A DNA stretch of 64,000 nt. It comes from the human T2T-CHM13v2.0 reference genome, Homo sapiens. The stretch lies in NCBI RefSeq assembly GCF_009914755.1, contig NC_060936.1; one strand, given 5' to 3'. Shown piece after piece: positions 1 through 64,000 of this stretch. The position numbers and the translations under genes were made by a program. The notes below the pieces were generated by a model. That model was not told the origin of the DNA and ran no database searches. It worked only from the letters and a program-made list of their open reading frames with translations. The first letter of the stretch is position 1. Every line of letters starts with the position of its first letter.

Positions 1-689
1 AGCCAACACTTGACTTTGGACAGGAATATATCGGACATCTTACACCAATCCCTCAGCCTGTGAAAATGCAATGATCAGCCGGGCCCCTTGCTTTCTCCCA
101 TGTCTCAGTTCCATCAAGATTCATGCTTTCTGTACGGTCTCACACCACTTGTGCATTTCCAACTTCTACTACAGTTTTATGCCTCACGTGATAAGCAGTT
201 TTTGTGCTAGCTGTTTAGTAAATGTTTAGTACTTACTAAAACATTTCATACACCATGTTTTCCTTTCTCCGCAGAACGTGTGTGATGGACTTATGGACTC
301 ATTCACTGCATCGATCTTGGGCACTGCCCAGCTTCATGTTCCACTCTCCCGTTTATCCCAAATTGCTGAGGATTTCCTAAGAACCATCACTTTCCAGAGC
401 TCATTATTTTCTGTTATTTGCCTCAGCAGCACAAGCTGTTTTCACAAAGAAATAAAGGGTCTTCTATTCCAGAAGAGTTCTTCTATGCATGTAGGTGAGC
501 AGACAGTGCAGAGCCATGCTGAGGTGTGTGTGCCTTGCTGTCACTGTCTCTCCTCCGGGAGGAACACTAGGCTCCTGTACACCAGGCTTCCCACAGCCCA
601 GGAGGAACACATCCACGCCTTGCCAGTCATTTGCATCTTAGTAAGACTAAAACTAATAAAACTAACAATAAAACTTAAAATAGATTGAA

Positions 690-870
690 GGATTACAGTA
701 TGCCAAGCATATATGTATTGTGTTATTTGGCCCTCACAGTCACCTTTTGAGCTAGGCACCAGTACCAGCTTTAAGAGCTCAGGAAGCTGAGGTGTCAAGA
801 TTTTAAGTCATTTGCTCAAGGTCACACAGCTAGGAAGTGTAGTGGGAGAGTCAGTCCCCCATTTGTCCAA
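690..870 (-). mobile_element. MIR SINE fragment (approximate bounds)
   Basis: MIR core-like 'aagctgaggtgtcaaga...aagtcatttgctcaaggtcacacagctaggaagtg'. Confidence 0.6.
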
Positions 871-1569
871 TGCAGTGCTGTCGCCCAAGTGTGAAGAGGG
901 ATGTGCGGGTCTGAGAACAAAGTTAGCCTGCTTAGTACTTTGTCCAAGGTCAGCCCTGGCTCCAAGCCCAAGAAACAAGGCAGGATCAGCAGCCACAAAG
1001 TCCAACAGTCAGCCAGGCTCCCATACTGCAGGGGTCTCTATCACAGCCCAGCTCTGGATATGGGCAAATGAAAGCTAGCAGCAGAGTACCCAGGCTACCT
1101 CTGCACAGGGAGTGACTGCGGAACTTCAAGAACAAAAGAGAGGCAAAAGATGTGGGGTGGCCTGTCTGGGAGGGACTAGGGAACAGGGACACCTTGCAGA
1201 TAACTCTCAGGACTGAGGAGTAAATATCTTTTATTAAACAAAGCTTATAATTCTGACTCTAAGCCTGGCGTTCCTAACAATGGCAGGGACTGATGGCTGT
1301 GAAAGGCACTAATCAGACACAGTAGATTCGTGTTTACACTGGGAAGGGCCGCTGATCCCGCATAGGCCTTTGAAGCCACCCGTGCTCACACAGATTGTAA
1401 TGCACTATGAAGTCATGTCTTCAAATAAAAGGGAGGAGTTGAAATAGACCTGTCTAGCCAGTTATTTCTCTAAGGCACTTCAAAGAAACATTTTCTTTGA
1501 TCGTTTTGACTTTCCATCTATAAGAAATGTGAACATATTACTCATAGAAATTGCTGAGAGACCTCAGGC

Positions 1570-1820
1570 TGATGGGGGCTTCAGTTTGACCCATCGCCAG
1601 TGAAATGGGAAGGATAAGGTAGGGAAGGGCACACTGGTTCTTAAAACTTCCACCAGGAAGTGACACACATCCCCCACTCCCTCACATTTCACTGGCCAAA
1701 GCAAGTCACCTGGCTTATCTAACTTCAAGGGGAGCAGAGAAACACCATCCCACCACATGCTGAGAGGGAGGGTGGGCAGATACTCATGACCCCCAGTAAA
1801 CAGCACTGATGACTAACACA
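1570..1820. mobile_element. MLT1-type MaLR LTR fragment
   Basis: 'cacatttcactggccaaagcaagtcacctggc...aacttcaagggg' typical of MLT1 LTRs. Confidence 0.55.
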
Positions 1821-2284
1821 AAGGCCAAGTGATAAGGAGGTTGTTTTTAGGAGGTCAAATGAAGGAGTATATTCTTCAAGAAAATAAGGCACTGATGAGC
1901 TTTGTTACATCTCCACAGTAATTTCTAAAATGGAATTTCCCCATGAAGGCCTTTAATATGAGCATTACAATTGTTTAAGAAAACAAAGTGTCCTGATTTG
2001 ACTAAATTATCAAGGAAAAATGTGGAAATTACAAAACTGGGACCAAAGCAATTTTCCCATGTGTAACTGGAGGATGAAACAATCCGTCTCTCATTCTGGA
2101 TTGTTGGTGGGAAAATCCACTATAGGACTCTACAAAGGAAAACTACCAAAACTTGGATGGCACCTTAAACCTTTTCTCCCTGGAACTTGCCTATTATCTC
2201 GCTTTTTCTCTCAGCAGTTTCAACGCATTTTACATGTATCACCACGTCTGGAGTTTCAGATAACCTGACGATGACTATTTATAT

Positions 2285-2460
2285 TTCACTCACGTGTTCC
2301 TTCATTCAACAAACATTTATTTTGAGGATCTACTACACGCAGCATTCTTCTCTAGACACTAGGGATACAAAGATAAGACATGGTTCTACCTGTAAGGTAC
2401 TTATTAACAAATTTAGTTGAGGGAAGAAAGAACATGAATCAGAAAATTATAGAATATTGC
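2285..2460 (-). mobile_element. L2 LINE 3' end fragment
   Basis: 'ttcattcaacaaacatttattttgag...ctagacactagggatacaaagat' is the reverse complement of an L2 3' terminus. Confidence 0.6.
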
Positions 2461-2469
2461 AAAAGTACA

Positions 2470-2916
<447 letters not shown>

Positions 2917-3849
2917 TGCCAGCTATTATGGGAGAGCTGAAATGATATTTATAAGGACATCACCTTCCTTGCAAGGGAGTAGTGTCCGTGTAGGGGTCAC
3001 TCAGTACACAGGGACATGGCTTGAGGCAGTGCAGGTGTGCATTGCACAATATCAAGGCACACTCATCCCCTTACAGGCTTCTTAGATTTATGCAGATGTC
3101 ACTTAGGTGTCTTGAACCACGAGTACTCCTATCTGTGCCACCATTTGAACTGCGAACAGGACAGCCAGCAACGAACCAACCCTTAGTTCTCTGAAATATG
3201 TTCATCATATGCTTACTCTTATTTTTATTAGTATGATATAATGATAATCTCTAACTTGCTGAACAATTTTTTTTAATAATCATCGATTATACATCCAGTC
3301 TGACTAAGACTGTTCTAACCACATTGGAAGTCCGAGATAAAGATATGCCACAGTCCTTGACCTCAAAAAGCTTTAAAACTAGATGGGGAAGAGAGACAAA
3401 AGCACATAAATCAGTTCGAGGATAATTAAATGCTAACTTGTGTAACACTAAGTTTAAATACAATCTGAGTTATGAAGACCAAGACATCAGCCTTAGATGG
3501 GACTTCATCTGGAGCTTAAAGGACATGGAATATTTGGGTAGGCCAGGGGAAAGAAAATGATGAGAATGTATGACTCTATCGATCTTTGGCCATTACTTCC
3601 TGGGCAAAACACCTCAAAGCTCACGCCTTGCTGATGGAGAGTAGCAGCTGCCCCTGTTGTCACAGCAAAGAGGGTGGCACAGCTGATAAAGGGTAGGGAA
3701 CTCTGCCCATCACTCTCTGACCTGCTCTAACTCCTTTCAGCACATCAAGTTACCCTGTGCCATTGTCCCAGGTTCCTTCCGTGTAGAGCAAGTCCTTCCT
3801 TCTGCTATTACCTTGCAGCAGTTAAGAGCACACGCTAGTTCACTAATTC

Positions 3850-4027
3850 TCCAAGTGTGGTCCCCAACCAGCAACATGAGCATTACTGGGGAACTTGTTA
3901 GAAATGCAAATCCTTGACCCCTGCCCCAGACCTAGTGACTCAGATAGTCTGGGGGTTAGGTCCAGCAATGTGTGGTTTCCCAGTCCCTCCAGGAGATTCC
4001 GGTGCACACATGTTTGAGAACCACTGG
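3850..4027. mobile_element. MER5A-type hAT DNA transposon relic nested in a MIR (about 3815-4240)
   Basis: 'gtgtggtcccc...gaacttgttagaaatgcaaat...tttgagaaccactgg'. Confidence 0.75.
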
Positions 4028-4258
4028 GCTCAGCAGACACCCTGGCTTCAACTCCTGGCTCTGTTGGCACTCATCAACTCCGTGCCTCAGACAGATGGTT
4101 AATCCTGCTAAATCTCAAAAGGATATAATAGTAGCACCCATCCCCATGGGGCTATTGTGAAGAAAAAATAAGTTAATGCATAATGCAAGGCCCTTAGCCT
4201 AATTAATCCTTGATAATTGGTAAGCACTCAGTGACTTAGTACAATTATCGCCTGATAA

Positions 4259-4548
<290 letters not shown>

Positions 4549-4699
4549 TCGTTTTCTTACCATAACATGGTTGGGAAATCTTATCTAAAGATATGTTTCT
4601 CAACATATCTAAAGATGTATTTCATTGCTCCTTCTCTTCTCCTTCACCACTGTCATCTCCAATAGCCCCATTCTCACCACTCTTTGGCTTACTAGTCTT

Positions 4700-5555
4700 T
4701 TTTTCAATAGCATAAGATTTACCATTTTAATCAATTTAAGTGTACAGTTCAATGACATTAAGTACATTCACATTGTTGTGTTATCGTCACCACCATCGAT
4801 CCCCAGAACTTTTTTTTTTATCTTTCCAGACTAAAACTCTGCACTCATTAAGCAGAAATTCCCATGGCCCCTTCCCCTTCTCATCCCTGGAAACCAGCAG
4901 TCTTCTTTCTGTCTGTCTCTGGGAATTTGACTACTCTAGATACTTCATAAAAGTAAAATCATACAGTATTTATCCTTTGTGATTGGCTTATTTCATTAGC
5001 ATAATATCCTCAAGTTTCATCCATGGTGTAGCACAGGTCAGAATTTTTATCCTTTTTAAGGCTAATATTCCATTGCGTGCATAGTACACATTTGTTTCTC
5101 CATTCATCTACACATGGACACTTGGGGTGCTTCCATCTTTTGGCTGTTATGAACAGTGCTCCTGCAAATATAGGAGTACAAATGTCTCTTGGACTCTCTG
5201 CTTGTAATTTTTTTTTTTTTTTTTTTTTTTGAGACAGTCTCACTTTGTTGCCCAGGCTGGAATGCAGTGGTGTGATCTTGGCTCATTGCAACCTCTGCCT
5301 CCTGAGTTCAAGTGATTCTCCTGCCTCAGCCTCCTGAGTAGCTGGGATTACAGGTGCCTGCCACCATACCAGGCTAATTTTTGTATTTTTAATAGAGATG
5401 GGGTTTCACTGTGTTGACCAAGCTGGTCTTGAACTCCTGACCTCAAGTGATCCACCTGCCTTGGCCTCCCAAAGTGCTGGGATTACAAGTGTGAGCCACT
5501 GCATCCGGCCTCTGCTTGTAATTCTTTTGGGTTTATACCCAGAAGTCGATTGCTG
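4700..5555 (-). mobile_element. L1M (L1MB-like) 3' end, interrupted by an Alu
   Basis: 'tttaccattttaatc...tgtacagttcaatgacattaagtacattcaca...ttggcttatttcattagcataat...ggacacttgggg'. Confidence 0.8.
5210..5510 (-). mobile_element. Alu (AluSx/Sz-type) with 13-bp TSD
   Basis: Full Alu; TSD TCTGCTTGTAATT at 5197-5209 and 5511-5523. Confidence 0.97.
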
Positions 5556-6520
5556 GTGGTTTACTAATCTTGATAGCCCCCATCTTTAAGAGAAGCCTTA
5601 GTTTCCTGTCTCCTCTGTCAAGGTGGCTTAGCCTCCACTACCAGAGAGCAGTACATCCTCCTTCTGCATCTAGGAGAATGTTATAGGAGTATCTTGTATT
5701 CTTCAAAAACTTGAAACTGGGTGAGTAAAGGGCCAGTTTTCCTCTAAAACATACTTAGGCCCCTCTAACCCTAGACTTCATTTCATCAGAGTAAATGGTT
5801 TTTATTGTCTGTCTACAAATACAAACTCCTCAAAGAGAAAACTTTATTTTCTGCCATTCCACTGGTGACAAGGACCTGAGAATAAAGGAGGATTATAGGG
5901 CAGACTGTCTGCTATGATAACTTATTTTTCTTCCAGTTGTTTCCAACCAAACATACAGTATTATTAACTTTGACTGTGGTCGTCATTTTGGCTTCAGGCT
6001 TAATCTATTTTGACTAGGAATATTGTCCTCGGAAACACTACAATTTCCTGAAGAGACTGCAAATCAGCAGTCTTGACTAAACTCATACATGGCCGTTATC
6101 TTTCCTCTGCTTGAAAGATGTACAAAGACAGTATGTCATTGTGAGCCAGGAGGTTTTCTTTATTTAGCGTCTGCCTTCTGGCTCAGCTATAAGGTAAGGC
6201 AATTAGGTACCCAACATTTATAACAGACATGTTTAACTTCCCTGATATGTCCTGCAGAAGTTAAGCAAACACAAAGATAATAGATTTTAACTAGCAGTTA
6301 GGAAGTTTAGACTTCAAACCTTTGAGACTGTATAAAATATGATGGCGAGACAATGGACAATGTATTCATTTACTACTTAAAACCATCTTGAACTGAAATA
6401 TTTAAGGTAGAATCATTTCTACCTGTGAGGTCCACAAGAAATGTGTACTAAACATCTTTTAATGCAAGACTTTGATGTTGAGCATGGTCAAGAATAAGCA
6501 AAACAAATGTGATCCCTCTA

Positions 6521-6672
6521 GGAGGCAGTGTTGTGTAGTGGAGATATCTTGATTCAGGTTGGCTATGTTGCTGTTAGCCTCCACCTCATACTGGTTATAT
6601 GACCTTGAGCAAATTACTTAAGTTCTTCATATCTCAGTTTCTTCACCTGAAAAGTGTAGATACTATTAGCAC
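6521..6672 (+). mobile_element. MIR SINE
   Basis: 'gaccttgagcaaattacttaag...ctcagtttcttcacctgaaaa' MIR core. Confidence 0.7.
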
Positions 6673-6725
6673 AGGAAGGCCATTTCCTGTCATTTAAGGG
6701 TAACTGGTATCTGGAAATTCCCACA

Positions 6726-7022
6726 TTGATTGATTGATTGAGACAGGGTCTTGCTCTGTTACCCAGGCTGGAGTACAGTGGTGCAATCATATCTTGCTGC
6801 AACTCAAACTCCTGAGTTTAAGGGATCCTCCCACCTCAGCCTCCTGAATAGCTGGGACTTCAGGTGAGCGCCATCATCCCTTACTAATTGTTTCTTACTT
6901 TTTTTAGAGACGAGGTCTCCTTATGTTACCCAGGCTGGTCTCTAACACTTGGCCTCAAGCCATCCTCCAGTCTTGGCCTCCCAAAGTGCTGTGATTCCAG
7001 GAATGAGCCACTGCACCTGGCC
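6726..7022 (-). mobile_element. Alu (AluJ-type) with (TCAA)n tail
   Basis: 'ttgattgattgagacagggtcttgctctgttacccaggctggag...ccactgcacctggcc'. Confidence 0.93.
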
Positions 7023-7879
7023 TCTAGGGCTACTTAAAATAAATGCACCAAAATATCATTTGGAAAAAGTAGGTGTTATTGGGACATTTTCTTGAAAAAT
7101 GAACTAAAAATTACACCAATTATAAAACTGTCTTACATTTAACCAAATTTAGTTTAAAATTTCAACTGTACAGTTATTCTCAGAAAAAAATTCAACAAAT
7201 AAATTAGTTTGGAGCAATAATCTATTGCTTTGGTATTGGATTCTCCCTTTTGAAGCACTTGTCACTGTTCCCATCATTGTTTTCTTCAATTGTTAACAGG
7301 TTGAGTCATGTCAAATCCTTGTTTGCCATTGGCTTGCAAGTAGTTCTAGTAGCTCTCCTCCATCACTTTCATCAACTTCATGAAATTCTAAATGTTTAGC
7401 AAATTGTGCTTTTTCCCTTTGCAGTCCTTCTGCTTTATATTTTCAATGTAGAGTATCATGTTGTAAATATCTGACAATTAATGAGACTATGGCCAACAAG
7501 GGTGACTGGCCCACTGGTCAGAAAATATGATGGATCAAACAGGAATAGACATTTGAATGGAGACTGATTTTAATAAAGGGCCAGCTCATGACAATTTTTA
7601 CTTTCCCAACACCTATTAACTACAGAGACGTGGAAAATGAGTACTCAGATAGCATAAACGCTCCATTTCTCATTAAATTGTCAAATGCCATGGCTCAGCA
7701 CAGTGTCACATGAGTAACATGTGTGCCTTAGCTGTTAATATTCTCATTATTTATTTAAGAGGACCCACATGTTCACAAAGGAGTTGAAGGCATTTAAATA
7801 CAAATTGTATATAAGCTAAGAAGAATATTTTCCTTAAATCACTCCACTTTTCCATCAATAAACACCATGATTAGAGAAC

Positions 7880-8152
7880 AAAGGAATCCCTCACTCTTAA
7901 ACCTGCCTCTATTCCTTATTCCCCTTTCCCCTTATTTTGTCTTATCTTCTCTCGGCAACACTTATTGCCATCTGACAGACTGAAAGTTTATATATAAATA
8001 CATGTGTGTGTGTTTTCATCTTTCTCCTGCCACTAGAATCTAAATTTCAGAGTGCAAGGATTTCCTTTGTTCATTTATTTGTCCCTAGCACCAAGAACAA
8101 GATCTGGCAGATGGTGCGTGTTCAGTAAGATTTGTTGAATAAATGATGAATG
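7880..8152 (+). mobile_element. L2 LINE 3' end
   Basis: 'cactagaatctaaa...ccctagcaccaagaaca...atttgttgaataaatgatgaatg'. Confidence 0.65.
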
Positions 8153-8699
8153 GAAGACTCCTCATTCCAGGGCCCAAGTGCCCAGGGACCATCACAGCAA
8201 TTCCATGGCTAGGGATCCCAATGCACTATGTCCTGAAAGAGTCTCTGATGTGAATAGGAAACACAATCAGTGGATACTGTGCAAATCCTAAGAAGAAAAG
8301 ACAGCACAGAGATTCCAAGAAGCACACGGTAGATTGAAAGGCTGTGCACAGTTACTGCAAACTCAGCCCTGATTTGTGGTTGAACTAGGCTCCATTCTAA
8401 TTCAATTCAATTCAGAAGGAATAGAAGGGTCTTCTGTGGGGCAAAGGAAGCAAGTTGGAATTCTCCCTTCCACAAAGAAAAAGATATGTGTTTTTGCATC
8501 ATGGTGTAGTGGAAAGAACTACCTGTACAGATCAGAAAACTGGTGTGCTGATCTCAGCTCTGACGTGACTTGGGTCTGTAACTCAGCAAAATCACTTCAA
8601 GCTTTCAGGGCTCTACAGCTTCATCTGTATGACCAGAGGGTGTGACTAGATCAGCATTTCCTAAAGCACGATCCTTGGAACAACTGGCACTCTAGACCT

Positions 8700-9150
8700 G
8701 CACTCACAGGTAGTCGCTAGACACATTTAGCTATTGAGCACTTGAAATGTGGCCAGGGTCACATTTTAAAATATAAAAACTAAAACAACATACAAGGAAA
8801 ATTTAAAGTGTCTCACTAATAATTTTTATGTTGATTAATGTTGGAATAATAATCATTTTGTAGATTGGGTTAAATACATTATTAAATTTGGGATAGAAGG
8901 GGAGGCTGGGCATGTTGGCGGAAAGGGGTATATGGGGACTGTCAGTACTTTCTATTCAATTTTGCAGAAAATTGAACCTAGAACCAAAAAATGAAGCCTA
9001 TTTATAAATAAATAAAATTTATATAAAAAGTTAGGTTTACGTGTTTCTTTTTACTTTTTAAATGCGGCTACTAAAACATTGAAAATTACATATGTAGTTA
9101 CAGATACAGTTGGCAGAATATTTCAACTTGACATATATTTCTATTGCTGT
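8700..9150. mobile_element. MER33/MER3-type hAT relic interrupted by a short L1M 3' fragment (about 8888-9030)
   Basis: 'gctattgagcacttgaaatgtggcc...ttttacttttttaaatgcggctacta...aaaattacatatgtag'. Confidence 0.65.
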
Positions 9151-9255
9151 TCTATAATCTGAAAGAAGAAAAAATGTTTCTCTAACCAAACACTGTACAT
9201 CATATCCCCCACATTTCACCACCCCTCTCCCTTGTCATCACGCTCATTATTAAGG

Positions 9256-9470
9256 TGTGAATATCGACATGGATATAGGGTGTGGAAAGGTAGACAATGG
9301 AGATTTGGAGGGGCGATGGGATGGGAGAGGGGTGGATGATGAGAGATTACTTAATGTGTATAATACATGTTATTTGGGTGATAGATGCCCTAGAAGCCTT
9401 GACTTCACCACTATGCGATCTATGCATGTCACAAAATTACACTCATACCCCATAAATTTATGCAAAAAAA
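9256..9470 (+). mobile_element. L1PB/L1MA 3' end fragment
   Basis: 'gacttcaccactatgcgatctatgcatgtcacaaaattacactcataccccataaatttatgcaaaaaaa'. Confidence 0.75.
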
Positions 9471-10716
9471 TACCCAAAGTGTGTTTAATACACAGTATGG
9501 AGAAACATGTTTGATTGGCATTTTCTAGATGCATTTGATAATGGAATCTATTTTCCACTGACCATCTATTCATACCCTTCAGTTCTGAGGAAGATATTCT
9601 GGAAATGTCAGATCTAGATTCTCTGTAAAGTCTTTTTGGAGTCCAATAATTTGTGACATTAGGATTCTAAGGATGTGGAAGGAGGCCATGAGTGAGAGTC
9701 TAACATGCCTGTTCAGATAGGGAGAGTTTTAAGGAGAAATCATGTTCTTCACCAACACCTCACAGGAGAGGTAGCAGCTAACTGAATGCTGAAAGGGAAG
9801 AAAATTGGGAGACCAGAGCCTGGAATCAAGGGACTGGGGAGGAGAGCCAAGCTCAGGCCCAGGGGGTCTCCTAAGAGAAGTAAACCTGGCTCTCTACTGT
9901 GTGGGATGCTGATGCTTGAGAAACCAGCACCACAGGAAATGTCAAAGTCCTGGATAGAAGTTGGAAATGGAAAACATGAAGTTCCAGCAGCAGCAGCAGT
10001 ATGAGCAACTAGAGGGCTGCAGAAATCCCACCGTTGAAAGAACTCCTTCCATGTCAGTGGGTCAAACCCAGCCAGGGAGGCTAGGCTGCTCCACACTTCC
10101 ACCCTCTCACCCCCAGGGCTCCAGAGAGCAGATGAGGAGAAACCCGTAAGGATTTATCTAGCCAGATAAAGCACTGAAGCCACAGCCTGTGGCCTCTGAC
10201 CGAGATTTCTACGTGAGTGATAGGAAACCTATTTCTGTGCCTGACATTTCTGCCTGTTTCCAGACAGGGTGTCCCAACTCAAGTGCTATGTGGCTTAGGA
10301 TTTCTGGGGTTCCATTATGAATTGAAGTTTCTCTGGGATGAACCTCAAAAATTTTCCTACCGTATTGCTTCCTAACTTCTCCTTGGTCCTCTGAAACTGC
10401 CAAAGTCTTGCTTTGTAGAATTACTTTCTGTAAGCTCCAAGTGTGTATTTATTTTGAATTAACATTGTTTACAGCTTTATTGAAGAATAATTTATATACA
10501 ATAAACTTCACCAACTTAAAGTGTGAATGGATTTTAGTAAATGAAAATAGTCATGCCACCACCACCACAATCACATTTTGGAACACTGCCATAACCCCGA
10601 AATTGTCCTCAGGCCCCTTTGCATTCAACTCCTGTCCATATCCCCAGCCCCAGGAAAAAAACAATCTATTTATTGTCCCTTTAGTTTTGTCTTTTTAGGA
10701 TTTTCATTAAATATTT

Positions 10717-11057
10717 TGAGACAGCCAGGTGGGAAGGGATCCCCAGAGAGACTCCAACCGGCCTGCTCCCCGGGAGGAGTGCGCACTGGGGTGGAGCCTT
10801 GGGAAGTTCGTGCCATTTGCAGGGGGAGGAGCCTGGCCTTTCTTCTTCCTGGGTGGAACCCGGGATTCAATCTGTGAGGCGGAAGCCTTTACTAGCAGGA
10901 CTCTCACTCTGCTGAGGGTCCCTGTTTGCCCTTTTTTTCCTTTTCACCCAATAAATTCCATTTTTCTCACCCTTCAAAGTGTCTGTGGGCCTAATATTTC
11001 ATGGCCGTGTGACAATGACCCGGCTCTTAGCTGAACTAAGGAGAAAGCCCTACAACG
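10717..11057 (+). mobile_element. ERV1 solo LTR, MER61-like
   Basis: TGAGACAGCCAGGTGGGAAGGG...AATAAA...TTAGCTGAACTAAGGAGAAAGCCCTACAACG; 4-bp TSD ATTT (10713-16 / 11058-61). Confidence 0.8.
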
Positions 11058-11165
11058 ATTTCAGGTAAATGGAATCATACAGTACTATACATGGTATTTT
11101 GTTTTTGGCTTCTTTCACTTAGCCTGGTGCCTTTAAAATTCATCCACATTGTTGCATCAGTACTC

Positions 11166-11768
11166 TATAGAGGAGGAAAAATAATTTTTCCTCTACCTTT
11201 CATGAGTTCTTAATTGGAACAGACCCTTGTAACAAAAAACAGATTAATAAGAGAAAAACAAACAGAAGATTAATCACATGTATACCTTATGCATATGTGG
11301 AAGATACTCAGGGAAGAGTGAATAAAATCGCCAGAGTAGATCTCAAAAGCTTGCTTACACTTGAGACTACAGTCATGTACCATGTCCCCTGAAATAAAGA
11401 AAGAAGGGTGTGGGAAATGCCTAGTTATGGGGAACTGGCCAGGAAAAGCCCCATAAACGAGGTTTAGATTTGTTGTACAGATTTAAGACTATGCCTTCTC
11501 CATTGGCAAGAGTGTCTAGTGATCTACCATCCTTTCCTCCTGGTACAGAGAGGGAGACAATCTTACAAATGGAGAGTTCCTTTATAGATGTACATTTCTC
11601 TTACAAAAGGGTAACCTCTACTCTCATTTTCAGAGCTTCTCCTGTGTCTGCTGTTTCCCAGAAGAATCACCTCAAATAATCCTTATGCCAAAAAAGCATA
11701 TTTTGAGGTGGTATATTCTGGTCTCCTACAGTCATATTTTGGGGGTATTGTGCCCTGTAGCCCCATCA
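11166..11768 (-). mobile_element. ERV1 solo LTR, MER34-like
   Basis: Ends '...ccttatgccaaaaaagcatattttgaggtggtatattctggtctcctacagtcatattttgggg...ccccatca'; 4-bp TSD ACTC (11162-65 / 11769-72). Confidence 0.7.
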
Positions 11769-12937
11769 ACTCCATTCCTTTTAGTTGTTAATATTTAACT
11801 GTATATCACCATTTTCTTTTTATCTATATATCAGTTGATGGCCATTCAGATTGTTTCCAGTTCGGTGTTATTATGGAATGATATTATGAACATTCATGTA
11901 TGTCTTTCAGTGGGCATATTTTCTCATTTCTCTTGGGTAATACCTAAGAGTGGAATTACTGGGCGGTAAGTGTATGTTTAACATTTTAAGAAGCTTCTTT
12001 TTTTGAAACATCTGTATTGTTTTCCATTGCCAACAGCAGCGTATGAGATTTCTAGTTGCTCTATAGCCTCACCAACACTTATTATTGCCAGTATTTTTAA
12101 CCTTAGCTATTCTAGTGTGGGTGTAGTGGTCTCCCATTGTGGTTTTAAGTTGCAGTTCTGTAATTACTAATGATGCTAAGCATTTTTTCATGTGATTTTT
12201 TGACAGTTCATGTATTTTCTTTTGTGCATTGTCTATTCAAATATTTTTCTCATTATATTATTGGATTGTTTTCTTAAGTTGTAAGAGAAATTAATGTTAT
12301 CTGGATACAAATCCTTTGTTAGATATATATTTTACAAATATTTTCTCTTAATGGCTTAGCTTTTCATTTTCTGAATTGTGTCTTTTGACAAGCTAATGTT
12401 TTAACTCTTTATGAAGCCCAATTTATCAATTTCTCTTTTACAGTTCATGCTTTTTGTAATCTATTACATAAGAAACTTGCCCTAATCCAAGGTTACGAAG
12501 ATTTTTTACTATATGTTATTCTACAAGGTTTATAGTATTGGCTCTGAGATTTAGGTCTACTCTCTGTTTTGAGTGAAATTTGTGTATGCTGTGAGGAAAA
12601 GGTCAAGGTACCTTTCTTAATATAGAGATCCAGTTATTCCAGTATAATTTATTGATGGCTGTTCTTTTCTTACCTTGGCACTTTATCAAAACTCAATTGA
12701 CTATGTTAGTGTAGGTCTATTTCTGGACTCTCAACTCTGCTGCATTAATCCACATACCTGTCCTTATGCCACTACCACACTGTCCTGATTTTCTAGCTTT
12801 TCTAGTAAGTCCTAAAATCAGATAGTATAATTCCATTAACTTTGTTCTTTTTAAAAATTGTTTTGGGTATTCTAGTTCCTTTGCAGATGCTGCATTTTAA
12901 ATAATGCTTTAATGATTGGGAAATATAGCATATCTAA

Positions 12938-13265
<328 letters not shown>

Positions 13266-14599
13266 ATGCCCATTTTATAGACAAGGAAGCCACAGACTTA
13301 TAGACAAATATCTGACTTCACATCACAAGTCTGAGTTTCTGTCTTTTTGTGGTCACGTCTCATTTTCCTACTGGACTGCCAGTAAGGATCCTATGACAGC
13401 AGAAACTATGTAGGTTTTCTTCACTTCTGAATCCCAGGTAAAGTAGCTTTTATAGTAGGTTTTCAACAAATACTTCTTGAACAAAAGAAGGAATCAGGCC
13501 CAAGAGAAATTCAATGACTTGTGTCTGGTACTAAGGTCAGTAGCAGAACTGAATCCAGAACTTGAGTTTCCAAACCCTTCATTTAGTACTTTTTCTATCA
13601 TGCAATGTGAGTGGAGGAGATAGAGAAGAAATGCAAAGAAGAAAAAACAAAGCAAATGATGTTGGTGTAGATAAGAGCATTATTAGAAAGTTTGATAAAT
13701 GCTTTTGTTTTGATACATCTCAGCCTATAGCCTGCAGCTGCCAGCCACTAAACACTTAGATGTTTATGTTTTGCTTGAAATACTTTTTAACATGCAGAGG
13801 GATATCCAGATGATTCACAGATCCCAGACCACAGCCTAAACAGGAGGCAACATTTCCTTCCTGAGCATGGTTCTAGGAAAATAAAGAACAGGTGCATGAG
13901 GCCAGAATGAGTCTCTGGGGCTCACAGCAGACAGACCCCAGCTGAACTCTTCTGGACTGACAATGCTTCCAATGAGGAAAGATCTTCAGGGAGCAATGTT
14001 TGGCAATGATTTTCTCCCTACAATCTAATTATAAAGTAATTTCAATCAAATATATACAAACATATATATATATGTATATATCTTGTGCTATAGTTCTTCT
14101 TTTTTTAAACCTGGAAAACCAGGTGCCAGAAAAAATAATAACACGGTGTTAATCTGAGAAGGAAAGTAACTGGAAAAGAGGATAAGGAACGTACAACAAT
14201 CAGACAGTGGAGGTGGCTCCGACTCCACAACCTCTAATTCATGTGACATGTAATCTTCTTAAACAATGATTATAGATACTAACTGTGTATTTGAAGGGGA
14301 TGGAATTGTCATTAAGTGCTATGCAATATCCTGTCAACCAAATTCTCCCTTCAGGTAAACACATGTCGCTTCTGTTGAAATTAGTAGGTGTCACAGGTAA
14401 CCGGGAGGCAAGTTTGGTTCTGGGACCTTACAAGGCACTGTGAAGACTTTGATTTACAAGCGATTATTAAGGAAGATTTCCACCAGAAGTAGTCATCCAT
14501 AGGGGAGAAATTAAGTATCTTTATTTCAATAGAGTCAAGAAACATTCGCTGATGGTAGACTTTGTTCAGAGCAAGATGCTGAGTGTTGCTGCGACAATC

Positions 14600-15070
14600 C
14601 AAGAAGAAACACGGACAGCCCTGCCCCAACTTGCTCCCAAATCTGCAGGTGAAAGGCAGACCATCTCTTGTGTCTGCCTCATTCCCTCAGTTCTCAGCTT
14701 AAATGTCACTTTCCCTGGATGACATTCGATTTGCCCAGTAAGATGCAGCATATTTGTAATTACTTATTTAAGGCTTGTTTTCCTCTTTACCTCCAAGAAG
14801 AAAGGGACCACGCCCATCTTATGTTGGCAGGCTGTGGATGTCTTGAGAAGAACACAGGTTCTAGAGCCAGCAGCCTGTGTTCATATTTCAGCTTCACCAC
14901 TTATCTCAGTATGATCTTGGGCAAATCACATAACTTCTCTAAGCTTTGGTATCCTCATCTGCCAGACAGAAATAATAATTCTCTAGTACTTATCTCATAG
15001 CACTGCTCTGAGCTATGATTAAATGAGGTAAAGCCACTAAGTGGCCTGGCATGTATTAAGCCCCCAATAA
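14600..15070 (+). mobile_element. L2 fragment followed by MIR (about 14830-15070)
   Basis: 'tctcagcttaaatgtcacttt ccctgg' (L2); 'gatcttgggcaaatcacataacttctctaagc...cctcatctg' (MIR). Confidence 0.6.
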
Positions 15071-15379
15071 CAATGAAATAAAATGTCAGCAGATAAATGA
15101 AGTTCATCCCTTTAGTGAATAAAAAAAGACAATGGTTGCCATTCTCTGGTTATTATAATGATGATACAACAACAATAATTCTTATTGAATGCTTACTATG
15201 GGCCAGGCACTGTAATAAATGCTTTACATATAGTCAGTGAATTTAGGACATGTGGATATCAAGCCATCGATGACAACCCGGCCTTTTAAACTCTTCTCTC
15301 TGGGCATATCAGCATTTATTAGGGAAGCAGGACCATCAGAAGAGCCAGTGTTGGTGGCATACGAATGTCTGTGTTAGTC

Positions 15380-15874
15380 AATGTCTTGGAAGGAACTGAA
15401 TGACATGCTCAAAGGGTTAATTGAGGAGGATGAAATGAAAGAACTGTGTCAAGGATTTGGGCACGGTTAAGGAAAACAATAAGCATCAAGGAATACCTAG
15501 GGACTAGCAGCATTTGGGCTGTTACTTCCCCTAAGCTTGAATGGATAAGAAAGAGAAATGGTGTTTCCAGGGTGCAGTGAGATCTATAGTCAAGGGAGGG
15601 GAGCTGCCCTGCAGATGCAGTAGTGGGAGATAGAGGATCCCAGCCATGCCAAAACCATGGTGAGGCAGGGAGCATCCAGAGAATGCTCAGAGCACTCTCC
15701 TCCTGCTTGCTTCATCTCCTGTTGCTACCTCTCCATGGCCAAACTGTGCTAGAAGCCAGACAGTGATGGAGCCAAGGTGATGCAGCCCATAATTATCTCC
15801 TCCTGAAGCAGAGAATCAAACAGAGAAGGGCTGAGAATGAATCTATTTAGAAGAGCAAACAGAATAACCTGCAC
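15380..15874 (-). mobile_element. Old ERVL LTR (LTR33/LTR41-like)
   Basis: 'gggcacggttaagg...cctagggactagcagca...gaagccaga...ggtgatgcagccca...gagaatgaatct...gcaaacagaataacctgcaca' resembles the reverse complement of an LTR33/41 5' end. Confidence 0.5.
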
Positions 15875-16120
15875 AAAACCACTGACCATCACATCTAGTC
15901 AAACTTGAGTAAATTCATGTTGACTACATGAAGAACATTACAGGGAAGTGAGGAATCTCAACAGTTAAGCCAAGCAAGACTGTCAGAGCTTAAAAAGTTA
16001 AAAAGAGGTTGGGGATCTGGTTCTCAGTCTCTTTCTGGGCTACCTTATAGCAATTTGAGGCTCCGTCATCAGTTTCTGCAAGGTTTCAAAGATCCAGGAG
16101 AAGCTTAGTGTTGTGTCAAG

Positions 16121-16609
16121 ATGCTGATGGACCCATCACAGAAGTTTAATCCAACCTCCATCCCAGAGTCTTCACAAATGCTCACCAAAGAAAATTCCCA
16201 GGACGATTCAGGGGCCTCTCAAATCTGCTCCGAGACGTTGACAAAAAACCTTAATAACTTGACTGTCAATGCTAGTAACGAATCCCCTTCCCCTCTACCG
16301 GAATGTTCACTCCATGAACAGTCTACAAGAGCAACAATCCTCAGGGAAATCACAGATCACTTGCTTTACAGGAGGAGAGGAGTAAGAACATTGCTGTCTG
16401 TGCAGAGAGAGAGGATGGCAAGATTCAGATACATGTTACTCGGCGGAGTTCATCCGCATGAAAGAATACTAACAAACACTGGGCTTAAGGGAGTTAAGAA
16501 GGAATCAAGACCATTCAGATGTCCCTGCAGTTTCTGCTTGTTTAACAGATGGGATCCTTCTGAGAATGCTAGAATAGGGAATTTTGACACCAAGCCACTT
16601 CAGCCATAA
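16121..16609 (+). CDS. DPPA3: Intact DPPA3/STELLA-like ORF (162 aa; parental-type start Met at 16127) in a retrocopy; expression unproven
   Basis: MDPSQKFNPT...RRGVRTLLSVQRERMARFRYMLLGGV...ESRPFRCPCSFC...WDPSENARIGNFDTKPLQP* is collinear end to end with human DPPA3 as recalled (about 75% identity by eye). No stop or frameshift. Homology is secure; coding function is uncertain. Confidence 0.6.
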   Translation: MLMDPSQKFNPTSIPESSQMLTKENSQDDSGASQICSETLTKNLNNLTVNASNESPSPLPECSLHEQSTRATILREITDHLLYRRRGVRTLLSVQRERMARFRYMLLGGVHPHERILTNTGLKGVKKESRPFRCPCSFCLFNRWDPSENARIGNFDTKPLQP

Positions 16610-17067
16610 ACCTTATTCTTGTACCTTTTTTTCTTGCTGGTAATTTTATATAGCAGATTGAGAAAGCTACTCTATGCTACTATAGACTATACACCAATAC
16701 TTTTGATAATGAGTTCTAGGATGTATTTTTCTTCTTGTATCTTTTTCTTCCCGCTATGATACTAGTAATTTATAAGGGATCTGTGTAATTTGAATGTATT
16801 TGAATAACTTTAGCTCTACTGTTTGATTTGACCCAAAGAAGCCAAGACGACATAAGTATTCCCATGTGTCTTAGAAGCCCAAAGTCAATGAGATGAAACC
16901 CAACATCAAGAAACTGAAGCAAAGTTACTTGTGGATAAAGAAAGCATTAGGTAGTTTGGCTATAGCATAATAATTAGATTTTCTGGCTTTCAAAATTTTG
17001 GATTGCAATCACAGCAAACTTTGTTATTTTTACAGTTTTCAGTACAAAAAGGAGTTTATATAGAAAC

Positions 17068-17073
17068 AGTAAA
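17068..17073 (+). terminator. Variant polyadenylation signal AGTAAA of the DPPA3 retrocopy
   Basis: About 20 nt upstream of the A remnant and 3' TSD. Confidence 0.6.
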
Positions 17074-18115
17074 GTTGGCATTTGAGTACCTTTAAAAAAC
17101 AAAGTTAAAAAGAAAGACAAGCTTTTATTTCCTGCTACAACTACTGAAGATGCAAAAAAGGTAAGGGCCATTAGTTAGCAACCAGTGTCTATTATTCCTC
17201 TTTCTGCTGTCATTGTTGAAAGATGAAAGTTCATGCAAGCAGGCTCCATTCTTGCACATGACCTAATTATCATATTTAGTTGAATGTAAAAACCCTAGTT
17301 TTGCTGATGAATCTGAAACATCACAGCCAATCACTTTGCCTTCCCATTTTCCTGTCTAACATCAACTGATTAAGATTGGGAGTATCTTCTGTTTGTTAAA
17401 TGAAGCACAATTCTTCTGGATGATATCTTTATATTTTATTTTTTTGTTGTGATAAAATATATAATACCTAAAATGTACCTTTTTAACCATTTTTAAGTTT
17501 ACAATTCAGTGGCATTAAGTACTTTCACATTGTTCTGCAACCATCACCACTATCTATCTTCAGAACTTTGTCAACATCACAAAAAGAAACTCCCTATCTA
17601 TTAAACAATATGTCCCATTTCCCTTCCCCCCAGACCCTGACAATCACCATTCTACTTTCTGCTTCTGTGACTTTGCCTATTTTAAGTACCTCACATGAAT
17701 GGAATCGTATAGTATTTGTCCTTTTGTGACTGGCTTATTTCATTTAGCACAATGTCATCAAGGTTCACGCATGTCATAGCGTGTATCTGAATTACCTTCC
17801 TTTTTTAAGACGGAATAATATTCCACATTATATGTACATACCATATTTCATTTATCCATTCATCTGTCAATGGACACTTGGCATGCTTCCACCCCTTGGC
17901 TAGTCTGAATAGTGCTGTTCTGAACATGGCTTTGCAAATATCTGTTCTAGCCCTCATTTTCAATTCCTTTGGTCATCTACCCAGATGTGGGATTGCTGGA
18001 TCATATGGTAATTATATGTTTTAGTTTTTGAGAACACGCCATACCATTTTCCATAGCAGCTGCAGCATTCCCACAGCAATGCACAAAGGTTCCAATTTCT
18101 CTACATCCTCACTAA

Positions 18116-18542
18116 TGTTGCAGAACTTTATCCTTAGTTCAGCTAAAACCAGGCTCTTTCACACGACCAGGAAAGATTATGCTTGCGGACATATACAAGA
18201 GTAAGGAAAACGGAATTTATTGGGCAAAAAGGAAAAAGGCAAAATAATTCTTAGCAAAGAGAGAGAGAGTCCTGCTAGCAGATTTACTGCCTCACAGATT
18301 GAATCCCAGGTCACCACACAGGAACAGGAGAGGCCAGGCTCCTCCCCACTGCAAACGCCATGAATTTCCCGAGGCTCCACCCCGTCCTCCCAGTGTGCAG
18401 GTGGGCATTATTCAGAAAGAATCAGTCAGGAAATGGCAGGCTTCATCCAGAACCAGCAGTCTGGTTTTTCAGCCTTCAGGCTGCTTTAGGCTCAAGGGCG
18501 GGGTTTTGCCAGGGGACTTTTGGCTGCCTCCTGTCTCTATCA
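18116..18542 (-). mobile_element. ERV1 solo LTR, MER61-like
   Basis: TG...CA termini ('tgttgcagaactttatccttagttcagctaaa...ctgcctcctgtctctatca'); 4-bp TSD CTAA (18112-15 / 18543-46); 3' end homologous to the LTR at 10717. Confidence 0.8.
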
Positions 18543-18559
18543 CTAACACATATTTACTG

Positions 18560-18865
<306 letters not shown>

Positions 18866-19244
18866 ATTTTTAAAAAAATAATAATAATAGTCATCATAAT
18901 GGGTATAAGGTGGTATTTCCTTATGGCTTTGATTTGCATTTCCCTAGTAATTAGTGATGTTGAGCATGTTTAAATGTACTTATTGGTCATTTGCATATCT
19001 TCTTTGGATAAATGTTTGTTTAGATCTTTTGTCCATTTTTAAATTAGGTTATTTGTTTTGTTGTTGTTGAGGTGTAAGAGTTCTTTATATATTCTGGGTA
19101 TTAATCTCCTATAATATTTATAATTTGCAAATATTTTTTCTTATTCTGTGGATGGCCTTCCTACTCTGTGGATAATGCCTTTTATGCACAGAAGTTTTTA
19201 ATTTTAATGGAGTCCAATCTATGTATTTTTTCTGGAAGATTTAT

Positions 19245-19502
19245 CTTATTTTATTTTAAGACAGAGACCTCAGCTCACTGCAACCTCCGCCTCCCAGGTT
19301 CCAGCGATTCTCCTGCCTCAGCCTCCCGAGTAGCTGGGATTACAGGCATGTACCACCACGCCCAGCTAATTTTTGTATTTTTAGTAGAGACGGGGTTTCA
19401 CCATGTTGGCCAGGCTGGTCTTGAACTCCTGATCTCAAGTGATCTGCCTGCCTCAGCCTTCCAAAGTGCTGGGATTACAGGCGTGAGCCACCATGCCCGG
19501 CC
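19245..19502 (-). mobile_element. Alu (AluSx/Sz-type) with an internal deletion in the right arm
   Basis: 'agacagagacctcagctcactgcaacctccgcc...ccatgcccggcc'. Confidence 0.93.
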
Positions 19503-19840
19503 AAAGATATCTTTTAATGTAGGCTTTGCACGGCTAAAATTTTTGAAGAGCAAGGCTCAGATTGGATGTGGTTTTGGTTGTGGTGGATTTTTATTCTATT
19601 CAATTTACAGCAGAGCAAAAAGAATAAAGGCTTAGGTTTCATAACTCACAAAAGTACACTAACTGATTCATATACTTTGGATGATTCCATCATATGTCCA
19701 GCACTGAAATTTTTCCTCATGGCAATTGAGGGATACAGGTCTCCCTGCCTCCTCTCCAGTCTATTGGATGCTCTAGCACCTTGCCGGGAGGCACCAGAAG
19801 GGAGTCAGATGAAAGTTACTCTTTCACTTGTAGGTCACAG

Positions 19841-20271
19841 TGTATTAGTCTGTTCTTGCATTTCTATAAAGAAATACCTGAGGCTGGGTAATTTATAAAG
19901 AAAAGAGGTTTAATTGGCTCATGTCTCCTCAGGCTGTACAGGAAGCATGGATGCATCTGTTTCTGGGGAGGCCTCAGGGAGCTTTTATTCATGGTGGAAG
20001 GGAAAGCAGGAGTAGACATCTTACATGGAAGGGGCGAGAGACAGGGAGAGAGAGAGAAAAGAGAGATAGAGACGGGGGGTGTGTCAGACACTTTTAAACA
20101 ACCAGATCTCATGAAAACTCACTATTGGGATGACAGCAGGAAGCGGGATGGTGTTAAACCATGAGTAACCACCCCCATGATGCAATCACCTTCCACCAGG
20201 CCCCACCTCCAGCATTGGGAATTACATTTCAGCATGAGATTTGGGCAGGGACACAAATCCAAACCATATCA
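19841..20271 (-). mobile_element. MST-type MaLR solo LTR
   Basis: 'tgtattagtctgttcttgcatttctataaagaaatacctgag...ccaaaccatatca'; 5-bp TSD CACAG (19836-40 / 20272-76). Confidence 0.9.
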
Positions 20272-20460
20272 CACAGTAACCCAACTCATTTTCTTAAGCA
20301 AAGACAAACTTAAAAATGCGGAAAACATTTAAATTCTGCTCAGAATTAATTAGCTCCTATAACTGAAAGAGAGAGCGGTATCCTGGCTTCAGGTATGGGT
20401 GGCTCCAGGTTTGCAAACAATGTCCCAGCTCTGCTCTTCTTGGGTAGGCACCATTTTTAG

Positions 20461-20768
<308 letters not shown>

Positions 20769-21693
20769 AGTACTTCTCTTTATGATAACAAAATGATGCC
20801 TGTTGGCTCTTAAATTATTTCTTACCTTCTCAGCAGCTCCAAGCAGAAAATAAGTTCTCTTTTCCTTATAGTTCTAAGAAAGTCCTTGTGTGATCTTTTA
20901 TCTTAAAACTGACTACACTGTTGGCCCCACGGATGAGTAAACATCGGTGGGTCAGCTGAAGTGCTTTCTTTGTTGGGGAGACACGTTCTCTGATGAACAA
21001 CTATGGTCAATATTGACACCTGTTACACTATGAATGTATTTTTTCCCATCATTAACTTGCTTCAGCTCTTACATGGAGGAAATACTCATACTGATGGTAC
21101 ACTATTCAGGGCTGCATGAAGATGCCCCTGCTCCCAAGATGCGAGGGACCAGTGGGCTAAGAGCAGCAGAAAGAAAAATCCATAGAAATATTTTGTTTTG
21201 GAAACCAACATTTAGGCGTACATCACTGCCTCATGTAGTATTTCAAAGTAAATAGAATCAGTTCACTAATCACCCAATTCTGCTTGTTTTTAAAAAATAT
21301 AAACACCAGCTAGACTGAAGACTTGAATAGGACTGAGTGTATGTGCATATAACATAAGGAGAAAAGCTGTGAGTATAAGAAAAACGCCTATCTTATTTTC
21401 TGACACCTGTCCAAACAAGCAGAGGAAGGTGAAGACAGAAGACCATTTCGGCATATTAAATATGAGAAAGAAATAAAAATACTCTGGGGCCTGTGAGCCA
21501 GTGATCTATCCTCTGACATAACTGTTATTTCTATAAAGTACAATTTTGAAGCTCCTTGACAGCTGAAAGTTGAAAAATTACTTGTTTATCTTTTTCACTC
21601 CTCCTTAAATGCCAAGTTTGCATTTTACTCTTCGTACCACTATGTTACTTTCTACCTATTCTGCAGGCAGTCAATTTAAAATATGATGTATTT

Positions 21694-22428
<735 letters not shown>

Positions 22429-22737
22429 ATCTCAATCTTTTTTTCATTGCTACAGACAAGACAGCATTGTTCCCATGGAAGGGCACACTCCCACAGGGAT
22501 AAACACATCATGGCAAAGCTTAAAATTAATTTTCTGGCAGTACAACCAATGGTGGATTTTGTTTTAGTTGGAAATGGGGGGTGGAACTCAAAAGCATTTT
22601 ACAATTATGTCAATGATAAAGATCACTTATTTAAAGATCCCAAAGCTCTTATAAGGGAAAAAATAGAATTATGTCTTACAAGACAACACAGCAAATCAAA
22701 TTTAAAACTTTTAAATATATATTTTATATATATATAC

Positions 22738-23035
22738 TTTTTTTTTTTTTTTGAGATGGAGTCTCGCTGTGTCGCGCAGGCTAGAATGCAATGATGCGAT
22801 CTTGGCTCACTACAGCCTCCGCCTCCCAGGTTCAAGTGATTCTCCTGCCTCAGCCTCCTGAGTAGCTGGGACTACAGGCGCCTGCCACCACGCCTGGCTA
22901 ACTTTTGTATTTTCAGTAGAGACGGGGTTTCACCATGTTGGCCAGGCTGGTCTTGAACTCCTGACCTCAGGTGATCCACCCACCTCGGGCCTCCCAAAGT
23001 GCTGGGATTACAGGCATGAGCCACCGCCCCAGGCT
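22738..23035 (-). mobile_element. Alu (AluS-type)
   Basis: Full dimer preceded by poly-T. Confidence 0.96.
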
Positions 23036-23331
23036 CGCATTTTTTAATTTATTCATTCAGTGCCCATCACATGGATCCTGTCAACCTTCAGTGGACCATG
23101 GGCATACACTTTGGGAAACGCTGCCGTAAAACAAATACCTGATTAAGTATTCATTTTAGTTCCCAGTATGTGCCTGATACAGTTCACTGCTTATGAAAGG
23201 AATATAAAAATATGAACAGGCCTTTGAGGAGCTTATAACCGAGTAGATACTCAATAAATATTTAGAGAGATCAAATTTTAGAGATCAAAGCAATGTATAT
23301 GTCTAGTATCATTAGAAAGAATGAAAACACT

Positions 23332-23460
23332 GGCCGGGTGTGGTGACTCATGTCTGTATTCCTAGCACTTTGGGAGGCTGAGGCGGGTGGATTGCTTGAG
23401 CTCAGTAGTTTGAGACCAGCCTAGGCAACATGGTAAAACTCTGTTAAAAAAAAAAAAAGA
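23332..23460 (+). mobile_element. Alu left monomer / FLAM
   Basis: 'ggccgggtgtggtgactca...gcaacatggtaaaactctgtt' then A tail; no right arm. Confidence 0.88.
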
Positions 23461-23583
23461 AAGAACAAAAGGAAGAAAGGAAGGAAAGGAGAGAGGGAGG
23501 GAGGGAGGGAGGGAAGGAGAGGGGAGGGGAGAGCAGGAAGGGATGGAGGGAGGGAGAAAAGGAAGGACGGAAGGAAGGAAAAC
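23461..23583 (+). repeat. Polypurine (GGAA/GGGA)n tract
   Basis: Direct reading. Confidence 0.9.
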
Positions 23584-24308
23584 ACCTTTGTCCAGTGTTG
23601 AGAATAAATGCAATACTTCCAACTCTGTGGTCTCAAGATTTGTTTTGCTGTATCTAATGCGGATGACCTTTATCAGCAAGACACCCATTAACACATAGAA
23701 GATAAGTTGCAGTGTGAATAGTGCCTTGAGACTGTGGCAATAAAACTGGAGCCACGCCTGAGTTTGCAGTTTATTTGGCCGCACGTGGCCATGGAAAGTG
23801 AGCATGAACCATCATTGTATGATATACTCAAGGCTCAGGAATATGTATACAGGTTATTAAGTCAAAGTAGCTGTAAAACACTGCACGAGAGTTGATTCAG
23901 TCTGTTAAATATTTTACACCTCTTACAAAAATATCTACCCAAAAAGAAAATTAGATACAGTGAATAATTCACAACATAAATGCTCTTGTGTGGGCAGGAG
24001 TTGGGTGGTATTTGTTTTTATGAGGTGAAATCTGCAGTTATAACATAGACTTCTTCCTAGAATGGCAACCAGGATTCTAAACTGGCAACAGGCAGCTGCA
24101 GGCCTGATGTGAATTTACAGGTTGCCTAGTAGTGCTACTGAAAAATAGATTGTGTGGTAGGAGGTTTTCTCATAACTTTTTTCTTTGTCATTGCTTTTCT
24201 TCTTCTTTTCCCTGTGCAGGCTGTAAACAGATTGTAAAATGTGTGACACCCCAGAATCTGAGAAAAAATACAAAGCTACTTTTAGTATCCTTCACCATAG
24301 CCTACAAG

Positions 24309-24405
24309 TTCTTTCCTTCCTCCCTTCCTCCCTTCCCCCACCCTCCCTCCCTCCTCCCTCCCTTCCTTCTTTCCTGCCTTCCTTCCTTCCCTCCTTCCTT
24401 TTTTT
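24309..24405 (+). repeat. Polypyrimidine (CCTT/CCCT)n tract
   Basis: Direct reading. Confidence 0.9.
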
Positions 24406-24522
24406 GAGACAGGGTCTTGCTATGTTGCCCAGGCTGTTCTCAAACTCCTGGACCCAAGTGATCCTCCAGCCCTAGCCGCCCAAAGTGCTAGGATTACAGG
24501 CGTGAGCCACCAGCACCAGGCT
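24399..24522 (-). mobile_element. FLAM-C / Alu left monomer
   Basis: 'gagacagggtcttgctatgttgcccaggctg...gtgagccaccagcaccaggc'. Confidence 0.88.
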
Positions 24523-24642
24523 GCTCTTGCTTTTCTACCCAAAACTGCTGGACATGTGCACTTGATACCTATGACTTCATCTACTTTCAGACAGCCATGA
24601 GGGGTAGGAGCTAGGGAATGAAGGTGGGGCCCGATGAATGAG

Positions 24643-25155
24643 TATATCAATCATGTTTTTAATTTTAGATATCTTTTGGTATTTCAACATTTTGGGGAAT
24701 TTACAGACCCCAGAAGAGACCACCCCTCCCGGGGCTATCTAATTCCTAAGGATAATAACTTGCCTATAAGCATGCCTTTCACACACAAACCAACCAAACT
24801 CAAGCCCATATTCACCAACCACCTCCTTATCTATCTCTCACACACTAGCCAATATTTCCCCTGAGCTAAATTATCTCAGGGCCAGGTATTAGGCAACCAC
24901 AGACCACCTAGATAAACCAAAGCCTGCTGGGATTATTCAAACTAGGCAAAGCTGAACTGTTTGCCCTGCCTTACCTTTCCTGCAGAAACAAGGCTCTAGC
25001 CTAAGTGTTCCCCTCGCTCCTTTGTCCCTTCTGACAGAATCTGCATGATGTGGCGTTTCTCCTCTCAGAAGAGCAAGTAATAAATTCTACTTTCAATAGC
25101 ATCGGCCTCTCCTTGTCGTCACTCAGTCCGTACCTCCATAAGTTAAAATCTCACA
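24643..25155 (+). mobile_element. ERVL solo LTR, MER74-like
   Basis: 'catgtttttaatttt...gaccccagaagagaccacccctcccggggctatctaattccta...aaaccaacca...aataaa...aaatctcaca'. Confidence 0.65.
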
Positions 25156-25524
25156 GATGCAAATGGAGAAAATGGACTTTTGTAGCCATTTTTAGGAACA
25201 AGGCAGCTTGGCTTCAAATCTTGCTCAGAGACAAACTACTTTCCCCAAGGCATCATCAGTGACCGTAACACACACCTAGTCACCTAGTGTAGGATGGGAG
25301 CCAGGCATTCTCTCTGCATGGCTTCCTACTTCCCACGTGACATAAGGTTGCATGGCCATGCGCACTCCTGTGTTGACTTTCTATAGCAACATTAAGGTCC
25401 AGAAAATTTGTGTGGCCTCCTGAAGAAAGTAGGAATGCAGATCTGTAGAGGGAGTGTAAAGGTGGAGCCCTGCTCTTCCGATTCTCACACAGAGCCACTG
25501 GAACAATTATAACGAGCATGGCTG

Positions 25525-25750
25525 TAAACATTTATTTACTGAGTGCCTCTCTCTCTGCTTCATGTTTTACATGCATCGTCTCACTAAACCCTTGCAACAA
25601 GGCCATTAGGTAAGTCCTATTATTATCCCATTTTAGAAATGGGAATTTAGTGTTAAAGACACTGGTCATATAGCTGGTAACTGGCATCTTGGGACTTGAC
25701 AGACTAACTCTAAATTCATAGCCCACACTCTAAATCCCTACTCTATATCA
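25525..25750 (-). mobile_element. MIR SINE
   Basis: 'tttactgagtgcc...ctattattatcccattttagaaatggg'. Confidence 0.65.
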
Positions 25751-26520
25751 TCTGTCCAAGCTGAATGAGGCTACCTCTCCCTCATGAGACAGAATTCAAG
25801 AGTCCAGTTCCCTTTGTGAATGAAACATCAGTCTGAAAACCTTAACTCCTAGTTGGGCACCTTTAATTGGCTGATGGATGGTACCATGTCTCCTTCCAAA
25901 CCAAACATATTTTTGGTAGGTTTTCAGAAGCAAGATCAGCTCCAGGCAACACTGTGAAATAGGCAACCCTCTTGGTTTCTGGTGACTGAAACCAAGTGCC
26001 CTCACTACCTCTGCAGATGACCCAGATCACTCTACTCCCAATACCGTCTTCTGTGGTCTGTGCCTTAGGCCCCAAATTCATTCTCTGCCTTCCTAAACTT
26101 ATCAGAATTCTCATTCCACTTTTTTGAAATCCATTAAGGGCTCTGGATTCAAATGAACCTGGTTTCTAATTCCAGTTGTACAGCTTTTAGCTGTATCACC
26201 TTGAGACCCAATTTCCTTATTTGTAACACTGTCACAATAACATAGACTTTCTCAGTTTTTTTTAATAAGAATAAAATGTGGCATATCCAGTGTGTTGTCT
26301 CAAGATCAATTCTTAACACATGGTGCTCCATAACGATAGTTCAGCCATGAGGAATATTTCCCCAATTTTCATATATGCTATTTAAACAAAAAGTAATAAC
26401 ACTGGCTTCCAGAACCACAAAAGTCAGACTCTTTCCATTGTAGACATACATCACAAATACGTCTTGATAGACCAACCAGGAAAGTAAGCACTGACCTAGC
26501 ACATTTGCTGGGAATTCAAG

Positions 26521-26884
26521 TGATATGGTTTGGCTGTGTCCTCGCCCAAATTTCATCTTGAACTGTAGCTCCCATAATTCCCATGTGTCATGGGAGGGAC
26601 CCAGTGGGAGGTAATTGAATCATGGGGGCAGGTCTTTCCCATGCTGTTCTCGTGATAGTGAATAAGTCTCATGAGATCGGATGGTTTTATAAAGGCGAGT
26701 TCCCCTGCACACACTGTCTTGCCTGCCACCATGTAAGATATGCCTTTGCTCCTACTTCACCTTCTGCCATGACTGTGAGGCCTCCCCAGCCATGTGGAAC
26801 TGTGAGTCCCTTAAACCTCTTTCCTTTATAAATTACCCAGTCTTGGGTATGGCTTTATTAGCAGTGTGAGAACAGACTAATACA
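26521..26884 (+). mobile_element. THE1 (THE1D-like) MaLR solo LTR
   Basis: 'tgatatggtttggctgtgtcc...cccataattcccatgtgtcatgggagggacc...gagaacagactaataca'. Confidence 0.92.
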
Positions 26885-27049
26885 CATAGGAAGTTCTGTT
26901 AAAACTAGACAGTAGAATAAATGAAAATTAAGCAATTAATCTAATAAGAGATGTAAGAGAATGCAGTCTACTTTACAATTTTGTCAAATGTTTGGAGCTC
27001 TCATGTCATAAAATTCTAAAAGGAGAATTTTGTAAAAAATTCGTCACGG

Positions 27050-27230
27050 AAAAAGCACTAAATCAAGCATCATAAGACAAGCATCCTCATCACTGCTCTG
27101 CCACTTATTGGCCATATGACCTTGTATATATCACTTGACCTCTATGGATGTCAATTTCCTTCTCTGTAAAATGAGAATGTTGGACCAGATAATCCCAAGA
27201 TCTTTTCCAGTTGTACCACTCTTTGAGTCA
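27050..27230 (+). mobile_element. MIR SINE
   Basis: 'ctctgccacttattggccatatgacct...tcaatttccttctctgtaaaatgagaatgttggaccagat'. Confidence 0.65.
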
Positions 27231-27974
27231 ATGACTCCGCCATTATCCCTCCCCTTGTTCTCTGGAGATTTTGTTGCCAAAATAATTAGTGTTGCCCCCG
27301 AGTAACATCACGTAGCAAAGTCCAGTCACGCACAGGAATTCTAGGCACTGTGACTGCGAATTCTAATCCCTCTTTGGTCATGCCATCATTGAATGACCTT
27401 GGGCAGGCACCTAACTTCAGCTAACTGCCTCACCAGCCCTCCAGGGATTTGCCCGATAAATTTCCAACTCCTTACTCTCCACAAGCTGCCCTCCAAAATG
27501 CCTTTACAATGCTTAACTTGGGACCACCCATGACAAATCATGAAATTAGGCTTTTTCTCTGAATAATTCTCAATCATAGTATGTTTCTGCCTCAAACATA
27601 AAAGCCTTCTTTTCTTCCTGTTAAAATCATAACCGTCTTTCAAGGGAGGTGAAATACAAGTGAAAACTTAAAAGGCTGAAAAATTTGTCAAATCTATGGC
27701 AAACTCAAGTCTGGGTAGAAGAACTGATACACATTGTATAATAGAACCACCATGATTTCATTAGGCTAGAACAAAGGGTGGAAACTAAGGAGAAATACAA
27801 GCCCTCAGCAGGTATTTTTGAGCAGATGTGTCTTATAATAGGATTGGCACTACAGTCTCTGACCTAAATTTAATGGAAAATAAGTCCAATATTTCTATTA
27901 ATAATAATAATATAATAGCTGTCATTTGTTATGCAAATATTGACTTAGGCATTCTGATAAGGGATTTACATGCT

Positions 27975-28522
27975 GTACCTATTAGAATGCTTTCAGCTGC
28001 AAGTAAGAGTACCTAACTATAAGGGGCTTGGTGGTTTCCTGTCTCACATTGGCTGAGGAGGAGTTGGTCCCAGGGTTGGCTAATTGAGCAGCATGACACC
28101 AGGGAGCATCCATCCTCCAACTCTGCTATTTTCCATGTGTGGGTAATATCACCCCTTGTGGTTGCACAATGGCTGCAATGATTCCAGGTGCCACACAGAT
28201 ATTTCAACATCTACCAAAGCACACCTCCCACATATCTCTTTTTATTGTTTAGGAAAACTGTACCCAAAAACTTCCTACAAATTTCCCCTGACATCTCATT
28301 GTCCAGGATTAAATCACATTACCCATACCTAAACCAATCAACGACAAAGGAAATGGGACTGCCAATATCATCTTAGATCAATCATGATTCACCTCTGGTT
28401 CACCTTCCTTGAACATATGGTATGGTGACCACCCTACCCAAACAAAACTGAGCCCCACTGGCAAAGAAGGGGAGGGTGAGCTGGGAATTGGCAGTTGGGT
28501 AGATAACAGTGTCCACTACACA
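27975..28522. mobile_element. MLT1-type MaLR LTR
   Basis: 'ttagaatgctttcagctgcaagtaa...atggctgcaatgattccagg...catctcattgtccagga...gggtagataacagtgtccactaca'. Confidence 0.6.
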
Positions 28523-28904
28523 CAAATTATTATTTCAACAAATACCCTCTGAGGAATTATTATCTTCATTTTGTAGATGAGGAAATTGAAACTCAGAGAA
28601 GTCAAGTAAATTGCCCATGGTCACACAGCTAGAAGTTGAGAAATTCTGTGTTCTTAACCACCATATTGATAGTTCTGAAGTTTCAGTGTATGCAAGAAAC
28701 ATTAGAGAGTTTAGTACAAACATAGATTCTCAACTCAACTCCACACCCAGGGATTCTGATTCAACAGTCTAGGAGAGGAGCCCTCAGTCTTCATTTTCAA
28801 CAAATAATTTCAGTTAATTTGGATACAGGTGGTGTATGAACCACATTTTGAGAGAATAGGATTGGCTATTACTTGGACAGAAGTCCGACTTAAAACAAAA
28901 ACAA

Positions 28905-29189
28905 GGCCAGGCATGGTGGCTCATGCCTGTAATCCCAGCACTTTGGGAGGCCAAGGCAGGCAGATCATGAAGTCAGGAGATCGAGACCATCCTGGCCAAC
29001 ATGGTGAAACCCCGTCTCTACTAAAAATACAAAAATTAGTTGGGTATGGTGGCGCGCGCCTGTAGTCCCAGCCACTCGGGAGGCTGAGGCAGGAGAATGG
29101 CGTGAACGTGGGAGGTGGAGGTTGTGGTGAGCCACCGCACAGTCTGAACAACAGAGTGAGACTCTGTCTCAAAAAAAAAAAAAAAAAAG
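28905..29189 (+). mobile_element. Alu (AluSc/AluY-type) with a short deletion in the right arm
   Basis: 'caggagatcgagaccatcctggccaac','ggagaatggcgtgaac'. Confidence 0.94.
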
Positions 29190-32100
29190 AGCAAAAAAGC
29201 CCCCTGATTTTCTGGAAGTCCCAGACTCACTATCTACAAAAGCCATCCATCGTTTTTAAGTACCACCACAGAAACATCTCATCCCAGTCCCTCTATAGTC
29301 CGTACAGGTCAGCCCCTATATAGTGTCAAGATCTTGCTCCCTAATTTAAGAAGGTTATAGATAAAACTTTCAGATGAGGGGAATGAGCTCCATGAGAGAT
29401 CTAACAGGTCATCTAAGTAACCATTGAAGAATGTGGGAAGATTTACGGTTGAGGACAGTCAACTCTTGTGGGTAGGGATGAGAGAAAGCCATCATCACCC
29501 TTTAAATATTGTCTAGGATATTACGTGTAAAGGACACTCAGAGGTAGGATCAATGATAAGAAATTATGAGGCAGCTCATTTTGTTTTACTATGTGGGAGA
29601 ACAGACTAATAATTAACTTGGTCAACAATGGTAAAGGCTCTCCACCTCACAAAACACTCCGAATGCATTCCAGCAGAGGCTGGCAGACCCTGTGCCTGTC
29701 ACCAATGTTGTAGAAGGGAGTCCTCCATTGAAAGGAAGCATTGTGCAGATGACTTCTAAAATATGCTGTGATCCTTCAACCACATCCTCTGCAAACTGAC
29801 TTGTATTCTTTTTTCACTATAGTCATTTCTGCTGAATACCTAGGGGTACCATTTAATTTCGAATGCATTAATGTCCTATTTTCCCAAATTGATAGAATAT
29901 GTCTGACTCTTCTTTGTGTCTTCATGGTACCTAGCTCAAAACCATGCTCATCATAGGTACTTAATAAATTGTTGGTAAATGTAAAAGGATGGCGTAGAAT
30001 GGTGGGTAAGCACATCCAGATGATGGGTAGAAGATAACTGTTAGTACTTCTGCCCTGTTTACCACCATTCTTCCCTCTCTGGACAAGGGGCATGGAGGCT
30101 ATATTTGCAATATGCACCCTCCTCGCTGGCCATTATTGATTGGGTCAGAAATTAACATGTGAGGCAAGCTAGGGCCATAAGACTGACACTAAGATATTAA
30201 GACAATCTTTTAAGGTGGCTATAATTGTAACATGTGAGCTAAAAAGCATGATCTACTGAAAAAGAATGAGGCAGATGACAGACAAAGACTGAGCTCCCTG
30301 GCTTTCCATCTCCTGGGTCCCCATCCCTTCCTGAGGCTCATGTATAAGTGCGCCTTTGGTCTCTGAGATGAACCCCTCTGTCTTTGTAAAATTCTTCCTC
30401 CCTCCTTCCCTTTCTTCTTTTCTTGTTTTAGATTTTATTGAAGTTGGTTTTAGTTCATCTCAATCAGAATATTTAATCCAAAGAAATTTGTTCCTGAGTT
30501 TGCTGTTGAGGCCACTGATGCAAATAACTCATGCTCTTAGAATTCCAAGAAAATCCAGGATTTGGGGGACCCCAGTGACTACAGAGCATTTAGACCTTTG
30601 CATGTTACCAGATATTTTAGAAGGTTCGAGACTGGTTCTACTGCAGGCTGATTTTCTTACCACTCCAAACCCTAACCTGCAGGGGCATCAAAGCTCTTAT
30701 GAAGGCTCCACCATCAGACCACAGGTCTCCTTATAACGAAGATCCCATCCCCTGCAGAAGAAATTTTGAGGTAGGAACTAACCTCTAGCGCAATGAGGCA
30801 AGGCCAGCCCAAATAACAGATGGGAATATTTAGAGGTATCTAGAACTCCGTTATGCTACAAAGTGTTTCTCCGTACAACATCTTGGGTCTACATAAGGCA
30901 GTATCCCTGTAAGATGCAAATCGTCTTTCAAAACCACATTTATCAGTGAGTAGTCAGTCACATGAACCTTTGTACTTCAGTTTTGTGGCAAAACTGTTTC
31001 CCAAGATGCCTGTGTTTTTCTTAATCTGTGCCCCATGCTGTTAAGCAGAGCATGTGGCCTGTCACTTTGACATACTTAAACAGGCTGTGAACAAATCCAG
31101 CTGATGCTTTTCCAAAACCCATTTCAATCTTGGCTGCAAGGTCATCCCTGGCTGTGAGGGGTAGGTAGAAACAGATAGTCCAGGAGTAGGCAAGGAAATC
31201 ATTGAGAAATCCATGTTTTTCCCTCCTGCAATTAGGATATCTCTTATGTTGGCTAAAGATGGCAAATCATTAATACATGGGAGATAAGAAAGAACCAATC
31301 CTTTCCCCTTTCATTCTTATTCCTTAGAGTTCTGATGATCATACTTTGCCTAGGACATTCGGAGGCCCCTGCCATAGTCCTTTCATCAGCCCTTACTGCT
31401 TTTTGATCCTTTTGTTTTTCCCCAGGCATAACTGCCCCTTGTGCTGAGTTCCCTTAGGAAAGGAATCACGTTTCAACAAGGTCCTCACATTGTAGAATGA
31501 AATCTCTCTGACTCATTGTATAAATATGCAAAACCCTAAATTCTCTTAATTAAAAAAGTAGAACCAGGGAAGCCAACTCAACTTCTTGCTCTGAATCTGA
31601 ACAGAAGTGCTGTTTGGTGAAAGCAACTCCTCAGATGTGTGACCAGTTCGGCATCCACAGACAGTAATGAGGAATAACTTTAATAACCAATATTCTATAA
31701 GGATAGGGACTGTCATCAGAAGAGACATCAATAATCTTCTCTTGGCAAATGAACAAACAAAAATCACTCCCATTTTTTCACTGATGCTTGAAATTTCTTT
31801 AACAGGAATTAAATATTTCTGGAGAGGCTATATGTAATTTTGGCTAAAAGTTTAGGTATTTACTTGTTATTGCAACTAGGCAATAAGTATCAAAATTTTT
31901 CAAAATATGCATACCTTTCGACCTCACAATTCCACTTCCAGAAATTTATTTCTAGTAAATAATCTGAAAGTTGTACAAAAAAGTCTGTACGTGAAGCTTC
32001 ATTATAGCTTTTTAAAAACTTCTTATAATGCAAATTTCAAACATACGCAAAATTAAAGAGGATAATATGATGAACCACTGTGTATGTACCACCCAGCTTT

Positions 32101-33249
32101 ATCAGTTATCCACATTTTACCCAGCTCCTGTTTTATTTATTCTCCACCATTCTTTTTCATTGCTATTTTTGCTGGAATGTTTTAAATGCAATTCCAGCCA
32201 TCTGGCATTAGTCTTTTAAATATTTTAGTTGTAATATTTTTAAAATAAGAATTTTTTTGGATCTTATTATTACCTGGTATCTTTCTTTCACCATCCAAGT
32301 TAGCAATAATTTCTGAATATCCTCCAATACACATTCATGTGCAATTGCAGAATGTCAAAAATGTCTTTTTACAATTTGTTTAAATCTGGATCCAAAAATT
32401 TTCACAGGTTGGATCTAGTTGATAGTTCTCTTAAGTCTCTGTAACCTATGACATTGTCTCCACTTTTTATTATGCCATTTATTTGTTGAAAAATTAAGGT
32501 CATTTTGTCCTGTAGAATTTCTCATATTCTGGATTTGGTCAATTGTCTCCCTCTTGTATCATTTAATCATTTTTTTTCCCCCTGTAAACTGGCAATTAGA
32601 GCCTGAGGCTCAATTGAATCCAGGTTCTCTTTCTTTCTTTTTTGGGTAAGAATACTTTGTAGATGGCTCTGTGTACTTCGTATTACATCACATCAATAGG
32701 CACATCAGGCTGTTCATCCCATTTTTAGTGGTGTGTACATCAATTAGCAGATTCAAGTGCTCTCAGCCTAATCCCTCCATTATATACTTTTTCATCAATT
32801 TTTCGCCTAATGGTTTTAGCAGTTATTGATGTTCATTGCCTAGATCCATTATCTCATTAGAGATTTTAAAGTGTTGATGTTGTAATTTTTTAATACCATA
32901 TTGTTACATTAGCTCTTCCTTCTGTAATGAAGCTTTTGAACCCCAGCTTTTTATTTTTTAAGAAAATGTCAGTTATCAAATAGTAAACACCTATAACCTT
33001 CACCTAGATTCACCAGTTGCTAACATTTTGCTACATTTGCTTTATCACTCTCGTTATTTATACTTATTTTTTGCTGTTTCATTCAAATTAGTTTACAGAC
33101 ATTATGGCAAGCTTTAAATATTTCAGCTTGTGTCTTCTAATAACGATGACATTCTCCTCATAACCATAGTTCCACACTCAATAAATTTAGCATTGATTCA
33201 ATATTATCTAATAAAGATTTTTTAATTGCCAATTGTCACCAAAATGATC

Positions 33250-33258
33250 ATATATGTA

Positions 33259-33310
<52 letters not shown>
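33250..33310. repeat. Compound (TG)n(TA)22 microsatellite
   Basis: Pure TA run 33267-33310. Confidence 0.97.
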
Positions 33311-33311
<1 letters not shown>

Positions 33312-34051
33312 TTTTAAAATCCAGAATCCTTCAAAGGTACATGTGCTACAGTGGTATCATGTCCAGTAATTTTCTACTTCCATCTTCTTTCTACATTTAT
33401 TAGTTGGCATTCTTTTGTAAAGAAGAGCTTTCTCTTTTCCTCCATTGCCATCATTATTTTTTAGATGCTCATATTGACTCAAATTTGTCCAATGCGAGCA
33501 ACCATAACCTGGTTACTGCATCATTTTGACCCAGTCCCATTGGTCTTTGAGCATTTCCTTATTTTCTGGCACACGTGATTCTAGGCTCACCTTACACTTT
33601 CCCAGTCTCACACCTAGAATCAGCAGTTTCTCCAAACTTCCCTGGTTCTTTTCAATGAAAAGTGCTGTTTAGAAACCAAGATTTGGCTGCTAGATATGCT
33701 TCTAGATATGCTCATTGTTTCTAGACCCTGTCAGTGCACAGAGCTAAGAAATATATCTTTCAAGAAACGTGAGTTCATACTGATACCTCTTATTCAAATC
33801 CTATATCATAGAGAAATCTTCCTCCATTCTCCCTTTTTATATTTTATCTTCTCCCACAGTAAGAACCCTCATTTCCAAAAAAATTAAGTGTTTTATTGTT
33901 TGCTATATGCTTTAAAATGCACAAAATATTCTTAGTATTACTTAGCAATAGTATTGTACCACCACAAAAAACAAGTAAAATTAAATATTTCTTTAAAGTT
34001 CTTTCTCTTCATAAAATATATTTTATTAAGGTGTATTAAAAATTTATTTGA

Positions 34052-34350
34052 GGCTGGGGATGGTGTCTCATGCCTGTAATCTCAGCACTTTGGGAGGCCA
34101 AGGCAGGCAGATCACTTGAGCCCAGGAATCCAAAACCAGTCTGGCCAACACACCAAAACCCCATCTCTACTAAAAATACAAAAATTAGCTGGGCATGGTG
34201 ATGCATGCCTGTAACCCCAGCTACTCAGGAGGCTGAGGTGGGAAGATGGCTTGAACCTGGGAGGCAGAGGTTGCAGTTATCTAAGATTGAACCACTGCAC
34301 TCCGGCCTGGGCAACAAAGAGAGACTCTGTCTCAAAAAAAAAAAAAAAAA
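34052..34350 (+). mobile_element. Alu (AluJb/Sz-type)
   Basis: Full dimer with A tail. Confidence 0.95.
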
Positions 34351-37300
34351 TTTGAATTAATTCTGCTTTCTATGTAGGAATACTTGCTGTAGAGTTGGAT
34401 ATATAGTTAAGTTCATTTGTTTCTCTTTATATTCAATTTCAGTGTTGCCCTTTTCATTCTTTTGATTTAATTTTATTTTTTGAACATGTATAATTTTTAC
34501 ATGGTTCAAAAGTCAAAACTACAAGAAGGAAAACTCTAAAAAATAACAACCCTATTCCTATCCTTTATATTCTATTATTGTCCCCAAGCCTCTTTGGTGT
34601 CTAGTTTTATGAATTCATAGATTATTTTTGATATGTTTATGCTTGCAAATATAATCAAATATTTCTTCTTTTTTATTACTGTTATATATATTTTGCTATT
34701 TAAAAAGATTTATATTTTTAACACAGTGGTTACCTTTTTACTAATATTTAATTTTTTAAGGGTCATAATCCCTTTTTCTTACATAGACTTCTACAATTGG
34801 TTTGTACCTTTAAATGATATCTTCTGTCTGCCACATACTACCTACATATCAATCAATAGTCTTATTTTACTTCCTCCTTTCCCTTTCTCTTCTTCAATGT
34901 TTTCAGTTGTATTATCTCTAATGTATCAGAATGTATAATATATACATATTTTTCTTTCACCTCTGTTCCCATCTTTGTTTAAGTCTTAGAGCTACAATTA
35001 AATATAATCAGCACTCACCATCAGTGCTTTGCTGATATCTCATCATTTCCTGGTGGGATACATTTATTGTCTAGTAGATTTCTCAGGATGGAATCATGAT
35101 TATGTGTATTCTCACTCTTGTATGTTTACAACTATTTGCCTATAGCCTTGATATTTGAAGGTCAACTGGGCTAGATAACACAGACTTGTTTTTAAAAGTG
35201 GGAATTGAAACAATTCAAGGAATCAACAAAGATTGGTAATATAAATAAATAATGGTCAGTTAAATAATGGAATCCTGTCCATTCAACCATTATACATACT
35301 ATAAACAGTGTGGAAAAATAGAAAATGATACATAAACTTGCAATGGTCAAATTTGTGCATATGAAGTATAAGGATGCTACAAATGTGTGTGCACATGTAT
35401 TTAGTAAAAAGAGGGTTGGATATACATGAAAAAGTTAACAGTAATTTTCTCTGGTTAGTAGAATTATTGGTGGTCTTTAGCTTCTTTGTGTGCTTTTCTG
35501 TATTTTTTAAGTTGTAGCATTTGTGGGATTGGAGAGAATACAATTTTTTTGAAGAGCAAGACAAAGATCTAAAGTTTTCAAGGTTTATTTTTAATGTGCT
35601 TTCTTTAATCAATACCACAAGATAGGGTGTACCAAGGAAAAAGCAGTGTGATCTAATTAGCAAGCTCAAGACAGCATAAGCTGGCCTCAGTGCCCTGCCT
35701 GCGCTAGGCACTCAATCAGTTGGTGCTCGTGATGATGAAAACTAAAATGAGTCCGTTCCAAGCAAGAACCTTTTGGGGAGTAGAGTTAACTTTTCTGAGT
35801 CAAGCTCCTGCCTCCAGGTTTGCACCGAGGATGAAATGAAGTAGTATTATATATCTGTAAAACCCCTGTCACTTCATCCAGGCAGAGAAGATACATTGTT
35901 AGTACCTTATTCTCAAAACTAACAGAAATGTGTTCAGTTTTACTTGTTCTGAAGAATATAAAAACAATATGGATGAATGGCCAGTAAAAGGAGCCAGAAG
36001 CAGCCTATGAGAGTGTTCTAGAAAAACATGAAGGGGACAAGAAAAAGATACGAGGGATAGATGGATAAGGAGGGAGAAAGAGATAGAGAGAGGACAAGAT
36101 AAAGTTTAGAGCCTATCATTAGAATATGTAATACTTGGGACTTTGCCTTCCGTTTAAGTAAAATGGAGGAAATCTGTGCCCTTACATCCTGACTGTGCTG
36201 TCGTTATGATAAAAAGAAGTAAATGGAGTGCAGGGTACACTATACACCTGCTTCTTTAAGTAATCCTTGCCAGGTAACTAATCGCTGGGATTCCAAAGGT
36301 TGTTCTTCCAGTGGGGGTGACCGTGAACTGTACCCCAGAGCAACTGAATCAGAATTTGAATGGGAAATGTCAGCCATAGAATTTGTTTAAAACATCTCTT
36401 CCAATGATTACGATGACTAGCCTGGTTTAAGAACTGCTGGCCCATACATAGGGCTACCATCTATCCCCTCTGCTGGGACAGTCCCAGAGCAAGTATTACT
36501 AGCAGCCCTTTCTCTTACAAAAATCTCTCTGCAGGGTATATATTATGCAGTTTCCTATCTGTACCTTGCCTCCGCTATTGGCATTCTCAGTGAAGGTGCA
36601 TAGGGATAGCCTTGTACCATTACTTTCAGTCCAGAACTGAACACAAGACGTAGAGAAAAATTACCCCACGAAATTAAATTTGCATCAAAGTGTAGACCAA
36701 AGTCAGATCTTCCCTGAGAGTGGAATCTGATGTATACAGAAAACAAAGGCATAACTTTAAGTGGGGGAGAGAGAATGGGAAACCCGAGACATCTCCAAGA
36801 CAATTGCTTCTGCTACTTCACCATTTGGCTCAAGCCAATTGAGAGAGCCAGAAATGAACATAGGTTTGGTTTTATCTGCTGGTTATTTAAGAACTTTTGC
36901 TTGTTTCTTCTTTACCTCTTCCCCAGTTTCTGGAAGAGTCAAAATAAGATAATCATTTGGCAGTGATATAACATTGCTCTTCAACTGCTGAGAAACCAAT
37001 CAATATTCCCCATCTAGCTAATGTGTCATTCAATATTGAGTGTTACCTTGTTCTAGTTTAATCCTGATCTGTTACCTCTAAAATAAGGACATGCAAAGAT
37101 AAAGATAAAAACTTGGGCACTCTCAAAAATATTCATGTTATAAATATGTAAGGGAAAATATTTCAGGTCATAGTCCTCAGTACATGCCAATACATTCTTG
37201 GGGTACCCACTTTCCTGCAGCACCAGACACTTTGGCTTCCTCCTATGCTCTGGACATTTTCATTCTTCCTCTTTTTGCTCATCCTCTTCCTGTATCCCAT

Positions 37301-39362
37301 ATTATGGGCCTTTTCCATGGAAAGCCTTTTCAATTAATTCACTTTTAAATTCATATTCATGTTACCAAGTTTACAAATTTTAAAACATGGTTTTCATTAC
37401 TTTCAATTCAAACTATGACTCTATCTACAAAGCCAGTAAAACAAGAAGATCACCTTCAAAATTTCTCTGACAAGTTTCTAGAAACTCCAGTCGACAGACT
37501 AAACTGCTTAAAGAATCAATCTCAGGTACAAATTTAATCAATTAAATAGTCTTAATTTTAAACTGCATTTGTAAGTGTAACATGTTCAGATTCATTTTTA
37601 CGTGCTTCAAATGCTTGACAGGATGAAGTTATAACCATAACAAGCAAAAACCTCCCTAGCATTTAAAGATCTCTTGTTGCAACTCTGATCAAATAAACTT
37701 AAAAATATAAATTGAATTATCTTAACTATTCCAGTTCTATTTACAAACTTATCTTTATAAACATTCACCTTACAAATCCCAAGATTAAAATGTTACAGAT
37801 TTTATATTGCTATCATAAAGATAACTTTTTAGGGTCAGAACGTGTTGGATTCTTTTGCAATAGCAAACATACTGGCCCTTTTAGAGCAGCTTAATTTGGG
37901 CAGATGGAATTCAGCAACCCCTAGCCTAGGCTGGATTCAACTAATCTCTTTACCGCCTGATTGAATTCTTCATTCCTTTCATATTCTTTTTGTCCAGCTC
38001 CATCCACAAAAGCCCCCATCTGTCTAAAAACGATCAGCCTTTCTTTGACCCAAAATTTCATCAAATCATAGTCCTTTCTTCACGTTGTGTCTGAAAATCC
38101 CTTTGAAATGCACATATACTATCTTGGATGGAGACTGCATCATGGCTTTAATTCTCATAACACCATCAACACCACACACACATTGGTTTCACTTACTCAA
38201 CAAGAGGCTCAATGAGGTAACAGACTATTATGAAATGAATTTCAATGTCTTCTAAAAACTTTTTTTTGTTGTTGATATTTGTTTAAAACACACTGTGGAA
38301 AGAACACAGGCCTTTTTGTAAGCAATTTTTGAAAGGCTTGTCTCCTAGGCAGCTACAAACTCAAGACATTGCTAGGAGAAATTCTGTTATATGAAGACAG
38401 GGAGAGCTGGAAGGGATCTGATGACCATTTGGTCCCACCCCATGCTGTACAAAGAAGAAAACTGAGCCCCAAAGAGCAGGGGCAAAGGAGGGTAAAATGC
38501 CTTCACTTCTTCTATGTTCCAATTTGTGTGCAAGTTGAACTTCAGTTGAGATGCACAAAGTGGCACTCAATCCTTTCCCACTCATGCACGTTGCAGACAT
38601 TGCCATGCTCCTCAAGCTCACTCATCCCCTGGCCCTGAATTCCTAGAAGACCACTCAGCCTTCACCTCCACTGAGTCAGTGGCAGGTATCATACATTCAC
38701 TCACCACCCTCAAACTTCTAACCCAGCCTCACAAGAACCTAAATACTTTGTGAACAGAAGCTAAATTTCAGTGAACCAAAGGGTGAAAAGGAGATGAATA
38801 AGTAGAGACTCTCTTTCCAGAAATCTGGAGAAGGAGCAAGGTTGCACAGCAGCTGAGGGAGGGATGCAGGGTCAAGGGCAGGAGGGAGGCTGGAGAGAGT
38901 TGAGCCTATTCAGCTTTTAGAGGGAGACAGAGGGAAGGAATTGAGCCTGTCCACAGAGACATGGAGGAAGGTGAATACATAGGGCAGAGAGGGAATGATT
39001 GGCAGGGAAGGAAGAACCTTGAGAAGCGAGAGCAGGCATGGAGTGCACAGGTTGAAGTATTGATTTTGAAGGAAGGAGAGATGCTTCATTCTCCAAAATA
39101 GGAGGAAGAAAAGGTGGATATGGGCATAAATACTGCTAAGGATGTGAATGAGAAAACAGTCCAGATGACCATGAGGATGGGGGATAAGCCAGGAGGGAAT
39201 GTAGACTGTGTGGATAAGGAAGAGTCTAGGATCTGGACACCTTCACAAGCTAACTGATGGGGTAGTGGGGATAAGGGAATGAGTGAGCTGGGAGGACCTA
39301 GGAGTTTGAGACTTGGGGATGAGGGAATCCTGAGTGATGACGCAGCAAGTTAGGGCTGTTGA

Positions 39363-39957
<595 letters not shown>

Positions 39958-40294
39958 TAGCTTTGGAGAGCAAGAGAGATATTAATTCCTAACTCCCAGC
40001 CCAGAGGGGCAGAGGGCAGGTGAGCATGAGCCCTCGCCACTTGAGAAGGATAAAAGGGAAGCAGGAACCTTAGGGGAGACTAAGGTTCAGCTGATAGCAG
40101 AAGACAGAGGAAACATTTAGGAAAAATGTTAAAGATATATGAATAGAGTTCCAAAGGGCACAGTTGAATGATGTGGAAGGAAAGGAGAAAGGGCAAGGAG
40201 ACAAAAAGCATCCCTTTGTAACGGGATAAAGATTAAAGAGGTTTTTATCCAAGGCAATGGCTGAGATTGAGAGAGACAGGAGGCAGGGAGACCT

Positions 40295-40480
40295 CTGGCC
40301 TTAACTGACTAGCTGTGTGACCTTAGGCAAGTTACTTGCCCTCTCTGTGCCTCAGTTTCATGATTGTGAAATAAGGATAATACTAATACTTACCTCATAA
40401 GATTGTTGTTGCTATGAAGATTAAATATGTTAATATATGTAATGCACTTAGAAAAATGATCAACACATAGTCAGTTGTGA
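40295..40480 (+). mobile_element. MIR SINE
   Basis: 'actagctgtgtgaccttaggcaagttacttgccctctctgtgcctcagtttc'. Confidence 0.85.
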
Positions 40481-40779
40481 AGAAGCATTAGTTTTGGAAG
40501 GAAAAAGATTCCACTCCGCACTTTCCTTCAAGTGACAGACATTCAATTATATCAAGTCCTGAAGAATACATCCTCATTTCCCATCACTTACACACAGCAA
40601 AAGCCCAGCATGCAAAAGAAAAAAAAAACCCAAAAAACAAACCCTATCAGAGTCAGTGATAGATTCAGTTTCTCAGTAATTAACTATTATCTGTTCCTGT
40701 ACAGAAAGAAAAGAGTGCTTAAAAAGTTGGTTGAAGACAGAAAGAATCTAGAGCTATAAATGTTAAAGATGAACAGTTA

Positions 40780-41535
40780 ATATCATCAGAGAAACAGAAA
40801 TCAAATCAAAACCACAAGGATATATCACCTCATGCCCATTAGGATGGCTACTATCAAAAAAAGCAGAAAATAACAAGCGTTGGTAAGAACGTGGAGAAAT
40901 TGTAACCCTTGTTTGCTCTTAGTGAGAAGGTAAAGTGGTGCAGCACTGTGAAAACAGTATGGCAGTTCCTCAAAAAATTAAAAATAGAACTAGAATGTGA
41001 TCCAGCAATCCCACTTCTGGGTACATATGCAAAAGAATCGAGAGCAGGGTCTTGAGCAGATATTTGAATACTCAAGGTTATAGCACTACTCACAATAGCC
41101 AAGAGGTGGAAACAACCCAAATGTCCATCAGTGGATGAATGGATCAACAAAATGTGGTATATCTGTACAATGGAATAGCATTCAACCTTAAAAAGGAAGG
41201 AGATCCTGACACCTGCTACAATATGAATAAACATTGAGGATTTTATGCGAAGTGAAATAAGTCAGTTGCAAGCAGAAAGATACTGTATGGTGTCCCTTAT
41301 ATGAGGTCATAGGAGGGGCATAGAAACAGAAAGTATAATGGTGGTTACCAGAGGCCTCAAAAAAGAGAAGAAGGAGAGTTGTTTCATGGCTATAGAGTTT
41401 CAGATTTGCAAAATGAAAACGTTCTGGAAATCTGTTTCATAATGATGTGAATATACTTAGTACTACTGAAATGTACACTTAAAAATGGTTAAGATGGTAA
41501 ATTTTATATGTTTTTATAATAAAGAAAAATGAAAA
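40780..41535 (+). mobile_element. L1MB-like 3' end
   Basis: 'caaatcaaaaccacaagg...cagcaatcccacttctgggt...cccaaatgtccatcagtggatgaatgg...tacacttaaaaatggttaagatggtaaatttt'. Confidence 0.9.
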
Positions 41536-41569
41536 CAAAAAGATCATCTAGTATCTCCCCCCTTCCCCT

Positions 41570-41700
41570 TTACAGGTGACTGAAGTAAAGCCCAGAGAAG
41601 GTAAGCGACTTATCCAAGGTCACACAGTTCACGGAGGCAGAATCAGGATCAGAACCTGGGATTCTGACCCCTGCAGTAAGGGTCCGTCCATTACATCCTG
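41570..41700 (-). mobile_element. MIR SINE
   Basis: 'gcccagagaaggtaagcgacttatccaaggtcacacag'. Confidence 0.7.
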
Positions 41701-42308
41701 CTCTCTATGTGAGGTGCTGAGGTAATGGAAAAGATGACACTGTTGATTTATCAGTAGTGACAGTGACATTCCAATGAACCTGAAAGGGATAAAGATTCTA
41801 CTCTGCTTATAAATGTTCATGTGCCTGTGCTCTTTCTCCAAATCTCATCAGGATTATTCAAACCAGCAGTCTCTGACAGGCCACAGTGGAAACCTCAAGA
41901 TATTCACAGCTGCTCTAGTCTGGAGACAGGCCAGAAAGCAGATGAGAGCAGTTTTTCCGTTCCTGGGCTGTTGCCCCTGTAATTTAGAAGTTCCGACACT
42001 GGAAAACAAGAAGAACTCAGGGGCTCACTTAAAAGCAAGCTCAGTGTGGGGTCTCCAATGTCGTGCAGGGAAGCTGCTAGTCAAAACTTGCTAATTTGAA
42101 ATGGGTTCACTGACTCCTTCTTCGGACTCAGGGAATGAAGTCTTTTTTCCCCACTTAGGAGTTTTTCTTCGGCTCCTTATTTCAAATTCCATAAAAGAGA
42201 CAACAGGAAAAGCTGGCCCTAGCCCAAGAAGCAGAGATGAAAACCAGATCTCTATTTTTGTAAGTGTGATGTCTATAGGTTGCCTTCTATTTTATATCAG
42301 AAAGTTCT

Positions 42309-42328
42309 ATTGTTTCCATGGAAACAAT
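42309..42328. promoter_or_regulatory. Candidate RFX X-box (perfect 20-bp palindrome)
   Basis: ATTGTTTCCATGGAAACAAT contains the symmetric X-box GTTTCCATGGAAAC, in sequence I do not recognise as a repeat. Confidence 0.5.
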
Positions 42329-44021
42329 GAGTGTGGCTGAGGATCCCTACAGGACCTCAGCACTTTTGGGGCTTGGGTGATTGGTGCTATTGGCTTGGTG
42401 ATTCCAAAAACCTCCCTAAGTTTCAAAATTTTAAAGCTCAAGCCAACCTTCTCACACCCCTGCTGTGCTCCTCCCATCTCTTTGACACACAGATACCTCA
42501 TGCATATGGCACTGCTCTGAGCTCTGAAGGTGTTAGGAAAATCCTCCCTGCAGAAATATGACCTGTGATAAAGAACTAAATAAAACATTTTTTGGCAAGA
42601 ACATTTCTGAAGATCTTTCCAATCCAGAAATATTTTTTTTGTTTTCAGTAACCCTACCAAGGCTGAACCAGGATGCCTATAAAAAGCCTTCTGTGTTCCC
42701 CTAAGCACTCTTAATGAATCCTCAGGAAGGATGGAATAAGAGGGGGGTCAGAGACCTGAAGCCCGTGCCAGAGGCTGAGCATGCCAGCTTGGCTTGGTGC
42801 ACTGGTGGCAGTGCTCAGGGCCCCTGCCTCCTGTCCTCCCATTGGCATGGTCTCAGCCCACACTCCTTAAGGGAATTGGCTGTGCTCCTGGCTTGTCTCG
42901 CCTGTGTGTCTGCTAGTTATCGAACAAAGGGTGGGATTACTTCCATGCCCAGTTTCCCAGATGCTCGCAAGCACAGAGCCAAGAATCAGCTGAAACAGAA
43001 GGGACAACTGAGCAGAGAAGCCCTCTTGATGAGACTCGGCCACACTTGAGCTGTTGTTCCTGCCACGAGACACACCTGTCATATAAAAGCCAACAAGCCA
43101 TACAGGAAACATGGTGTGCCTCCTGTTTACAGCCGATCCTAGAAAACAAAAACTTTGCTGAGACAGCACCAAACGTGAAAATGGGGAGACCAGCCAAGGG
43201 GCCTGAACCGTGCACAGCCCCTCTCCCTGTTGCATAGACAGGAGGAGGAGTCAAAAGCTAAGAAGGTTTTGCTGCTTCCAGAAGCTGTTCCCTCACCTCC
43301 TCCTCTCCTTCACTAGGTATATTTTCCCCAATCTTCAAGGACTAGCTTCAGAGCCTGAAACTCCAGGAGCTGACCCCCTGATAAAACTTTTTACCCCAAA
43401 GTAAACGCAGGCAAGATGCTTGCTCCGGGTGGAATGATGGGCACCTCTTGGTTCATGGCTACCTTCTGCAAGCTAAAAGGACCTACAGGGTAGGGGTGCA
43501 TACTATCCCTGGAAACCGAAACACAAGAAAGTCTCTTAAAACCCCCTTGATCACCCAAATGCCCAGAAGTCACTGGACCATCTGAGGCTCCTCCAGCCCC
43601 AATTCCTTCAGGAGCTAATTGCAGAAGAATTTCAAAAACGATCTCTCATCAACTTGTCCAAGGAAACCAGGACTCAATATACCAGAAAGTTGTGAAAATG
43701 GGGTGTCCAGTGGGATGACTAGATCCAAGGTTTAGGGAGAATTAGAAGGGAGATAGGAGAATTGAAGAAAGGTAAGGACAAAGAGGAAGATTATTCCAGG
43801 GCAAGAGAGAAAAAACCAAAAATATTAATTGGAGTAAATAAGAAAAGTATTAATTGGAGCTGTTTTGAGGGATCCAGAGAGGAAACCATTCCCCTGGCAC
43901 AAGGTACATGTTTTAAGGGCAAGAGAAAAAAACATATGAAGAGCACTGAGTAAAAGCACTGAATTTTTTTCCTGGCTACTCCTTTGGAAAGAAGAAAGGG
44001 GAATTGTGTCCATAATTATGC

Positions 44022-44347
<326 letters not shown>

Positions 44348-44589
44348 TGAGGTTAAGGAAACCAACTTGGTCCTTGGATCAAGTCATTTATTTCTATAAA
44401 GCAGCTCCAGGCTGCTATAGGTAAGGAGAAGAGACATAATAATATAGATCAATACTGACTTGGGAGTCTTCTCTTCTGTGAGTTTCCATGAACAAAATTT
44501 GGGAGTCAGGGATATGGAAACAGAAGGGAGCTGCAACTCATTGAGCATCGCTCTGCTTTGAGCCCTGGGCTGAGTGCTTTATATTCAGG

Positions 44590-45470
44590 ACCTTTGTACT
44601 CCAGATCCATACAAGCAGCTGCCCACCCAATATCCCCACTTGGGTGTCTAAAGGCATCTCAAACTCATCCCAAATTGAGCTTCTGCTCTTTCCCCCATAT
44701 CCTGTTCCAGCCACAGTCCTTCATTCAGTGGATCTCAGCTCCATCCTTCCAGTGGCTCAAGCCAAAAGTGTTGGAGTCATGCTTCACCCTGTACTGCTCG
44801 CATACCCCATGCCTGCTTCAGTAAGAAAATCTGTTGGTTCTACCTTCAAAATGTAATCTGGAATGGCTGTACTTTTCCCTACCCCTACTGGCTCCACCCT
44901 GGTCCAGACCATCCTTGTGTCTCACTTGGATGATTGCAATGTTCTCCTTGCTTCTACTCTTGCTCCTTTGCAATCTATTCCCACCACAGTGGCCAGGGGG
45001 ATGTTTTTTAACATGTCATATCATGTCATTCCACTGGTCAAAATCCGCCAACAGCTTCTCATTCTACTCAGAGTAAAAGCCCAAGTCCACCCATCTGGAC
45101 CACATTCCCTCCCTGATTCCATCTAGTGATACCCCTTGCCCACTCGGCTTCAGCCTCACCAGCCTCTAGGCATCAAAGCTTTTGTGCTTACTGTTTCTTC
45201 TGCCTAGAGTCCCTGTCCCTAGATCTCACCCCCTCAAGTTTTTTCTCAAACATTACTGTGGGGAGGCTTTCCCAACTAATCTGAATAAAATGGCCTTCTT
45301 TCCTGCTTAATTTGTTTTCCAGAGCCCATATACAGTAACTCTTATTTATTTTCTTTATTTATCATATGTCTCTCTTCCCTAGAATGTAAGTTCCTGAAGT
45401 TAGGATTTTACCCACTGCTGTATCCCCATTGCCTAGAATGGTCATTGACACACGGTGAATGCATGATGAG
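44590..45470 (+). mobile_element. L2 LINE 3' region
   Basis: 'cacttgggtgtctaaaggcatctcaaactca...cttccagtggctcaagccaaaa...ttctaccttcaaaat...ctagaatgtaagttcctga'. Confidence 0.8.
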
Positions 45471-45503
45471 TGATCTATGTAGTTGTGCCCTCTGTAAAAA
45501 GTC

Positions 45504-45699
45504 TGCTGGGCACGGTGGCTCATGCTTGTAATCCCAGGGATGTGGGAGGCTGAGGTGTGAGAATTACTTGAGCCTAGGAGTTTGAGCCTGCAGTGAGCTG
45601 TGATCACATCACTGCACTCCAGCCTGGGCAACAGAACGAGACTGTCTCAAAACAAACAAACAAACAAACAAACAAACAAATAAATAAATAAAATAAAAA
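45504..45699 (+). mobile_element. Monomer-length Alu (FAM/FRAM-like or deleted AluJ) with (CAAA)n(TAAA)n tail
   Basis: 'ctgggcacggtggctcatgc...ggagtttgagcctgcagtgagctgtgatc...gactgtctc'. Confidence 0.88.
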
Positions 45700-46170
45700 A
45701 GCTATGAGTTGATGAATCTATCTCAAATCTATTCTTCATCCAGAGTCCTCATTCCAAGTGAACTAGGCACCCAACATCATGAGCTGCCTAAACTGTTGAC
45801 CAGAGCATCAGCTCACGCAGCCCCAGGGAGATCCCTGATGTTCAGGCACTGTTGGGGGAGGAAGACAAGGTACAAAGAAACCAACAGGAGTCAATGTCAA
45901 GGATTTCACAGGGGATAGGAAATTTTGATTTGGTTCATGCAGCTTGGATTCCTTCAGAAAGCCTTGAACTGCCACCATTAGAAAAAGATACACACACATA
46001 CACACACATGCACACACCCACACGCCCTGCCTGGGAGAACTGACATTACCAAATTCCAGAAAACCGAAAACAATCTTATCCTAACAGGGAGAGAGACATC
46101 ATGGAGAACATGGCATTTAGTAAGGAGAAAAGGAAATATAGCTCCTGAGTTTGAATGGAAGAAGAACCTA

Positions 46171-46515
<345 letters not shown>

Positions 46516-46814
46516 TCAAAGATATCTTGCTTGCCATATATTTTATAATAAAAATAAATACATGAGTTGAGGGAATGAGGTGAGGGTATCTTTAATACTG
46601 CCTTCCATTAATATCTTGGCTTTCTTTCTGAGAACACATGGTACATTCCAGGAAGACAGCCCTGTCTTATTTCTAATTTTCTAAAATGATTGTTCCTGAC
46701 TTTAGCAGTATGACATGGGTTTTTCCAAGCCCAATCACTCATGATTTTTTAGCCTAGTAATCTTTAAAACCAAAGATGCGTTTTGTCTTGGAGCTGGGGA
46801 AGAGGAAGGCAATG

Positions 46815-47020
46815 ATCATTTACAGAGCCCTATTATGTGTCAGACACTTTATACTTCACTCCTCAAATTTGAAGTTCGTATCATTATCCCTATTTCACAG
46901 ATGAGGAGACTGAGGCTTAAGAGCATTAAGTGATTTGCACATGATTGCCCAGATAGCCAAGGCTTGACCTCAGGACTAATGAACTCCAAAAATGCTATTC
47001 CTTCAACTATGCAGTGTTGC
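46815..47020 (-). mobile_element. MIR SINE
   Basis: 'attatccctatttcacagatgaggagactgaggct...taagtgatttgc'. Confidence 0.75.
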
Positions 47021-47450
47021 GTTTTTCCTACAGTGACTAACAGAAGAGTGAGAGCTGTGCCTGGACATTAATAATGAATTAGCTTTATTTGTAAACCCCT
47101 GACCAAGAAAATATGTAATACACAATATCTATACCTGTAGACATTTTCCTTCATTCAAGGAAATAGCACTTCAAAAGAATGGAAATAACACAAAACAGTT
47201 TGATGGTAAACCAAAATAATCTGTTCAGGTCAAAAGAAGTCAAACTTGATCCAGCCTTCGAAGGGCATTTTCTAGCATCATCTGAACAAATCTTACTCCA
47301 TCTGTAAGGTGGAGATAATTATTTAATTTTTAAATTTTTCATGTATGACTTTTTACACCTTTAAACATCTCTAACAATTGAAAGTCATGATGTGTATGAT
47401 TCCTGAGCGATCCATTGGGATGCTACAAATAGCTGTTAATAGAAAATCCA

Positions 47451-47757
47451 GGCTGGGCGTGGTGGTGCACACCTGTAATCCCAGCACTTTGGGAAGCCAA
47501 GGTAAGAAGATCGCTTGAGCCCAGGAGTTCAAGATCAGTCTGGGCAATAGAGCAAAACCTCGTCTCCACAAAAAATACAACAATTAGCCAGGTATGATGG
47601 TGCATTCCTGTAATCCCAGCTACTCTGGATGCTGAGATGGGATGATGGCTTGAGCCCCAGGAAGTCAAGACGGCAGTGAGGCATGACTGCACCATTGTAC
47701 TTCAGCCTGGGCAACAGAGGAAGACCCTGTCTCAAAAAAAAAAAAAAAAAAAGGAAA
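47451..47757 (+). mobile_element. Alu (AluJ-type)
   Basis: TSD AGAAAATCCA (47441-50 / 47758-67). Confidence 0.96.
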
Positions 47758-48299
47758 AGAAAATCCAAATGGGATGACAGAGTGGTTTTAGGTTGGCAAT
47801 GTCAGTAGCTCTGTGGCATGACCAGGACACAGGTTTCTCTCATCTTGCCACTCTGCCACCCTCTGTGCAACGGCTAGTCTTCTTCTCAAGGCAGGCTCTT
47901 GTAATGGTCTCAAATGGCTGCCTCAGTTCCAGCCAACATTCAGATGACAATCTTGAGAGGTGGAAAAGGAATATTCCTGTCTTGGGTCTCTTGGGTCTCC
48001 TTTTACAAGTGAGATAAAACTTCCATCATTCTGGGCCAGGCATGAAATTGCAGGGATGACCTAGGAACCTATATGCTCCTAGTGATACAGAGGCACGAGC
48101 AAAGTCCAACTGCACAAGCACATTGCAAGCCTCCTTTTTCATCCCATCTGTTAATATTCCATTGCTCAAGGCACATCCATGGCAGAACCCAAAGTCAAGG
48201 AGCAGAGAAGTATACTGCTCCTGTGTTGGCACTGTGACGAGGGTTCTGATATATGCTACTACAGGGAGTGAAGAATTGGGATCAAGGATTTAAACTACC

Positions 48300-48592
48300 A
48301 GCTACACGGGCTCATGCCTGTAATCCCTGCACTTTGGGAGGCTGAGGTGGGCAGATCACCTGAGGTCAGGGGTTCGAGACCAGCCTGACCAACATGGTGA
48401 AACCCCATCTCTACTCATAACAAAAAATTAGCCATGCATGGTGGCGTGTGCCTGTAATCCCAGCTACTCAGGTGGCTGAGGCAGGAGAATCACTGGAACC
48501 TGGAACCTTGGCTGCAGTGAGCCGAGATCGCACCACTGCACTCCAGCATGAGTGACAGAGTGAGACTCCGTCTTGGGGGAAAAAAAAAAAGA
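48300..48592 (+). mobile_element. Alu (AluS-type) with a degenerate 5' end
   Basis: TSD ATTTAAACTACC (48288-99 / 48593-604). Confidence 0.94.
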
Positions 48593-49419
48593 ATTTAAAC
48601 TACCTAAACTACCACCTGTGGTTATATTAGGCAGAACCTTATGAAACTGCCATATTTCAAATACAAAATAGTCGAATGCTGACCATCCTGTATGATTCGG
48701 TGTAATGCCATCACTGGAACTTCAGCATGACCTTTTGTCCACTGGCTATCAGAACTCTCTGGAAAGCAGAGGACACAGTTGGTGGTTCAGAAAAAGCAGA
48801 TTTACTAAGGACATAGGAAGTGAAAAACAGGTAATTATCTGTCTCTGATATAGCAGTATCATTCCCTTTAAGCAGAGTCATGCTACATTTGAATCAAGCA
48901 CTTATTAGAATTTAAAGATTATGTGAAAATAAACCTTCAAGGTTGAGTCCCAAAGATATTTTTCCCTGGGAAGTCAGATGTGTCATGGTCCCATAGGAAG
49001 ACTATTACTTTTAAGTAGAGATTTAATTACATTTTAGGATTGTCTTAATTATCCCCGCTCAATAAACTTCCTTTCCAATAGAATCCACGAGCAGCACATC
49101 CTAACAAAAGTTCCCTAGTTTGTCATCCCCTCATCCCTTTTCCCCTCCACCACGCATATACACCCATGAACTTGATTTCCCTGCCTCCACCTTAGTTCAT
49201 TCTCATCTCTTTGGAATACCTGTTAGTCACTTGCTGACCTCCAGTCATCCTTTCCACACTCCTGTCCCCATGCAAACTACCTCCTCTGCCTTCCCATAAT
49301 ACTCTATATATCTGTAATATAGAATTTAACACATTGTAACAAAAATATGTAAGTATACATCCATTTCACCCTCTAGATTATGAACTCCTTGAGTTCAGGG
49401 ACTGTGTTTTATTTATCTT

Positions 49420-49764
49420 TGTTTTTTTGTTTTGTTTTGGTTTGTTTTTGAGACAGTCTTGCTCTGTTGCCCAGGCTGGAGTGCAATGGCACAGTCTCGG
49501 CTGAGATTACAGGCATGTGCCACCATGCCCAGCTAATTTTGTATTTTTAGTAGAGATGGGGTTTCTCCATGTTGGTCAGTCTGATCTTGATCTCCCAACC
49601 TCAGGTGATCTGCCTGCCTTGGCCTCCCAAAAAATTTTGTATTTTTAGTAGAGATGGGGTTTCGCCATGTTGGCCAGGCTGGCTCGAACTCCTGACCTCA
49701 AGTGATCCACCCTCCTCAGCCTCCTAAAGTGCTAGGATTACAGGTGTGAGCTACCGCGCCCGGC
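49420..49764 (-). mobile_element. Rearranged Alu (right-arm deletion plus duplicated left arm)
   Basis: 'aattttgtatttttagtagagatggggttt' occurs twice (about 49535 and about 49633). Confidence 0.9.
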
Positions 49765-52023
49765 ACTCTCAGTTTATTTTTGGCTTGTGCAAAGTCTAAA
49801 GCAGATGTGCCTGCTTGGGCAGCTCTCCACCAAGTGGTAACGCAGGGATCCAACCTTCTTCCATCTTGACACTACCATCTTCAACATGTGGCTTCTAAAA
49901 ACAGTGCAAACATGAGACATGTCATGGGAAAGGCACAGCAGATGCTCACCACCTTAGCTCAGAGATGACACAAATGACTCCTTGGCTAGTCACATGGCCT
50001 CAGTTAGAAATGGGGGTGTGGCGAGGAAGGCGGGTGGGAGGGCCTGGATGAGCAACAACTCTACACGATGGAAAGGGAGCATGAATCTTTGGTAGTTAGC
50101 TAACTATCTCTGCTACAGGGAGGAGAGAGGAAGAAAGGTAGGGAAAAAGGGAGGGAGGGACTTACTCAATGCCTAAATACATACATACTACTTTTTAAGT
50201 CCTGTGCAAAGACTTCTCAAATTTTCTGCCACTTAGATCCTTAAAACCAGATGTAGAAAGCAGTTGAACAATATGCTGAGAGAAAACACACCAAATATAA
50301 AAACTAAAAATAAGGAGGAGCCCATTGCAGTTTCATGTCTTAAGCACAGTCAGGAGGAAGGAAAGCTTCAGGATCTGGGGACAGGGTATACATATGTCTG
50401 CTTGAGTTCCATGTCTTAACTTGAGAGAGGAAGAGAGAAGAGGAGAATAGCAGGAATCTGCTCAACTGGAAAGCTTCTAAGGAGAGGAGGCTTATGGGAG
50501 AAGCGTTATCAAGGGATACATCCTGCTATGAAGAAGGCAGAGTGTTCAGAGTGAAAAGCAAACCAGGGAATTGGGGGGACATGACTGGGTCATGAGAGAA
50601 TCATAGTCATCACTATTTGGGAGTGGATGAGGAGTGAATCACCAATATGAGACTACATGTCCAGCTATTGCAGTTCAATGCGAAACATCTCTAACAAGTC
50701 ATTTTAGCACCAGTAAGCTCCTGCTCTTGAGAAAAGCAACCACTATCCAGGAGGTTGCATACAGTGAGGAGGTCTGGGATTGGAAGCCGGGGGGTGAGAG
50801 AGGAGGAGTAAAAGCATCTGTGGTGGAGACTGATAGCTGTTCACTCAAATCCATTTCCTCTTCTTCCTGGGCACAGGGCCTCCCTTGCAGTTCAGCATTG
50901 CCATGTCAATGAAATATGAATAGAAATAGTATGGGCCCCTTTCAGAATCAGCCTATAAAATCCTCCTATGTGTGATCCTCCAAGTGTCTTCATCCTCTGC
51001 CAGCAAGATGCACATGGCAGTGAGGTCTTATGTTTTGGTGAAGCCACATTTGAACCTGGGTCCTTGAATGACTTCATGGAAGAGAGCCTACTTGCCTAGC
51101 TGGACACCTGCCAGGACTGTTAGATGAGCAAGAAATTAATTTCTACTCAATGATAGACACTGTGACTGCCACCCAGATTCCATTTCAATCAAGGACTTAT
51201 TGCCACAGCTGAGGTAGTGCTGTCAGCAAAGAGTCCCTTCAGGGGCTGCCTCCCTGAAGAACAAGAGAATGGTTTTATTTAAGGTTATGCCCTTTTGAGA
51301 AAAGCCCACATCTGGGGATCAACCAATGTGAGGCTCCATGTCCAACATTGTGGTTCAATGTAAAGCATCTCTAACACGGCATTTTAGCACCAGGGCTTCT
51401 GTAGTCTTGACCAAGGTTTAAAGCATCTGGCCTGATTTACAGATCAACTTCTCTTTTGCCCAGTGCTGCTTCCGTTTACTCTTTTCTACAGGTTTTTAAT
51501 GAAAGAACACTCTTTAATCAACATCTGGCACACTAAACCCTCAGAGTCGCCTTCCTGGACCCCCTGTCTCCCCCTGCCATGCCCCGTAAATACACTATGT
51601 TGTTGGATGTGTTTCATCTATATGCTGTGTTAGTTCAGATAAGCCATGGCATATTTGATCTACATATAGATGAAACATTTCTTCTGCTGACACGGCTATG
51701 CTAGGTTGGCCAGCACACATGTTCCTTGCTATGTAGAAAAGTCTAGGCCGTCTGCAATAGGAGAGAATTTTGTCAAGACACAAGCAGTAGAGACAGAGGC
51801 AGATGGGAGAGAGAAAATCCAGCTGGAGTGAGTCTCTTCCCAGTTTTTGTAGCAATGATTCCTAAAACTTTTCCTTCAGCAACTCTAGTATCTTCCCCAG
51901 TGACAGAAGCCATTGACTCCCTTTTCCTTCCTACTTTTTTTTTCTTAAGATGGCTTAAACTGGGTTTCTGTCATTTGCAACCAAAAAAGTCCCAATACAA
52001 GCGGTTTTGTGCTATGTAAGTGA

Positions 52024-52545
<522 letters not shown>

Positions 52546-52739
52546 TGAGACACAGAGAGATTATGAAATACACCCGAGGTTACCCAGTTTATGAGTGATA
52601 GATACCCCCAGCGCCTGTGCTCTTACCCAGTGATGCTCTCTTGCCTGTGTTCACACAGCCTGAGATGGGGACATGAGAGGCTTCTGTCTCATATGGGTTA
52701 TATTCATGAATGACTAGGGTTCTTTCCCTTCTCTCTCTC

Positions 52740-53040
<301 letters not shown>

Positions 53041-54179
53041 TAGGTCCTTCCCCTTCTCTTTGTGCATCCATTATAACTTGCAAGAGCAACTACCTTACAG
53101 AAGTTAACAGCAAAAATGAACCAGAAGGCAGAGAAATTGATCCCCAAACTAACAAGCAAAAGAAGTAATTAGGGGTGAAACTGTGAGAGGAAAAGCCAGG
53201 GCTGGGAGGGTGTGCAGACCTGAAGTTATTTAAATGATAAAGGCACGGGGTGCTGCAGGAGAGACGTTGAAGGGTTAATGTTGGACATATAAACACTAGA
53301 CCCGTTGGGAAGAGCCCAAGAGGCAGAGCAATCAGCTCTGAACAGTACACAGGAGGCTGACCAAAGAGCAGTGCTTTCTAAGCCAGGACATGGGCTAGAA
53401 CCTGCCAGATAGAATGTGGTTTTCTCAAGAACCAGGAGAATGGGGTCAAGAAAGGTCAAGCTGGTAGGGAAACTGAGAGAGGCTCTGAGTCAAGAAAACC
53501 TTGGAGGGTAAAGTGTCAGGTCTCTAACTTCACAGTCCCTATTATCATGTAACTGTGAACTCTTCACACCCCGAGACTTCACATATTGGAGTGAAGAATT
53601 GGTTTCTTAAACTTCAAGGGCTAGGTGAGTGTGATGTTTCCTTACTGAGCCAAGGAATAACAGAAGAGTACGGGGCAGAGCTACATTCCCAGAGAAAAGT
53701 CAAGAGGAGTCCAGTCCTGACCCTGTGTCCACCATCACCCATGGGAGACAATGGTGAAGGCTTCTGCTGCTGAGTGTGGGGGACTCTGGCATTTTGTCAC
53801 CACTCTTAAACTGAGTTTGCCTCCAAATATGTTAGCCTGCTTTAGAATAAACAGTGATAACAATCCATTTATTTGCAGAGAAGGACTTCCCTCCACTTGC
53901 CCTGGGTTAAGCTAAAGTAGAATGAAATATTGGTAAAGGCGGGCAGGCACACATTTCATCCATCACTGCTTTTTTTCCAGGATGCTTTTGACTACATCTT
54001 ATGTGCATATAATGTCTCTGATGATAAATATTTCAAGATTAGAAGATTCTCCTTATTTACCACTGCCTACAGTCACTTTTTACAGTTTCACACCAATTTA
54101 ACTATGAATACCAACTATGGTAGGTGATGACATACATTAGCTCACTTAGTGTTTGAAACTACCTCAAGAAAAGGGCATT

Positions 54180-54965
54180 ATTATATTTCGATTGTGGTAA
54201 AATATCCATAACATAAAATGTACCATTTTAACCGTTTGGAATTTACAGTTCAGTGGCATTCAGTATATCTACTTGTTGTACAACCATCACCACCATCCAT
54301 CTCTAAAACCCTTCCATCATCCCCCAACTGTCACCACCATCCGTCTCTAAAACCCTTCCATCATCCCCCAACCATCACTATCATCCATCTCTCTAAAACC
54401 CTTCCATCATCAGCCACTGAAACCTCACACCCATTAAACAATAACTCCCCATTCCCTCTTTCCTCCCAGCCCCTGGTAACCATTATTTTGCTTTCTTTCT
54501 TTATTTAGCTACTCTAAAGTCAAATTGTACCTCAGATAAGGGCAGTCATAATATTTGTCCTTTTGTGTCTGGCCTATTTCACTTAGCATGTTTTTGAGGT
54601 TTGCCTATATTGTAGTTTATGTCAGAATTTTTTTCCCTTTTTAAGGTTGAATATATTCCATTGTGTGTGTGTGTACATACATGTAAGTATGTATTTTGTT
54701 TATCCATTTATTCTTTAATAAATATTTGGGTTATCCTTTTGGATTTTGTGAATAATGCCGTTATAAACATGGATGTCCAAATTTCTGTTCAAGTCCCTCC
54801 TTTCAATTCTTTTGGGTGTATACCTGGAGACGGAATTACTGGATTATATGCTAATTCTATTTTTAAATTTTTTAGGAACCTCCCTAATGTCTTCCACAGT
54901 GGCGGCACCGTTTTTCACTCCCACCAGTAATGCACAAGAGTTCTAATTTCTCCATATCCTTGAAA
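54180..54965 (-). mobile_element. L1MB-like 3' end
   Basis: 'tgtggtaaaatat...aacataaaatgtaccattttaacc...ggaattactggattatatgctaattctatt'. Confidence 0.85.
54281..54411. repeat. Tandem triplication of a 44-bp unit
   Basis: Unit CAACCATCACCACCATCCATCTCTAAAACCCTTCCATCATCCCC begins at 54281, 54325 and 54369. Confidence 0.92.
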
Positions 54966-55210
54966 GCCATTATATTTCATCCCCAACATTACAGACAAGG
55001 AAACTGAGGCTCACAGAAATGAGGACTTCTCACAGTTACAAGCTACTGAATATCAGATCCCCTACGGGAAGCCAGGATTCCTGACTCCCTGTCCATCGCA
55101 CTTCCCCAGTCCTACAGCTGCCTCAGTCACAGAACAGCAAAAGTAGAAGCCCACTGAAACCCAAAACCAGCAGAATTATATCCAGGAAAGAATTTGTGTC
55201 TGGGAGTTAC

Positions 55211-56177
55211 TGTGGGGAAAAGCAAGAGAGATCAGATTGCTACTGTGTCTGTATAGAAAGAAGTAGACATAGGAGACTCCATTTTGTTCTGTACTAAGAA
55301 AAATTCTTCTGTCTTGAGATTCTGTTAATCTATGACCTTACCCCCAACCCCCTGCTCTCTGAAACATGTGCTGTGTCAACTCAGGGTTAACTGGATTAAG
55401 GGTGGTGCAAGATGTGCTTTGTTAAACAGATGCTTGAAGGCAGCATGCTCCTTAAGAGTCATCACCACTCCCTAATCTCAAGTACCCAGGGACACAAACA
55501 CTGCGGAAGGCCGCAGGGTCCTCTGCCTAGGAAAGCCAGGTATTGTCCAAGGTTTCTCCCCATGTGATAGTCTGAAATATGGCCTCGTGGGAGGGAAAGA
55601 CCTGACCGTCCCCCAGCCTGACACCCGTAAAGGGTCTGTGCTGAGGAGGATTAGTATAAGAGGAAGGCATGCCTCTTGCAGTTGAGACAAGAGGAAGGCA
55701 TCTGTCTCCTGCCCGTCCCTGGGCAATGGAATGTCTCGGTATAAAACCCGATTGTACGTTCCATCTACTGAGATAGGGAAAAACCGCCTTCGGGCTGGAG
55801 GTGGGACATGCGGGCAGCAATACTGCTTTGTAAAGCATTGAGATGTTTATGTGTATGCATATCTAAAAGCACAGCACTTGATTCTTTACCTTGTCTATGA
55901 TGCAAAGACCTTTGTTCACGTGTTTGTCTGCTGACCCTTTCCCCACTATTGTCTTGTGACCCTGACACATCCCCCTCTCGGAGAAACACCCACGAATGAT
56001 GAATAAATACTAAGGGAACTCAGAGGCTGGCGGGATCCTCCATATGCTGAATGCTGGTTCCCCGGGTCCCCTTATTTCTTTCTCTATACTTTGTCTCTGT
56101 GTCTTTTTCTTTTCCAAGTCTCTCGTTCCACCTTACGAGAAACACCCACAGGTGTGGAGGGGCAACCCACCCCTTCA
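55211..56177 (+). mobile_element. HERV-K (HML-2) solo LTR, LTR5_Hs-type, full length (967 bp)
   Basis: TGTGGGGAAAAGCAAGAGAGATCAGATT...GGGCAACCCACCCCTTCA; perfect 6-bp TSD AGTTAC (55205-10 / 56178-83); TATAAAA 55740-46; AATAAA 56002-07. Confidence 0.95.
55900..55916 (+). promoter_or_regulatory. OCT4 octamer-like ATGCAAAG with adjacent SOX-like CTTTGTT in the LTR5 element
   Basis: Motif at LTR position about 690, where LTR5_Hs is known to carry an OCT4 site. Confidence 0.6.
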
Positions 56178-56314
56178 AGTTACCACCCCAGTTATTCTTA
56201 TAATGGTGATAGCTCGAAACACACTGTTGCTAGAACTCTTCAAGCAGAAATGTATGTGGTTCAATGACAAGATTGATCCTGTTGATTTAGCAAACATTTC
56301 ATCCTTCAGTCATC

Positions 56315-57425
56315 CGGAATTCATTAATTCATTCAACAAGCATTTATTGAGTGCCTATTAGGTGCCAAGCATATTTTTAAGAGCTGTGAACAAGACTGCC
56401 AAGCTTTCTCCTCTCATGGAACTCACATTCTCGAGAAGAAAACAGACAATAAATAGAAAAGCAATAAATTGGATCATTTCAATGTTATAAGCACACTGAA
56501 GTCTATGAACAGGGTGATGGGACAGAGTAATAAAGGCAGGGAGGAAGAGCGACTTTAGATACTGTGAAGCCTGTCTGGAAAAGGTGGTATTTAAGCTCCA
56601 TGTGAAATCTGGTAGAAGAACATGTGGGCATACAGAAGAGCAATGTAAAGGTGTTGAGGTAGAAAGAATTGGAATGTTCTAAGAAAATCAGGGTGTCAGT
56701 CTGGTGGGACCATGGAAACAAAGAATGGAGAGTAGAGGGAGATGTAGTCAGAGAGAGGACAGGCACCAGATCAAATGGGTTTTTATATGATAATAGCTAA
56801 TGTTTATTTAGCACTTACTTTGTGTCAGATGCTATTCCAAGTAATTTTTATGGGTTAGTTATTCAATCATTATGCAACCCTATAATTAAATACTATTATT
56901 ATTCCCACTCTTCAGATGAGGGCACTGAGGCCCAGAGAGGCTACATAACTTTTCCAAGGAGCTCTAGTTGTTAAGGGGTGGAACGTAGATTTGAACCCAG
57001 GCAATTTGGCTTCAGAGTCTCGGTTCATAACCACTTTGTCATAGGACCATCTTGTGATTAGATGTTATTGCAAGATCAATAAGATATCAATGAAGGGCTT
57101 TAAGCAGAGGTGACAGGACTTGTTTTGTATTGTTGAGATGATCACCCTAGCTGCTGCATGGAGCAAAAAGGGAGGCAGAGAAACCAGATGGAGGCCATTA
57201 TGGAATTCCAGCTGAGAGAAAGTCATGGTGTGGATGAGGGAGGTAGAGGTGAAACAGACAGAAATAGACACTGTTAGGATACCTTTTTGAAGCAGAGCTG
57301 TAGGGGTTTGCTGACACCTTGGATGTGGAGGTGAGGGGAGGGGAGGAACTCAGGCTCACTGCTAGGTTTTTTACTTGAGCCATGTGTCAAGTGGAGAAGA
57401 CATCTAGTGAGTTGGGGGAAGAACA
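56315..57425 (-). mobile_element. L2 LINE fragment with nested MIR (about 56790-57040)
   Basis: 'ttcattcaacaagcatttattgagtgcctatt...gggctttaagcagagg...gatcaccctagctgctg'. Confidence 0.75.
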
Positions 57426-57449
57426 GGGTGTAGAGGGGATATGTGTTGA

Positions 57450-57879
<430 letters not shown>

Positions 57880-58173
57880 TCAGGTAATCCTTTCCTGGAA
57901 TGCGAATCTGAAGAAGGACAAAATTCAGTCCCTCCAGGAGCTCCTAACAAGTTTTTTCTTTTGCAAGGCATTTGCTGTGCTTCCTAGTTCCAAGTCCAGG
58001 ACTCCAGCCTGCCATCAATTCTGCGAGTCCCAAAGCCTTCCAGCACATTCTGCCTGCCTAAGTTAGCCAGTGCCAGTTCTTCTTGCTTGTAAGCAAAGAA
58101 AGTACAGGTTGGGGATAGGATAGGGTAGAGGTGTGATGCTCATAATCAAGAGATACATTTTGGACAGGGTAAG

Positions 58174-58528
58174 TGTATTAGTCTGTTTTCACGCTGCTGA
58201 TAAAGACATATCCGAGGCTGGGAAGAAAAAGAGGTTTAATTGGACTTACAGTTCCACATGGCTGGGGAGGCCTCAGAATCATGGTGGGAGGTGAAATGCA
58301 CTTCTTGCGTGGTGGCGGCAAGAGAAAATGGGGAAGATGTAAAAGCGGAAACCCCTGATAAAACCATCAGATCTCGTGAGACTTATTCACTACCATGAGA
58401 ACAGTATGGGGGAAACCACCCCCATGATCAAATTATCTCCCACTGGGTCCCTCCCACAACATGTGGGAATTATGGGAGTACAATTCAAGATGAGATTTGT
58501 GTGGGGACAACAGAGCCAAACCATATCA
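58174..58528 (-). mobile_element. THE1 (THE1C-like) MaLR solo LTR
   Basis: 'tgtattagtctgttttcacgctgctgataaagacata...ccaaaccatatca'; 5-bp TSD GTAAG/GTGAG (one mismatch). Confidence 0.92.
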
Positions 58529-58654
58529 GTGAGATTAAGATGCCCATAAGACGAGTCAAGGAAGCTGTTTGATATATGAACCTATAGTTCAGGGGTGAGG
58601 TCTGGACCAGAAAGAAAGAAATTTGGAAATCTTCAGCATATACATAGTATAGTT

Positions 58655-59225
58655 CTGTGTGGGAAAATATGCCATATCTTTTGCTAAAAGGATCCTGATT
58701 TTCTTTCGGGGAAATATCCCTCCTTCTTGGCTAAGAATCATGACAGGCTGTTAATCAAAGTTCCAGATTCTCCTCTAGCCAAGAAGTAAGGAGAAGTCTC
58801 AGGCCTGAACAGTCAGCACAAGCCATTTACCCAGTCGTAGTGATTATTCAGGGCTATGCAGATAACCCAGATCATTTCAATAAGAATTAGCCAAAGGACT
58901 TTTAGTGGAACAATAAGGAAGGAAAAGTTGTTCTTTACAGAAGAATTGCTAAACTGGTACAGTGCAAGCTTGGAGCTACCAGAGCCTTTTTTTTTTTTAA
59001 ACCACCTTGGGACTGTAGCCTAATAAGAATGAGACCAACACAACACAACAGGAAAAAAGACCCAAGTAACAGAGGGAGAGAGGCCACGTGCTGATGCAGC
59101 ATTGAGGCCCATGAGGCTGTCAGTCCTGGAGCTAACATCACAATTACATGAATCAATGAATTCCCATTTTTGCTTCAGAGTTGAGTTAGTTTCTGCTACT
59201 TGTAACCAAGTGGGTTCTGACAAGT
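58655..59225. mobile_element. Old MLT1-type LTR
   Basis: Ends 'gttgagttagtttctgctacttgtaaccaagtgggttctgacaagtaca'. Confidence 0.5.
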
Positions 59226-59577
59226 ACAAATGGCATTTAAATGAGTAAGATCACACAGGAGGAAAATGTAGCTAGGACTGAGCTGCAAAACACTAATAAT
59301 TAAAGCTCCAGTAGAGGAGGAGGAGCCAGCATTTTGGTTAGATTGTTTCTTGTCTTTGATGACAATTGGGACCAGAAAGGTAATGCAATGTATTGTATCG
59401 CTGAAAGAAAGAGAATCTGTTAGCAGAGTATCGCAAATTTTGTTTAGCTGTCTGATAGGTACAAAAAGGGCCTTATGTTTGCAAATTCCCAATATAAAAA
59501 ATTCGCTTGTAGCTTAGTGTTGGCACGTTATTCCTGTGTTTAAAAGTCAGTACCTCATTGCTGAAGAGCACCATTGC

Positions 59578-59588
59578 TGCTGAGTCAT
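59578..59588 (-). promoter_or_regulatory. Perfect NF-E2/NRF2-sMAF element (ATGACTCAGCA)
   Basis: TGCTGAGTCAT on the + strand in apparently unique sequence. Confidence 0.35.
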
Positions 59589-60414
59589 GCCATCCAAGAC
59601 AACTATGGCTACCTGCCTTTTCTTGGCACCCAGCATTCCGAGATGCTGGAATTCAGTGATTTTGGCGAAGACAAGTCAGACATGTGCGGACTGTTGGTAA
59701 ATATGCACCAGCCCTTTGTGGCTTGACTGCCCAAAGTCAGGGAAGAGCTTGGACTCGATCTCTGCTGGCCCCTGAATTCATTTTGGATGAGGCAGGTTGG
59801 TGTGTGCTAACCAGGGTCCCCGTTCCTAACAATAGCCAGACTGGCATCGTTGGCTTCAAAATGGATTGTTCTGGCTCCCAAGTCAAAAGCGGCTCTGCAC
59901 AAAACTAATATTTTGAGCAAATTGTACAGAGTTGTGCGCAGTGGAATGATGAGTTTTACCCAATAGGGAGTGCTGAGACAGCCAAATGGTGGCTCTGAAG
60001 TGAGTGCCAGGAAGCTGGTCTTGGGGATGGGAGCAGAGTCATCATAGAAATGGATGAATGGCAGGGACTGCAGAAACAATCAAGTAAGAGTCTGCAATTA
60101 GAGGAAAGAGTTTGCTCTTTTAGCCAGACACAAGAAGACAAAGGGAAACTCTTCCTTTTGCCACACAGGAAAGAAAATGTGGATTTCAAGTTGTTTTATT
60201 CTGGGTTAGTAGGCTCTGAGAAGCACTTAGAGCCATCCAGCCAGCCCATGCTTTGAAAAACTATCATCATTGACTCTGTGAACACAAGGCTCATTGATAA
60301 ACAGCACAATGATGCTCTTAAGTACTCAGGCACTGGAGCCAGACTGCCTGGCTCACCACTTCCTTCCTTAATGTTCCTGCGCCTCAGTTTCCTCACCTAT
60401 GAAATGAGGATGAC

Positions 60415-60745
60415 CATGAACGTGGGAAGCATTATGTTAATGAAATAAGCCAAACACAAAAGGGCCAATACCGCACGATTCCACTTATATGAGGTGCCTA
60501 GAATAGGCAAATTCCCACAGACAGAAAGTGGAATAGTGGTTACCAGGGGCTGGGGGGAAGAGGGGGAGAATGGAGTTATTGTTTAATGAGTATAGAGTTT
60601 CTGTTTGGGATGTGGAGAAAGTTCTGGCAGTGGATACTGGTGACGGCTACACGACATTGTGAATGCATTTAATGGCACTGAACTGTAGACTTCAAAATGG
60701 ATAAAATGGTAAATTTTGTGTTGTATATATTTTACAATTTTCAAA
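60415..60745 (+). mobile_element. L1MB-like 3' end, preceded by a MIR (about 60300-60415)
   Basis: 'gattccacttatatgaggtgcctagaataggcaaattc...gtttctgtttggga...atggtaaattttgtgttg'. Confidence 0.85.
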
Positions 60746-60878
60746 TTAAGTTTGTTGCTACAAACAAAAAATTGACCTAAGAAGTCATAGACAAAAGAAT
60801 TAGTGCTGTGCGACTTCAGTACATAAAGTACAAAAAAATGGCAAAAATCCTCATTGGTGTTGGATTTTAGGATAGTGT

Positions 60879-61599
60879 TGTAACTGCCTGAGGGGTTCTT
60901 CCTGTGACCGCACAAAGAAAAACCATGGCATTACATTAAAGAAAGAGTTTTATAGACACAAGGCCGGCCATGCCACGTGGGGACCAATTTAGTACTGAAA
61001 TAATTCTCTTCCAAAGCTCCTAGGTTAAGAGTTTTTCAAAGGCAGTTCGGGGGAAGTGATGGGGGTGATTAGGCCTGCTGCTGATTGGTTGGGGCAGAGA
61101 TGAAATCATAGGGGGTCAACGCTGTCCTCCTGTGCACTGAATTGTTTCTGGGTGGGGCCACAGGAGTGGGGTTGAGGGTCCAAGTGGAGCCATCAGGTCA
61201 AGGTGAAGCCATGGGTGTCAGACATGCAACAAAACCTGAAAAGATATCTCAAAAAGCCAACCTACAACAGAGATGTTATCTGCAGGAATCACTGGGGAAG
61301 CTGCATCTCCTATAACCTCTGGAATAATGACTAAACAATCCTTCATGTCTATACCTTAGCAAGAGACTCAGGCTCTTCTCCTTCCCCTAGCCTGGAGGCC
61401 TCCCCTTAGCTTTAGAAAAGCAATTGAGTTTGAGGGAAGGCCTATTATCATTTAAATTTACCCAAATGTCCCTCAAACTCAGCTCAGCCCCAAAGCCCAG
61501 GAATAATTAAGGGAAAGGCAAGATGGGGGTGGGGCGAGGGTAGCCCAGCTCACTGTTACAATTTTTCTTACTGATATAATTTTTGCAAAGGCGGTTTCA
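60879..61599 (-). mobile_element. ERV1 solo LTR, LTR8/LTR26-family
   Basis: Reverse complement begins TGAAACCGCCTTTGCAAAAATTAT and ends ...GGCAGTTACA; 4-bp TSD GTGT (60875-78 / 61600-03). Confidence 0.8.
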
Positions 61600-62096
61600 G
61601 TGTTGGTGTTGGATATCAACACCACTGAGGGTGGTGGAGACTGGAAAGGGAGTCTTAGGTGGCTGGTCATGTTTTCTTTCCTGATCTGCAGGCTGATTGC
61701 CTGAGTGTGTTGCCTTTGTGAAAATTATTGAACTGTCATTTATATGTGCACTTTATGTATATTAGACTTCAATGAAAAGCACCCCCCACCTCTACAAAAG
61801 ACAATATTATCCTCCTCAGAGGGCTATTTTAGTATTCAGTGAATTAGTGCAGATAACAAACTTAGAACAGTATCCGGCATATAAGGGCCTCCTAAGTCAT
61901 TTCCAGCAGTGTTAAAAAAACAAAAGAAAAGCTTTCCTCCAGAAAGCTTTGTGGACTCACCCCTGCGGTTGAGATGCCAATCATTCCCTTCTTATCCACA
62001 CTTCCTGTGCTTTGAGATACTTTGTATTTGCTCCTCCAAATTCTCCTCCCTGCCACCACCACCCCAGACCCCAGCCCCGGCTTGGCTGTGTCCCTT

Positions 62097-62803
62097 TGTT
62101 AGAGTAGGTAGTTAGGCAGACATAAGCAGCGAAGGAGAGGGGCCTCTTAGCCCAGAAATGTCAGGCAACCATCAGGTGATGGTAGGGCTGTTGTTAAACT
62201 GTCTCTCTAAAATAATAATTGGGGTCAGCTGGCACCAGGGAAAGCTACTCTAACAATAGACAGAAAACACCTGAAGCTGGTGATTAGCAACTTCCAGATA
62301 AGATCTCAGGAGCTGGATGAGCAGGCTCAAGCATGTGCATTAATTAAGATGCAAAATGGTGGAGTTTAACTGGTATATGACCTTCCTCCAGGAACGCTCA
62401 ACTTGTAAGGGAAAAATGCCTCAAGTGAACATGCGCACAACTTCCGTAAACACACTGTGCAGTGATCCTTCCCAAGCGCTGGCAGGCCACTGTGCGTGAG
62501 GATAGCCCACCCCAAGGGAAGAATCAAGGGAGGAGAAACAGAAACCCAGGAACCACGCCAATGGAGAAAACCCCAAGTCAAGGATCAAATAGGGCACTTG
62601 GATCTCTCAAGTTGCCCGCTCGGCCCTCTTCCAAGTGTACTTTGCTTCCTTTCTTTCCTTCCTGCTCTAAAACTTTTTAATAAACTTTTAATTCTGCTCT
62701 AAAACTTGTTTCTCACTGCCTTATGCCCTTTGGGTGAATTCTTTCCTTCGAGGAGGGAAGGATCAAGTTTACTGCAGGCCTGTCGGATTCACTGCTGGTA
62801 ACA
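62097..62803 (+). mobile_element. ERV1 solo LTR, MER50-like, nested in an older ERVL LTR (about 62000-63056)
   Basis: TGTTAGAGTAGGTAGTTAGGCAGACAT...AATAAA...GCTGGTAACA; 4-bp TSD CCTT (62093-96 / 62804-07). Confidence 0.82.
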
Positions 62804-63087
62804 CCTTTATTAAAGGTTGCAGGTCCTGTCCAGCAGGCCCCTCCACTTGGCTCTCTCCCCAGGTTCTGGTAACTGCCTCTTTTGGCCCAGGGGTAATAAT
62901 GGTCCCCTGCAGTTAATCCCCAAGGATACTGTACTACTATCCCTTGTGGTTTCTTGTGGTTTTCTTATGCCCAGATCTTTATAAATCACTTCTTATTAAA
63001 ATCTTCTCCAGTTTTCCCAATTGCAGTGTATTATTAACTTCTGGGACCTGACTGATATCTACCCGCTTAGAAAAGCTATCGAAAGCA

Positions 63088-63420
<333 letters not shown>

Positions 63421-63766
63421 CTACGGGACCTCAATCAGTCAGATAACTGCTGACTAGGGCGGACACAAGCAGCTGACCACGCTGAACCAATCAGAATCAT
63501 AGAAACAGAGGGATTGAACCAGTGGAGAACCACAGAACTATAAGATCATGCACAGGTAGAGCCAGGGTTGGGGCCATGGCAGCCCAAAGGCACCAGCAAG
63601 CGGAAGCTACTGTAGGGCAGTTGAAAAAAATTGGTCTGTGGGGAAAAAGGAACACATGCAAAGTATCATTTATTCATGTTTTAAATGCATTAATATATTC
63701 AAAAATGTGTTCTAACAATATGCAATCAAATGTAAAATCATCTAATGTGGTCTTCCCAGTTATTAA

Positions 63767-64000
<234 letters not shown>

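What the first reader, a model, noticed from the sequence alone, without database searches (positions are those of the whole stretch)
15994..17113. Intact DPPA3/STELLA retrocopy: candidate uncharacterised retrogene
Seen: an intronless 1.1-kb mRNA copy with a perfect 13-bp TSD, a TT/AAAA target, a decayed A tail (so probably not very recent) and an uninterrupted 162-codon ORF ending at the parental-type C-terminus (DTKPLQP*). Established: DPPA3 is a maternal, naive-pluripotency and PGC factor. It binds the UHRF1 PHD finger and displaces UHRF1, limiting DNMT1-dependent methylation. Primates carry many DPPA3 retrocopies, normally filed as pseudogenes. Inference: about 39 replacements plus one extra codon against recalled human DPPA3, with no stop or frameshift, suggests maintained coding capacity, i.e. 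a second STELLA-like UHRF1 antagonist. I cannot tell whether this locus already has a pseudogene name.
Basis: partly seen in the sequence, partly recalled or inferred. Interest (0 to 1): 0.9.

Follow-up and report, generated by a model that had tools for sequence, protein, structure and literature searches.

The report
Open-frame DPPA3 retrocopy shared by apes
This is the already-named processed pseudogene DPPA3P5, an ape-wide copy of the germline gene DPPA3/STELLA whose reading frame is still open; this is mild, unproven evidence that it might still encode a protein.

Summary
Window 15994-17113 is an intronless copy of DPPA3 mRNA (positions 20-1100, 90.8% identity). It has an exact 13-bp target-site duplication and an open 162-codon frame. 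RefSeq already names it DPPA3P5.

Of the 39 replacements, half to two-thirds arose in the parent gene, not in the copy. Pairwise dN/dS is 2.4. On the copy's own branch dN/dS is about 1-1.7, and the chance of staying stop-free is 41-57%.

New here: gorilla, Bornean orangutan and a gibbon have intact 160-aa orthologues. These form a clade that mirrors the species tree, so the insertion dates to the hominoid stem. Given that the locus was picked for its open human frame, the other three lineages staying open has p about 0.03-0.14. The 21-residue UHRF1-contact core is unchanged in all four (p 0.01-0.09). No paper mentions DPPA3P5 or its unique peptides, and no promoter or sense transcript is annotated.

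Verdict: most likely a neutral relic (about 0.65). A retained STELLA-like retrogene stays possible (about 0.25).

The parts
15994..16006 (+). 5' target-site duplication (AAAGTTAAAAAGA), preceded by TT and an A run (L1 endonuclease-type target)
   Evidence: exact 13-nt direct repeat; the only 2 matches in the window; 0 of 100 shuffles reached 2
16008..16120 (+). 5'UTR-derived part of the retrocopy (parent mRNA positions about 20-138)
   Evidence: aligned to the parent 5'UTR with 15 mismatches in 119 columns
16121..16609 (+). Open reading frame of 162 codons plus stop. The ATG at 16121 is an upstream in-frame start; the parental ATG is at 16127.
   Evidence: ORF listed; Pfam PF15549 PGC7_Stella E 1.4e-31 (110.1 bits, cut-off 32.3)
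16379..16441 (+). Codons for the 21-residue UHRF1-contact core (G-VRT-helix; corresponds to human DPPA3 residues 84-104). It differs from human DPPA3 only at K95R and L99F, and both are the macaque states.
   Evidence: contact residues named in PMC11707192, section 9; 0 of 27 variable columns fall here among the four ape P5-type proteins
16610..17093 (+). 3'UTR-derived part of the retrocopy
   Evidence: 21 mismatches in 482 aligned columns (4.4%)
17068..17073 (+). Altered polyadenylation signal: AGTAAA where the parent mRNA has AATAAA
   Evidence: parent position 1070 A, P5 G; 5 of 6 older copies have A, the sixth is gapped
17094..17100 (+). Remnant of the poly(A) tail (AAAAAAC), partly templated by the parent's terminal A run
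17101..17113 (+). 3' target-site duplication

Best explanation
DPPA3P5 is an L1-mediated processed copy of a nearly full-length DPPA3/STELLA mRNA. It inserted on chromosome 12 in the stem lineage of apes, after the split from Old World monkeys and before gibbons branched off. It brought no parental promoter and lies antisense inside an intron of the lncRNA LOC643339.

Since insertion it has changed at about the neutral rate: roughly 2.3-3% per site on the human path, with no indel. Its short ORF has escaped stops and frameshifts largely by chance.

It looks very different from human DPPA3 (39 replacements) mainly because the parental gene went through rapid amino-acid replacement in apes. The copy therefore preserves a protein closer to the monkey form.

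Shown here: the retrocopy anatomy, orthologues in three other apes, the faster parental lineage, and the lack of detectable purifying selection on the whole protein. Inferred: that it has no function.
For: Anatomy.

Divergence from the parent by region: 5'UTR 15 of 119, CDS 53 of 480, 3'UTR 21 of 482.

Pairwise counts: 47 nonsynonymous against 6 synonymous differences, dN/dS 2.4.
- Binomial p is 0.03 to 0.0005, depending on the expected synonymous fraction.
- Nonsynonymous-site divergence of 47/367 against 3'UTR 21/482 gives Fisher p 1e-5.

P5's own branch:
- 3 synonymous and 10-18 nonsynonymous changes, dN/dS 0.95-1.74, not different from 1 (binomial p 0.28-0.88).
- 3'UTR changes are symmetric: 11 on P5 and 10 on the parent.
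- All 4 internal indels between the two sequences polarise to the parent lineage, and none to P5.
- Simulated chance of no stop with the ATG kept, after 13-21 substitutions: 0.41-0.57.
- Joint chance of an intact ORF on the human path, including frameshifts: 0.02-0.11. That is ordinary for one locus picked out of thousands of retrocopies.

P5 clade of four apes:
- About 34 amino-acid changes in 160 codons.
- Human-gorilla 10, human-orangutan 14 and human-gibbon 19 differences. By my recalled genome-wide divergences, these are at or above the neutral expectation.

Literature and annotation:
- 0 papers contain DPPA3P5.
- 0 papers contain either unique peptide.
- Six papers contain 'DPPA3P*'. The two I opened concern DPPA3P2 only.
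- No human protein record identical to this ORF is among the 49 named hits.
- No annotated promoter or sense transcript lies at the locus.

Human-lineage changes consistent with decay:
- The poly(A) signal is AGTAAA.
- I39T and S43N fall in the segment corresponding to the predicted nuclear-export signal of human STELLA (residues 34-47).

A control: an old DPPA3 copy on chr10 has a 193-codon open frame although its core is scrambled. An open frame alone therefore proves little.
Against: - The ORF is intact at exactly 160 aa in gorilla, Bornean orangutan and Hylobates moloch as well.
- Under neutrality the whole four-species clade staying open has p 0.0006-0.015. The three non-human branches alone have p 0.03-0.14.
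- None of the 27 variable columns among the four proteins falls in the 21-residue UHRF1-contact core. This gives p 0.010-0.089 by mutation model.
- The longest invariant run (28 residues, 79-106) coincides with that core, with scan p 0.091.
- Other young intact retrocopies do carry changes in this segment (human DPPA3P1 and two monkey '-like' proteins), and so does the genuine siamang gene.
- A dN/dS near or above 1 does not exclude function, because the parental gene itself evolves with an excess of replacements.
Confidence: 0.65

Rival explanations
1. DPPA3P5 is, or was for much of ape evolution, a protein-coding retrogene. It would encode a second STELLA-like protein that binds the UHRF1 PHD/TTD-PHD module through the conserved VRT-helix core. 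This protein would keep the pre-acceleration, monkey-like contact residues (Arg and Phe where human STELLA has K95 and L99).
For: - Intact 160-aa orthologues exist in 3 further ape lineages, and the clade mirrors the species tree (supports 96/92, 97/91, 99/96).
- ORF retention has p 0.03-0.14 given the open human frame, and 0.0006-0.015 unconditioned.
- There are 0 changes in the 21-residue UHRF1-contact core, p 0.010-0.089.
- It matches Pfam PGC7_Stella above the cut-off.
- The core aligns to crystallised human DPPA3 peptides (8xv7/8xv8, 8wms), with differences at only K95R and L99F within residues 84-104.
- Precedents: DPPA3P2 is highly expressed in oocytes and naive stem cells, and a mouse Dppa3-derived retrogene is cited in the literature (reference entry only).
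Against: - dN/dS is about 1-1.7 on the human path, and amino-acid divergence is at a neutral level across the clade.
- No promoter, transcript, paper or peptide evidence was found.
- The p-values are modest. The core test was one of several features I examined.
- No P5-type protein record appeared for chimpanzee, bonobo, Sumatran orangutan, siamang or Nomascus. Clustering at 90% identity and the 41 hidden candidates make this absence uninformative either way.
- The human lineage carries changes in the export-signal segment and in the poly(A) signal.
Confidence: 0.25
2. The locus acts at the RNA level only, for example as a transcript that competes for or regulates factors acting on DPPA3 mRNA. 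This would explain the well-kept 3'UTR.
For: The 3'UTR-derived part is only 4.4% diverged from the parent, against 11% for the coding part.
Against: - The 3'UTR difference is split evenly between the two lineages (11 and 10 substitutions). It also matches synonymous-site divergence (6/107 against 21/482, Fisher p 0.61). So the 3'UTR is at the neutral level and the coding part is the outlier.
- The parental 3'UTR has 1 CpG against 16 in the coding part.
- No transcript is annotated.
Confidence: 0.05
3. The open frame and the low 3' divergence result from gene conversion between DPPA3P5 and the parental gene, both on chromosome 12.
For: Both loci are on chr12, and divergence is uneven along the copy.
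Against: - The loci are about 85 Mb apart.
- The ape P5-type proteins form their own clade, separate from the ape parental genes.
- The coding part is the most divergent region, not a homogenised one.
- Synonymous and 3'UTR divergences agree.
Confidence: 0.02

Closest known systems
DPPA3 / STELLA / PGC7 (parent gene, chr12p13)
   Same: - Same Pfam family.
- Same VRT motif, following helix and C-terminal Cys-rich/DPSENARIGN segment.
- 120 of 159 residues identical in the parental frame.
   Different: - Intronless, with no parental promoter.
- 39 replacements, plus the Lys6 codon that the human parent has lost, plus 2 extra N-terminal codons.
- Arg and Phe at the UHRF1-contact positions where human STELLA has K95 and L99.
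- 82.4% identical to macaque DPPA3, against 79.7% for human DPPA3.
DPPA3P1 (chrX) and DPPA3P2 (chr14), the other intact-ORF human DPPA3 retrocopies
   Same: Processed copies with uninterrupted frames. DPPA3P2 is reported as highly expressed in MII oocytes and naive stem cells (passages seen).
   Different: - They are much younger: 96.9% and 98.6% identical to the parent mRNA, against 90.8%.
- They branch inside the great-ape parental clade, so their open frames need no explanation.
- No expression report exists for DPPA3P5.
Older DPPA3 processed pseudogenes (DPPA3P6, P7, P9, P11, P12; unannotated copies on chr3, chr10 and others)
   Same: Same origin by retroposition of a germline-expressed mRNA.
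   Different: They are 71-81% identical to the parent mRNA and carry stops, frameshifts or a scrambled core.
Expressed or coding copies of pluripotency genes: NANOGP1 (passages seen); mouse Dppa3-derived retrogene, Elliman et al. 2006 (reference entry only)
   Same: Copies of germline or pluripotency genes that were filed as pseudogenes yet are transcribed or coding.
   Different: Those cases rest on expression and functional data. None exists for DPPA3P5. NANOGP1 is a tandem, unprocessed duplicate.

Membership tests
L1-mediated processed retrocopy | Colinear with the spliced mRNA, no introns | tested here: met
   parent mRNA 20-1100 aligns in one block across the three exon junctions
L1-mediated processed retrocopy | Flanking target-site duplication | tested here: met
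   exact 13 nt, only 2 matches in the window, 0 of 100 shuffles
L1-mediated processed retrocopy | 3' poly(A) tail | tested here: inconclusive
   only AAAAAAC remains, and part of it is templated by the parent's 3' end
L1-mediated processed retrocopy | TT/AAAA-like endonuclease target | tested here: met
   the duplicated site begins in an A run directly after TT (15990-15997)
PGC7/Stella/DPPA3 protein family (PF15549) | Profile match above the curated cut-off | tested here: met
   110.1 bits against a cut-off of 32.3, residues 3-148
PGC7/Stella/DPPA3 protein family (PF15549) | VRT motif and helix that occupy the H3 pocket of the UHRF1 PHD | tested here: met
   the core is present, with 2 of its 21 residues differing from human DPPA3 (K95R, L99F)
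PGC7/Stella/DPPA3 protein family (PF15549) | Actual binding and displacement of UHRF1 | not testable with these tools
   Needs calorimetry or co-immunoprecipitation and chromatin fractionation
Functional (protein-coding) retrogene | ORF intact in orthologues of other species | tested here: inconclusive
   intact in the 3 apes with a named record. No record was seen for chimpanzee, bonobo, Sumatran orangutan, siamang or Nomascus. No primate DNA was available.
Functional (protein-coding) retrogene | Purifying selection (dN/dS below 1) on the retrocopy lineage | tested here: not met
   0.95-1.74 on the human path; amino-acid divergence across the clade is at a neutral level. The exception is the invariant 21-residue core (p 0.010-0.089).
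Functional (protein-coding) retrogene | Transcription from an acquired promoter | not testable with these tools
   no annotated promoter or sense transcript; no report in the papers searched.
Functional (protein-coding) retrogene | Translation (ribosome footprints, peptides) | not testable with these tools
   0 papers contain the two unique peptides.

The most novel reading that the evidence does not exclude
DPPA3P5 is a roughly 20-25-million-year-old, ape-specific STELLA paralogue that has been kept translatable in at least four ape lineages. Its UHRF1-binding core has stayed frozen in the monkey-like state (Arg/Phe at the K95/L99 contact positions) while the parental gene underwent a burst of replacements. 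Apes would then carry two UHRF1 antagonists of different affinity. The weak UHRF1 inhibition reported for human STELLA would be only half of the picture.
Probability: 0.2. Interest if true: 0.7.

Novelty: already known. Interest (0 to 1): 0.3.

Why it matters
As it stands, this is an annotated processed pseudogene, and its open frame needs no special explanation. Two points could still interest people working on DNA-methylation reprogramming.

1. The locus is a dated molecular fossil. It shows that DPPA3 replaced many residues in apes, including two UHRF1-contact positions. This fits the published finding that human STELLA binds UHRF1 weakly (PMC11707192).
2. If the copy were expressed in oocytes or early embryos, it would supply a second STELLA-type protein, closer to the ancestral form. 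It would also confound read mapping, knock-down and antibody experiments aimed at DPPA3.

Tried and rejected
Polarising by old retrocopies. I polarised the parent-versus-P5 differences with six old dead retrocopies. This suggested a 32:13 split in the coding part. I then found that 4 of the 32 'parental' sites are parental CpGs where P5 and the old copies share the decay product. I also found that monkey-outgroup tests give a milder asymmetry: 13-20 against 9-15, not significant for the human pair in 6 of 6 outgroups. The asymmetry is significant for the gibbon pair in 3 of 3 outgroups and for the orangutan pair in 2 of 3. I therefore state 'half to two-thirds' rather than 'three quarters'.

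Gene conversion as the cause of the low 3'UTR divergence. Rejected, because synonymous and 3'UTR divergences agree and the 3'UTR changes are symmetric.

The longest invariant run as a stand-alone statistic. It gives only p 0.091. The pre-defined contact core gives 0.010-0.089.

Literature.
- 0 papers contain 'DPPA3P5'.
- 6 papers contain 'DPPA3P*'. I opened two of them, and both concern DPPA3P2.
- Searches for DPPA3 with retrogene/pseudogene/primates, with positive selection/UHRF1/evolution and with rapidly evolving/primate found no paper on this locus or on a primate DPPA3 selection test. The nearest item is one table row ranking DPPA3 among the five most diverged proteins on the gibbon branch (PMC8664490, passage seen).
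- A search on Stella retropseudogenes listed only papers that cite Pain et al. 2005. I did not read that paper.
- Supplementary tables, which could hold expression or Ribo-seq values for DPPA3P5, were closed.

Not available: primate genome DNA, sequencing reads and population variant data.

Recalled inputs. The indel:substitution ratios used (1/8 to 1/20) are assumptions. My own young DPPA3 copies give 8 gap openings per 129 mismatches. Published pseudogene values and the genome-wide ape divergences I compare with are recalled, not taken from a call.
Full report
What is there.

Window 15994-17113 holds a processed copy of DPPA3 mRNA on the + strand.
- The spliced RefSeq mRNA of the parent has 1100 nt in four exons at chr12:7726072-7732205 (DNA fetched).
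- It aligns from position 20 to 1100 in one block: 90.84% identity over 1092 columns, with 89 mismatches and 5 gap openings (alignment printed).
- The copy is bounded by an exact 13-nt direct repeat at 15994-16006 and 17101-17113. These are the only two matches in the 64-kb window, and 0 of 100 shuffles reached two.
- The upstream repeat starts in an A run that follows TT.
- Only AAAAAAC is left of the A tail.
- The longest ORF, 16121-16609, has 162 codons and matches Pfam PGC7_Stella (E 1.4e-31).
- In the parental frame, 39 of 158 comparable codons are replaced.
- One extra codon (Lys6) is also present in DPPA3P1 and the older copies. It is missing only from the present parent and DPPA3P2. 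Two further N-terminal codons come from an upstream in-frame ATG.
- RefSeq already calls the locus DPPA3P5.

Family context.
- RefSeq lists 11 DPPA3 pseudogenes in this assembly.
- A six-frame search found 37 matches. Five cover the whole protein, and three of those have no internal stop: DPPA3P5, DPPA3P1 on chrX and DPPA3P2 on chr14.
- Identity to the parent mRNA forms a ladder: 98.6% (P2), 96.9% (P1), 90.8% (P5), then about 81%, 76% and lower.
- All copies at 81% or below carry stops, frameshifts or a scrambled core.

Where the 39 replacements come from.
- Divergence from the parent is uneven: 5'UTR 15/119, coding 53/480 and 3'UTR 21/482.
- Pairwise there are 47 nonsynonymous and 6 synonymous differences, so dN/dS is 2.4.
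- The deficit of synonymous changes has binomial p 0.03 to 0.0005.
- Nonsynonymous-site divergence exceeds 3'UTR divergence with Fisher p 1e-5, while synonymous-site and 3'UTR divergence agree at p 0.61.
- At least one of the two lineages therefore took an excess of replacements.

Three approaches say the faster lineage is mainly the parent.
1. Six old dead copies as outgroups. They assign 32 coding substitutions plus the 3-nt deletion to the parent and 13 to P5, with 8 ambiguous. 3'UTR substitutions are symmetric at 10 and 11. Four of the 32 are CpG sites where parallel decay could mislead.
2. The maximum-likelihood protein tree. The path from the split to human DPPA3 is 0.241 changes per site, and the path to human P5 is 0.113.
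3. Three-sequence relative-rate counts with six monkey DPPA3 outgroups.
   - Human pair: parent-unique 13-20, P5-unique 9-15, unresolved 7-14. Parent-unique is the larger in 5 of 6 outgroups, and none is significant.
   - Orangutan pair: 19-21 against 8-11 (p 0.2, 0.043, 0.036).
   - Gibbon pair: 25-28 against 7-9 (p 0.0029, 0.00051, 0.009).
   - Human P5 is 82.4% identical to macaque DPPA3, against 79.7% for human DPPA3.

A published table also ranks DPPA3 among the five most diverged proteins on the gibbon branch (PMC8664490, passage seen).

The copy's own branch.
- Counting on parsimony-assigned states gives 3 synonymous and 10-18 nonsynonymous changes. That is dN/dS 0.95-1.74, not different from 1.
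- No indel polarises to P5 anywhere in its 1.08 kb.
- Simulated sequences with 13-21 substitutions keep the ATG and stay stop-free in 41-57% of 5000 runs each.
- With assumed indel:substitution ratios of 1/8 to 1/20, the joint chance of an intact frame on the human path is 0.02-0.11.
- That is unremarkable for a locus chosen because its frame is open.

Orthologues.
- The word search returned 49 named proteins out of 50 candidates. A further 41 candidates of unnamed source were withheld.
- The best three hits are NCBI 'DPPA3-like' proteins: gorilla (94%), Pongo pygmaeus (91%) and Hylobates moloch (88%). Each is 160 aa.
- With human P5 they form a clade (support 96/92) whose inner branching follows the species tree (97/91, 99/96).
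- That clade is sister to the ape parental genes, but this support is weak (80/72, branch 0.0056).
- The monkey '-like' proteins fall inside the monkey clade.
- The insertion therefore dates to the ape stem. This agrees with about 2.3% 3'UTR change on the P5 path, judged against my recalled lineage divergences.
- No P5-type record appeared for chimpanzee, bonobo, Sumatran orangutan, siamang or Nomascus. Given clustering at 90% identity and the hidden candidates, this says little.

Is there constraint?
- ORF retention: using the clade's branch lengths (34.3 amino-acid changes in all), the chance that no lineage acquired a stop, start loss or frameshift is 0.0006-0.015. For the three branches off the human path, which is the fair test given how the locus was picked, it is 0.03-0.14.
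- Core invariance: 27 of 160 columns vary among the four proteins, and none lies in the 21 residues corresponding to human STELLA 84-104. That segment holds the UHRF1 contacts named in PMC11707192 (sections 8 and 9 read). The probability is 0.010-0.089 depending on the mutation model. The longest invariant run, 28 residues, sits exactly there, with scan p 0.091.
- Other young intact copies do show changes in that segment (human DPPA3P1, two monkey '-like' proteins), and so does the siamang gene itself.
- These are hints, not proof.
- Against them, overall amino-acid divergence in the clade is not reduced: human-gorilla 10, human-orangutan 14 and human-gibbon 19 differences.
- The human lineage changed two residues in the segment matching the predicted export signal. 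It also changed AATAAA to AGTAAA.

Function-related anatomy.
- Within the core, P5 differs from human DPPA3 only at K95R and L99F. Both are the states of macaque DPPA3.
- The paper reports that human STELLA binds the UHRF1 PHD with Kd 818 nM, against 91 nM for mouse. It attributes part of the difference to K95 replacing a proline.
- P5 has Arg there, not Pro, so there is no reason to expect mouse-like affinity. Any difference from human STELLA is untested.

Expression.
- The copy lies antisense in an intron of the lncRNA LOC643339.
- No promoter or sense transcript is annotated. The nearest listed elements are a silencer fragment at 18436-18613 and a hESC enhancer at 54973-55893.
- 0 papers contain DPPA3P5.
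- 0 papers contain the two unique peptides.
- Reports of expressed DPPA3 pseudogenes concern DPPA3P2.
- Supplementary tables were closed.

Verdict.
- The object is real and correctly described, and it is already annotated.
- It is most likely a neutrally evolving relic whose apparent divergence is largely the parent's doing (confidence about 0.65).
- A retained, translatable STELLA paralogue in apes is not excluded (about 0.2-0.25). Nucleotide alignments from the ape assemblies and unique-read expression data would settle it cheaply.

Noticed in passing
Parent gene DPPA3, G000 chr12:7726072-7732205 (L031), compared with window 16121-16609: The parental gene shows an excess of amino-acid replacements in apes. 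Pairwise dN/dS against P5 is 2.4. The parent path on the protein tree is about twice the P5 path. The relative-rate excess is significant for gibbon and orangutan. DPPA3P5 serves as a dated fossil of the earlier, monkey-like protein. Two UHRF1-contact residues (K95, L99) are among the parental changes.
   Followed up: partly
L005 1372-1953 (-), = G000 chr10:120.459-120.460 Mb: This is an old DPPA3 retrocopy with no RefSeq gene within 2 kb. It keeps a 193-codon open frame (GTG start). Its helix after VRT is scrambled, and its C-terminus runs into a poly-T/Alu-like sequence. It shows that an open frame alone is weak evidence.
   Followed up: partly
L025 (chr10:74120957-74121058, inside MRPS16) and L027 (chr20:60897295-60897396, just past MRPS16P2): A fragment matching the DPPA3 C-terminus and 3'UTR (parent mRNA about 492-936, 78-79% identity) lies within the MRPS16 gene. 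It appears again next to the MRPS16P2 retrocopy, as if an old DPPA3 fragment had been carried along in MRPS16 mRNA.
   Followed up: no
L011/L012 (chr3:51.466 Mb, DCAF1 intron), L004 (chr8:135.79 Mb, ZFAT), L016 (chr1:183.9 Mb, C1orf21), L021 (chr9:100.5 Mb, SPIN1): Further DPPA3-derived copies overlap only their host genes in genes.tsv, with no DPPA3P gene listed there. All have stops.
   Followed up: no
L028, L029 (chr14:13.4 and 13.6 Mb), L030 (chr22:16.4 Mb); four chr9 sites at 39-44 and 78.7 Mb: Short DPPA3 fragments recur at several sites on chr14, chr22 and chr9, as nearly identical matches of the same part of the query (64% over residues 5-48; 74-78% over residues 135-161).
   Followed up: no
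window 16121-16129: The first ATG of the human ORF is an in-frame start two codons upstream of the parental ATG. At that position the parent has a C within a CpG. The three ape proteins are annotated from the parental ATG. One green-monkey DPPA3-like protein begins with a similar two-residue extension.
   Followed up: partly
window 18436-18613 and 54973-55893: RefSeq functional elements lie near the copy. A silencer fragment sits 1.3 kb downstream, and a 'NANOG-H3K27ac hESC enhancer' sits 38 kb downstream. No link to the retrocopy was tested.
   Followed up: no
L017/L019/L022 (chr19:60.247 Mb, DPPA3P8): The DPPA3P8 locus matches the parent mRNA in pieces on both strands. This suggests an internal inversion or a rearranged or duplicated insertion.
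   Followed up: no
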